64,000 nucleotides of DNA from Eledone cirrhosa (Eukaryota), in contig CAXHJY010001517.1 of assembly GCA_964016885.1 (NCBI GenBank), positions 18,645 to 82,644 on the forward strand. Direction: 5' to 3'. The position numbers and the translations under genes are program-made. Shown in pieces: positions 1 to 64,000 of the stretch (the first letter of the stretch is position 1; the number at the start of each line of letters is the position of its first letter). The notes below the pieces were generated by a model. It did not search any database. It worked only from the letters and a program-made list of their open reading frames with translations, and was not told where the DNA came from.

Positions 1-680
1 ATGCAGCTGTCATCCTTCATACGCATCACATGTCCATACCAGTGCAACCGCCTCTCCTGCACACAGCATTTGATTCCTCTTATGCTCAGTCTCTCTCTCT
101 CAATTCATTTATGCTTTGTCGTTCACGTATATTACTGTTACACATCCATCGGAGCATGCAGGCTTCGTTTCTCTCTAATCTACGTAAGTCTTCCACCTTC
201 AGCGCTCAGGTCTCACTACCATGCAACATCGCTGTTCGGATACACACATCATACAGTCTGCCTTTCATTCTGAGGGAGAAGCCTTTTGCAGCTAGCAGTG
301 GTAGTAGTTCCCTAAACTTCTTCCATCCCGTTCTTACCCTAGTTATTGTACTTTCTGAACACCCACCTCTGCTGCTAATTCGGTCACCTAGGTAGCAGAA
401 GCTGTCTACTGTTTCTACAGAGCCCTCCCAGAGATTGGTGGTAATTGTTTCCTGTGGCTGTTTGCTGCTTGCTGTCCCAGCACAGCTGCTGCATGTGAAG
501 CCTACATTCTTAATTAAGCTTCCTGAGATCCCGCTACATCTCATGTGTACCCATTGTTTGCATTTGGGGCAGAGAATGGAGTTCCTACCTACACCTTTCC
601 TACATACTGAGCGAGGCCATTTCCCTGAGGGGATCTGGGTTCTGTTTTCTTGTCTACTAACAAGGACCTTAGTCTTTGTC
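1..680 (-). mobile_element. 5'-truncated RTE-clade LINE fragment (RT C-terminal half with PHD insert), continues off the left edge
   Basis: ORF 206-682 reads KTKVL...WPRSVCRKGVGRNSILCPKCKQWVHMRC...FCYLGD...RVRTGWKKFRELLPLL...MLHGSET. It is a more diverged paralog of 7067-8630. Confidence 0.9.
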
Positions 681-1302
681 ATATGCCAAAATAATAGACA
701 ATAATTTTACTATTTTACTATTTAGTTGCTATATAGTTTGGCCCTGTTTTATATCATATTTGGCATGTAGAAAAACTATTCCTGTAATGCTGGAAACAAT
801 AAACTTATCTTAACTCTCTACCACATGAAACTACATTAGCAACACATTCTTAGAAAATACAAAACAGCACTATGACTGCATCATATGAAAAATTAGTCTT
901 TACTTTAGTTGACTGCAAATATTTCCAATGATCTGTCCACTAGTAGAAATTCTGTAAACATTTGAATTATCAAACCATTTTTAGATATTTTTCTACTAAA
1001 TTATTACAGGATGTTAAGAGTTAATCCTTTTGATACACACTGGCCTGAAATTGCCTAGGTTTTATGATACTGCCCATTTTAAAGTGGTCATATTTACATT
1101 AAAAGCTTCCATCATAATTTTTTAAAAGATTTTTTTTTGTTAAATGAGTGTTCAGATAGCAGCTTACTAATGAAAATAGTTATTTCATTAAATTTCTTCA
1201 AAATTTTTATTATTTTTGAAATTATTTGAAATACTGAAATATAGTAACAAAAACGTTAATGTAAAGTTGAAGTAAAATAGAGATAAAGCAAGTTGTACTT
1301 AC

Positions 1303-1410
1303 TGTCCTTTGCCTGTTTCAATTCTTTACAGAGTGCAACAGTTTGACTTGCTGATAAATCAAAACGTAATCTCTTTTGGTTGTTTGATATTTCAACAGCT
1401 ATCTCTGATT
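1303..1410 (-). CDS. INPP5B: Internal coding exon of an INPP5B/OCRL-like inositol polyphosphate 5-phosphatase (end of the PH domain)
   Basis: Minus strand ttctacag|...GGACA|gtaagt, 108 bp, phase 1-1. Translates (E)SEIAVEISNNQKRLRFDLSASQTVALCKELKQAKD, recalling INPP5B SDVTVQLDTAELSLVFQLPFGSQTRMFLHEVARA. Identity is from memory of the family, not a search. Confidence 0.72.
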
Positions 1411-1521
1411 CTGTAGAAGCAGAAATTTCCATTTAAAAGAAAACATTTACAAATATACTGATACATATAGGACAGCTTTGACACGCATTGTTATGCTGAA
1501 TCACCCTGAGAACTACATTAA

Positions 1522-1684
1522 CCCTTTAGCATTTAAACTGGCTATATCCGACCAGAATTATCTCACCTTTTTCTGTTCAAACCGGCTGCTCATAGATTCA
1601 ATATTATGTGAGATAATTGTGTGAAGTAAAGCCGGTACTTTGAAAATATAATAGTAAATATAGAGTATTGTAAATGCTAAAGGG
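1522..1684. mobile_element. piggyBac-like MITE family A
   Basis: TIRs CCCTTTAGCATTTA/TAAATGCTAAAGGG flanked by TTAA on both sides. It interrupts a repeat whose uninterrupted paralog near 10170 has a single TTAA. Confidence 0.85.
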
Positions 1685-1882
1685 TTAAGGGTATACATGT
1701 TTGTGAAATGCTTAGCCACTTGCATGTTAATTTCACAAGCAGGCTGTTCTGTTGATCAAATTCACTGGAACAGTTGTTTGGAAGTGACAGAGGTCCAGCA
1801 TTATGCAGTCACACATAGCAGCAGATAAGATTTAATCAACAATAGCATTATACCTATAACTCAGTATCCTTTAGTAAAGTAA

Positions 1883-1928
1883 GCACTGCTGATGATGGAT
1901 GAAATCCTGAAAAATATGTATACAGTGT
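1883..1928 (+). ncRNA. Degenerate minimal hammerhead-ribozyme-like motif (Penelope-like element terminus)
   Basis: gcactg-CTGATGA-t gga tgaaa tcc t-GAAA-aatatgtaTA-cagtgt. Stem I (cactg/cagtg), the core motifs and stem II are present; stem III is imperfect. Confidence 0.4.
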
Positions 1929-2121
1929 GTTTACATGGGTACTGAGGTAGCTGTGATATAATTACAGCTTAAAATATACAGCAGACTATATGTCTGTTAA
2001 TTATACATAAACATATTGCATATGAGTCAATTTATACCTTTAACCCTTTAGTATTTACATTATTCTATATTTACTATTGTATTTTTACAGTAAAGGCTTT
2101 ATCTTACATAATTATCTCACA

Positions 2122-3231
2122 CTGGCAGAAAAACCACGCTTCAGGTCGTTTTTCTGCTAGCATGTGTAGTGTGCATATTGATATTATACGCAAATATATA
2201 TGCATGGAGATATATGTCAAATAAAATCGTAATTGACAATATCCACAGAAATTGAACGAAGTCTGTGTTACACCCTCTTCTGTAATCAGTAAAGTAATCC
2301 ATGATACATTTAAAAAAGACGATATTATATATAAACTGCATTAGGAGAAAATTAGCGACGGAAATATATGCAATGTTTTTATAAGTGTTATAATATAACA
2401 GGCGCTAACCAGAAGTGTTAACATTTGAAAATTTTAAAGAAGTGAATTTTTAAATCATAATCTATAAAGCTCAGTGTATGGTCACGTTTCTTTGTTATAG
2501 AAATCTACGATATAGAATTTCTTCAATTGGGTCATGGCACATATATATTTTTCAATTTCACCCACAATTACGCAAAAAATCGATAAAACTCAATATTTTA
2601 CGATTTTCCTCTTCCCATTACCATTCAAAATCTATACAATTTCATACTTTCTGCTACTTTCTCTTTCCAAGCTGAAACAACACGTAAAATGAAACTAAAT
2701 TATTCTTTTCATTTTACATTGTTCATGTTGATGGTGATGGTGATACTGTCCATTTTACTCTCTCATATCATCTGCTCTCCTCTATCTACAACCCACGCAT
2801 TTTGCTACTTTCTCTTTTATACTAAATTTGGTTTATTCACCGTTAGCAGCTACGCGCATCTTTTAAAAATGTGAGTTACAATGTTTTTCAATCGTTCCTT
2901 GGTCTAACTTTTAGTTGCTTCAAACTTACTGATTTATTTCCAAACGCATACAAACACACACTCACTTCAAATGATAAAAAAACATTTAAAGCAATTAAAC
3001 AACGTGCGTGATTTATAACCACACTAACTTTTAGTTGCTTCAAACTTACTGATTTATTTACAAACACATACAAACACACACTCACATAAATTGATTTAAA
3101 AAAATTTAAAGCAATTAAACAACGTGCAGGATTTATAACCACAAATACACACTTCATTAAAAAATAAACTAATAATTTCGACAATTCTTTTCTTTAAATC
3201 GTAAAATTAAAGTCTTCAAATTTATTATTAT

Positions 3232-3267
<36 letters not shown>

Positions 3268-3573
3268 GTATACAGATATTTTTGCATACACAGTAACAAC
3301 ATATAAACAAACGCATTTATTTGACAAGGCTCGATAAGGATAAATATATATCAAATATATAAGAACCCTAGAGCAAATCCCGAGCAACGCCGGGCCATTC
3401 TGCTAGTAAGCAATAAAAATATTTATATTTAATCAAGAGTTACGAAATTTAGTACATAAATTATGTAATATTCATTCATCATTTATTCAAAGTAATCCAA
3501 CCTATTTTACAAACGTGACAAAAAAATATATTCTGGACGCAGTCCCGCACTCCTTTCTTTATTATAGTTAAGA
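2122..3573 (-). mobile_element. Non-autonomous Helitron-like element (outer)
   Basis: Inserted between A and T of the MITE with no TSD. The minus strand begins TC (TCTTAACTATAATAAAG) and ends CCAG, one mismatch from CTAG. Confidence 0.65.
2455..3406 (+). mobile_element. Non-autonomous Helitron (inner, nested), with an internal ~120-bp tandem duplication at about 2904-3142
   Basis: 3' hairpin CCCGAGCAACGCCGGG followed by ...CTAG|T at 3406. The putative 5' A|TC start at 2455 is less certain. Confidence 0.7.
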
Positions 3574-4110
3574 TAGTATCGAATCTACAAGATTTTGATA
3601 TTATTTATTTTGAGAACAATACCTTACCATCAGTATGAGTGGCCAGTTACAGCCAGTTTGAACAGAAAGAGGTGAGAGAATTTTGACCGGATATGACCAG
3701 TTTAAATGCTAAAGGGTTAAGACTTAGTATTATTACACAGACAAGTAATCTTGAAGTTTAGCATGTGGCATTTGAGATGTTTGGAGGACTGCTGACAATG
3801 AGTTTCTTGTTATTGTTGGTGACTCGCCTTACTGATGTATCAAGCAATGCCAGTGGTTATTCCAGCATCTTAACCTTACTATCACTCATCGCAATACTTG
3901 CGAGGGTGTTGACTTGCTTCAACAATTATTAGAAGGAAACTCCAGCATCCCTCGTGGCATGCGATTGATTCTGCATGTCTTATCCAGTTTTTTTTATATA
4001 AATTTTTTATATGAATTGTGTATATCTCTAGTTAATGGCGTTGAAAACAGAGTAAATAGAATACATACTTTATAAATTCTTTTTATTTTATTTGTTCATA
4101 ACAATCTTAC

Positions 4111-4211
4111 CTTGCTTGTAAGAGAATTCCTTGTCGATTGGTATGGTTTCCATAACACTTAGCTGGCTTATCTCACTACATGGTACTTGAGTGGTAGAAA
4201 ATATTAATACA
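4111..4211 (-). CDS. INPP5B: Internal coding exon of the INPP5B/OCRL-like gene (PH domain)
   Basis: ttttttag|...CAAG|gtaaga, 101 bp, phase 2-1. Translates (A)VLIFSTTQVPCSEISQLSVMETIPIDKEFSYKQ, recalling INPP5B ALFLYTHRRMAITGDDVSLDQIVPVSRDF. Phases match both neighbouring exons. Confidence 0.75.
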
Positions 4212-5079
4212 CTAAAAAATAAAAGTGAAAAGTTCACCTTTAAAAATAGTATATTTTCAGTGGATTGGCCAAGTTGACATCAGCATTATTTGAAATCAAA
4301 ACATAAAGTCTAAAATCTGTCTTAAGCCAGAAGGCTCATTAGGCTGGTGCTTAACCTGGTTTCATGGCGTGAAGCGACTGAGAGTACAAGACTCCTCCCC
4401 TGGACAGGGCACCAGTCCATCGAAGAGTGTAGTTAACCCTTAAGGTGTGAGGTGCGGCCAATTATCACAATTGGTGGTGAATTCCTCCATCCCCACCCTA
4501 TTTTTTTCTTTCCTTTATCATTATTGTTCAATGAATTATGTTGTTATATTTTTATACATGGTTTATACATTATATTTGTAATGTCCTTCTGAACAAATTG
4601 CGAGCAATTTATAATGTTATTTACACAACTGTAATGTTGCTTATGTATATATTTAAAACATATTTGCACTGTTATTCTACTCTAACTTGACACAGTTTAG
4701 ACATATTTGTAATCAATTTGCAAGCAATTCATAATGTTATTCATGCATTTGTAATGTTATTTATGTATAAATTTAAAACATATTTGCAATGTACTGTAAA
4801 TTTATACAATTGTAAATAAAAATATTCAGTCGAAAAAAAAAAGAAAGAAAAGAGATAAACTAAATATGAGACAATAAAATAAAATTAAAAAAATCCATCA
4901 GCACATCTGTTCCCTTATTTGTACAATTTTTTTAATAGCAAAAAAAATGAATAATGTGAATGGAGATATAGAAAGTTGTATTTCTATGAAAAGGAAAATT
5001 TACTGTCTGGGTTTACAGTCAGGTTTTTCTAAGAATTTTCTTGCCACAATCAAAGCATTAATTTCACAACTCAGCTATT

Positions 5080-5290
5080 GTTGTTGTTGTTGTTGTTTAG
5101 CCCCAGATCAGGTCTGATAGTTTATATCTGTGACTAAAGGTATTCCAGCTGTGATCATCCCATGTATATATTTTTTTTAGGACAGTGTATTTAGGACAAC
5201 ATTATCTAATGTGCCCTCTTTTTAAGAGAGAAATTCGGATGATATTTCTAGCAACTTAAGCGACTATGTAGAGGTTCCTTTGTAATATGG
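5080..5290 (-). mobile_element. Dispersed SINE-like repeat with (AAC)n tail; related copies near 6590-6980, 11230-11445, 39595-39780, 41975-42175, 45955-46140
   Basis: Recurring gttgttgtttagccc...attccagc(t/c)gtga...ttagctgctatttctagca motif blocks. Confidence 0.5.
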
Positions 5291-6629
5291 TATTTCTATG
5301 AAATGCTGCTATCATTCTAAATTGAGTATTTGAAACTTCAAGAAATTAGAAACCTACTTGAATTCATTCTTTCTGAGTATATAGAAAACCAAGCAATCAA
5401 CAAGAGAGAAAAACACTAATTATACAGCTTGCATTATAAGTTACCAGTAAACAGTAATTTACTGAAATCATCAATATACCTCCCCTCCCTCTCTTACAGA
5501 CACAAACATCTATTCATGTGATTGACACAGTCAACTATGGCAGACATTGGTAAATACCTGTTAACTAATACACACATTATGTACACATACAATCATACAG
5601 TTTTCTCAATTAGAGCAAGTAGCAATCTACTCTAATTGAGAAGACAGAATCTACAACAACCCCAACACCAACACACAATGGTTTCCGAGATAATCTTCAC
5701 TATAGGGATTTTCAAACATTCTCGTTAACCCTTTTGCTACCACATTTCTAATGAGACGCACTGCCTAAGATTTTCAAATAATTTGGAAAATAATCAAGAA
5801 TTTGAAAGGATATAATAAGGGAAGTAATATAATAAAAAGGACTCTTCCTAAATGTCAACAAAACCAAACATGATCATCAACTCAGATCAAGCAACAAACA
5901 TCAAATCATTAAGCAATATTGTTCTCGAAAAAGTAGACGGTTTCAAATACCTTAGTGTATATACCAACTCATCAAATGTTATAAACAACAGGATAGCACA
6001 AGCATGGTTTGCTGTGAACTTGTTAGAGTGAAAATCCAACATAACCACAAATCAAGCATGTAAACCAAATTGACTTTATGCTCATCAGAAAATGGGATAG
6101 ATAGACAGATGGCTATGAACACAGATATTTCCTTCAGAAGAATGTACCACCCAACACCCAGTAGCTAAAAGAGAAAATCCATCTATGGAAAAATCTGTAA
6201 CATATTTTAAAAACAAAAACAAAAAAAAAAACGGTTTATATCAGGAAGGGCATCCAATCCAAGAATATTGCCTAAAACAGTCTTGTTTAACTAATGCCAA
6301 CATGGAAATGTGAACATAAAAATGATGATGAAGTGCTTCCAAGTAAATGGCTTCTATTGGAAGCAAGATTAGTTTTGCTTGAAAGAATAAATATATTAAT
6401 TGAACAAAAATATTCTAATCAATAACCAGTGCTACGATCTTTTATTGATTACACACACTCAGGAATGACTATAGCAACCAGCAAACTACTAGACAACAAC
6501 GCATTATTTACAGAGAACAAGTGAAGTAGATCTAAAGAAACAGACAGTTACAATAATAACTTCTACTGCTAATGGCCTAACTTCTGAATTTACTTGTTGG
6601 CTTTGTTGTTTAACTTCAGTTCAGTTCCT

Positions 6630-6820
6630 CTTTGACAGATCTGTTGGTATTGTTGTTTAGCCACAGTTCAACAGATCTGTTGGTATAGTTGCTTAAACTC
6701 AGTTCAGCAGATCTGTTGGTATAGTTGTTTAGTCCCAGTCCAGCAGATCTGTTAGTATAATTGTTTAACCTCAGTTTAGCAGACCTGTTGGTATTGTTAT
6801 TTAACCTCAGTTCAACAGAC
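6630..6820. repeat. ~36-bp minisatellite, ~5 copies
   Basis: cagatctgttggta(t/a)(t/a)gttgttta...cagtt recurs at ~36-bp spacing. Confidence 0.8.
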
Positions 6821-7066
6821 CTATGACTATCTCATCTTTTTTTTCAAAGTGTATCTATGACCATATTATTATCCAATATGTATCTTTACTATTTTCTAAG
6901 ATATCAGAGATTTGAGAACAATTTAGCTGCTATTTCTAACACATTGAGTACATGTATAGGGGTTTCTTTTTAGCTTGCCTGGATCTAGTTAATTTCTTTA
7001 GTATCATAATTTCACAAGAATGGATTTTAAGTTATAAAGAACATAATTAAGTTATAATATATTTAA

Positions 7067-8630
7067 CTGGTGGGCTCTTAGAAAACTAGGTGTTGATGAA
7101 TGGCTTGTGAGAGCTATACAAGCCATGTATAAAGAAACAGTCAGCAAGGTTAGAATTAACAACGAATATAGTGAAGAGTTTAGCGTAAAAGTTGGTGTTC
7201 ATCAGGGCTCTGTTCTTAGCCCCCTACTATTTATTATTGCCCTTTAGGCTATAACAGTGGAGTTCAAGACCGGCTGCCCATGGGAACTCCTATACGCAGA
7301 TGATCTAACGCTCATAGCTGAATCAATGGCCAAACTAGAGAAGAAATTCCAAACATGGAAGCATGGCCTAGAATCAAAAGGCCTTAAAATTAACCTATCT
7401 AAGACTAAAGTTCTAGTTTGTAGGAAGGAAAATAGGGCACCGGTCCCATCCAGGAAATGGCCATGCTCAGTGTGTAGGAAAGGAGTAGGTAGAAACTCCA
7501 TTTTATGTCCCAAATGCAAAGTATGGGTGCATAAAAGATGTAGTGGGATCACAGGTAAGCTAACTAAGAACATAGATTTTATATGTGGCCAGTGCTCTGG
7601 TGCAATAAGTAGCAGCAAGTGCCCACAGAATACTAGCTCATTCCATTGCACAGATGGTTCTATAGAAATAGTGGACACCTTCCGTTACTTGGGTGACAAA
7701 ATCAGCAGTGGGGGAGGGTGCTCTGAAAGTACAGTAGCTAGAGTCAGAACTGGATGGAAAAAGTTCAGAGAGCTAATACCACTATTAGCCGCTAAAGGGT
7801 TCTCTCTAAAAATGAAAGGCAGGCTGTATGATGCCTGCATACGAACAGCAATGTTACATGGCAGTGAGACCTGGGCATTGTGTGCAGACGATATATGCAG
7901 ACTGGAGAGGAACGAAGCTTGCATGCTCCGCTGGATGTGTAATAGTAATATACGTGAACGGCAAAGCATAAACGAACTAAGGGAAAAATTAGAAATAAGA
8001 GGGATCAGATGTTGTTTACTCGAGAGAAGACTACGTTGGTACGGTCACGTGAAAGACGACAGCTGTATAAAAAAGTGCAGGGCAATAAAAATAGACGGTA
8101 GTCACAGAGTAGGCAGACCCAGAAAAAGCTGGGACGACTTGATAAATTCCGACCTCACACACTTACACCTCTCCAAGACAATGTCACTGGACCGAGATCT
8201 TTGGCGCTACACAGTAATACAGAAGACCCACCTTACCTAAGTACAAAGTGAAACCTACTAGTCAGTAGGCACCTCTAACAAAATACACCTCCGTCCCACT
8301 ACCCCCACCCTATCCACACCACCCCTTTCAATGTAAAGTTATGTTGGTACCACAACATCCAGTCCGAAACAAATGAGGTCGTGTAGGTGTCACGACAAAA
8401 AAAACACACAGTCCACGCTGTAATGTGGCCGTGTAGGTAACACAGTAAAAACCTCCCAGTCCACACTGTAAACGTGGTTGGTGTTAGGAAGGACATCCAG
8501 CCGTAGAAAACCCGCCAGACAGTCCTATGCGAGCAAGACAACCACTCTTGCCTCAAGTGGGAAAACTCCCGTCCAAACCCATGCAAGCGTGGAAGATGGA
8601 CGTTAAACGATGATGATGATGATGATGATT
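7067..8630 (+). mobile_element. 5'-truncated RTE-clade LINE with PHD finger inside RT, 3' UTR and (TGA)n tail
   Basis: WWALRKLG...GVHQGSVLSPLLF...ELLYADDL...KTKVL-[PHD]-FRYLGD...MLHGSETW...RLRWYGHV...GRPRKSW. The 3' UTR ends ggacgttaaacgatgatgatga. Confidence 0.95.
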
Positions 8631-8764
8631 AACTATTATTATATATTATATTCAGACAGTTGGATATCAAAAAGGTAAAATTTGAACTAAAAAATATGAA
8701 GCTTCCTTCTTTAGTTGAGAGAAGCAATTAGGTTAAAGAGTTCACAATCTGCAGAATTCATTAA

Positions 8765-9464
8765 CCCTTTTGATACCAACTGCCCAAAACTGCCTCTAGT
8801 TCTATGAAATAAAATCCCCCCTTTTAAAGGGTTCTTATCTAAATTAAAATTGCCCAACATAATTTGATGTAAGAATTATTTATTAAGTTATATTATAAAT
8901 ATCATGTTAACAATGAAATAATAATTTTAGTAAATTTCTACAAATAATTAATTAATTGAACTACATTGTATCAAAGGTGGGGGTGTCTCCGATCAAGAAA
9001 ACTACAAAAATGAGGCTATTCAAAGCAATGGTTGAGTCCATTGTCTTCTACAGATGTGAGTCATGGACACTGACAAAAACATTCACAAAGAAGATTAATT
9101 GCACATTCATCAGGATGCTGAGAAAGGTCCAGAACATATTCTGGAGAACACACATACAAAAGAAATCGCTCTGACATCATAAGGCATAGGAGGTTCACAG
9201 TAACCGGACATGTGAAACGTTACAATGAACCTGCTAGCAGAGTTCTTTTCTGGAAACCTGATGCATGCAGACTAGTTGGGAAACCAACCACTATACTGAA
9301 GGATGTTCTTGAAGATGACACCGGATTGGAGGCAGGGGAAATTCAGACGGCAATGTTAGACAGGGTGAGCTGAAGGAGGAACATCATCATGGCATCAACA
9401 TCACCAGTAATGGATGTATAGAAGAAGAACATTGTATCTTATTAGAAATATGGTAATGAAAGTG
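8765..9464. mobile_element. piggyBac-like MITE family B, interrupted by an RTE fragment; many other copies (about 1021, 5726, 13590-13770, 20030-20800, 22820-23062, 23540-24096, 29025-29420, 30485, 35182, 35490-36143, 38434-38644, 48515-48864)
   Basis: TTAA-CCCTTTTGATACC at one end and ATTAGAAATATGGTAATGAAA(G/A)GG-TTAA-like sequence at the other, recurring through the window. Confidence 0.75.
8973..9428 (+). mobile_element. 3' fragment of a second RTE-type LINE family with a 10-bp TSD
   Basis: KMRLFKAMVESIVFYRCESWTLTK...RMLR, a (GAA)n tail, and TSD acattgtatc at 8963-8972 and 9429-9438. Confidence 0.8.
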
Positions 9465-10269
9465 TTAATGATTAATCAACTCTGTTGACTAATGACAGTC
9501 ATTTGTCTTCTGGCTATACTCACAGGTAGAACTAAACTCAGTACTGTAAGCTAACAAGTCACTTCCCAATTTTACATCATTGTTACTGCTGTAACCAGAA
9601 AGTTGCTCGTACCTCTACAGTAGCTACTTAAAATTATGTGGAGTGGGTTATTTGAGATCCAAGTATTTTAACCAAGAACAAAAACAAAACCTATTGTTCT
9701 GACAACAGGATATTAGTGACCTCTTGACAAGTTGTCCGTTACTCCACTGACTCTACAATCTACACTCTTAATCTATGGCTTACTGCATAAAATACTACAA
9801 ACAATGTAGTCAGGCAGTCTACTGTCTACATAAAAACATGGATGCAGGTGTGGCTGAGAGATTAAGATGTTAGTTTCGCAATTATGAGGCTCCAGGTATG
9901 ATCCTACTACGTAACATCTTGGGCATCTTTACCATAGTCTTAGGCGGACACAAGCCTTGTGAGAGAAATTAGGTAGATAGTAACTGTATGGAAATCTGTT
10001 GGCTGGACTGTGCCTAGAATTCAAAGATCTAGTCTTGTTACATATTTTTTCATGCTGATACTACTGATACATGTATAAGGGGAACACTCAACCATTTACA
10101 CTATAATATGAGATATGTAATTCAAAGGTCCAGCCTTGTTACACAAAGTGTCATGCTGCATCAGCATGAGAATTATGTTAAGGGTACACGTGTCTGTGAA
10201 ATGCACAACAACTTAAATGTTAATTCAAGAATTAGATGTTCAGTTGATTGAACTACTGAATATTCAATA

Positions 10270-10965
10270 GTGTAAGACAGTAGTGCTGGTGCTACAATAA
10301 AATGTTCCTAGTCCACATTGTATAATGATAGTGCTGGTGCCATGATAAAAAGCAATCAGTATGCATCATAAGGGAGTAGTGCTTGTGCCAAGATGAAAAG
10401 ATCCCAGTCCACCCTGTAAGGCAGTAGTGTGGTTTCCACAATTAAATGCATCCAGTCTGTACTGTAAGGCAGTAGTTCTGGTGCAATGATAAAAAAGCAC
10501 CCAGTCTGTAGTGTAAGGCAGTAGTGCAGGAGGTGCCAAGATAAAAAGCTCCCAGTATGCACTGTAATGTGGTTGTATTGGTGTCATGATAAAAAAAAAC
10601 CAATCCGCACTGTAAGGCAGTAATGCTGGTGCCATTATAAAAAGCACCCAAATCTGCACTGTAAGGCGGTAATGTTGGTGCCATTATAAAAGTACAGAGT
10701 TTGCACCTAGTCTGCACTGTAAGATGGCAATACTAGTGCTATGATAAAAAGCACCCAGTCTGCTCTATAAGGTAGTAGTGCTGGTGTCACAATAAAAAGC
10801 ACAAGTACATGATAAAATGCTACCAGTACATGCTGAAATGTGGTTGACATTAAGAAAGGAAACCAAGCCAAAAATGGAGAGCATGGCCACCTGACTTGTT
10901 TGGCCTTAGATAACCCATGTAATCCATCCAAGCACAGAAAATAGACAAAAGGTGATGATGATGAG
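10270..10965 (+). repeat. ~49-bp tandem repeat (about 10 copies) derived from the RTE 3' UTR, followed by the RTE-type tail
   Basis: Unit ataaaaagcacccagtctgcactgtaaggcagtagtgctggtgccatg resembles aaaaacctcccagtccacactgtaaa at 8447-8471. The block ends in gatgatgatga. Confidence 0.75.
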
Positions 10966-13781
10966 AGAAGGTTCAATGCATTTCTTTTCTAAGCTATTAA
11001 ACAGAAGACCAGGATTATTGTTAGGGGTTAGTCAATGAAATCAACCCCAATACTTAACTGATGCTTTTACTGACCTGGAAGGATGAAAGGTAAATTTGAC
11101 CTTGGTGGAATTTGAACCCAGAATGTAAAGAGCTGGAACAAATACCACAAGACTAACGATTCTGCAAATAATGCAAACATATCAGGAAGGCTTAATAGAA
11201 AGCTAAACATCAACAAATTTATCTCATGAATAGTTGTTGTTTAGCCATAGGTCAATATCCATCGTGTAAAGATTGGTTGGTTGGACATGTGTAGAAACAC
11301 ATGACCAACCAATCTTTTTATCAGGCAGTGCAGCTCAGTCTATACAATCTGTTGTGTTCTTTTCTTTAATAAAGAGTAGTTTGAGGGAGATTTAGCTGTT
11401 ATTTCTAGCATATTGAGCGACCACATGAAGGTGCTATCATTGGCTCATTGAATATAGTTTGAATGGTGCTGTAGTATTTATAAAACAAAGCTAAAGATGC
11501 AGTTTCTACCCATAAAAACCAAATATAGATTTCATATAGCAACAATATAAAAGAAAGCCGAGATACATAACATCAATAACAACTGGGAATAAAAGAAACA
11601 AGTTTGGACAAGTCATAAAAAACAATAAGGTGGAAAACTTTGCCTGAATTTCTGAAGTGTAGAATTATCATTATTATAAATCGATTTATTTCAACTACTG
11701 CTTATTTCCTTAATTCTTAACATCACATATTGATTAAGCAGAAAACATCTAAAAACGGGTTTTTTAATTCAAATGTTTATAGTATCTTTACTGGTGGATA
11801 GATCATTACAAAATTTGCAGTAAACAAAAGTAAAGACTTTAGTTTTTAATGTGATGCAGTCATAGTGCTGTTTTGTACTTTTCAAGACTGTCCATGTTGG
11901 TGTGGCTACATATGGTACATGACATTAAAAGTAAAAGAAATCAGCAGATCGGACAAAGGAAGCAATGTTTCCATTAGTCTTATCATTGCTGACACTATCG
12001 GTTACAACTCCCAATAAAAATGTGACTGCTTTTCCTGTGAAAGTAAGCAAGATTTGAGCTTAGAACACACAGTACCGGAACATAAAGCAATCCACCAGTC
12101 AACTCCCCACCCCTGGATTTGTACTTTATTGACCCTGAAAGGATGAAAGACAAAGTTGACTTTGGTAGGGCATGAACACGGAGAACCAGTACAATTACCA
12201 TGCTATTTAATCTGATGTGCTAACAACTGTCAATCTGTTGCTTAGGTTGAGAGCTCCTAAATTTATAATCTTCAACATCATCATTTGACATCCATTTAAT
12301 CGGAGCCAGCAATCTATTAGATGGGCCAGGACTTCATCTTGCTTATATACATTCCCATCATACTCTACAGAATGTGCTGTGCATTTTATATAGGCACCAA
12401 CACTAAGGGAGTTGTCATATGGTTGACACAACTGAAGAGTCTTCCAAAACCTTTGTTTGGCAAGTTTTCTATGGCTGGTGTCACCAACCACTATACAGAT
12501 AGCAATGAGTGTGTTTTATTGTCCCCAACACTAGAGAGATTGTTGTGCTTTTGACACAACGAAAGAGTTCTCTCAACCTTTTTTTGGCATGGTTTCTACA
12601 GTTTGATGCTCTTCTTAACACTAACCACTTTACATGGTGTACTGGATATGTTTTATTGTGGTACCAGCACTAGAGCAGTTGTCAGTCATTGATTCAACTG
12701 AAGAGCCCTCCAGAGGCCATGGAGGAGGGGATAGAATGGGAGCATATCATAGACAGAGTTCAATCTCTGGGTTAATGTATCAATATATATATATTCTAGT
12801 TTAAGTGAAACAAGCAAACAATGACAGAAACAATTAATAAAAGGATATTCTGGATAAGAACAATGGGATCAGAATAATCTACTCCCATGGTTTGAGAAAA
12901 GGGTGCAATTTTAAATTTCTAGAACATTACCATATATGACAGGAACCTGAGGAAGGATGGAAGGTAAAATGAATGAAATATTGTGATTGTGACAACTAGA
13001 GGAATAAATCAGTTTACAGAACAACTGGGGATATCATGACTATCATTATCATCATCATCTCTGTTTTACATTTATTTTCCATGCTTGTGTGGGTTACATT
13101 CTGAGGTTAAACAGGTCAGATGACTGCGTCTCACTCATACATTCCATTTTGGCATGGTTTCTATGTCTGGATGCCCTTCCTAATGCCAACAACTTCATGA
13201 CATATCCTGGGTGCATTTTATCATAGCCCCAGCACTACCACTTTACAGTGTTGGCCGTGTGCATTTTATCATGACACAAGTACTTTACAGAGTGGATGGT
13301 GTGTATTTTATTGTTACCCTAGCACTACCACTTTACAGTGTGGGCTGAATGCACTTCCATATTTTAACATTTGGCCACTTGTATCCTCAGCCATGCTGCG
13401 AGAGCAGTGATAGGGAGTGGGTTGGTAATGAGAGTATTGGCTACCAATTATTTGTCTAGTGGGGGAGGCCTATTAAGGGGCAATATTGCAGGGTACATGG
13501 TTGGATGAGGAGTTAGGAATTCAGGAATAAATTTGTGGGGAAGATAGGGGTAAGTGTTGGATCGTAGGGGTGGTCTTGTACATTGTCGATGTGTTTCAAT
13601 TAATTTTGAAAATTATCAAAAATTTGAACATTTTCGTTGTTAGGTTGGTTTGTGGAACACATTAACAAAAGGTTTTTACATAAAATTATGGTGAAAGATT
13701 TTGATTTAAATATAAGACATTTTTTATAATAAAACCAAGGATAGTCTTGAGTGGTTTGGTATCAAAAGAGTTAATACTTAC

Positions 13782-13861
13782 GCTTTGTCACCAGATCGAT
13801 TGACAATCACAAGGTATTTAGAGATCTTTTTACCATTATCAACAAGTCCAGCTCGAACACT
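13782..13861 (-). CDS. INPP5B: Coding exon of the INPP5B/OCRL-like gene (early PH domain)
   Basis: attacacag|AGT...AAAGC|gtaagt, 80 bp, phase 0-2. Translates SVRAGLVDNGKKISKYLVIVNRSGDK(A), recalling INPP5B AVQGVLCEGDSRQSRLLGLV...EHA. Confidence 0.72.
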
Positions 13862-14349
13862 CTGTGTAATTTGGATAAGGAAATTATTTGAAATTCTCAA
13901 CAGGTAAAAAAAGAAAACGAAAAAAAAAACAGTGGATATAATTTTTTTTTTTAAATCACTTCATGAGTATGATAAGGCAGAAAATTGGTAGAGTCATTAG
14001 AACATTGGATAGAATTCTTTGTGGTATTTGTTCCAGCTTTCTGAGTTCAGATCCTGCCAAGGTCAACTTTGCATTTCTTCCACTTGAGGTTGATTCTTCT
14101 TCTATATCTCATCTCACTTCCATTCTCTCACTCTGTATCCTTCTCTGGAAGATATCTGCTGTATTCAGACCTGAAAAGGTGATGGGCACTGCCAGGTTTA
14201 AAAAATGCCCTAGAAATGCTGTATGTTAATATGTATGAGTATGATCATTATAATGTTGAACTGACACACTAAATAAAGTACAACACAACAATAGCAAGTG
14301 TTTTAAGGCCAACTTTTCTGCTAAAGCAAGAGTTAGACTTGTAGGCATA

Positions 14350-15060
14350 TGATAATCTCCATTTTGCACTACTGGTGGCATCCTACCCTCACCAACTCCA
14401 TGATTTTCATTTCCTCCTGCATCATGATTAGTCATGTCTTTCTTGGTCTTCCCCTTCCTTTATTTTCTTCCATATTCATTTCCATCACTTCCTCTCACCC
14501 AATCACTTTCATCCTTCCTCAACACACAACCTAATCCTCTCATTCCAATCATCCTCTGCAAATCAGTGTTTGTTTTCTTGAGCAATACTCCACTCATCCT
14601 CTCAACCATTCTTTCCATCCTATTTTCCTGCTCTACATTCATCACCCATGTCTTTTTCCCATAAATCCCAGCACTTTTCACACATGCAGTATACACCTTT
14701 CATCTTAGTCTTAGTGACACTCCCCTCCTCATTAGCAGGATGAGTGAAAGTCATTAGAAAAAAATCTCAGAACTATACCAATAATCAAACAAAATAATAA
14801 TCACAATGTCAGACACCTCCCACTTGCTCCAAGGCTACACCCATTTTCCCCAAAGTGAGTTTTCCCACCCAAGTAGCATATACACTGTACCCCTCCTTCA
14901 TTTAGGCCAACAAGGCACATTCCACAATATGTCAGACACCATCCACTTGCTTCCAGATCACCTTCATAACCTGATACTTTCTCCTCCACAGTAGGATGTT
15001 TGTATCCTCTTCCCTCAGCAAGTACCATATAGCATGCCCCACTCTCATTTATACACCCAG
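14350..15060 (-). mobile_element. Highly decayed RTE LINE fragment
   Basis: Residual YTACVKSA.IYGKKTW and ggaagaccaagaaagacatg (GRPRKTW) on the minus strand, with many frameshifts. Confidence 0.6.
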
Positions 15061-16407
15061 CCCCAACAGTACCCCCCCCCCCCCATTCAGACTAAGGACA
15101 CTGAGCACCTGTATAATAATAGTTTAGGTAGTGATGAAAATGCTATGATGAAGATCCTCCAGTCCACCCTGTAAGGTAGTTGTGCTAGAGTCATGATAAA
15201 ATGTTCCCTGTACACACCGTTAAGTGGTTGGCATTAATAAGGACATCCAGTCATAGAAACCAAGTCAAAAGGGAGCAAGCAGGATGTGGTCACATAACTG
15301 ATATGGCCTTAGTATAAGGCAACTCATCTAACCCATACAGGAATGGAAAATAGATATTAAATGGTGATGATGAAATAAAATGATTAGAAAAAAATACAAT
15401 ATATATAAGTATAAGACCCATGCTAGTGTGAAAGTTAGACATTAAACGATGATGATGATGATGAAGAATTACATATATTATCAACTAAGTAATGGAAGTG
15501 GAAGGAACCTGGGAAAAAAGAAGACCAAGAAAGATATCAGAAGTGATGACAGCTGATCTCTAGAGGCTGAAACTCACAAAGGAGAGGATAAAGTGTCACA
15601 ATAGGTAGTGGTATACTGTGCTGAAGAAGATCTATCTATACAAGAATGGAAAAATGATGATGATGATGATGGCGGTGATGATTGAGAAAATATGGAAAAA
15701 TATTCATATAATGATATATTAGATATGAACAGATAAAAATCTCTCAAAGGAATTTAGGAATTAAAACTACATTGCCATATTGCTTTCTTGTATAAATAGA
15801 TTCATAAAAATGAAACAAAACAGGATGGATGAAGACACAAATAGAAATAAATAAGAAAAAGAACAGGGTGCTATAAATAATTTTCATATAACAACCAGGC
15901 AACTATTGTAAAATATTTGTAATTAGAGAATAAAAACAATGATGAATTGGAATTGTATATGGTAATAACAGAACATTATTTCATTTTAAAATAATTCAGA
16001 GAAATGTGGAAATAATTTAATATTTTGGGACTATTTTTCATCTTTCCTTTTTGTAATCTTTCTATGTTTTATACTACATTTTGATTGACCCAGTTGTCTT
16101 TAAGTACTTTACTTCTACATATATACATATCTCTTAGCTGGGTTGGAATTTGACCACCATAAGAAAGTATGAGGAAATAAATGTAACATGATTGATAATG
16201 GGACTGCAAAATGTTTATTAGCTTTTTAAAAACCTGTACTGCATAAAACTACAATAACAAAACATACTTAAAAATTACAAAACAGTATTATGACTGCACA
16301 ACATTAAAAACTCAAGTCTTTACAATAATTTTCATAAGGATGTTATGAGTTAAGAGCATTTGAATCCAGTGTTAAATGTTTATTCTATCATGGGATATCC
16401 TGTTTAA

Positions 16408-16620
16408 CCAGTTAGCATTTATTTAAACTGGCCAGAATTCTCTCACCTCTTTCTGTTCAAACCGACTGCAATGCTGCCCATACTGATGTTAAGGTATTGT
16501 TCTCAAAATAAATAATATCACAATTTCATAGATTCGATATTATGTGAGATAATTATGCAAGATAAAGCCTTTACTGCAGAATTACAATAGTAAATATAGA
16601 GTAATGTAAATGCTAAAGGG
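16408..16620. mobile_element. piggyBac-like MITE family A
   Basis: TTAA flanks, right TIR TAAATGCTAAAGGG, internal sequence matching the other copies. Confidence 0.8.
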
Positions 16621-17364
16621 TTAAATAAATCTAAGGGGGACAGGAAGACCCTGGTACTGATCTGCCTGAGAGTGCCCCTGGTTCTATGATACAAAACCTC
16701 ACATTTTAAACTTTTATTTAAATTAGAACATTCTATCATAATTTTGTACAGGAACCATTTATTATGTTCCAAATATCTTATATAAATAGTCAGTTGTTTT
16801 TCTAAATGTTTTCAAATTCGTTATCATTTAAAGGAAAAAAATAATTGCAATAGTGTATTTCACTAGACATGTGGTAATGAAAAGGTTAAAAAAGAGATAA
16901 GGAGAGAGAGAGATAGCAATCTCAAATTTTCTTTTCAAATAATCGTATCATTGTAGTACATTGTTAAGATATCTAAGGTCAAATATGTTCTCAGGTAGCT
17001 GACAAATATATCTTGGAAAGAAGAGATAAGAGATTATATAACTGAAACTATATTCAACAATGTGCATAGTCAAAGCCCAGATAATGTAATCCTACTGTAT
17101 AGTGCCCATACAAACCAAACTGTTGTTGCAAGATGTCCCTTTACCTCTAGCAGTCGTCTTCAACTGAATAATGAAGCTTTCATCGAATTGGTAACCATAT
17201 TAACTCTTACCATCCTATACCAAATGAAACTACATTAGCAAGATGTTCTTGAAAGGTACAAAACAGTGTTATGACAGTGTCGTTATTATTTTATGTGTCC
17301 CCTAATGCTTGCATTAAAAATTGTCTTTACTTTCATACAGCAACTTTGCCTAGGCAATATAATT

Positions 17365-18125
17365 AGCAATGGGGGGGAAATTGAGTGAAAGTGTGATAGC
17401 CAGGATCAGAACAAGCTGGAAGAAGTTTAGAGAGATAGAAAGAAATGAAATGAGTATGCTTCAATGGACGTGTAATGTTAAGCATAAGCAAACTGAAAGA
17501 AAATCTTGGCATAAGAGGAATTGGATCTAGTCTGCAAGAGAGAAGACTGTGTTGGTATGGGCATATGATACATATAAAAGATGACAGCTATATAAAGAAA
17601 TGCAGAGAAATCTCCATGAAAATTTGGGATGAGGCAGTGAAGACTGACCTTAAGCTGAACCTCACAATAGAGATGACATGCTATACTGGAGAAGACCTGC
17701 CTACCAGCATAAAATGTGACCTGACCGATCCCCAAGACCCCTCTTCACTAGTACTCCTTAGCTATTTTCATTATCACTACAGCCCCCTCTACAATTCTCA
17801 GTAGCTATCCTCACCATCACTGTATACCCCATTCATGCCCTCTTGACAATCACTCTATAGGTATTCTCACCATCACTGCCCAACTCCTAACATCCGGACA
17901 TACCAGCACTATCAGATATCACCCCCACTTCTACTCATTACCCAGTTAAATCCCACCACACTTATCATACACCCATAATATCACATTTATCTTCCTTTCT
18001 CTAATAGAGTAGAGAGGGTTCCTTAGTTGAGACAATGACCGACAACCTGGTGCTACGAAAATGCACCCAGTACATACTGTAAGGTACTTGGCATTAGGAA
18101 GGACACTGTAGAAACCTTGTCAACC
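17365..18125 (+). mobile_element. Decayed RTE LINE 3' fragment (PHD-RTE family relative)
   Basis: ARIRTSWKKFRE and LGIRGIGSSLQERRLCWYGHMIHIKDDSYIKKCR, followed by the 3'-UTR motif gcacccagtacatactgtaa...ggcattaggaagg. Confidence 0.75.
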
Positions 18126-18268
18126 TGAAGAAGCTAGGAGAGGTTACAAACTGAAACTGCCTGAGTTCGCAGTCAGACTTCTACCTCAATAATATAGCAA
18201 CTCTGCATCTCATCATACAACTAGTACTACTTTGATTTGAGGTTTTCCCAGTCTTTGTACTGCAAACA

Positions 18269-18310
<42 letters not shown>

Positions 18311-18987
18311 TCATTTTATGCCTGCTTTTCTTTGCTTGCAAGGGTGACTCACACACACACACACACACACATATTTGATTTCAATATTTCCAGTAGAGGT
18401 TGCTTTTGCTGCTATTGTTATATACTTGTTCTTCAGAGCTTATCACTTTATAACCTACATCCTGCTTTCCGCTTTCTGAACAGCTTTACAGTGGCACCTT
18501 GACAACTAGTACCTTCTGTAATCAATTCAATATCTTATTATCACTTGATTTATCCAGGAAATGAGATCTAAATTTAACTGGTCTTACCAATGTTGATAGC
18601 TGTTGACAAATATACAGATATTTCTAAGAATATTTACTCACCTAATCACCAACCTAGCTTCATATTTACCTCCAGCAATCTAACAATAGGACTAGACTTG
18701 TCAATGGATGCAGTTTTCACGCTGAGCATTCAATCGTTTGACTTGTGAATTAAAGGTTAAGTGGTTGAGTATTCCACAGCCATATGTATCCTTAATGTAA
18801 TTCCCAAGCTGAATCAGCATGACAATGTGTGACACGGCTGGACCTCTGAATGCAGGTACAGTCTGTATGATGGGCTTCCAAATAGTTGCCAAATACCGTT
18901 TTATTCACAAGTCGTTGCACCATGGAATTGAACCCGAGACCTCATGATTGCAAAGCAAACAATTTAACCACTCTGCCATACCTGCTT

Positions 18988-19852
18988 TGTTTCTCTTTGC
19001 CATAGCCATTGACTGGGTACTAAGAAGAGCGTCTAAAGACCAAGGTATATCTTGGGTGGGAGAGCAAAAGTTGTCTGACCTGGACTTTGCGGACGATATT
19101 GCTGCACTTGCAGAGAGCACAGCTGACCTGCAAATCATTGTGAACAATATCAATGTCGAAGCAGGAAGCTTAGGTCTCAATATCAGTGCCAAGAAGACCA
19201 AAACCATGTTATCTGGGACACACCCACCACCAACCAGTGTCTTCATTGAACAGGGGGAGGTGGAGATAGTGGATAACTTCACCTACCTAGGAAGCTCCAT
19301 TGACAATGGAGGCGCCATGGACAGTGAACTGCAATGTAGAATGGGAAAAGCTTCAGCAGCATTTAACCAGCTTGACAAGATCTGGAGGAGCAGGAAGTTC
19401 ACCCTCAAAACAAAGATGAGATTCTACAACATCAACGTGCTGTCCACACTCTTGTACGGAAGTGAAACATGGCACCTTAAGACCAGCCAAGAGAAGAAGT
19501 TGGACGCATTCGATTCCAGATGTCTGCAAAAGATCCTGGAGATTAAATGGAGTGACCATGTAACAAACCAGGAAGTCAGGAACCGCACCAACCAGCAGCT
19601 AGTCTCTTCTACCATCTGCAAGCGACGCCTGGGCTAGTTTGGACACGCTTTGAGACTTCCCCCGGAGAGACTGGCGAACCAAGTACTTAAATGAAGCCCG
19701 CAGGGAAGCAGATGGAGAGGGCGACCCAAAATGAACTGGCACCAGACAAACAGACAATGGCGGGACGCTGTGCAACTGGCTGCTGACCGAACGCGATGGA
19801 ACACTATGATTGCCTCATGCGTCGCAAGATGCGGGAGCTTCTGAGTCTGAGT
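18988..19852 (+). mobile_element. 5'-truncated RTE LINE (family lacking the PHD insert) with an 11-bp TSD, inserted into a tRNA-SINE head
   Basis: LSDLDFADDIA...GLNISAKKTK...FTYLGS...LLYGSETW, a ctgagtctgagt tail, and TSD catacctgctt at 18977-18987 and 19853-19863. Confidence 0.92.
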
Positions 19853-20222
19853 CATACCTGCTTCCACAAATACATCAATGTACAAATATACAGCGCACCC
19901 ACCTAAAATTTTGCATATATTTATAAATGCACACATCTATAAATGAACAAACACACATACAAATAAGTATAATCATATATGCTGAAAGGCAAATTCATTC
20001 AAGAAATATTTTGAAAGAAGTCTTAGTATCTTTTGATACCAAACTGCCTGGTTCTATAATAAAATGAAGCTTCTTTTTTTAAAGTGTTTGTATTTATCTA
20101 AAAAATTAACATCATAATTTTATTTAAGAACCATTAACTTAATAAGAAAGTTATGTTGGTAAATCCCTCCAATTATTGATTATTTTCAAAATAATTTGAA
20201 AGCCAGTGTATTTTATTAAATA

Positions 20223-20784
20223 CTAGCAGTGGTACCCGGCGTTGCACGGGATAAGGTATTGTGAAATATATAACCGCCTTAGCTAAGCTTAATATTGCCA
20301 CAACCACGGCTGGCAAAGAAGTAAGGGGCTGGTGGTACATAAGTAAGCAACATTGTGGCTTAAAACGTGAGGAAGAAGTTGCGCGCACTTACCAACTGTT
20401 TGGGGAATGAGTGTGAGATTTGTCTTGAGCAAGGGTAGCCGAATAACCGGAGGCAGCAGACAGCCAGACATACAGACATATTATAAGGGCGTGTTCTGGA
20501 CGCAGAGCGAATTGTAGGAAGTGACGTAATGCAGACAGCCAGACATGCAGACAGATATTATAAGGGCGTGACTGTTATATGTATCTATCTAAAAAGAGAA
20601 AGACTGAGAATTATAGAGAGAGATCACTAAATCGCCTAATGCGATCCCTAGGGCACTGAAAATTTGAGTTTTTTTTGCTCAGAACGCTCCCTGAAACATA
20701 AGTTGTAAAGTTTAAAAACAGTCGGTTGGGTGGTTCTCTAGTTTTAGAGATTCAAACTCACACACACACAGACAGATATATAGA
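20223..20784 (-). mobile_element. Non-autonomous Helitron inserted in a family B MITE
   Basis: Minus strand 5' TCTATATATC to 3' hairpin CCCGTGCAACGCCGGG plus CTAG. A|T target, no TSD. Confidence 0.8.
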
Positions 20785-20804
20785 TAAGGTAATGAAAGGG
20801 TTAA

Positions 20805-21370
20805 GATAATGGAGTTTCATGAGAGGGTCGTGGGGGCAGAGTGCTCAAACATGGCTTCGAGCGGGTCCTGTCATAAGCAACCATCTCTAATTGATCCGGC
20901 TGGATCCCTAAGTGAAACCAGCTGAGCTCATGGATATTATCCAAATATCTTGCTTGAGGTCTACTCCTTGGTCTCCTGCTAGTTGGTTTTGCCCATAAAA
21001 TCTGTCCAGCGATTCTTTCCCCGAGACATTCTGACCACATGCCCGAAATATGGGAACTGTGATCTCTCAATTTGGAGAAGTAGTGGCTGTACTTGGAGCA
21101 ACTCTGATTTTTGAGCTACACACTTTATCAAGTAACATTACTCCAAAGACCCTTCAGAGTAACCCCATTTCAGTTGCTTGTATTCACAATTGTATTCTTT
21201 TAATCATTACCCAAGATTCATGACCATAGGTAAGGGTTGGCACGAATAATGAATTGACGATAGCAAGTTTAGCTTTTACACCTACCTCCATTCTGATTAC
21301 AGAATACTGAAGCTGGCACATTACTGCATCACCCCTGCAATTCTTGCACTTAATTCAGCCTCCTGCTTGT
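20805..21370 (-). mobile_element. Decayed RTE-like LINE 3' fragment
   Basis: Minus-strand remnants LTYGHESW, QPLLLQIERSQ and RRPRSRPQAR, typical of the RTE C-terminus. Confidence 0.65.
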
Positions 21371-21706
21371 CATGTAATGTCTTATTAAAAATGCAACTTA
21401 ATATCAAAACAGTTTAAAACATCTCTTAAATGTCTATTATTTTACCTCAAGACAACATCAGCAATTCATAGATCAAGATTCTTCTTATATTAGAAGAACC
21501 AGCAAGCGATTTAAGGACATTTTCCCTGCTAAAGAGGTCCTGTGGGTTCCATGACTGTGGGTTCCTTTATATTGATCATCAGGGTTATTTATAGACAATG
21601 TTTTATAGCTGAACACCCTTCCTGGTGTCAACCCTTTTAGTCACCCCTTCTGACATGCTGGGGTACATGATACCCATTCTAAACAGGATACGCAGAGGCT
21701 TCTTAA

Positions 21707-21927
21707 CCCTGTAGCATTTACCTTACTCTACATAAATTACTGTATTTTCACGATAAAGGCTTTATCACACATAATTATCTCACATAATATCAAATCTATG
21801 ATATTTTGATGCTATTTATTTTGAGAACAATACCATAACATCAGTATGAGCAGCCACTTACAGCCGGTTTGAACAGAAGGAGATGATAGAATTCTGACCA
21901 GATATGGCCAGTTTAAATGCTAAAGGG
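21707..21927. mobile_element. piggyBac-like MITE family A (intact, ~220 bp)
   Basis: TTAA-CCCTGTAGCATTTA...TAAATGCTAAAGGG-TTAA. Confidence 0.85.
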
Positions 21928-23580
21928 TTAAATCAAGGGTTTTCAAATTTCACGATGATGTAATGTTTTGTCATAAGATCATTACTCACACCGCCACCAA
22001 CATCACTACCGAAAAACATCAATATCACCACTACTACCCCCAACCACCTCCACTACAGACACCACCACTATCACTACCCCACCCCCACTACCAGTACCCT
22101 GATCACTATTAGCACCACCAGTAGACACCACTACCATCACTGACACCACTACTAGTTTTTCTTCTACACACAGTGCACGTATGTATTCCAACTCTGAATA
22201 CCCTCTTTTCAAGTACTATGTAACAACACTTCATTATTTCAGACACCACCTTGACAAACATCTATGATACTGGCTGTTGCAGTCTACTAACACTCCTAAA
22301 CATTTAATTTTATTTTCATTATTTGTTACCACCCACATATCGAAATACTTTACTATCTAGTAACTTTTCCTCACTAGTCTTTCACCCAGCCCTCACATAC
22401 CAATGTGCTGGTTTTTATTAACTTTAACCCAAATATTATTACAGGAGCTACATACTCCTTCAATTACTTTCAAGCTCCAATAATTACAAGATAATTGTTC
22501 AACACTTGAGAAAATGAAACAATTGCAGAGATACTAGGCTAATTAGATGATATATTTGTACTGATTTGTAATTCCTGATGGAGTCATTGGGGTGCTGTAG
22601 TGATATATGGCGTGTCTTCAGCATTTTAAACCATACAGAGCCCATTTCCTCCCCAGTTGTAAACACAGCTAATTTCTTCCAAAGAAGAATAAAACATGAG
22701 AAAGGAATTGAGAAAGAAATATAGAGGAAGAATCAATTCCACTACTGGACTGGTACTTTATATATCAATTTTGAAGATCGAGTACATAACTGATGAGGTA
22801 TTTAAGACTAAGTTGACAACCCTTTTGATACCAAACTGCCTGAAACTACCCAATTCTACAATATGAAGCTGTTTAAAATGTTTATCTCCCCCCCCCCCCC
22901 AATCATAATGTTTTAAAATAACCTTTAAATAATACTCTAAACACCAGTTTAATAATGAGAGTATTAATTATGTTACTAAATCCCTCCAAATTCCTGATTA
23001 GGTTCAACATTATTTGAAAATCATAGGCAGTGTCTTTCATTAGAAATATGGTAATGAAAGAGTTTCCATCTTTTTGAGTGATGAATGAAAACATAGTAGA
23101 AATTCCAATACATATCTGTATACAACTATGCCTGAAGCTAAATTGTAATTCTAAAATAATATATACTTGCATCCAGAGAACTGGAAATCAAAAGTAACTT
23201 ATTTATTCATCTAGTAAATCAAATATGCAGTCAGTTCTAGTGTGCTCACATTTTCCTTATTCCAAACGGCATATCCCTCACATTACTCAACAATTCCAAA
23301 GAAAACACATTCATTGCATTTCTGTTCAATTTATATGCAAATATAATCTTTACTTGTATAGTCACAAATATTACAGATATCATCATATTCTCACACTTAA
23401 GTCTGAAACTTTTATCAAACTATAACACATACCAGATGAAGATTGGATATGAACTAATTACAAAGGGAAGTAATTAACACTTTTATGGCTGTATTTCTAA
23501 AGAAACACACTGTATTATAATTAATTAATTAATGAAGACATTTGTGGGTTTTACTAAAATTATTGTTTCATTATTAAGAG

Positions 23581-23985
23581 GGTGGTGGATTGACAGTATC
23601 CATAGAACATCAGATATGCTTTTCGGCGTAGAGTTACGGCCCTTTATGTTCTGAGTTAAAATTCTGCCAAGGTTAGCTTTGCCTTTCATTCTTACGGGGT
23701 CAACAAAATAAAGCACCAGTAATGCACTAGGGTTGATTTAATGGACTTTCCCCCCTCCCCTCAAATTGTTGGCCTTGTGCCTAAATCAGAAATCGTTATT
23801 AAGATGGCAGTATCGGTAGAGGGTCGGACGCCATGCTTTGCAGCATAGAGTTACGGCCCTTTATGGTCTGAGTTCAAATCCCGCCGAGGTTAACTTTGCC
23901 TTTCATCCTTACGGGGTCGATAAAATAAAGTACCAGTAATACACTGGGTTAATTGCTGGCCTTGTGCCTAAAGTAGAAACAATTA
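23581..23985 (+). mobile_element. Two tandem tRNA-derived MetaSINE-like elements
   Basis: A-box TGGCAGTATCGG, B-box GAGTTCAAATCC, central gcctttcatccttacggggtcgataaaataaagtaccag, tail ccttgtgcctaaagtagaaac. Confidence 0.8.
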
Positions 23986-24926
23986 TTAAGATGGTATATA
24001 TAACATAAAAAATTATGTTGAAATGTTTTAATTTAAAATGGTTGGCTTTGTTTCATAAAAAGAAAGCTGGTTTGCAGTGGATTGCTATCAAAAGGGTTAA
24101 GGATATGGTATATGAAAAATTATAAATAGTCCCCAACTGACAAACTGAATAATACTGAATAAAATTGAATAATACTGAATAAAACTGAATAATACTGTCT
24201 AGGACATGTCAGAATGAAAAAAATATCTATATATTGATTGTAAGGTAAATGAGTTCACACAAAGTTTTAATGGAAAGGTGTAGTTGATTGAATTAACCAT
24301 AATACATGTCTGGAAAGACAAAAGAGCACAGTTAGGGTAGGTATATTACAGGACTTTAGTCTAACATGATTTAGCTTCTTTTTTTTTTTTTTTTTTGGCC
24401 AAACCCTGTCCTTTGATAATAAGGATAGTGATGCTGTAGAGAAACAATATAGTGAGAAAATGCATTCTGCATACTCTGTAAAGTAGTAGTGTTTGTGCCA
24501 TGATAAAAAAATCTCCCAATGTCCTCTGTAAGGTGGTAGAACTTGCAGCATGATAAAAAGCACCCAGTAGACTCTGTAAAGTCATAGATATTAGGAAGGG
24601 TATCTAGCCTTAGAAACCATGCCAAAATATGGAACATATGAACTAGAAGTGTTTCTCTGAACTATCTAGTCTAAGATTGTGATGAACCATCCAACCCATG
24701 ACAGCATGGAAAACACATAAAATGATGGTGATAAGGACCAATACATCGACAACAATTTGAAATTCAGTCATTGGAGTGTCACTCGATAACAATGGTAATG
24801 AAGTCTTGATCGTTACCAAAGATGTTGATATGAATAGTAAATTGTGCAATTAATAAGATTTCTTTACTTAGGTGTCTGCCTTCATTAAACATCTATTAAT
24901 CATTTGGTCAGTTTATATATATATAT

Positions 24927-25097
24927 AATTATTTCTGCTTTTTGGCCACAAGGCCAGCAATTACCCAATTACCTGGTACTTTATTTTATCGACCCCATAA
25001 GGATGAAAGGCAAAGTTAACCTCGGCGGGATTTGAACTCAGATCATAAAGGGACGTAACTCTATGCTTCAAAGCATGGTGTCCGACTCTCTACCGAT
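24927..25097 (-). mobile_element. MetaSINE-like element (a further truncated copy lies at 27053-27166)
   Basis: Reverse complement of the 23804-23985 element. Confidence 0.8.
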
Positions 25098-25449
25098 TAT
25101 ATATATAATGTTACTATGAGAGGCTGATGAATATAGAGAATAAATGGGAGGAAGAGAGACTATCTCCAACTTACTCAACAGAAAGACTAGCTACTAAAAT
25201 TGACAGTTATAGAGTCAAAGAAGCAATCAAGGAAATGAAGATGTTCCCACAGGAACATCAGAGATATTTATTAGGTGTACAGAGGTAATTGATGGGAAGA
25301 GTACCAATGATATAAACCTTTTCCAATCACATGAATGATCCATAGAAATGGTTGATAGCTTCTTAAGGCTTAGACAGACACTCACATAAAAAGATCCATA
25401 TATAGATATTCATATTTACAAACACAATCTTATTCATTCACACACACAT

Positions 25450-25793
25450 GGAGGCACATGGCTTAGTGGTTAGAGCATTGGCCTTGCAATCGATTGTTTG
25501 TGAGTTCAATTCTCAGACCGGACGATGTGTTGTTTCCTTGAGCAAGGCACTTTATTTCACATTGCTCCAGTTTACTCAGCTGTAGAAATGAGATGATAGG
25601 GACTGGGGTCCCTATCATTCCACTGCAAAGTGGTCCTGGAGGTGCCACGGCAAAAAAGCACCCAGCACGCACTGTAAATGAGGTTGGTGTTAGGAAGGGC
25701 ATCCAGCTGTAGAAATCAAGCCAGAATCAGTTCCCGTCCCACCCTTGCAAGCAGGGAAAAGTGGACGTAAAATGAAATGATGATGAATGATGA
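25450..25793 (+). mobile_element. tRNA-derived CORE-like SINE with RTE-derived 3' tail
   Basis: A-box TGGCTTAGTGG, B-box GAGTTCAATTC, CORE-like ccttgagcaaggcacttt, then sequence matching the RTE 3' UTR (8447-8630) with a TGA tail. Confidence 0.8.
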
Positions 25794-25995
25794 CACACAC
25801 ACACACACACATGTATCCAATTTAGAATAGGTACACCATATCCATGATATGGTAAGGAGTGATCAAAGAGGTTGGTATCAGGTAAAATATTGCCTCAAAA
25901 AGTCACATCCAATGCATGCTAGCATGGAAAAGTCAATGATAATATAAGAAAAATCAATAGCGATAAACAACAGAGAACAATAATGGTATATTAAA

Positions 25996-26858
25996 TCTCT
26001 CTCTATATATAAATTTTTTGTGTCTCTCTGTTCCTATGCATTCTCTACCGGCTGGACCAAATCAAATCAAATTTTACAAGGTAATAGTATTAGACCCCGG
26101 GAGTGTCAACATGTAATTTTTATTCTCATTTGGATTAATATATTTTTGGATTAATATATTTTATCTAAAATAACATTTCTATAGTGAACTATAGTAAACC
26201 ACCACCACCATCACTACGACGACAACGACCACGTCACATTTTGTATATGAATGTGTGTTTGTGAGTTTGTTGCGTATGTTAGGCTTCAGAGAATTAAACA
26301 CACACACATCTATACATACATACATATAGCTTTAGTAAGTTGCATACATATCTTCACACACAGACAATTAAACACACACACACATCTACACATACAGATA
26401 CATAAGTGATGACAGATAGCTGTGATTGACTGTATGTCTGGGTGTGTCTGTCTCAGTATATGTATGTGAGTATGTGTGATAATTTTTATTTTTATTTGGT
26501 GTAGCAACTGTCAAAAAAATGAGGTGAAAAGCTATGCATGTCTGTGTGAATGTATGTCTGTGTGTGTCTGTATTAGTATATGTATGTGAGAGTGTATGTG
26601 TGTGAGTGTGTAGCAACAATTTATTCATTTGGACACCAACAAAAAAATTACACAATGAATATTGTTTACCCTAAGGTGCTACAAGATTGACATATTTTCA
26701 TTTCTAAATTCTATTATCATTACAATTTTGATATTTTTTTTTAATAAAATATAGATATTTTGAAATAATTATGAGAAAAAAAAAAATCTTCATATTTATT
26801 GCTTACTAACCTGAATAAGAACAGAAGTAACCTAGACAACGCCGGGTAATTCAGCTAG
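25996..26858 (+). mobile_element. Non-autonomous Helitron with internal CA/TG microsatellites
   Basis: A|TCTCTCTCTATATATAAA start, and a 3' cctagacaacgccggg hairpin remnant followed by CTAG|T. Confidence 0.75.
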
Positions 26859-28399
26859 TACTTAATATAGCTGGAAAAGAGTCTTAATATTCTGGATGTT
26901 AGTCCTTTATCAGAAGATAGAAAAATGAAGAAGAGGATGTATAGAATAGACAAGGAAAGGGAAGACAGAAGAGAGTAAAAAGGAAATGGAGAAAAGGGTA
27001 GAGAGGAGAGAAAGCATCTTGAAGAAGCATATATGTATGTGTGTTTATAATAATAATTGTTTCTACTTTAGGCACAAGGCCAGAAATTATCCCAGTGTAT
27101 TACTGGTTCTTTATTTTATCGACCCTATAAGGATAAAAGGCAAAGTTAACCTCGGCGGGATTTGAACAATAATAATTATATTATTTATAGTTATGTATAT
27201 ACTATAAACAACTATAAACAGGAAAGGTCAGTAATTTATTACTACGTTATTACCAGTAAGAGAAATAGCTCAATGTAAGAACATCAGGTGTTTTACAGAG
27301 CAGGAATATATGTGTTTATATATATGTATACACACACAATGTACAGACATACAGACACACACACACACACATACAAATGTACAGAACAACCATAAATTTG
27401 AGATGAAGTGTAAAAGCTGAAGCACATAACAACTAGTAATATAATAGCACTGAACAGGTGTAATGAATATTAATATATATAATAGCTTATATAGCATCTG
27501 TCTAACTAATTACTTTATCATTGAATTCCACCACTTATTTGTCCAGAATGAATCTTGAGGATGATAAGTGGTGTATGTGCAGGAGTCAGTGTCATCATTT
27601 TATCTCCACTTTTCCACAATTGTTTGTGTTGATTGAGATTTTTTAAGACAGTGCTTTCCATATGGATTCCCTCTCTGATGTCAATCCTTTTAGTCACTTC
27701 TTATGATATGCAGGTATACAGTGTAGCTATTCTAAAACCTGGGATACACACAGTAAGATTACATATACACACACAAACAGACACATATAGAAAGAACATA
27801 TATTTCAATTGAAGTGATGCAAACTTTAGCTAATTCCACCAATCTTTCAGAGACAACATCCTCTCAGCCCATTTCTAAGACTCTGCTCACAACCTTTTCC
27901 TAGTTTTTATCCATTTGGAGAGCTGGTCTGAAACAGACACTCAAAACCTAAAATGGTCTCTTGCTCCAGCAATAGAAGTTACTGTCTAACATGGACTTGT
28001 TCTTCCAGGTGTTAGGTTGCAAACTCATCAATTGTCTTTGATAATGCATGCTTCTATTACCTCTTGTTCAAGTCCATGATGACAATATGTATGTAGACAA
28101 TGCTCTCCAGTGTCCCTGTTCCAGTGGGATGCCCATCAATGTTTCTAACCTCCAATACAAAAACCAAGTGTAGGAACCCTTAAGAGGCTAAGTGCACAAG
28201 GCAAAACAATTCCATTCAGTGATTTCTGTGGGGGTACATGCTCCACAGGATGGCAATTTGAATATTTAGGAGGCGGCAGCGGGGAAGGGGTGGGGGTTGA
28301 GGGGGGTAGCAAATGATATTAATGGGAACAAACTTCAGGTATTACCTTAATTAGTGTCAGAAACGCCTGTCTCACCTCCCCCACACATGTTATTATGTC

Positions 28400-29909
28400 T
28401 CTGGCATCATCTCTATGCCAATTTGTTTACAATTTTTGAGATGTTGCGGTGGTGTATGGTGCACAAATCTAGTTTGATCACTAAACATTGTAGCAATAAT
28501 GGACCAAGTCATGTGTTTTAAACTGATCTAAATTGATATGAGCTCCACCAAAATGGATCACATAATTTTGTGCTTCTCTTTTACTAACCATCAATAACAA
28601 TTGTCTAAAAGTATTGCACAAATTATGACCTTAAAAGGGTCAAGGACTATAAATAAATCAAAAACACCTAAATTATAATGATGGGTATAAATTAAATTCA
28701 AAATAATGAAATAATGAAACAGATGTTTGGTATATATTCAACCACTACCTATTTAACATAAATAGCATATTCATAGAAATGCTATTCATATTTTCTTGGC
28801 TACATCAATGTTCTCAATAATTAAAGCAGTCAATTTTGGTGGTAAACAATGAACTGTCTTGGTTTATATCAGCATATTAAAAGTAATTAGTCATTTTGGA
28901 ATGGTGGCTGTATGAAGTAAATTTAGAATTATGGAGTTGTCTTGGTGACTCGTTAGAGGCAGTTGCTCTAGAGCTCGAAAGAGCCAATAAAGATTGGTAC
29001 ACAACCTACTTTTCTAGGTATTACCTTTTGTTACCATATTTCTAATGAAAAACACAGACTATGATTTTCTAATAATGTTGAAAATAATCAAGAATTTGGA
29101 GATTTAGTAATATAGCTAACCTCCTCTTTATTTAACTTACCGTATTTCCCGGTGCTGAAGATGCTTCATCCTCAAGGACACTAATTTTGACAACTAACAA
29201 TTTGAAAAAAAATAATAAACAACCTTCGGCCTCCAGGACACATGGTAGGTTTTTGAGACTTATTTTAGGAAAAAAGTAGCATCTTCGACGCTGGGAAACA
29301 TGGTACATTTCTTACACAGAATAATGATAGGTTTTTAGGTAAATATAAACACTTTAAATAAAACCTATTTGCATCATAGAAAAAGGGGGCAGTTTCAGGT
29401 GGTTTGGTATCAAAATATTTAAGGGAATGAGGGATAAACCTTACCCTACATAGGATGTTATATTTGAGATAACATTCTCCATATGCAGCAGTAAGATCAA
29501 CTGAGACACAACATTAAATAAATTATCTGGCCCAAATAACCAACAAAATCATTTTAGTGGATTTAAATACACACCAGCTGGTAAGCCAATATCACACTGA
29601 TCTAGTTTATTTTGCTCCTTCATAAAATACCATGATTGCTATTGAGCTGCTAGATAATTGATCAAAAGGCTAAAAGCTTAAACCAAGAAAAACATTGCTC
29701 ACTGATAACTTCAGGCAAACTAGCTGAAACATTATACAGTGGTCAGTTGATGTTAGGAGAGGAAACATATGTGAAATATGGTGACATGAATAAGATGGGC
29801 TTTAAAACTTTGGATTTTGCATCCTGTTAGATCAAATACGTTGGTAAAATATTTGCCAACAATCTCTTTCTATGTATGTGTAATGGACATAAAAACAATG
29901 ACGATAATG

Positions 29910-29954
<45 letters not shown>

Positions 29955-30300
29955 GGGGGATCTTTTAGAAGCATCTTAACCATGCCACTATAAAAAATGA
30001 ATGTTAAACAAAAAAAAAAAAGATGCTTCTAAAAGAGAGGGGAGTGATAATGGAATTAATTTATTATTTTTAATAACTTTTACATTTTCACCAGAACAGT
30101 TCTGAAATAATAGTTCTCCGTAATAATTCTGAAAATGTAGAGATATGTTTAGATAATCCTGAATATGCAAACATTTTTGTCTGGATAATCGTGACAAGAG
30201 TTTCAACACATTTCCCACTATGGTGTTCACCTATAACAACAGCAGCACCATTGAAAAGCTTCCATATATCTTGATTAATCAATAAGTCATTCTGATGATT
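28400..30300 (-). mobile_element. Very decayed LINE RT remnants interrupted by MITEs
   Basis: Scattered minus-strand motifs (DLTAAY near 29490, YAD near 28870). No intact frame; boundaries approximate. Confidence 0.35.
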
Positions 30301-31186
30301 TGTTTGTTTAATTAATCTTTGATATCACTATAAATTATATAAAGAAAAAAAAACAAAACAGCTGTTTCTACAGAAAACATGTCTGTGTGCCAGCTGCATT
30401 GATAAAACAAACTAGCACAAGGTAATGAGAATAGATCTACGTCGTTATTCAGCCTGCCAGAAATAATAGGAAAAATCAACCCTTAACTCTTTTGATACCA
30501 AACTACCTGAAAACACTCTGGTTTTATAATAAAAAACCGTTTGTTTTAAAATGTTAATATTTATCTAAAAACCTTTCATCATAATTTTATGTAAACACTT
30601 TTGTTAAATTATGTTCCATAGACCAGCTTTATAATGAAAAAATTAGCCATATTACTAAATCCCTTCAAATTCTTATTTGAATATCATAGGCAATATCTTT
30701 CATTAGAAATATGACAACAAAAGCATTATGTTTCAAACACTAACCTAATAATGAGAACGTTATTTTACTAAGTGGCTCTAAATTCTTGATTATTTTCAAA
30801 ATTAATTGAAAATCACAAGCAGTGTATTTCAAACAACAATTAGCTGCCATAGTTCTGGAGAAAGACAACAACAAAATTTACAGATAAAAACATATTACTT
30901 TTGTCTAAGGCCCCTAATTTATCATCAAAACATAAAAAAAAAACTCTTATGAGATGCAACCCATGGGGAGCTAAACTTATGCATGTGTAAGCTGTAACAA
31001 CAATAATGTCTCTCTGACCAAAGAAGGTAGCATAATACATTACCAGGAGAGTAATGAATATCAATGAATAACCAGGAAAAAAGTGGGATCAATTAACACA
31101 GTAATTATTTCTAATCAAGTATGGTGGACAAAGATGGCTGCATTTCTTGGGTTGATGATTATGATGATAACAACAATCCTAAGAAT

Positions 31187-31378
31187 GATAATTGTTTCTA
31201 CTTTTGGCACAAGGCCAGCAATTACCCAGTGCATTACTAGTACTTTATTTTATCGACCCTGTAAGGATGAAAAGCAAAGTTAACCTCGGCGGGATTTGAA
31301 CTCAGAATGGCAAGGGCCGTAACTCTATGTGTCAAAGCATGGTGTCAGACCCTCTACCGATACTGCCACTCCACCACC
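31187..31378 (-). mobile_element. MetaSINE-like element
   Basis: Near full-length copy of the same SINE family. Confidence 0.8.
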
Positions 31379-32044
31379 CTAATGGCAATGAAAATTATGA
31401 TAATATTTGATAGTATCTTTTTCTAAATTCAGATATACTTAAAAGTAAGTATATTTAAATAAATAACAAGAGAGCCTCCATCATGTATATTATCAAAACA
31501 TTAGGAGAACTTAAGACTCAGATAAGAAACCTCACTGTTGGTAAAAGTGGGGAAAATAGAAATATATATATAAAACCTAAAGTGAAGAGACTAGACAAAC
31601 ATGTTTTATTTTATGAAGCAGTTCTTAGAACAGAGAACAGACTTCTATTATCTGAGGCAGTAAACTAAAGCAATGCTTGAAGCTGCAAGGAGACTTCTTT
31701 ATCAATGAGTCTAATTATTTGATTAAACAGATCTGTTTATAGAAAGAAGCCTGAGTATTTAATCTTACCACATGCTTCCTTTCTCTTCTACATTGAAAGA
31801 GGATTCTTTGAATAAAAAAAAAAAAACAATTAAAAAAAATCAACCTACATCTTACACAAAAACTTGGAAAAACATGGCACAACCACCAGTATTGTTAATA
31901 CTACTACTAATACTACTACCACTATCACTACTGTTGCTGCTGTTACTACTACTACTGTTGCTGCTATGTGCCATGCTTTCTTTCGGTGAAATTTTGTGAC
32001 TTTCTACCAACCCAGATAAATAGCAAAGTTGACTTCGCCAAGAT

Positions 32045-32603
32045 TTAACTAGATTGATTCAATGTACTTACTAGATCAATATATTCTGGAAACTGCGAGG
32101 ATATAAACTTAGATCAGCTCAATGTATTCACTAGATCAATATATTCTGGAAACTGCCAGATATAAACTGAGATCAGCTCAATGTACTCACTAGATCAATA
32201 TATTCTGGAAACTGCCAAGATATAAACTTAGATCAGCTCAATGTACTTACTAGATCAATATATTCAGCAAACTAGCAAGATTTAACCCTTTAGCATTTAA
32301 ACCGGCCGTATCCGACCAGATTTCTCTCACTTTTTCTGTTTAAATCAGCTGTAACTTGCCGCTCATACTAATGTTAAGATATTGTTCTCAAAATAAATAA
32401 TATTGAAATCTCAGATTCCATATTATGTGAGATAATTATGTGTGATAAAGCTTTTACCATGAAAATACAATAGTAAATATAAAGTAATGTGAATGCTAAA
32501 GGGTTAAACTTAGATCAAATCAATGTATTCACTAAATCAATATATTCTGCAAACTGCCAAGATATAAACTTAGATCAGCTCAATATATTCACTAGATCAA
32601 TAT
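32045..32603. repeat. ~59-bp minisatellite (5-6 copies) interrupted by a family A MITE at 32286-32503
   Basis: ctagatcaatatattctggaaactgccaagatataaacttagatcagctcaatgta repeated. The MITE has TTAA flanks and both TIRs. Confidence 0.85.
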
Positions 32604-32745
32604 GAAACAATGCTTCAAAAATGACCTCAATGACAGATTTCATATTGGTCATTGAGGTCATTTTTGAAGCATTGTTTCATATTGATCTAGTGAATATATT
32701 GAGCAGATCTAAGTTTATATCTTGGCAGTTTGCAGAATATATTGA
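32537..32745. repeat. Long inverted repeat: 98-bp arms, 13-bp spacer
   Basis: 32537-32634 is the reverse complement of 32648-32745, with one mismatch seen by eye. Confidence 0.9.
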
Positions 32746-33204
32746 AATCTGTCATTGGTCCTGCAAGATTAACTCCTGCTTTAGTTGGGAAATGGCTTAA
32801 AAGAGCCTGGTTTTGTATTTTGTCCATGATATTCTCAAAAGCCCTCTAAATGCCTAAATCTCAAAAACTTCCAATCTATTTGAATAATACTTTCGCTAAT
32901 CTACATGTTTCTGCTCCATATAACAATTCAATAATCTTTTTTTCAGATTTTGATATTAATGTTTCTCACTGTTAGTATGTTTGATATTAATGTTTCTCAC
33001 TGTTAGTATGTTTGATATTAATGTTTTCAATGATTTTTTTATCAAGCTATCTCAATCTTTCTTTGGATTTCCACTTCACATTTCCTGATTTCTGATTGCA
33101 TATCTCCTAGGTATCTTCGCTTTCTCTTCAATTGGTTTTCTATCAATTGTTATATTTATTTTTGGTTACTGTAGTTCCTTGCTGATTACCATAACATATA
33201 CTAT

Positions 33205-33553
33205 CATCATCATCATCACCGTTTTACGTCCGTTCTTCCACGCTAGCATGGGTTAGACGGGTTGTCCTGTTGTGGGCAATGTCCGGTTGGCTGACCATGC
33301 CTTGCTCATACGGGAACTGATTCTGGCTTGATTTCTACAGCTGGATGCCCTTCCCAACACCAACCTCATTTACAGTGAGTGCTGGGTGCTTTTTTGTCGT
33401 GGCACCTCCACAACGACTTTGCAGTGGAATGATAGGGACCCAAGTCCTATCAACTCATTTCTACAGCTGAGTAAACTGGAGCAAAGTGAAATAAAGTGTC
33501 TTGCTCAAGGAAACAACACATCACTCGGTGCGAGAATTGAACTCCACAACCTC
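33205..33553 (-). mobile_element. CORE-like SINE with RTE tail, second copy
   Basis: Reverse complement of most of 25500-25793, with a (CAT)n tail on the plus strand. Confidence 0.8.
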
Positions 33554-33630
33554 CAAATATTTGTCGAGTGCTTTTATATCAGTTATAAATATTTACTAGT
33601 TGTAACCCAACAATTTTAAATATAACTTTC

Positions 33631-33702
<72 letters not shown>

Positions 33703-34630
33703 AATATATATATATAACTTATTAATAAAGCATTTTCTCATATTGATCTTTAATACTTGGTGGTTGTTTCTATTTAAACCATGCAATTTCAATGGGGTCA
33801 GAAAGTATAATCAAATACACTAACAAAGAGATAATAGAAATCTCAGCATCATTAAAATATTTATCCAAGCAAACAAACCATAAACCTAAACAGAGTTTCA
33901 TTGTTCTGAAGAAAGAGCACAGTAAAATGTTAGCAATTAAGACAATGTTCTCTCAATACTGCAGAGGATTGTGTGGGTAGCAGTAAAGAGTGGTCACTGA
34001 AATATATTTGGAAAGTGAATTCATTTATTCACTGAGAGAGATTGACAAGATCCCAGACCTCATTCGCTTACGGACTGAGGTGGCGCTCATCAAGATGGGC
34101 CGATAAAACAATGTTTCCATTGCTGATACTATCTATCAGTTGCAACTCCTAGCAGAAAGAGCAGCATGAAATAAAGCGTCTTGCTCAAGGACATAATGTA
34201 TCGCCCAGTCCTGTAATGAATCTCACATCATGATTGCGAATCCAATTCTCTAACCACTAAGTTACGTGCCTTCACTATCACTATAGTTATAATAAAGGTG
34301 GTGAGTTGTTAGGACGTCAGCTTAATATTGCCTTGGTATTTGTTCCAACTCACTGTACTCTGAGTCTAAATCCTGTTGAGGTCAACTTTATCTTTCATTT
34401 TTTTGCGGTCAATAAATAAAGTACCAGTTCAGTACAAGGGTCAATTCATCCTCTCACTGGAAGAAATTAGCTGTATTTCAACCTATGTATAATTGTATCA
34501 AATCATTTAGAATCTTTGTTGTTGTAGCTGTCATCTTCAACAACATGTAAAAAATATCACCAATGATAAACAGACAAACCAGCTGGTCAAAGTACAGTGT
34601 CAAAGAAAAGAAAAAAAGCTCTTCTGCAAA

Positions 34631-34817
34631 TAATTGTTTCTACTTTAGGCACAAGGCCAGCAATTACCCAGTGCATTACTGGTACTTTATTTAATCGACC
34701 CCGTAAGGATGAAAGGCAAAGTCAACCTCGGCGGGATTTGAACTCAGATCGTAAAGGGACGTAACTATGCTGGAAAGCATGGCGTCCGCCCCTCTATCAA
34801 TACTGCCAATCCACCGC
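34631..34817 (-). mobile_element. Full-length young MetaSINE-like element with TSD
   Basis: Flanked on both sides by ctcttctgcaaataat. Confidence 0.85.
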
Positions 34818-35213
34818 TCTTCTGCAAATAATGAGAGCTAGTTTGATAAAGTAAAAGGGCACTATTATCAAAGTTTACTGAGTTTTATTATCACATTTTC
34901 AGTGGAATATACTAATCAGAAACTAACTAAATATTGTTAAAAATTAAAATTTCTCATTTCTAAATAAGGCCAGCAATTTGAAAGAAAAGGAAAGTCAAAT
35001 ATATGAACCCTAATACTTAGCTGATATTTTATTTTATCGACTCGGGAAGGATGAAAGGCAAAGCTGAACTCGACGGGATTTGAACTCAGAACTAATACCA
35101 CAAGTCATTTTGTCTGACACTAACAACTCAGCTAATCAACTGATCTCTCATTTCCAAATAATAATAATAGTCATTCTTTAACCCTTTTGATACCAACTAG
35201 CTATAGTTCTATG

Positions 35214-35248
<35 letters not shown>

Positions 35249-35798
35249 CCCATTTTAAAGGGTTCCAATTTAAATTAAAATCTTCCAACATAAGTTTATA
35301 TAAAAACTATATCTTAGTCATGAAATAATAATTTTAGTAAATCCCTCAAAATATTTCATTAATTAAAATAGAATGTATTTCATTAGAAATATGATCATAA
35401 AAGAATGTTTATAAAAATATTGATATTGTGGTTAGCCCCATGAAAAGAAGTGAATAAAGAAAGTGTCATTACTACTCATGCAAATTAGCATATTTCTAAT
35501 AAAAGACACTGCCTATACTTGTGAAATAATTTGGAAAATAACCAAGAATTAAGGATTTAATAGTGTAACTTTCTCAATAGTAAACTGCAGTTTGGAACAA
35601 CTTTACATAAGTTCTTACAGAAATATGATAGATTTTAATGTAAACACAAACACTTAAAACTGGACAGTTTTGTATGATATAACCAGAAGCAGTTCCAGGC
35701 AGATTAATATCAAAAGAGTTAACTCTTTTGGTATCAGCCTGCCCAAAACCAGCTCTGGGTCTCAAACAAAACCCCCCATTTTAAAGGTTCGTATTTAA

Positions 35799-35999
35799 TC
35801 CTTTAGCATTTAAACCAGTCACATCTGGCCAGGATTTTCTCACCTTTTTCTGCTCAAATGGCCCATAACCAGCTGCTCTTACTGATGTTAAAGTATTGTT
35901 CTCAAAATAAATATCAAAATCTCATATATTCGATATTATGTGAGATAAAGTCTTTACTTAAAAAATACAATAGTATATAGAGATGTAAATGCTAAAGGG
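35799..35999. mobile_element. Family A MITE nested in the TTAA of a family B MITE (35723-36143)
   Basis: TTAA flanks and TIRs. The host MITE sequence resumes after the second TTAA. Confidence 0.8.
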
Positions 36000-38900
36000 T
36001 TAAATTAAAATCTTCCAATAATAATTTTATGTAAGAACTGTAAGTTGCTATCATAGTAATGAAATAATTTTGGTAAATCCCTCAAAATTCTTCATTAATT
36101 AATTGAAATAGAATGTATTTCATTAGAAATAGTCACGAAAAGGTTAATGTCACTCATTCCTCTCAGTATCAACAAAAATAGATGAAATGACAAATATTAG
36201 AGAAAAAAAAATCAAGGTTCTATGAAGACCAAAGAATGTTTGTTACAATTTAATGAGATAATTTTATGTAAAAATGGATCTTTGTCATTGTTCTATATGT
36301 GCTATTTAAATACTAATAAATAATCTAGATTCCAATTTGCCAAACAATTGAAAGCTGACACAAAAGGTTCTACAACTTATAAAGCACTTTTTTAAATCCT
36401 TTAATCAGTTAATTTGAATAAAGAAATGGCGTCTGACTGTTGTGAGTGATTTCAGAAGCTATCTAGTAAGAGTGTCTGAATAACAAATTTATGGTTAAGA
36501 AATTTTAAAATTGAGTCAGACAATCAGAGGTCAGTTGGAAGAGCATTCCAATAATTTAGAGTGTAATAAGAGAAAGCATTCTTCCCATAATTGTTATAAG
36601 AAATGATGTCAAGATTTAATATAGAATATCTAATAGGAAAAAAAAAAATCACTAACTAGAATAATGCCAAAAAGAGATTTGCCAGTCAATAATTGTAGAT
36701 AGTTTTCTATGTTATTATGTGTTCTAAACTATTTGGTTTGGTCATTTTCCAATATGGAGAGGAGATATAATATTGAAAAAGAAAAAAAGTATGCATAGTG
36801 TCTCTGGCAAATTTAGATGACTATTAACCCTTCAATACCCATATTTCTAATGTTTCAAGTGATTTTGAAAATGATAAAGAATTTGGAAAAATTTAATCAA
36901 GTAAATAACTTTTCCATTATTAAGTTGGTGTTAAGAACTTGGAACTTGGCCGATGTCGATACTATGGACAGAAATTCATGGAGAGCGGCTGTGAGACATT
37001 GCCTGGTGTTGCCTACCTTGGAGTCGGGGACAACTGCAGTACCCTAAAGACCAAAACTGGATATGGATGGATAAGAGCATAACACAGTTCTTGAATATAA
37101 TTATAACAGGTTTAAATTTATGTATAAATTTATATTTACATGGCTTCCAGCTGTAGAAACTATGCTAAAAGTAGTTGAGAGGACTCTTTAGTTGTTAAGG
37201 GTATGACCTTTCTAGTGTTGATAAAATGCATGCAACACACTCTATAAAAATGGTCGATGATAGGAAGGGCATCCAGCCATAGAAAACTTACCAAACCAAG
37301 AATTGAGAGGACTCTTTGTGTTGAAGAAATGATAACCTCCCTAGTACAGGTGTCATGATAAAATCCAGCCCACACTGTGGTAGTGCTGAAGTCACAACAA
37401 AATGCACCTGATGCACAATGTAAAATGTGGAAAGATAAGAGAGCAAGCATGTAGCTTGCTAAGAAAGGGGGTTATCAGACAGTGGGAGAGCAAGCAACAT
37501 GTTATGATGTGGTCTTGAAGAGAGTTGCGCTTGGCAATATATTATAGAGAGTGGCCAGCTTTCTAGATATGTATGTTTTGAACAGGAAAAGTGTAGTGGG
37601 ATGTAGCAAGGGTTGTGGGATAGGGGAGCATATCATCATCACCATTAAATGTCTATTTTCCATGTCCATATAGGCCAGACAGGTTTTCACATGACTAGAC
37701 CAGGCAGCTGACAAACTTGTACTTGATCTTTGTTGTATTCTTCTTTGGTCATTAAACCATTTTCCTGCAGCATTTTGACTTATTCTGCTGTCAGAATCAA
37801 TAAAATGAGAGCCAAAATAACTTACAGCATTATATCTGAACAAATTTAATAAATATACAACCACCCCTGTAAAAATTGGTCTTGTCTCAAGCCATAATAA
37901 ATTATAAATATAAATAAGGACAGCAGATCAAGTCTCTGATCTACTCTTCAGCTATCTGTCTATAATCAGTTTATGTCTGTTTTCCCATACTGGCACAGGT
38001 TGGATGGGTTTCATAGTGACTCATCACTTGTCACAGTCCAAATTCAATTAGCTCACATAGAAATAGAATAAACTGCCAATCTTTGCAGTTGTGTATGTTA
38101 GGATATATTTTTTTTGCATAATTTTTATGGTTGGATGACCTTATCACCAACTGTATAGCATGGTGTATTTTGCTTTACCATTGGCACTAAAGAGGTTGTC
38201 TTCAACATGAATAAAAAGTCTCCGGTGCCTTGCATTAGCTAGTTCTTCTAGATAGGTATTGTACATGTATCTTATGGAACCTAGATCAGATCTTTTTAAA
38301 TATCTTTAAGACCATTTTTCTGACCAATTTAGGTATGTAAGTAAGCTTTAGAATATGATTATGCGAACTCCGATTTGCAAAATTGTTGGAGGCAAGAGAT
38401 TTTGCAATTGAATAAATAAAATGCTCTTCTTAACCCTTTTAATATCAACCTGACCCTGGCTCAACAATACAAAATTGTTTTTAATTGTTTTAGATTTATC
38501 TAAAAACTTACCATCATAATTTATATTCCAAACACCAGCCTTAATAATGAGAAAGTTATATTACTAAATCCCACCAAATCCTGCAATATTTTCAAAATTA
38601 TTTGAAAATAATAAGCAGACTCATTAGAAATGTAACAAAAGGGGTTAATGGTATACCAAAAACTATAAATTTGATATAGTATCCATTTTCCGTTCAGGAA
38701 AATGTGGAAAGCAGGGGTATCTTGCAAAAACAAAAAAAAAAGTTTGAACTCAGTAGACAAACTGTACTACTAGCTCTAAAGTTCAAATTCTAACATTGTA
38801 GGAAACAGCCAATAAACCAGCAGCACATCCTTATTACCATGTGTGAAAATATAACAGAAAAGTGTTGACTTTATTTCCTGTAAGCAGCAGAGTTTTACGA

Positions 38901-40325
38901 TATATTTTTAAATAATTGTTATACTACTCCTTATACAACATTGATTTGGTAACAAGGGTATTTGATCTGTCTTTATCCAACCCCTCTACCATCACCGATT
39001 ATTTTTATTACACCCATTGTCATTAACACACTAGCTCTCCATCTCCTCCCACATCAGCTCAGTCCCTATTCACATATTCTCTTTCTCTCATACACTTTCC
39101 CTACTTTGACATTTACTACTTATTTACCATTTCTAGCTATCACATTCAATATCATCACCTACTGCTAACCCTTGTTTTCCCAACCCCTATAACACTCTTA
39201 CTTGTCATCTATCTCTTTTACCACCACTCTTCATTTCCTAACCATCACTCATTCTTTCCTTCCATGACACATACTTATTCTCTTAAATCCCAACTTCCAT
39301 ATTTGCTTTGAAAGAAGAGAGACTATTTAGAATATAGAAAATCCTTAGCCTTATAGTGGATAATACAATGTCTTTCATGTTGGAGCCTCGGTAAAATGCA
39401 GACTGTAAAGTGGTTGGCAATCAGACACAACAAAGTAAAAGAGCTATTTAGTCATTTCTAGGACATAAGCTCTTTATTACTGGTGTCACAATAAACACAC
39501 CCAGTACATTTTGTAAAATGATTGGTTTTAGTAAGAGTATCAAAGGAATGGTCCTTCAAACTATCAAAGAGGGTAGTGACTCTGAACGAAGGAGCCTCTG
39601 CGTGGCTGGTTGACCTGCTAGAAATAACTAAATTTCCTTTAAATCACATCACATTGTCTTAATAAGAACACATTAAACATTGTAATAGTTCTTGATTTAT
39701 TAAAAGACAGAAGAGTCGTAGTTGGAATGCCATTGACAACAAGTCTGCTCAATTAGGGTCAACCTGGTGTTAACGGAACACACATACATATATCATCATC
39801 GTTTTAATGTGAACTTTTCCATGCTGGCAATGTTTTGCACCCAGATGCCATTCCTGACACTAATCCTTTTAGCTGCTTCTTACAACAGGCAGAGATAAAG
39901 TGTACATATTCTAAAAAAAAACAGGGTTCACATTGGATCATCATCACCATTTAACATCCATTTTCTATGCATGCATGGGTTAGACATGTCGCCTGCGTCG
40001 AGAGACAAGTCTGGTCAAAATTGGCCACACCATACCTTGCTCTGACAGGACTAAATTTGGCCGGGGATTTTACAACTGGATGCCCTTTCAAACATCAATC
40101 ACATTTACAATGTCAAACTAGATGGCACCATTATGAGGAGGGACAGGCCAGTCTATATACATATATATATAAATCTTTTCCTACTATATCAAGCATAAAA
40201 CTAATATATTTTTCTGTGTACTATGTCGTTTACTTTGTTATTTCTGTTTGCTTATTGAATATATATTGGGCACTCTTTCAGTTGATGTTTGACTATTTTT
40301 ATATTTGATTATATATAAAACACAC

Positions 40326-40513
40326 GCGGTGGATTGGCAGTATCGGTAGAGGGTCTGACGCCATGCTTTGCAGCAAAGAGTTACGGCTCTTTATGATCTG
40401 AGTTCAAATCCCGCCAAGGTTAACTTTGCCTTTCATCCTTACGGCGTCGATAAAATAAAGTACCAATAATGTATTGGGTAATTGCTGGCCTGGTGCCAAA
40501 AGTAGAAACAATT
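40326..40513 (+). mobile_element. Full-length MetaSINE-like element with 17-bp TSD
   Basis: ttatatataaaacacac on both sides; A and B boxes intact. Confidence 0.85.
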
Positions 40514-41333
40514 ATATATAAAACACACCTATTAATGCAAAATAATCATTATAAACCTTTTATGTAGTTATTTTTTAAAATAATTTTGGTTCTCTTACAT
40601 GACAGAATAAATAAATTTGTAAAGAAAATTTAGAAGCCTATGTAATTTATTTTATCATCATTTAACATGCATTCTCCCTGCTAGCAAGGGTTGGACAGGT
40701 CATCATAGACCTAGTCTGTACTCAAGCGGTGTTACTGACCACTCAGACTGACCGGGGAAGTGGGGGGGGGGGGGCACATGTTAATAAAAAAAATTGTCAT
40801 AATTGTTTGAGAAATGTAATGACTTCTGTTTATTCAACCAAACCTTATTCTATAAGCGACATGTATGCTAGGACAACTCATTTGATTCGAGACATACCTG
40901 AAAATCAGCTGTAAAATGTATTGGTAGAAACTCAGAACCGCATCACGGTTCAGTATATGTAATGACAACAGTAGACATATTGAAAAGTAACTCAAGAATA
41001 AATCTGAATTTAAAATATAATAAATTATTTAATTTATTCTTTTCACAGATTAACATTACAATAAACAGCAAAAGTAATACAAATATAAAATTACACAAGG
41101 ACTTTATAATGACATATGTGCGTATATGTCATTGGAATGTTGAAGAGTGTAGTGTTTAGTCAATTTATTTGTTAACCAATTAATCTATTTCCTTAAGGTC
41201 TTGCCTGGAACTGTTAGACTTGTTGGCTCACACACTCCCATTCTTACTAACTTAAAATTAATAACCAGTGTGATTGTGTGTGAATGAGATGTCCACATTA
41301 GTCACTGCTCAGAAATTGACTATTATTTTGTTA

Positions 41334-41524
41334 TTGGCAGTATTGGATTGGCAGTATCAGTAGAGGGTCGGACACCATGCTTTGCAGCATAGTTACGTCC
41401 CTTTACGATCTGAGTTCAAATCCCGCCGAGGTTAACTTTGCCTTTCATCCTTACGGGGTCGATAAAATAAAGTACCAGTAATGCACTGGGTATTGCTGGC
41501 CTTGTGCCTAAAGTAGAAACAATT
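41334..41524 (+). mobile_element. MetaSINE-like element with TSD
   Basis: attattttgtta on both sides; short duplication of the 5' ttggcagtat. Confidence 0.85.
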
Positions 41525-41869
41525 ATTTTGTTAATAATTACGTGATCCAATCTGTGGCAGATTTGAAAGAATGTAACGTTTAATAAAGTTAAAATTCGTA
41601 AAACAAAACAAAATATTTTATCTTTAGGGTAAATAGTTTTTGAAATACATGTGTAGCACCAAAAAAGATAACAACAACCCGTTGCATAATCACATTATTA
41701 TTAGCTTGCCGACAATATTAAAGCAATAAAACAATAGCGTAACATTCCTTCAGATATTCAATGAAAAAGAGTAGAGAGAAAAATAAGAGCGAGCGAGAGG
41801 TTCAAATGCTTTGGCAATTGTATTAATAAAATATCTATGTTCACTAAACTGGAGATGCACCCTAGTTAC

Positions 41870-42365
41870 CTGTAAAAATAATACCTTGGTTATTGACCGG
41901 GTGACGGAAAAAAATATCACATTTTATTAAAAAAACCATAAAGAATCCTTAAAATTAGAATGAGGGTATATGTGTTATTGTTTAAACCGCAGATCAGTCC
42001 TGCTCGAGTAGACCTGTGATTCCAGCCGTGACTACCACATCTTTTTTTATGTGCAGGGAGCCCAGAACCACGCTATGCAATGCGTTGTTTTCTAAGACGG
42101 CAATGTGTGTTTTGGGGGAGATTTGGTTGCTATCTCAAGCAGATCGAGTAACAACAGGTTCCTTTACTGGCTCATATGTGTACGTTCTTAATTTTTTTTC
42201 TTTTTAAAACTTGACTTTTTTCTCGTTAGTCCCGGGCCAGCGAAATTCAGGAAAACAAATGTTTATGTGAGTTTGTGCTGTAACTAGTTTTTTCCTGTGA
42301 CTTTTTTTTATCCCTGGGTTTCGCTGACCTGGGACGAAACAACGCCATGTTACGTAACTGCTACA
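41870..42365 (-). promoter_or_regulatory. Candidate promoter/5' end of the minus-strand gene
   Basis: YY1-type CGCCATGTT overlapping the palindrome GTTACGTAAC at ~42343-42358, a local rise in CpG, and a possible donor cag|gtaact near 41869. No transcript evidence. Confidence 0.3.
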
Positions 42366-45300
42366 CAATAATATATTTTACTTATTGCACTAGACTACAC
42401 TATTCAATAATGACTAAGAATATTTCTGATTACTCATTTCTTTTCTACGCTTAGCAAATATTAATAAATATGAAATTTATATAATAAAGGCGTAAAAAGG
42501 TCTGAATGACAATATGTGCGATTTCAACGTGTAGTGACAACTCTAATAAACAAATAAAACAGATATTTATCATTAAAGGCATTACTCAAGAGGAATATAG
42601 AAAAAAAAGAAACTGTGTGAGGAACGGTGACTAAATCAACTGATGATAGGCAACCAGGGCAGGAAGTAAAAACATAACTGGGATCAAGATATTGTGATTT
42701 GAGTTTAGCACTATAGTTAGTGGAGCAATTTTATATTACTGGGAAAAAATCCAACTGGGTGTATTAACTGACAACATTAAAGCAATCGGTTGGCGATATT
42801 CGGGCGTTATGTGGCAAAAAGATAAATTTCATAATCATTATCTCTTTTTCTAATGACATGCGAGAATAGCAAAAATAATAATAATATATAATAAATAAAT
42901 GTCTATTTTGACATTTTGAAATGTGTGTTTGAAATGAACACGTGTCGGCAATTAACGAGAGTAAACATATCAATGTTATCTCCGTCACAGATGCTGGAAA
43001 AAAATATATTCAATATTTAAAAAATGAAGAAAGGTTAAACCAATTATATATATGTGAAATAATGCTTTTTAGGCAAGAATTGTGGTTCTGATACTAGCCA
43101 AATGCATAACATAAAAGAAAGGATACAATCAAACACTTCTCGTCGTCGGCTAGTAATTTTTTCACCAAAGGTATTGCCTCCATTATACCTGTTGAGTAAA
43201 TCCAAAGCAGGCCTTAGCAAGAACACGTAGAAAAAATGGGATTTCCAAACTGAATTCCAGTTGAATATCGTTTATAATGAAAACATCCAGTAGACACAAA
43301 TAGAATATTCTTTGTATAGGACAATAGAAATGGTCCGACTGGGTTACTCCGTTTGAATGGCAGCTTCCAGGGACATCCAAAGCAGTAGATAAATTGAACA
43401 GAACAAACTAAATCGTTTACATTTCATTAAAATAATTCATTATTTTTTTGTTCCTTGTGGTAAAAAAAAGGAAACCAGAACTGTATATCTGTATTCATTT
43501 CCAGTCAGAAGAGAAGACATTCCTCTTGTATTCTACACCGAACACTTCCACTCGCCTAATGTGTCCCATTTATATGACTGAAAAGTAACTTAAAGGATTT
43601 CTTAAGATACTTATGTGTGTAATATTTGAAAAAAAATACTGAATTTACTGCAGCCAGAAGTAATAAATGTATCCTGTCATTTCTCCATGCATTATTCGCA
43701 CCTCTGCCAATGTTTATACGGAAAGCACATAGAGAAAGTGATGCTAAAAATGTGTGTATGGATAATGACTCAATGCTTCTTTCTTACGAGTACAGTCAAA
43801 TCTCAGTATCGATATCTATTTGATGTTAGACTAGCTTATGCAATTTGCACCTTAACTGCACAATTCCGGTCATCAAAACAACCAACAGGTTCTTGCATTC
43901 GAAGCGTTATAATTTCATACAAGTCAGTTTCGCTAGCCTTCTTATTTAACGTTATTGAGTAACACGAGGAATTTGGAATGATTGTAGTTGAGAAAGAGAT
44001 GACGCTGAAATAATTAGTTATCACATAAACAGCTAGTCAAAACATCAGTTTGAAAATCCAATATAATGTTGTTGGTTTGTGTAGTGTACAGATGCAGGAC
44101 CGACATTATGAATACAACAGAGCTAATAGATTTAGTTGCGTATTCAAACTTGAGAGAAAATATTTTTGAGGACAGGACGAAAGTTTTTCTTTTTTCTTTT
44201 TAGTTATTAGCAAACGCTTGTTAAACAAATCTATTTGTAAAATTTTTGTATAGTATAACTAAATAAGTTCGATTTATATATTTATTAAAAGTTAATATTT
44301 TTCAAGAAATTATAATCGAAATATAAATTAGTATATATTTTCACAATATAGATTAAATTAAAAAAAATGCATATTTTCTAATTTAGGCACACGGCCAGAA
44401 AATTAACGGGAAAAAAGAAAATCGATTAAATCGACCTCAATATTTAAGCGGTACTATATTTTTTCGGCCCTGATATGATGAAAGGCGAAGATGACCTCGA
44501 TCCGATTTAAACTCAGCACGTAAAGAGGTGGAACAAACAATTCTGTCAACCCACCATCCCCAGTAAAACATGCCTAATGAGTTTAGGAAACGTATGAATG
44601 CGATAACGTCATATTTTCTATGTAGGTAATTTGTAATAAGTACTCTCCAATTGTATGGCCATGGGTATTATTCAAGTACAGAATATTAATTGCTCAAGTC
44701 CAAGGTTTATTAGTTTATAGGTGAGATTAATAAGAATGCATACCCTCATCAAGGGCTTTATCAGTTTCTATTAGATCTATTATAGAATGTTAGTATTGAT
44801 AATCTGCTTAGAATCGAAACAATTTCATCTAATTCTTTGGTAATAAAATATTCTAATTTCAAAATCCGCAATTTGTTTCATTTAAAAGAGAGAGAAAAAA
44901 TACTGTTTCGGGGTTATTTTCACTTTCGAAGCAATAAGATCTTTTGCATTTTCTTTCATATCCATTTGTCAATGTTGTCTGCCTAAATATTGTGTAGATT
45001 TACCTGTTTTTATTATCGAGTTCATTTTCATCAAATTTTAAAACAAAATTGCCAATGAGACATTACATGGAACCGAAGACTAGTGATGATGCAATGTCTC
45101 ATTAATATGGGTCGTTTTAAAGGGCATTGGGTTGGCAGAATTGGTAGAGCCTCGTTTAAACTACCTTTGCCGTGTTTGTTCTGGCTGTTTACATTCTGAG
45201 TTCAAAGAGTACCAAGGTAAACTTTGCCTTTCATCCTTCTGAGGTCGATAACATAAAGTACCGGTTAAGTACTGAAATTGATTTAATCAGCTTTGCTTTC

Positions 45301-46466
45301 CCCCAAAATTTATGGGATGTTTCCAATTTCGTAAGAAAATGTATTATTGAATAACTTTTTATTCTTTTCAAACAAGTCTTTCTTGAAAAACTAATATCTT
45401 TTTACATAAATAACAAGGTTGTTTTTTTTTTGTTTAACAGTAAATATTTTGAAAATTTCTTACTTTAATATTAAAAGTGAATGCGGCTGTCAATGATAAA
45501 ATACGAAACTAAAACATATATATTAGAAGGAATGGTAAAGAGAGACGTTGCCAAGGTAACAGCAATGTGCGATGAGTTTATTGTGTACACACTGACAGCC
45601 AACAGAATACAATTATTAGTAGATTTTGTTTCTAATGAGATGAAAAGCTATCCGAAAATCATTATACAATTAGCGAACACATGAACAGCAGCTTGTATTG
45701 GAAGAAAGGAAAGTAGCAATATTTGACGCTGGTAAGTTACATTGACAATATTTAATAGTGTGTGATAAAATAAATAGTTTTTAGGTTAGTGACTGTTTGT
45801 ATATTTGTTTGTTGTGTTTAATATTAATTTGAATTTAAGATTTTTTTTTAATACTTTCTCACATAAATTATTTATATGTGACAAATTTAATTGAAGCTTT
45901 TGAAAGGCACAATAACGCATCTTTCACACAACCTAGTAACTAGGAAGACTATCTGGTGGTGGTTCGACCTGTAGAAAAAGCAGCCAAACCTGCTTCAAAT
46001 ATTTGTCTTAAAGTGAAAAGGCACATATTCAAATAAGTCCTAAATATACTGTCTAAAACATTTGACGGGGTAGTCACGGTTAGAATGTTTTGATAATATG
46101 TCTGTTCTGTCAAGGGTGTTTTGGGACTAAACTACAGCAATAAATTAATGGTTTTAATATTTCTCATTTACAGTAGTGTGGTGCTGTTTAATTTATCGAA
46201 ATCAAATGCAAACAGTGAAACGTTGTTTATAATGAGAAACATTCTTTCAATACCAGGTAGTTATTATATAAAATGTGATTAGATCGAGGGAAAAACAATT
46301 ACATATATATTTTTTTAATTTATTGAACACGATATTAATAAACATATCTTAGTAGTCTTTACATATTTAAGAATAAGGATTAACAAGGATTTAAATTAAA
46401 TCATTTAACTGTTTGACGATTGTTTCGTTGAAATAACTGGAATATTCAAAAACGTATCTTATCAGA

Positions 46467-46500
<34 letters not shown>

Positions 46501-47164
46501 GAATATGTGTGTGTATGTGAAACTAATAAAAATAACAAATTGGAGTCTCAATTTTCTAATTTAAGAATAGGAAGCATACTGCTAATCTCAACTGAAACAA
46601 ACTTATCTTCTCAAAAGAAATGATAGCCAGAAAAGTTTATTGAAAACTGTCAAGAGATATTTGAAACCAGAATGTAATCGTACGAAATAGCTTGGCAGTT
46701 TAGCAACATAATTCAATGAGAAATTGTAGAAACTGAATTTCATAGCGGCGATAACACGGAAAGTTCATTTAAGATATAGAGCGAAATGCAAAATCCACCA
46801 GCAGACAATTATATAAAAGAGTATATAGAAATAAAAATTAACATTTATGTCTGGGATATAAATATTTGTTTACATTTTCGCATACATCTAAACGATATTC
46901 TTAATGGACGCGCTTACAATATTTGAATATAACAAAACCGTCGTGTCATTTAATTTGAAAAGTGGAGTAAAGTAAAAGGAGAATAGTGAATTTGGAGTGT
47001 CAATCCCTTGTGTCTTTTTCAATACCAGACTTACAGTTTTCCAGGATTTATAGACTCATTCTTTCAAAAGGATGGAGGTGTTTTATCTCCCCATGAAACT
47101 GATATGTAAATGGTATTTCATACATACGTGTACCGAAATAAGAAAATATAATGTCAATTATTTT

Positions 47165-48490
47165 ATGGTCATGCGCCGAGTGACCAGGAGACCCGCATGG
47201 TTAAAGGATTTCATTACTTCCTATCAGCCTTCATGCTCCCGTTCCCAACACCCCCTTTTCATTCCAAGGGAGTTAAATTGCATCCCCTACCACTCCCCTC
47301 CCACCCCATCGCCGGATTCTGTTGAAATTAGTTCTACTCATCCTGTCATCCACCCTACCAGTCCCGTAAAAGCTAGTTTGCCTCCAACGTCATCTTCTCC
47401 CCAACCGAGTCCCACTGACAGGGGCAACGCTGATCATCCGGTCGCTCCTACTACCTCCACCGTCTTACCCCTATCTGAACCCTAATTCTAATGTTGACTC
47501 CTCAGCTGTTGCCAATTCACCACCAAACTGCGCCCTCTGCTCCTGAACCAGTCGTTACCTAAAGACAATTGCATGTTACTCCTGCCGTCAAAATTATCAC
47601 AGGAGCTTCATTGGCATTACTAAGGTTCAAGCTGACAGTTTCTCAAACTTGACGTGTAACCAATGTCACTTCAGGTCTGAACCTAACTCTGACGTTCAGA
47701 TCTCTGTTGAGGACTTTTTAACTCTAACCCTAACCCTCTGGGACTTGTCGAAGTTGAAACTCATCAACAGGATCCCAAAGGGAGCTCGGTCCAGTTTTGC
47801 CCGTGCTCTCTCCAAGCTGCTGAAGAACATTTGCCTATCCAACAACATCTTGGATTGGCAGAAACTATTCTTGTTCCCTTTAGTCTCTCTCCACGTGTCC
47901 AATGTGAAATTCAGATCCCTTGCATCCTCCCTAAAACAGCAGTTTGAGTTGTTTGATTCAACTCCAATTACTGTTCATCTCAGGTCGGCAATCAACTTAG
48001 TTCCCACAAATGGTTGATCGCCAATCTTAAAGAAGGCTGTCAATGCTAAATTCAATGAATTTGACATTAAAGGGGCTGTTCGCCTCCTCTCTTCTCTGTC
48101 ATCTCTTGCCCAGTGCACTACAGAGTCACTCAACCGACTGAGAGTGAAATATCCTCTGGCTACTCCAGATGACCTCCAGGTCATTTGCAACCTGGTTTCA
48201 CCCCAGCTATTGTCAGGAGGGCAATAATATCCTTTCCGGCGGGTTCTGGTGCTGGGATTGATGGCCTTCGAACTCAGCACCTCAAGGATGGTGTCTCCTT
48301 GTCAGCTGGAGATGCTAGCCTTGAGCTCTTAGAGAACCTCACCCATTTCACCAACCTGTTCTCTTCCAAGAATGTCCTCTCTTATATCCGTCCCTTGTTC
48401 TTTGGAGCTAAACTGTTTGGTCCCACAGAGCCCAATAGTGACCTCTGCCCCATAGCAGTTGGGTGCACTCTGCGATGTCTGTCTTCGATT
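47165..48490 (+). mobile_element. Decayed 5' part of a CRE-clade-like non-LTR retrotransposon (N-terminal PHD, start of RT)
   Basis: RIPKGAR...DWQKLFLF, AVNAKFNEFDIKGAVRLLSS, RRAIISFPAGSGAGIDGLRTQHLKD, FFGAKL and PIAVGCTLR across frameshifts. Truncated by a MITE near 48515. Confidence 0.75.
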
Positions 48491-49021
48491 TCAGACAGCC
48501 TGTCCACCAAATTTTTTCATTAACATATTTCTAATGAAAGACTGCTTATAATTTTAAGATAATTTTGAAAGTAATCAAGAATTTATAAGGATTTAGTAAT
48601 ATAACTATCTCATTATAAAGCTGGGGTTTAGAACACAACAAAGTTCTTACATGAAGTTATGATGGAAAGTTTTTAGAAAAATATAAACTCTTGATAATTT
48701 TATGTAAGACCATTTGTAAGACCATTATATTTTAATCACCATCTTAATAAGAATAAAGTTAGTTATTTTACTAAATCCTTTCAATTTTTGTTATCATTTT
48801 CGAAATGATTTGAAAATAATAGGCATAGACAGTGGATTTCCTTAGAAATATGGCAGTGAATGTGTTAAAGAAATCAACATAATTATTTGGTGACTAGTGG
48901 AACAGTGCCGCCAATAATGACAGCAATAGTGTTGAATGTATTTCATTTTTGGAATCCAGAATTAATATGCTATATATATACCAAGATTACTTGATATATG
49001 AATAACCATACAAACTTAAAT

Positions 49022-49206
49022 TAATTGTTTCTACTTTTGGCACAAAGCCAGCAATTATCCTTGTATTACTGGTACTTTATTTGATTGACCCCGTAAGGAT
49101 GAAAGGCAAAGTTAACCTCGGCGGGATTTGAACTCAGACCATAAAAGGCCGTAACTCTTTGCTGCAAAACATGGCGTCCGACCCTCTACCGATACTGCCA
49201 ATCCAC
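49022..49206 (-). mobile_element. MetaSINE-like element with TSD
   Basis: cttaaattaat on both sides. Confidence 0.85.
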
Positions 49207-49448
49207 TCTTAAATTAATGATATGTATAAGAGTGCCCTATAGTTTATGTTAATTACTGACACATAGCAGTGATTAAAGATAATGTTTTAAAATTTTATTT
49301 CTAGGATATGATTACATGAATACTCAGCATATATGTACAAATGACAGGATTAAATCTAGGACTGTGATTAAAAAGTGAACATGAGATAGGAAATGCATTG
49401 TGTGTGTGTAAATTGTAGAGTTACAGGCGTATATATAAACATATATAT

Positions 49449-50941
49449 ATCATCATCTTCGTTTAACGTCCATCTTCCACGCTAGCATGGGTTAGACGAG
49501 AGTTGTCCCACTTGAGGCAGGGTTGGTTGGGTGACCGTGTCTTGCTCATATAGGACTATCTGGCAGGTTTTCTACGGCTGGATGCCCTTCCTAATACCAA
49601 CCACATGTACAGTGTGGAACTGGGAACTTTTTACCGTGTTACCTACACGGCCACATTAAAGCGTGGACTGTGTTTTTTTGTCGTGACACCTACACAATCT
49701 CGATCTCATTATCTCATTTATTTGGACTGGATGTTGTGGTACCAACTTTACAGAGAGAGGGTGGTGGGAGTGGGAGGATAGGGTAGGGGTAGTGGATTGG
49801 GCTGTATATTTGGTTAAGAGGTGCCTACTGACTGTAGGTTTCGCTTTGTACACAGGCAAGGCGGGTCTTCTGTATTACTGCGTAGCGCAAAAGGTCTCGG
49901 TTCAGTGACATTGTCTTAGAGAGGTGCAAGTGTGTAAGGTCGAAATTTATCAAATCGTCCCAGGTTTTCTGGGTCTACCTACTCTGTAACTACCATCAAT
50001 TTTGATCGCCCTGCACTTTTTTATACAGCTGACGTCTTTCATGTGCATCACGTGACCATACCAACATAGTCTTCTCTCGAGTAAACAGCATATGATCCCT
50101 CTTATTCCTAATTTCTCACTTAGTTCATTTATGCTTTGCCGTTCACGTATATTACTATTACACATCCAACGGAGCATGCATGCTTCGTTCCTTTCCAGTC
50201 TGCACAGGTCCTCTTCACGTAATGCCCATGTCTCACTGCCATGTAGCATTTCTGTTTGTATACAGGCATCATACAATCTGCCTTTCATTTTGAGAGAGAA
50301 ACCTTTTGTGGCCAACAGCGGTATAAACTCTCTGAACTTTTTCCATCCCGTTCTGACTCTGGCTACTGTACTTTCAGAACACCCGCCACTGCTGCTGATT
50401 TCGTCACCCAGGTAACGGAAAGTGTCTACTATTTCTATAGAACCATCTGGGCAATAGAAGGAGCTAGTATCCTTTGGACACTTGCTACTTATTGCACCTG
50501 AGCATCGGCCACATATAAAGTCTATGTTCTTAGATAGTTTACCTGTGATCCCACTACATCTTTTATGTACCCATACTTTGCATTTGAGACATAAAATGGA
50601 ATTTCTGCCTACTCCTTTCCTACACACTGAGCATGGCCATTTCCCTGGGGACACCTGTGCCCTATTTTCCTTTCTACAAAATAGAACTTTAGTATTAGAC
50701 AAGTTAACTTTAAGGCCTTTTGATTCTAGGCCATGCTTCCATGTTTGGAATTTCTTCTCTAGTTCAGCCATTGATTCAGCTATGAGCGTTAGATCATCTG
50801 CGTATAGGAGTTCCCATGGGCAGCCGGTCTTGAACTCCTCTGTTATAGCCTGAAGGGCAATAATAAATAGGAGGGGGCTAAGGACAGAGCCTTGATGAAC
50901 ACCAACTTTTACACTAAATTTTTCACAATATTCATTGTTAA
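49449..50941 (-). mobile_element. RTE LINE 3' half with PHD-containing RT, closely related to 7067-8630
   Basis: ORF 49950-50771 plus upstream GVHQGSVLSP/LYADDL. The 3' UTR and tail are at 49449, and the 5' break abuts the tandem array. Confidence 0.95.
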
Positions 50942-53900
50942 TAATATTATGATGTTCCCTGCTGTATTAGCGTTAAATTTTCCCTGCTGTATTAGCGATA
51001 AATTTTCGAGGGTTTCTCTTAGTAGCTTTTTCATGTCGTTAATATTATGATGTTCCCTGCTGTATTAGCGTTAAATTTTCCCTGCTGTATTAGCGATAAA
51101 TTTTCGAGGGTTTCTCTTAGTAGCTTTTTTCATGACGTTATTATTGTTAATTTTACTGATGTAGTATTAACTTATTAACTTGGATATTTACCATGCGGTA
51201 TTCTAATCCTATTGTATCTCTCTCAGTTATTTACCATGCGACCCTCAGTTCCTACCCCCCCCCCTCTATGCACTTCTTTAAGGCTTACTACCCTGTCTTT
51301 AACCTAATTCATTCAATCTGAAAATATTGAAGAGATAAGACACTTTGCCATTCTTCTCTGCTAAAATGTACCACTGAGCTGATTCAAATTTTCCCAGCCA
51401 GCCATCCACCTAATCTACGAAGGTATTTTAGCCTACATATTGTCGTTAATATTATGATGTTCCCTGCTGTATTAGCGTTAAATTTTCCCTGCTGTATTAG
51501 CGATAAATTTTCGAGGGTTTCTCTTAGTAGCTTTTTCATGTCGTTAATATTATGATGTTCCCTGCTGTATTAGCGTTAAATTTTCCCTGCTGTATTAGCG
51601 ATAAATTTTCGAGGGTTTCTCTTAGTAGCTTTTTTCATGACGTTATTATTGTTAATTTTACTGATGTAGTATTAACTTATTAACTTGGATATTTACCATG
51701 CGGTATTCTAATCCTATTGTATCTCTCTCAGTTATTTACCATGCGACCCTCAGTTCCTAACCCCCCCCCCCCCCTCTATGCACTTCTTTAAGGCTTACTA
51801 CCCTGTCTTTAACCTAATTCATTCAATCTGAAAATATTGAAGAGATAAGACACTTTGCCATTCTTCTCTGCTAAAATGTACCACTGAGCTGATTCAAATT
51901 TTCCCAGCCAGCCATCCACCTAATCTACGAAGGTATTTTAGCCTACATATTGTCGTTAATATTATGATGTTCCCTGCTGTATTAGCGTTAAATTTTCCCT
52001 GCTGTATTAGCGATAAATTTTCGAGGGTTTCTCTTAGTAGCTTTTTCATGTCGTTAATATTATGATGTTCCCTGCTGTATTAGCGTTAAATTTTCCCTGC
52101 TGTATTAGCGATAAATTTTCGAGGGTTTCTCTTAGTAGCTTTTTTCATGACGTTATTATTGTTAATTTTACTGATGTAGTATTAACTTATTAACTTGGAT
52201 ATTTACCATGCGGTATTCTAATCCTATTGTATCTCTCTCAGTTATTTACCATGCGACCCTCAGTTCCTACCCCCCCCCCCCCCCCCTCTATGCACTTCTT
52301 TAAGGCTTACTACCCTGTCTTTAACCTAATTCATTCAATCTGAAAATATTGAAGAGATAAGACACTTTGCCATTCTTCTCTGCTAAAATGTACCACTGAG
52401 CTGATTCAAATTTTCCCAGCCAGCCATCCACCTAATCTACGAAGGTATTTTAGCCTACATATTGTCGTTAATATTATGATGTTCCCTGCTGTATTAGCGT
52501 TAAATTTTCCCTGCTGTATTAGCGATAAATTTTCGAGGGTTTCTCTTAGTAGCTTTTTCATGTCGTTAATATTATGATGTTCCCTGCTGTATTAGCGTTA
52601 AATTTTCCCTGCTGTATTAGCGATAAATTTTCGAGGGTTTCTCTTAGTAGCTTTTTTCATGACGTTATTATTGTTAATTTTACTGATGTAGTATTAACTT
52701 ATTAACTTGGATATTTACCATGCGGTATTCTAATCCTATTGTATCTCTCTCAGTTATTTACCATGCGACCCTCAGTTCCTACCCCCCCCCCCCCCTCTAT
52801 GCACTTCTTTAAGGCTTACTACCCTGTCTTTAACCTAATTCATTCAATCTGAAAATATTGAAGAGATAAGACACTTTGCCATTCTTCTCTGCTAAAATGT
52901 ACCACTGAGCTGATTCAAATTTTCCCAGCCAGCCATCCACCTAATCTACGAAGGTATTTTAGCCTACATATTGTCGTTAATATTATGATGTTCCCTGCTG
53001 TATTAGCGTTAAATTTTCCCTGCTGTATTAGCGATAAATTTTCGAGGGTTTCTCTTAGTAGCTTTTTCATGTCGTTAATATTATGATGTTCCCTGCTGTA
53101 TTAGCGTTAAATTTTCCCTGCTGTATTAGCGATAAATTTTCGAGGGTTTCTCTTAGTAGCTTTTTTCATGACGTTATTATTGTTAATTTTACTGATGTAG
53201 TATTAACTTATTAACTTGGATATTTACCATGCGGTATTCTAATCCTATTGTATCTCTCTCAGTTATTTACCATGCGACCCTCAGTTCCTACCCCCCCCCC
53301 CCCTCTATGCACTTCTTTAAGGCTTACTACCCTGTCTTTAACCTAATTCATTCAATCTGAAAATATTGAAGAGATAAGACACTTTGCCATTCTTCTCTGC
53401 TAAAATGTACCACTGAGCTGATTCAAATTTTCCCAGCCAGCCATCCACCTAATCTACGAAGGTATTTTAGCCTACATATTGTCGTTAATATTATGATGTT
53501 CCCTGCTGTATTAGCGTTAAATTTTCCCTGCTGTATTAGCGATAAATTTTCGAGGGTTTCTCTTAGTAGCTTTTTCATGTCGTTAATATTATGATGTTCC
53601 CTGCTGTATTAGCGTTAAATTTTCCCTGCTGTATTAGCGATAAATTTTCGAGGGTTTCTCTTAGTAGCTTTTTTCATGACGTTATTATTGTTAATTTTAC
53701 TGATGTAGTATTAACTTATTAACTTGGATATTTACCATGCGGTATTCTAATCCTATTGTATCTCTCTCAGTTATTTACCATGCGACCCTCAGTTCCTACC
53801 CCCCCCCCCCCTCTATGCACTTCTTTAAGGCTTACTACCCTGTCTTTAACCTAATTCATTCAATCTGAAAATATTGAAGAGATAAGACACTTTGCCATTC

Positions 53901-54730
53901 TTCTCTGCTAAAATGTACCACTGAGCTGATTCAAATTTTCCCAGCCAGCCATCCACCTAATCTACGAAGGTATTTTAGCCTACATATTGTCGTTAATATT
54001 ATGATGTTCCCTGCTGTATTAGCGTTAAATTTTCCCTGCTGTATTAGCGATAAATTTTCGAGGGTTTCTCTTAGTAGCTTTTTCATGTCGTTAATATTAT
54101 GATGTTCCCTGCTGTATTAGCGTTAAATTTTCCCTGCTGTATTAGCGATAAATTTTCGAGGGTTTCTCTTAGTAGCTTTTTTCATGACGTTATTATTGTT
54201 AATTTTACTGATGTAGTATTAACTTATTAACTTGGATATTTACCATGCGGTATTCTAATCCTATTGTATCTCTCTCAGTTATTTACCATGCGACCCCTCA
54301 GTTCCTACCCCCCCCCCCCCCTCTATGCACTTCTTTAAGGCTTACTACCCTGTCTTTAACCTAATTCATTCAATCTGAAAATATTGAAGAGATAAGACAC
54401 TTTGCCATTCTTCTCTGCTAAATGTACCACTGAGCTGATTCAAATTTTCCCAGCCAGCCATCCACCTAATCTACGAAGGTATTTTAGCCTACATATTGTC
54501 GTTAATATTATGATGTTCCCTGCTGTATTAGCGTTAAATTTTCCCTGCTGTATTAGCGATAAATTTTCGAGGGTTTCTCTTAGTAGCTTTTTCATGTCGT
54601 TAATATTATGATGTTCCCTGCTGTATTAGCGTTAAATTTTCCCTGCTGTATTAGCGATAAATTTTCGAGGGTTTCTCTTAGTAGCTTTTTTCATGACGTT
54701 ATTATTGTTAATTTTACTGATGTAGTATTA
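50942..54730. repeat. Tandem array of a ~510-bp composite unit (7 full copies plus a partial)
   Basis: Marker ctctatgcac recurs at about 51263, 51774, 52286, 52795, 53303, 53811, 54321. Copies differ mainly in poly-C length. Confidence 0.95.
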
Positions 54731-57700
54731 ACTTGGATATTTACCATGCGACCCTCAGTTCCTACCTCACAATAAATTTTCCCCTGCTGTATTAGCGATA
54801 AATTTTCGAGGGTTTCTCTTAGTAGCTTTTTTCATGACGTTATTATTGTTAATTTTACTGATGTAGTATTAACTTGGATATTTACCATGCGACCCTCAGT
54901 TCCTACCTCACAATAAATTTTCCCTGCTGTATTAGCGATAAATTTTCGAGGGTTTCTCTTAGTAGCTTTTTTCATGACGTTATTATTGTTAATTTTACTG
55001 ATGTAGTATTAACTTGGATATTTACCATGCGACCCTCAGTTCCTACCTCACAATAAATTTTCCCTGCTGTATTAGCGATAAATTTTCGAGGGTTTCTCTT
55101 AGTAGCTTTTTTCATGACGTTATTATTGTTAATTTTACTGATGTAGTATTAACTTGGATATTTACCGAAATGCGACCCTCAGTTCCTACCTCACAATAAA
55201 TTTTCCCTGCTGTATTAGCGATAAATTTTCGAGGGTTTCTCTTAGTAGCTTTTTTCATGACGTTATTATTGTTAATTTTACTGATGTAGTATTAACTTGG
55301 ATATTTACCATGCGACCCCTCAGTTCCTACCTCACAATAAATTTTCCCTGCTGTATTAGCGATAAAATTTTCGAGGGTTTCTCTTAGTAGCTTTTTTCAT
55401 GACGTTATTATTGTTAATTTTACTGATGTAGTATTAACTTGGATATTTACCATGCGACCCTCAGTTCCTACCTCACAATAAATTTTCCCTGCTGTATTAG
55501 CGATAAATTTTCGAGGGTTTCTCTTAGTAGCTTTTTTCATGACGTTATTATTGTTAATTTTACTGATGTAGTATTAACTTGGATATTTACCATGCGACCC
55601 TCAGTTCCTACCTCACAATAAATTTTCCCTGCTGTATTAGCGATAAATTTTCGAGGGTTTCTCTTAGTAGCTTTTTTCATGACGTTATTATTGTTAATTT
55701 TACTGATGTAGTATTAACTTGGATATTTACCATGCGAACCCTCAGTTCCTACCTCACAATAAATTTTCCCTGCTGTATTAGCGATAAATTTTCGAGGGTT
55801 TCTCTTAGTAGCTTTTTTCATGACGTTATTATTGTTAATTTTACTGATGTAGTATTAACTTGGATATTTACCATGCGACCCTCAGTTCCTACCTCACAAT
55901 AAATTTTCCCTGCTGTATTAGCGATAAATTTTCGAGGGTTTCTCTTAGTAGCTTTTTTCATGACGTTATTATTGTTAATTTTACTGATGTAGTATTAACT
56001 TGGATATTTACCATGCGACCCTCAGTTCCTACCTCACAATAAATTTTCCCTGCTGTATTAGCGATAAATTTTCGAGGGTTTCTCTTAGTAGCTTTTTTCA
56101 TGACGTTATTATTGTTAATTTTACTGATGTAGTATTAACTTGGATATTTACCATGCGACCCTCAGTTCCTACCTCACAATAAATTTTCCCTGCTGTATTA
56201 GCGATAAATTTTCGAGGGTTTCTCTTAGTAGCTTTTTTCATGACGTTATTATTGTTATTTTACTGATGTAGTATTAACTTGGATATTTACCATGCGACCC
56301 TCAGTTCCTACCTCACAATAAATTTTCCCTGCTGTATTAGCGATAAATTTTCGAGGGTTTCTCTTAGTAGCTTTTTTCATGACGTTATTATTGTTAATTT
56401 TACTGATGTAGTATTAACTTGGATATTTACCATGCGACCCTCAGTTCCTACCTCACAATAAATTTTCCCTGCTGTATTAGCGATAAATTTTCGAGGGTTT
56501 CTCTTAGTAGCTTTTTTCATGACGTTATTATTGTTAATTTTTACTGATGTAGTATTAACTTGGATATTTACCATGCGACCCTCAGTTCCTACCTCACAGA
56601 TAAATTTTCCCTGCTGTATTAGCGATAAATTTTCGAGGGTTTCTCTTAGTAGCTTTTTTCATGACGTTATTATTGTTAATTTTACTGATGTAGTATTAAC
56701 TTGGATATTTACCATGCGACCCCTCAGTTCCTACCTCACAATAAATTTTCCCTGCTGTATTAGCGATAAATTTTCGAGGGTTTTCTCTTAGTAGCTTTTT
56801 TCATGACGTTATTATTGTTAATTTTACTGATGTAGTATTAACTTGGATATTTACCATGCGACCCTCAGTTCCTACCTCACAATAAATTTTCCCTGCTGTA
56901 TTAGCGATAAATTTTCGAGGGTTTCTCTTAGTAGCTTTTTTCATGACGTTATTATTGTTAATTTTACTGATGTAGTATTAACTTGGATATTTACCATGCG
57001 ACCCTCAGTTCCTACCTCACAATAAATTTTCCCTGCTGTATTAGCGATAAATTTTCGAGGGTTTCTCTTAGTAGCTTTTTTCATGACGTTATTATTGTTA
57101 ATTTTACTGATGTAGTATTAACTTGGATATTTACCATGCGACCCTCAGTTCCTACCTCACAATAAATTTTCCCTGCTGTATTAGCGATAAATTTTCGAGG
57201 GTTTCTCTTAGTAGCTTTTTTCATGACGTTATTATTGTTAATTTTACTGATGTAGTATTAACTTGGATATTTACCATGCGACCCTCAGTTCCTACCTCAC
57301 AATAAAATTTTCCCTGCTGTATTAGCGATAATTTTCGAGGGTTTCTCTTAGTAGCTTTTTTCATGACGTTATTATTGTTAATTTTACTGATGTAGTATTA
57401 ACTTGGATATTTACCATGCGACCCTCAGTTCCTACCTCACAATAAATTTTCCCTGCTGTATTAGCGATAAATTTTCGAGGGTTTCTCTTAGTAGCTTTTT
57501 TCATGACGTTATTATTGTTAATTTTACTGATGTAGTATTAACTTGGATATTTACCATGCGAACCCTCAGTTCCTACCTCACAATAAATTTTCCCTGCTGT
57601 ATTAGCGATAAATTTTCGAGGGTTTCTCTTAGTAGCTTTTTTTCATGACGTTATTATTGTTAATTTACTGATGTAGTATTAACTTGGATATTTACCATGC

Positions 57701-60700
57701 GACCCTCAGTTCCTACCTCACAATAAATTTTCCCTGCTGTATTAGCGATAAATTTTCGAGGGTTTCTCTTAGTAGCTTTTTTCATGACGTTATTATTGTT
57801 AATTTTACTGATGTAGTATTAACTTGGATATTTACCATGCGACCCTCAGTTCCTACCTCACAATAAATTTTCCCTGCTGTATTAGCGATAAATTTTCGAG
57901 GGTTTCTCTTAGTAGCTTTTTTCATGACGTTATTATTGTTAATTTTACTGATGTAGTATTAACTTGGATATTTTACCATGCGACCCTCAGTTCCTACCTC
58001 ACAATAAATTTTCCCTGCTGTATTAGCGATAAATTTTCGAGGGTTTCTCTTAGTAGCTTTTTTCATGACGTTATTATTGTTAATTTTACTGATGTAGTAT
58101 TAACTTGGATATTTACCATGCGACCCTCAGTTCCTACCTCACAATAAATTTTCCCTGCTGTATTAGCGATAAATTTTCGAGGGGTTTCTCTTAGTAGCTT
58201 TTTTCATGACGTTATTATTGTTAATTTTACTGATGTAGTATTAACTTGGATATTTACCATGCGACCCTCAGTTCCTACCTCACAATAAATTTTCCCTGCT
58301 GTATTAGCGATAAATTTTCGAGGGTTTCTCTTAGTAGCTTTTTTCATGACGTTATTATTGTTAATTTTACTGATGTAGTATTAACTTGGATATTTACCAT
58401 GCGACCCTCAGTTCCTACCTCACAATAAATTTTCCCTGCTGTATTAGCGATAAATTTTCGAGGGTTTCTCTTAGTAGCTTTTTTCATGACGTTATTATTG
58501 TTAATTTTACTGATGTAGTATTAACTTGGATATTTACCATGCGACCCTCAGTTCCTACCTCACAATAAATTTTCCCTGCTGTATTAGCGATAATTTTCGA
58601 GGGTTTCTCTTAGTAGCTTTTTTCATGACGTTATTATTGTTAATTTTACTGATTGTAGTATTAACTTGGATATTTACCATGCGACCCTCAGTTCCTACCT
58701 CACAATAAATTTTTCCCTGCTGTATTAGCGATAAATTTTCGAGGGTTTCTCTTAGTAGCTTTTTTCATGACGTTATTATTGTTAATTTTACTGATGTAGT
58801 ATTAACTTGGATATTTACCATGCGGACCCTCAGTTCCTACCTCACAATAAATTTTCCCTGCTGTATTAGCGATAAATTTTCGAGGGTTTCTCTTAGTAGC
58901 TTTTTTCATGACGTTATTATTGTTAATTTTACTGATGTAGTATTAACTTGGATATTTACCATGCGACCCTCAGTTCCTACCTCACAATAAATTTTCCTGC
59001 TGTATTAGCGATAAATTTTCGAGGGTTTCTCTTAGTAGCTTTTTTCATGACGTTATTATTGTTAATTTTACTGATGTAGTATTAACTTGGATATTTACCA
59101 TGCGACCCTCAGTTCCTACCTCACAATAAATTTTCCCTGCTGTATTAGCGATAAATTTTCGAGGGTTTCTCTTAGTAGCTTTTTTCATGACGTTATTATT
59201 GTTAATTTTACTGATGTAGTATTAACTTGGATATTTACCATGCGACCCTCAGTTCCTACCTCACAATAAATTTTCCCCTGCTGTATTAGCGATAAATTTT
59301 CGAGGGTTTCTCTTAGTAGCTTTTTTCATGACGTTATTATTGTTAATTTTACTGATGTAGTATTAACTTGGATATTTACCATGCGACCCTCAGTTCCTAC
59401 CTCACAATAAATTTTCCCTGCTGTATTAGCGATAAATTTTCGAGGGTTTCTCTTAGTAGCTTTTTTCATGACGTTATTATTGTTAATTTTACTGATGTAG
59501 TATTAACTTGGATATTTACCATGCGGAACCCTCAGTTCCTACCTCACAATAAATTTTCCCTGCTGTATTAGCGATAAATTTTCGAGGGTTTCTCTTAGTA
59601 GCTTTTTTCATGACGTTATTATTGTTAATTTTACTGATGTAGTATTAACTTGGATATTTACCATGCGACCCTCAGTTCCTACCTCACAATAAAATTTTCC
59701 CTGCTGTATTAGCGATAAATTTTCGAGGGTTTCTCTTAGTAGCTTTTTTCATGACGTTATTATTGTTAATTTTACTGATGTAGTATTAACTTGGATATTT
59801 ACCATGCGACCCTCAGTTCCTACCTCACAATAAATTTTCCCTGCTGTATTAGCGATAAATTTTCGAGGGTTTCTCTTAGTAGCTTTTTTCATGACGTTAT
59901 TATTGTTAATTTTACTGATGTAGTATTAACTTGGATATTTACCATGCGACCCTCAGTTCCTACCTCACAATAAATTTTCCCTGCTGTATTAGCGATAAAT
60001 TTTCGAGGGTTTCTCTTAGTAGCTTTTTTCATGACGTTATTATTGTTAATTTACTGATGTAGTATTAACTTGGATATTTACCATGCGACCCTCAGTTCCT
60101 ACCTCACAATAAATTTTCCCTGCTGTATTAGCGATAAATTTTCGAGGGTTTCTCTTAGTAGCTTTTTTCATGACGTTATTATTGTTAATTTTACTGATGT
60201 AGTATTAACTTGGATATTTACCATGCGACCCTCAGTTCCTACCTCACAATAAATTTTCCCTGCTGTATTAGCGATAAATTTTCGAGGGTTTCTCTTAGTA
60301 GCTTTTTTCATGACGTTATTATTGTTAATTTTACTGATGTAGTATTAACTTGGATATTTACCATGCGACCCTCAGTTCCTACCTCACAATAAATTTTCCC
60401 TGCTGTATTAGCGATAAATTTTCGAGGGTTTCTCTTAGTAGCTTTTTTCATGACGTTATTATTGTTAATTTTACTGATGTAGTATTAACTTGGATATTTA
60501 CCATGCGACCCTCAGTTCCTACCTCACAATAAATTTTCCCTGCTGTATTAGCGATAAATTTTCGAGGGTTTCTCTTAGTAGCTTTTTTCATGACGTTATT
60601 ATTGTTAATTTTACTGATGTAGTATTAACTTGGATATTTACCATGCGACCCTCAGTTCCTACCTCACAATAAATTTTCCCTGCTGTATTAGCGATAAATT

Positions 60701-63614
60701 TTCGAGGGTTTCTCTTAGTAGCTTTTTTCATGACGTTATTATTGTTAATTTTACTGATGTAGTATTAACTTGGATATTTACCATGCGACCCTCAGTTCCT
60801 ACCTCACAATAATTTTCCCTGCTGTATTAGCGATAAATTTTCGAGGGTTTCTCTTAGTAGCTTTTTTCATGACGTTATTATTGTTAATTTTACTGATGTA
60901 GTATTAACTTGGATATTTACCATGCGACCCTCAGTTCCTACCTCACAATAAATTTTCCCTGCTGTATTAGCGATAAATTTTCGAGGGTTTCTCTTAGTAG
61001 CTTTTTTCATGACGTTATTATTGTTAATTTTACTGATGTAGTATTAACTTGGATATTTACCATGCGACCCTCAGTTCCTACCTCACAATAAATTTCCCTG
61101 CTGTATTAGCGATAAATTTTCGAGGGTTTCTCTTAGTAGCTTTTTTCATGACGTTATTATTGTTAATTTTACTGATGTAGTATTAACTTGGATATTTACC
61201 ATGCGACCCTCAGTTCCTACCTCACAATAAATTTTCCCTGCTGTATTAGCGATAAATTTTCGAGGGTTTCTCTTAGTAGCTTTTTTCATGACGTTATTAT
61301 TGTTAATTTTACTGATGTAGTATTAACTTGGATATTTACCATGCGACCCTCAGTTCCTACCTCACAATAAATTTTCCCTGCTGTATTAGCGATAAATTTT
61401 CGAGGGTTTCTCTTAGTAGCTTTTTTCATGACGTTATTATTGTTAATTTTACTGATGTAGTATTAACTTGGATATTTACCATGCGACCCTCAGTTCCTAC
61501 CTCACAATAAATTTTCCCTGCTGTATTAGCGATAAATTTTCGAGGGTTTCTCTTAGTAGCTTTTTTCATGACGTTATTATTGTTAATTTTACTGATGTAG
61601 TATTAACTTGGATATTTACCATGCGACCCTCAGTTCCTACCTCACAATAAATTTTCCCTGCTGTATTAGCGATAAATTTTCGAGGGTTTCTCTTAGTAGC
61701 TTTTTTCAATGACGTTATTATTGTTAATTTTACTGATGTAGTATTAACTTGGATATTACCATGCGACCCTCAGTTCCTACCTCACAATAAATTTTCCCTG
61801 CTGTATTAGCGATAAATTTTCGAGGGGTTTCTCTTAGTAGCTTTTTTCATGACGTTATTATTGTTAATTTTACTGATGTAGTATTAACTTGGATATTTAC
61901 CATGCGACCCTCAGTTCCTACCTCACAATAAATTTTCCCTGCTGTATTAGCGATAAATTTTCGAGGGTTTCTCTTAGTAGCTTTTTTCATGACGTTATTA
62001 TTGTTAATTTTACTGATGTAGTATTAACTTGGATATTTACCATGCGACCCTCAGTTCCTACCTCACAATAAATTTTCCCTGCTGTATTAGCGATAAATTT
62101 TCGAGGGTTTCTCTTAGTAGCTTTTTTCATGACGTTATTATTGTTAATTTTACTGATGTAGTATTAACTTGGATATTTACCATGCGACCCTCAGTTCCTA
62201 CCTCACAATAAATTTTCCCTGCTGTATTAGCGATAAATTTTCGAGGGTTTCTCTTAGTAGCTTTTTTCATGACGTTATTATTGTTAATTTTACTGATGTA
62301 GTATTAACTTGGATATTTACCATGCGACCCTCAGTTCCTACCTCACAATAAATTTTCCCTGCTGTATTAGCGATAAATTTTCGAGGGTTTCTCTTAGTAG
62401 CTTTTTTCATGACGTTATTATTGTTAATTTTACTGATGTAGTATTAACTTGATATTTACCATGCGACCCTCAGTTCCTACCTCACAATAAATTTTCCCTG
62501 CTGTATTAGCGATAAATTTTCGAGGGGTTTCTCTTAGTAGCTTTTTTCATGACGTTATTATTGTTATATTTACTGATGTAGTATTAACTTGGATATTTAC
62601 CATGCGACCCTCAAGTTTCCTACCTCACAATAAATTTTCCCTGCTGTATTAGCGATAATTTTCGAGGGTTTCTCTTAGTAGCTTTTTTCATGACGTTATT
62701 ATTGTTAATTTTACTGATGTAGTATTAACTTGGATATTTACCATGCGACCCTCAGTTCCTACCTCACAATAAATTTTCCCTGCTGTATTAGCGATAAATT
62801 TTCGAGGGTTTCTCTAGTAGCTTTTTTCATGACGTTATTATTGTTAATTTTACTGATGTAGTATTAACTTGGATATTTACCATGCGACCCTCAGTTCCTA
62901 CCTCACAATAAATTTTCCCTGCTGTATTAGCGATAAATTTTCGAGGTTTCTCCTTGAGTAGCTTTTTTCATGACGTTATTATTGTTAATTTTACTGATGT
63001 AGTATTAACTTGGATATTTACCATGCGACCCTCAGTCCTACCTCACAATAAATTTCCTGCTGTATTAGCGATAAATTGTTCGAGGGTTTCTCTTAGTAGC
63101 TTTTTTCAATGACGTTTATTATTGTTAATTTTACTGATGTAGTATTAACTTGGATATTTACCATGCGACCCTCAGTTCCTACCTCACAATAAATTTTCCC
63201 TGCTGTATTAGCGATAAATTTTCGAGGGTTTCTCTTAGTAGCTGTTTTCATGACGTTATTATTGTTAATTTTACTGATGTAGTATTAACTTGGATATTTA
63301 CCATGCACCCTCAGTTCCTACCTCCACAATAAATTTTCCCTGCTGGTATTAGCGATAAATTTTCGAGGGTTTCTCTTAGTAGCTTTTTTCATGACGTTAT
63401 TATTGTTAATTTTACTGATGTAGTATTAACTTGGATATTTACCATGCGACCCTCAGTTCCTACCTCACAATAAATTTTCCCTGCTGTATTAGCGATAAAT
63501 TTTCGAGGGTTTCTCTTAGTAGCTTTTTTCATGGACTGTTATTATTGTTAATTTTACTGATGTAGTATTAACTTGGATATTTACCATGCGGACCCCTCAG
63601 TTCCTACCTCACAA
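54640..63614. repeat. 140-bp satellite, ~64 near-identical copies
   Basis: Monomer aataaattttccctgctgtattagcgataaattttcgagggtttctcttagtagcttttttcatgacgttattattgttaattttactgatgtagtattaacttggatatttaccatgcgaccctcagttcctacctcac. The repeated ORF starts are 140 bp apart. Confidence 0.98.
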
Positions 63615-64000
63615 TTTCCCTCCCCCCCACCCCCACACACCACCATAGTCTATTCGACCAATCAAACCTAGCATGCCATTTCACTGCTGCTGCTGCTACT
63701 ACCTGCCTAACTAACTCTCTCCTCCTCTGGCGCATCCCCAACACACCCATGGCCATTACCCCACCACCACTGTCCTTCTAGCCTCAATTTTCCCACCGTT
63801 AGGGATGGATGAGCTGGGAATACACGAGCAACTCTGAAATCAATAGATGAAATATGAATCTGCGAGCTACAAGCACCACCGTGAAGCGCCAACCCAGAGA
63901 CCCTCCCCTACGAGTGTCGACAAATGCCCAAAACCTCCGAGTTGGTACATCAATGTAGGCTCAATGAAAGGAAGAGCAGGAGAAATCGTAGAAATGCTAG
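63615..64000 (+). mobile_element. 5' region of an RTE LINE, start of the APE endonuclease; continues off the right edge
   Basis: 63934-64000 reads LRVGT-(1-nt frameshift)-INVGSMKGRAGEIVEML, the R-x-G-T-x-N-V first motif of RTE endonucleases. Confidence 0.8.

Follow-up and report, generated by a model that had tools for sequence, protein, structure and literature searches.

Among the closest described systems is mouse L1 (A, Gf and Tf), which carries a variable number of tandem monomers at its 5' end, upstream of a unique UTR and with the outermost monomer cut; most copies have 2-5 monomers of ~200 bp (bioRxiv 10.1101/2022.08.06.500894, available text). The routes by which monomers could be regained are given there as speculation and comprise unequal crossing-over, slippage, second-strand mispairing and template switching by the reverse transcriptase (RT) (bioRxiv 10.1101/2022.08.06.500894, available text). 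The LINE from Eledone cirrhosa described here is similar in that variable tandem units stand at its 5' end, upstream of a unique UTR, and in that the outermost unit is cut. However, the Eledone leader is nested (25 within 98 within ~510 bp), is 2 kb long on average, with a maximum of at least 12.7 kb; its 5' ends do not pile up within the unit, new unit types arise at the border between leader and body, and the element appears from its domains to be of the single-ORF RTE type.

In Dictyostelium the A-module of TRE5-A comes in tandem copies. This ~200-bp module forms the 5' part of a non-LTR element and acts as a promoter (PMC3159450, accessible part). Unlike the Eledone LINE, TRE5-A belongs to another clade and is site-specific, and the accessible part of that paper describes no kilobase arrays (PMC3159450). 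The octopus element RTE-2_OV is a recently active single-ORF RTE LINE with endonuclease and RT (PMC9115989); it has an ORF of 1109 aa with a C2H2 finger and a 5' UTR of ~600 nt, and the word "tandem" is absent from the main text of its description. The Eledone element likewise combines endonuclease and RT in a single ORF, but this ORF has 1039 aa and a PHD finger; the two elements are set apart here by description and not by sequence.

It is already a known theme that transposon-borne repeats grow into arrays. TIR-220 of Tetris is a tandem repeat that seeds satellites (PMC4079207, accessible part), and PisTR-A of Ogre, the central repeats of DINE, CRM-TR and the 3' satellites of L1 and CR1 are other mobile-element repeats that have grown into arrays (PMC9659126). 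In the accessible text of the latter review the LINE-derived satellites come from ORF2 or the 3' end and none from a LINE 5' leader, and RTE does not appear as a word. As in the Tetris, Ogre and DINE cases, internal repeats of a mobile element have expanded to kilobase arrays in Eledone. Unlike transposon-seeded satellites, the Eledone arrays stay on intact, very young elements, with no free-standing array in the clusters checked. The literature that we searched, mostly open-access and exclusive of Repbase and supplements, yielded no kilobase tandem leader in an RTE.

The window, i.e. the whole stretch of 64,000 nucleotides that was analyzed, stops where contig C1544 (82,644 bp) ends; position 64000 is therefore an assembly break and not the end of a LINE. 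Positions 49449..50942 contain, on the minus strand, the last 1.5 kb, at the 3' end, of an older LINE of the PHD-RTE type; translation and Pfam identify the C-terminal half of the RT, a PHD finger, the 3' UTR and a (GAT)n tail. This agrees with the initial annotation, which was also correct in that a tandem array directly adjoins this piece, that a plus-strand LINE 5' region, placed here from 63616 onward, follows the array and that there is no unique DNA at either border of the array. Its description of a 12.7-kb satellite with a 140-bp unit holds for the array but not for the single unit, as two types of unit were found. The first part (50943..54632, plus strand) consists of ~7.3 copies of a ~510-bp composite leader unit, its 5' end being cut within a unit. 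In the second part (54633..63615, plus strand), the final 140 bp of the family leader have been tandemly duplicated to give a unit that is present 64 times. The 5' UTR and the ORF start (ATG at 63854) of a young PHD-RTE-type LINE follow at 63616..64000 on the plus strand, where the contig end cuts the element.

The continuation was located on another contig, C1502, via the exact 140-bp junction. The order on C1502 is a 140-bp array, a complete young-family element with a 3.6-kb body and its own (GAT)n tail, and the remaining 236 bp of the left element. The left piece in the window is 94-95% identical to its nine best other copies of its own family, and the 236-bp continuation is 89-94% identical to eight of nine old-family copies. 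A comparison of both junctions with nine uninterrupted copies of the old family identified a 3-bp target-site duplication, with one copy at 50940..50942 (plus strand) and the second after the (GAT)n tail on C1502. Because the old element resumes behind the complete young element and the 3-bp duplication, the sequences indicate that the locus is most likely a nested insertion of a young LINE in an older LINE of another family. A nested insertion as such is ordinary. The join between C1544 and C1502 is one of sequence continuity, with no single read or contig spanning the whole insertion. The two contigs carry 64 (C1544) and 93 or more (C1502) copies of the 140-bp unit, a disagreement that may reflect alleles or an assembly error. 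With 3 bp the duplication is below the 7-15 bp that are usual for RTE (PMC6007223, available text); of the 36 sister copies for which both ends are present, most lie in TA-rich or tandem repeats, which hide any target-site duplication. Neither flank was found elsewhere in searches for a second copy or an empty allele of the locus (40 candidates scored per search). The contigs listed in four public runs included neither a bridge across the left junction nor an empty site, which is no proof of absence.

The coding part of the young element is seen in the sister copy L044. It has a single long ORF of 1039 aa, in which an APE endonuclease (PF03372, 32-172) is followed by an RT (PF00078, 557-761) and a PHD finger (777-820); the body has no other frame of >300 codons. 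The 3' end is a short microsatellite, the (GAT)n tail, in sister copies as well as on C1502. From this domain architecture the element can be labeled an RTE-type LINE. A search of the ESM Atlas returned unnamed clusters with RT, endonuclease and PHD. The mean difference among 20 young bodies is 0.12%, and a frame of at least 1,037 codons is preserved in 16 of them; judged by this divergence, the right-hand family is young. Exact matches in the genome number 363 for the leader/body junction and 1,608 for the unit block, and the copies that bear a leader are put at ~360-460.

As an alternative, the initial annotation had regarded the monomer as a 5' leader of the LINE in tandem copies, and the other members of the family support this view. 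A leader of 62 bp to 8.3 kb is present in 57 of 58 other copies examined; the 59 loci are a non-random sample, including the 37 best matches to the window and 20 from lists for the contig C1. The proposed mapping of the monomer across the genome gave the same picture, in that every one of the 33 unit clusters inspected on C1 lies directly 5' of a LINE, as shown by the exact motif for 26 of them and by fetched sequence for the other 7. These clusters come from the first 100 of 1,608 unit matches; together with all three contigs that carry the 140-bp junction they are LINE-linked, and no free-standing array was found among them.

The 5' ends of the leaders are uniform over the unit (BLAST; KS p 0.31 and 0.89 for the two unit blocks tested, n=56) and do not cluster within it, with at most 6 of 56 ends per 11-base window when subunits are pooled. 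The lengths fit an exponential with a mean of 2.0 kb (p 0.58, n=58). Copies are lost at a similar rate in the leader (0.49/kb) and in the mid-body (0.41/kb), and these three results speak for random truncation. Between mid-body and border the rate is 1.06-1.32/kb and hence above that of the leader, indicating that truncation is not one smooth process. Inverted leader pieces at the 5' end of two of the 59 loci, together with a 140-bp junction common to an independent insertion on contig C7, indicate that the leader is carried on RNA. The comparison with mouse L1 makes it plausible that the leader unit acts as a promoter.

The ~510-bp unit combines a variable poly-C and a 177-bp unique block with two subunits of 98 bp, and each subunit contains a 25-bp repeat twice. 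In the window these units are identical except for the length of the poly-C and isolated single-base indels. The exact 140-bp junction has 159 matches genome-wide, namely 51 in the window, 91 on C1502 and 17 on C7. The 140-mers of the window share no recurrent substitution; 52 single-base indels and 3 substitutions are scattered across 62 monomers, and scattered single-base indels also occur in the last 385 bp of the window. The indels in the 140-bp part resemble those that a low-coverage consensus would have, and this noise makes the count of 64 copies soft. The insertion on C7 is flanked by different sequences, and there as in the window the 510-bp units stand 5' of the 140-bp block, which is thus internal. 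A ribozyme or rolling-circle retrozyme origin of the array was rejected for lack of Rfam support, as a search of the curated families for hammerhead or HDV-like ribozymes in unit and border (E up to 10) gave only sub-threshold, unrelated matches. Inspection by eye of the unit junctions showed no splice dinucleotides.

Some variants are private to one locus. One point variant occurs in 16 of 16 units of one locus and, genome-wide, at no other; a 261-bp unit has 20 exact junction matches in the genome, all at one locus. Since whole arrays are fixed for private variants or new units, the arrays likely grow locally. A private variant could also derive from a source element missing from the assembly, and polishing can exaggerate the likeness among repeat copies. 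The suggestion that retrotransposition is coupled to the birth or spread of the satellite is borne out for spread, while birth and growth look local to each locus. The new unit types are 62, 70, 140 and 261 bp long. All four of the new back-jump junctions have their ends within the same 14 bases, adjacent to a predicted G-quadruplex motif at the leader/body border; the chance of this is about 1e-3 to 1e-4, calculated post hoc. The motif, found by a pattern scan of L044, has four G3 runs and corresponds to 63618..63634 on the minus strand, the strand made first by the reverse transcriptase. In L044 (1.3 kb of leader plus body) only two motifs of this type occur, one at the border and the other in the poly-C of the unit. 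One deletion, in L038, also ends at the leader/body border, which may simply be a fragile site.

We consider it probable that the array belongs to a young endonuclease/RT/PHD LINE as its tandem-repeat 5' leader. Most likely this LINE entered an older LINE of another family as a single unit of 16-20 kb, and its repeats were likely amplified at or near the locus. Source RNAs would carry several leader units and reverse transcription would stop randomly inside them, so that no copy shows a unique 5' end. The new unit types likely arise by stalling at the quadruplex motif of the border, where a polymerase with the G-rich strand as template would slip back; as soon as a unit is present twice, its rapid multiplication by slippage and unequal exchange is likely. 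A seed could travel with the RNA, as the 140-bp junction appears to have done to two separate sites.

The initial annotation had favored another origin, in which one RTE insertion was inverted by twin priming and its internal junction captured and amplified a 140-bp sequence. In L1, twin priming gives 5' inversions with a head-to-head geometry, and it needs two pieces of one element within one target duplication. The locus is alike in its geometry and 5' inversions do exist in the young family. However, the two pieces are not halves of one RTE but belong to different families (~75% DNA identity, 77% protein identity), and no duplication encloses both, as the 3 bp flank the young element alone. 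The right element had been predicted to stop near the equivalent of position 50941; it is full length on C1502, runs to its own tail and is followed there by the old element. The gttaat microhomology of 6 bases proposed for the left junction is out of register by 3 bases, and these 3 bases are the target-site duplication. With the monomer being the family's own leader, twin priming is refuted for practical purposes. It is also very unlikely that a noisy read or a slipped overlap inflated or invented the long 140-bp array. An artefact would be in line with the unplaced contig, the indel noise throughout the 140-bp part and the different lengths on C1544 and C1502; in addition, the 140-bp joint is not among the matches listed in the four public runs, although this does not prove its absence. 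Against this, the same junction occurs in 17 clean copies on the chromosome-scale contig C7, without a gap, and in the 91 exact copies on C1502. Furthermore, the leader with its 98-bp loop is present in contigs of four public runs with three organism labels, and in one such contig leader and body are joined. What is doubtful about the 140-bp array is at most its copy number.

Two other explanations bear on the proposed local growth. In one of them, which we hold to be possible but rather doubtful, the array would arise during integration itself, with either the reverse transcriptase or the synthesis of the second strand halting at the G-rich border of the new cDNA and copying one stretch many times over. 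Leaders tend to be longest where the body is youngest (Spearman rho -0.37, p 0.025, n=36), although this trend is confounded by subfamily and sampling. The locus L041 has 0 body substitutions, yet it carries about 21 perfect copies of a private unit; the breakpoints lie directly beside a motif that the first-strand cDNA carries, and the lack of recurrent substitutions in the 140-mers fits as well. But in L072, L049 and L042 variants return every 3-4 units, a pattern that requires blocks to have been duplicated one after another over time. Moreover, two sites inherited the 140-bp junction, and the copy number may differ at one site. The other explanation is inheritance alone, with no growth at the locus and all copies being truncated prints of a few source elements with very long arrays. 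Exponential lengths and uniform 5' ends favor it, as do the inverted pieces that point to a multi-unit RNA and the unit variants common to small sub-lineages, e.g. five loci on C1. It is already weakened and seems unlikely, because both variants tested genome-wide are confined to one locus each and because truncation cannot produce 17 versus 64 copies of a block that is internal.

The regain of tandem 5' units after truncation is still a matter of speculation in mouse L1 (bioRxiv 10.1101/2022.08.06.500894, available text). The Eledone leader resembles the mouse monomer arrays but is far longer, and near-identical copies of the young family number several hundred, their leaders ranging in length from zero to at least 12.7 kb. 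The private unit types and the breakpoint hot spot of this family let the competing routes of regain be told apart. The copies form a graded series from a LINE leader to a satellite-sized array on intact elements, and the family thus offers a natural series in which the birth of satellite-like DNA on a mobile element can be followed. Tentatively, this LINE may even write its own satellite: the G-quadruplex at the border would cause a polymerase to stall and re-copy during or just after integration, so that any new insertion could acquire a private array of tens of perfect repeats and the family would restore its leader in this manner. If true, this would directly explain how a LINE with a monomer leader gets it back.

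The DNA between the two LINE pieces consists of two arrays, as resolved by Tandem Repeats Finder and block mapping, and not of the one 140-bp satellite described in the initial annotation, which was right that LINE sequence flanks the array on both sides. About 7.3 copies of a composite unit of ~510 bp (50943-54632) are followed by 64 copies of a 140-bp unit (54633-63615). Within the composite unit, a pair of 98-bp subunits, both containing two 25-bp repeats, is followed by a ~135-bp block with a variable poly-C at its end and finally by a 177-bp block; the 140-bp unit duplicates the final 140 bases preceding the LINE body. To the left lies the 3' part of a minus-strand PHD-RTE-type LINE (49449-50942), which encodes RT and PHD domains and ends in a (GAT)n tail. 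To the right are the 5' UTR and ORF start of a plus-strand LINE of the same type, whose body begins at 63616; the right edge of the window (G000:C1544:18645-82644) is the end of contig C1544.

Over 62 monomers, the 140-bp part of the window has 3 substitutions and 52 columns with single-base indels. Identical monomers account for 88 of 91 on another contig, C1502, and for 16 of 16 at an independent insertion on the chromosome-scale contig C7, relative to which the last 358 bases of the window show 9 indels and a two-base swap. Alleles or assembly may account for the count of 64 and for its gap to the at least 93 units on C1502. Support for the 140-bp unit itself comes from the C7 copy, which is clean, free of gaps and differently flanked.

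The two LINE pieces had been interpreted as a single RTE inverted by twin priming. This explanation is refuted, because they belong to different families and the right element is complete on C1502. Against its nine best other copies the left piece shows 94-95% identity, but against the 3' half of full-length right-family copies only about 75% (DNA) and 77% (protein). Genome-wide there are 159 exact matches to the 140-bp junction: 51 in the window, 91 on C1502 and 17 on C7. C1502 terminates within its 140-bp array; next to the array comes a right-family element, 3.6 kb long and complete with tail. The 236 bases past this tail resume the left element exactly at the break point in the window, with 89-94% identity to eight of the nine old-family copies, and 3 bases common to both sides of the young element form a 3-bp target-site duplication. 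Because of this continuation and the duplication, C1544 and C1502 most likely represent two sides of one locus; judging from the sequences, a young element of 16-20 kb was most likely inserted into an older element, truncated at its 5' end and about 1.7 kb long. Among the 40 candidates scored per search, each flank of the insertion appeared a single time.

Most sister copies of the young LINE (L030-L110) with both ends visible lie in TA-rich microsatellites or other tandem repeats, a location that suggests a target preference. The window also holds a minus-strand young-family fragment at 101-682 (96.7% identity to sister copy L044 over 582 bp) and a plus-strand PHD-RTE LINE 3' piece at 7200-8500, which by its identity to the old (87%) and young (75%) families would be a third subfamily. 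A stop-free frame of 229 aa (18948-19637) is RT-like and would belong to another LINE type; one of 156 aa with a Cys/His-rich start (47547-48017) is possibly a retrotransposon N-terminus. A MITE-like inverted-repeat element of about 360 bp (48515-48875) has many ~80% relatives. Tandem repeats of 120 bp (2904-3143), 36 bp (6635-6819), 48 bp (10271-10802) and 60 bp (32059-32285) are also present.

The alternative offered in the initial annotation, that the monomer is a tandem 5' leader of the LINE, is borne out: leader blocks lie directly 5' of the body in 57 of 58 other copies. These copies were the 37 best matches to the last 385 bases of the window, 20 from lists for contig C1 (7 picked for a unit cluster without the exact border motif, 13 taken in order) and the C7 copy. 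With the window counted, the leader exceeds 1 kb in 37 of 59 loci and 5 kb in 6, and that of the window is the longest. Exact genome-wide counts along the young LINE are 11,251 at the 3' end, 1,828 at 1.8 kb and 1,267 at 2.7 kb from it, 363 at the border of leader and body, and 1,608 for the unique 177-bp block of the unit. The first 100 of these 1,608 matches fall into 33 clusters. Downstream of 26 lies the exact border motif, and fetched sequence shows that the remaining 7 also run into the LINE. Leader parts occur in public-run contigs under three organism labels, and one contig links leader to body. The right-hand family is very young: bodies differ by 0.12% on average (n=20) and a frame of at least 1,037 codons is intact in 16 of the 20, which were best matches and hence biased toward young copies. 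An older subfamily with a diverged unique block (L091, L092, L094, L096-L098, L100, L105, L106 and L108) has a ~410-bp unit with one 98-bp subunit, and 6-22 body substitutions in the 8 copies with a full body. In L101 (G000:C1:8878000-8887999) a further copy of the same family, itself truncated, lies inside the leader.

No copy among those examined reached a non-repeat 5' end of the leader. The 56 usable leader 5' ends are spread evenly across the unit (KS test: p 0.31 in the unique block and 0.89 in the 98-bp subunit), without the start-site pile-up expected from a unit-internal promoter. Leader lengths fit an exponential with a mean of 2.0 kb (p 0.58); the implied loss rate of 0.49/kb is near the 0.41/kb of the mid-body, and the rate just before the border, 1.06-1.32/kb, is above both. 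The leader 5' ends thus reflect ordinary random truncation of an RNA carrying several units. Inverted leader pieces at the 5' end of 2 of the 59 loci suggest that the leader was present on the RNA at insertion. These pieces, of 99 bp in L069 (G000:C2:119452000-119461999) and 1.18 kb in L070 (G000:C2:118388500-118398499), lie directly 5' of forward leader; by eye, the outer end of the inverted L070 piece and the start of its forward piece map within a few bases of each other, an arrangement expected from twin priming.

Four new back-jump junctions, of 62, 70, 140 and 261 bp, all end in the same 14-base stretch, immediately 5' of the border's C-rich tract, where a deletion in sister copy L038 also ends; the post hoc chance of such clustering is about 1e-3 to 1e-4. 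The standard unit ends at its own poly-C. A putative G-quadruplex-type motif lies on the minus strand at the border, and in 1.3 kb of leader plus body of L044 the only two such motifs are at the border and the poly-C. During plus-strand synthesis, whether in normal replication or as the second strand on new cDNA, a polymerase would meet the predicted motif exactly where the breakpoints lie, and new units could start by stalling and slipping there. Rfam contained no ribozyme matching the unit or border.

Units at one locus often share a constant number of 98-bp subunits, which varies among loci. A point variant present in 16 of 16 units at L049 has no other match in the genome, and all 20 exact junction matches of the 261-bp unit are at L041. 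Furthermore, the 140-bp block is internal to the leader, so truncation cannot account for 17 copies on C7 versus at least 64 at the present locus. Therefore the arrays likely grow at their own locus. Growth at insertion itself is still a live rival, as the youngest bodies carry the longest leaders (rho -0.37, p 0.025, n = 36); however, this trend is confounded by subfamily and sampling, and variants that return every 3-4 units in L072, L049 and L042 point to successive block duplications of DNA.

Satellites grown from transposon-internal repeats are well documented (PMC4079207; PMC9659126). The mouse L1 monomer promoter is the nearest known counterpart. Its ~200-bp units vary in number, mostly from 2 to 5, and how they are regained is speculatively attributed to unequal crossing-over, slippage, second-strand mispairing or template switching (10.1101/2022.08.06.500894). 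The octopus element RTE-2_OV has a ~600-nt 5' UTR, with tandem repeats unmentioned in the relevant portion of its description (PMC9115989), and the parts covered of a 2026 octopus repeat annotation contain nothing on tandem LINE leaders (PMC13282606). The nested insertion is in itself an ordinary event. What it brought to view is unusual: in this young PHD-RTE-type LINE, the tandem leader runs to kilobases, consists of repeats nested inside repeats, likely grows locally and has a breakpoint hot spot.
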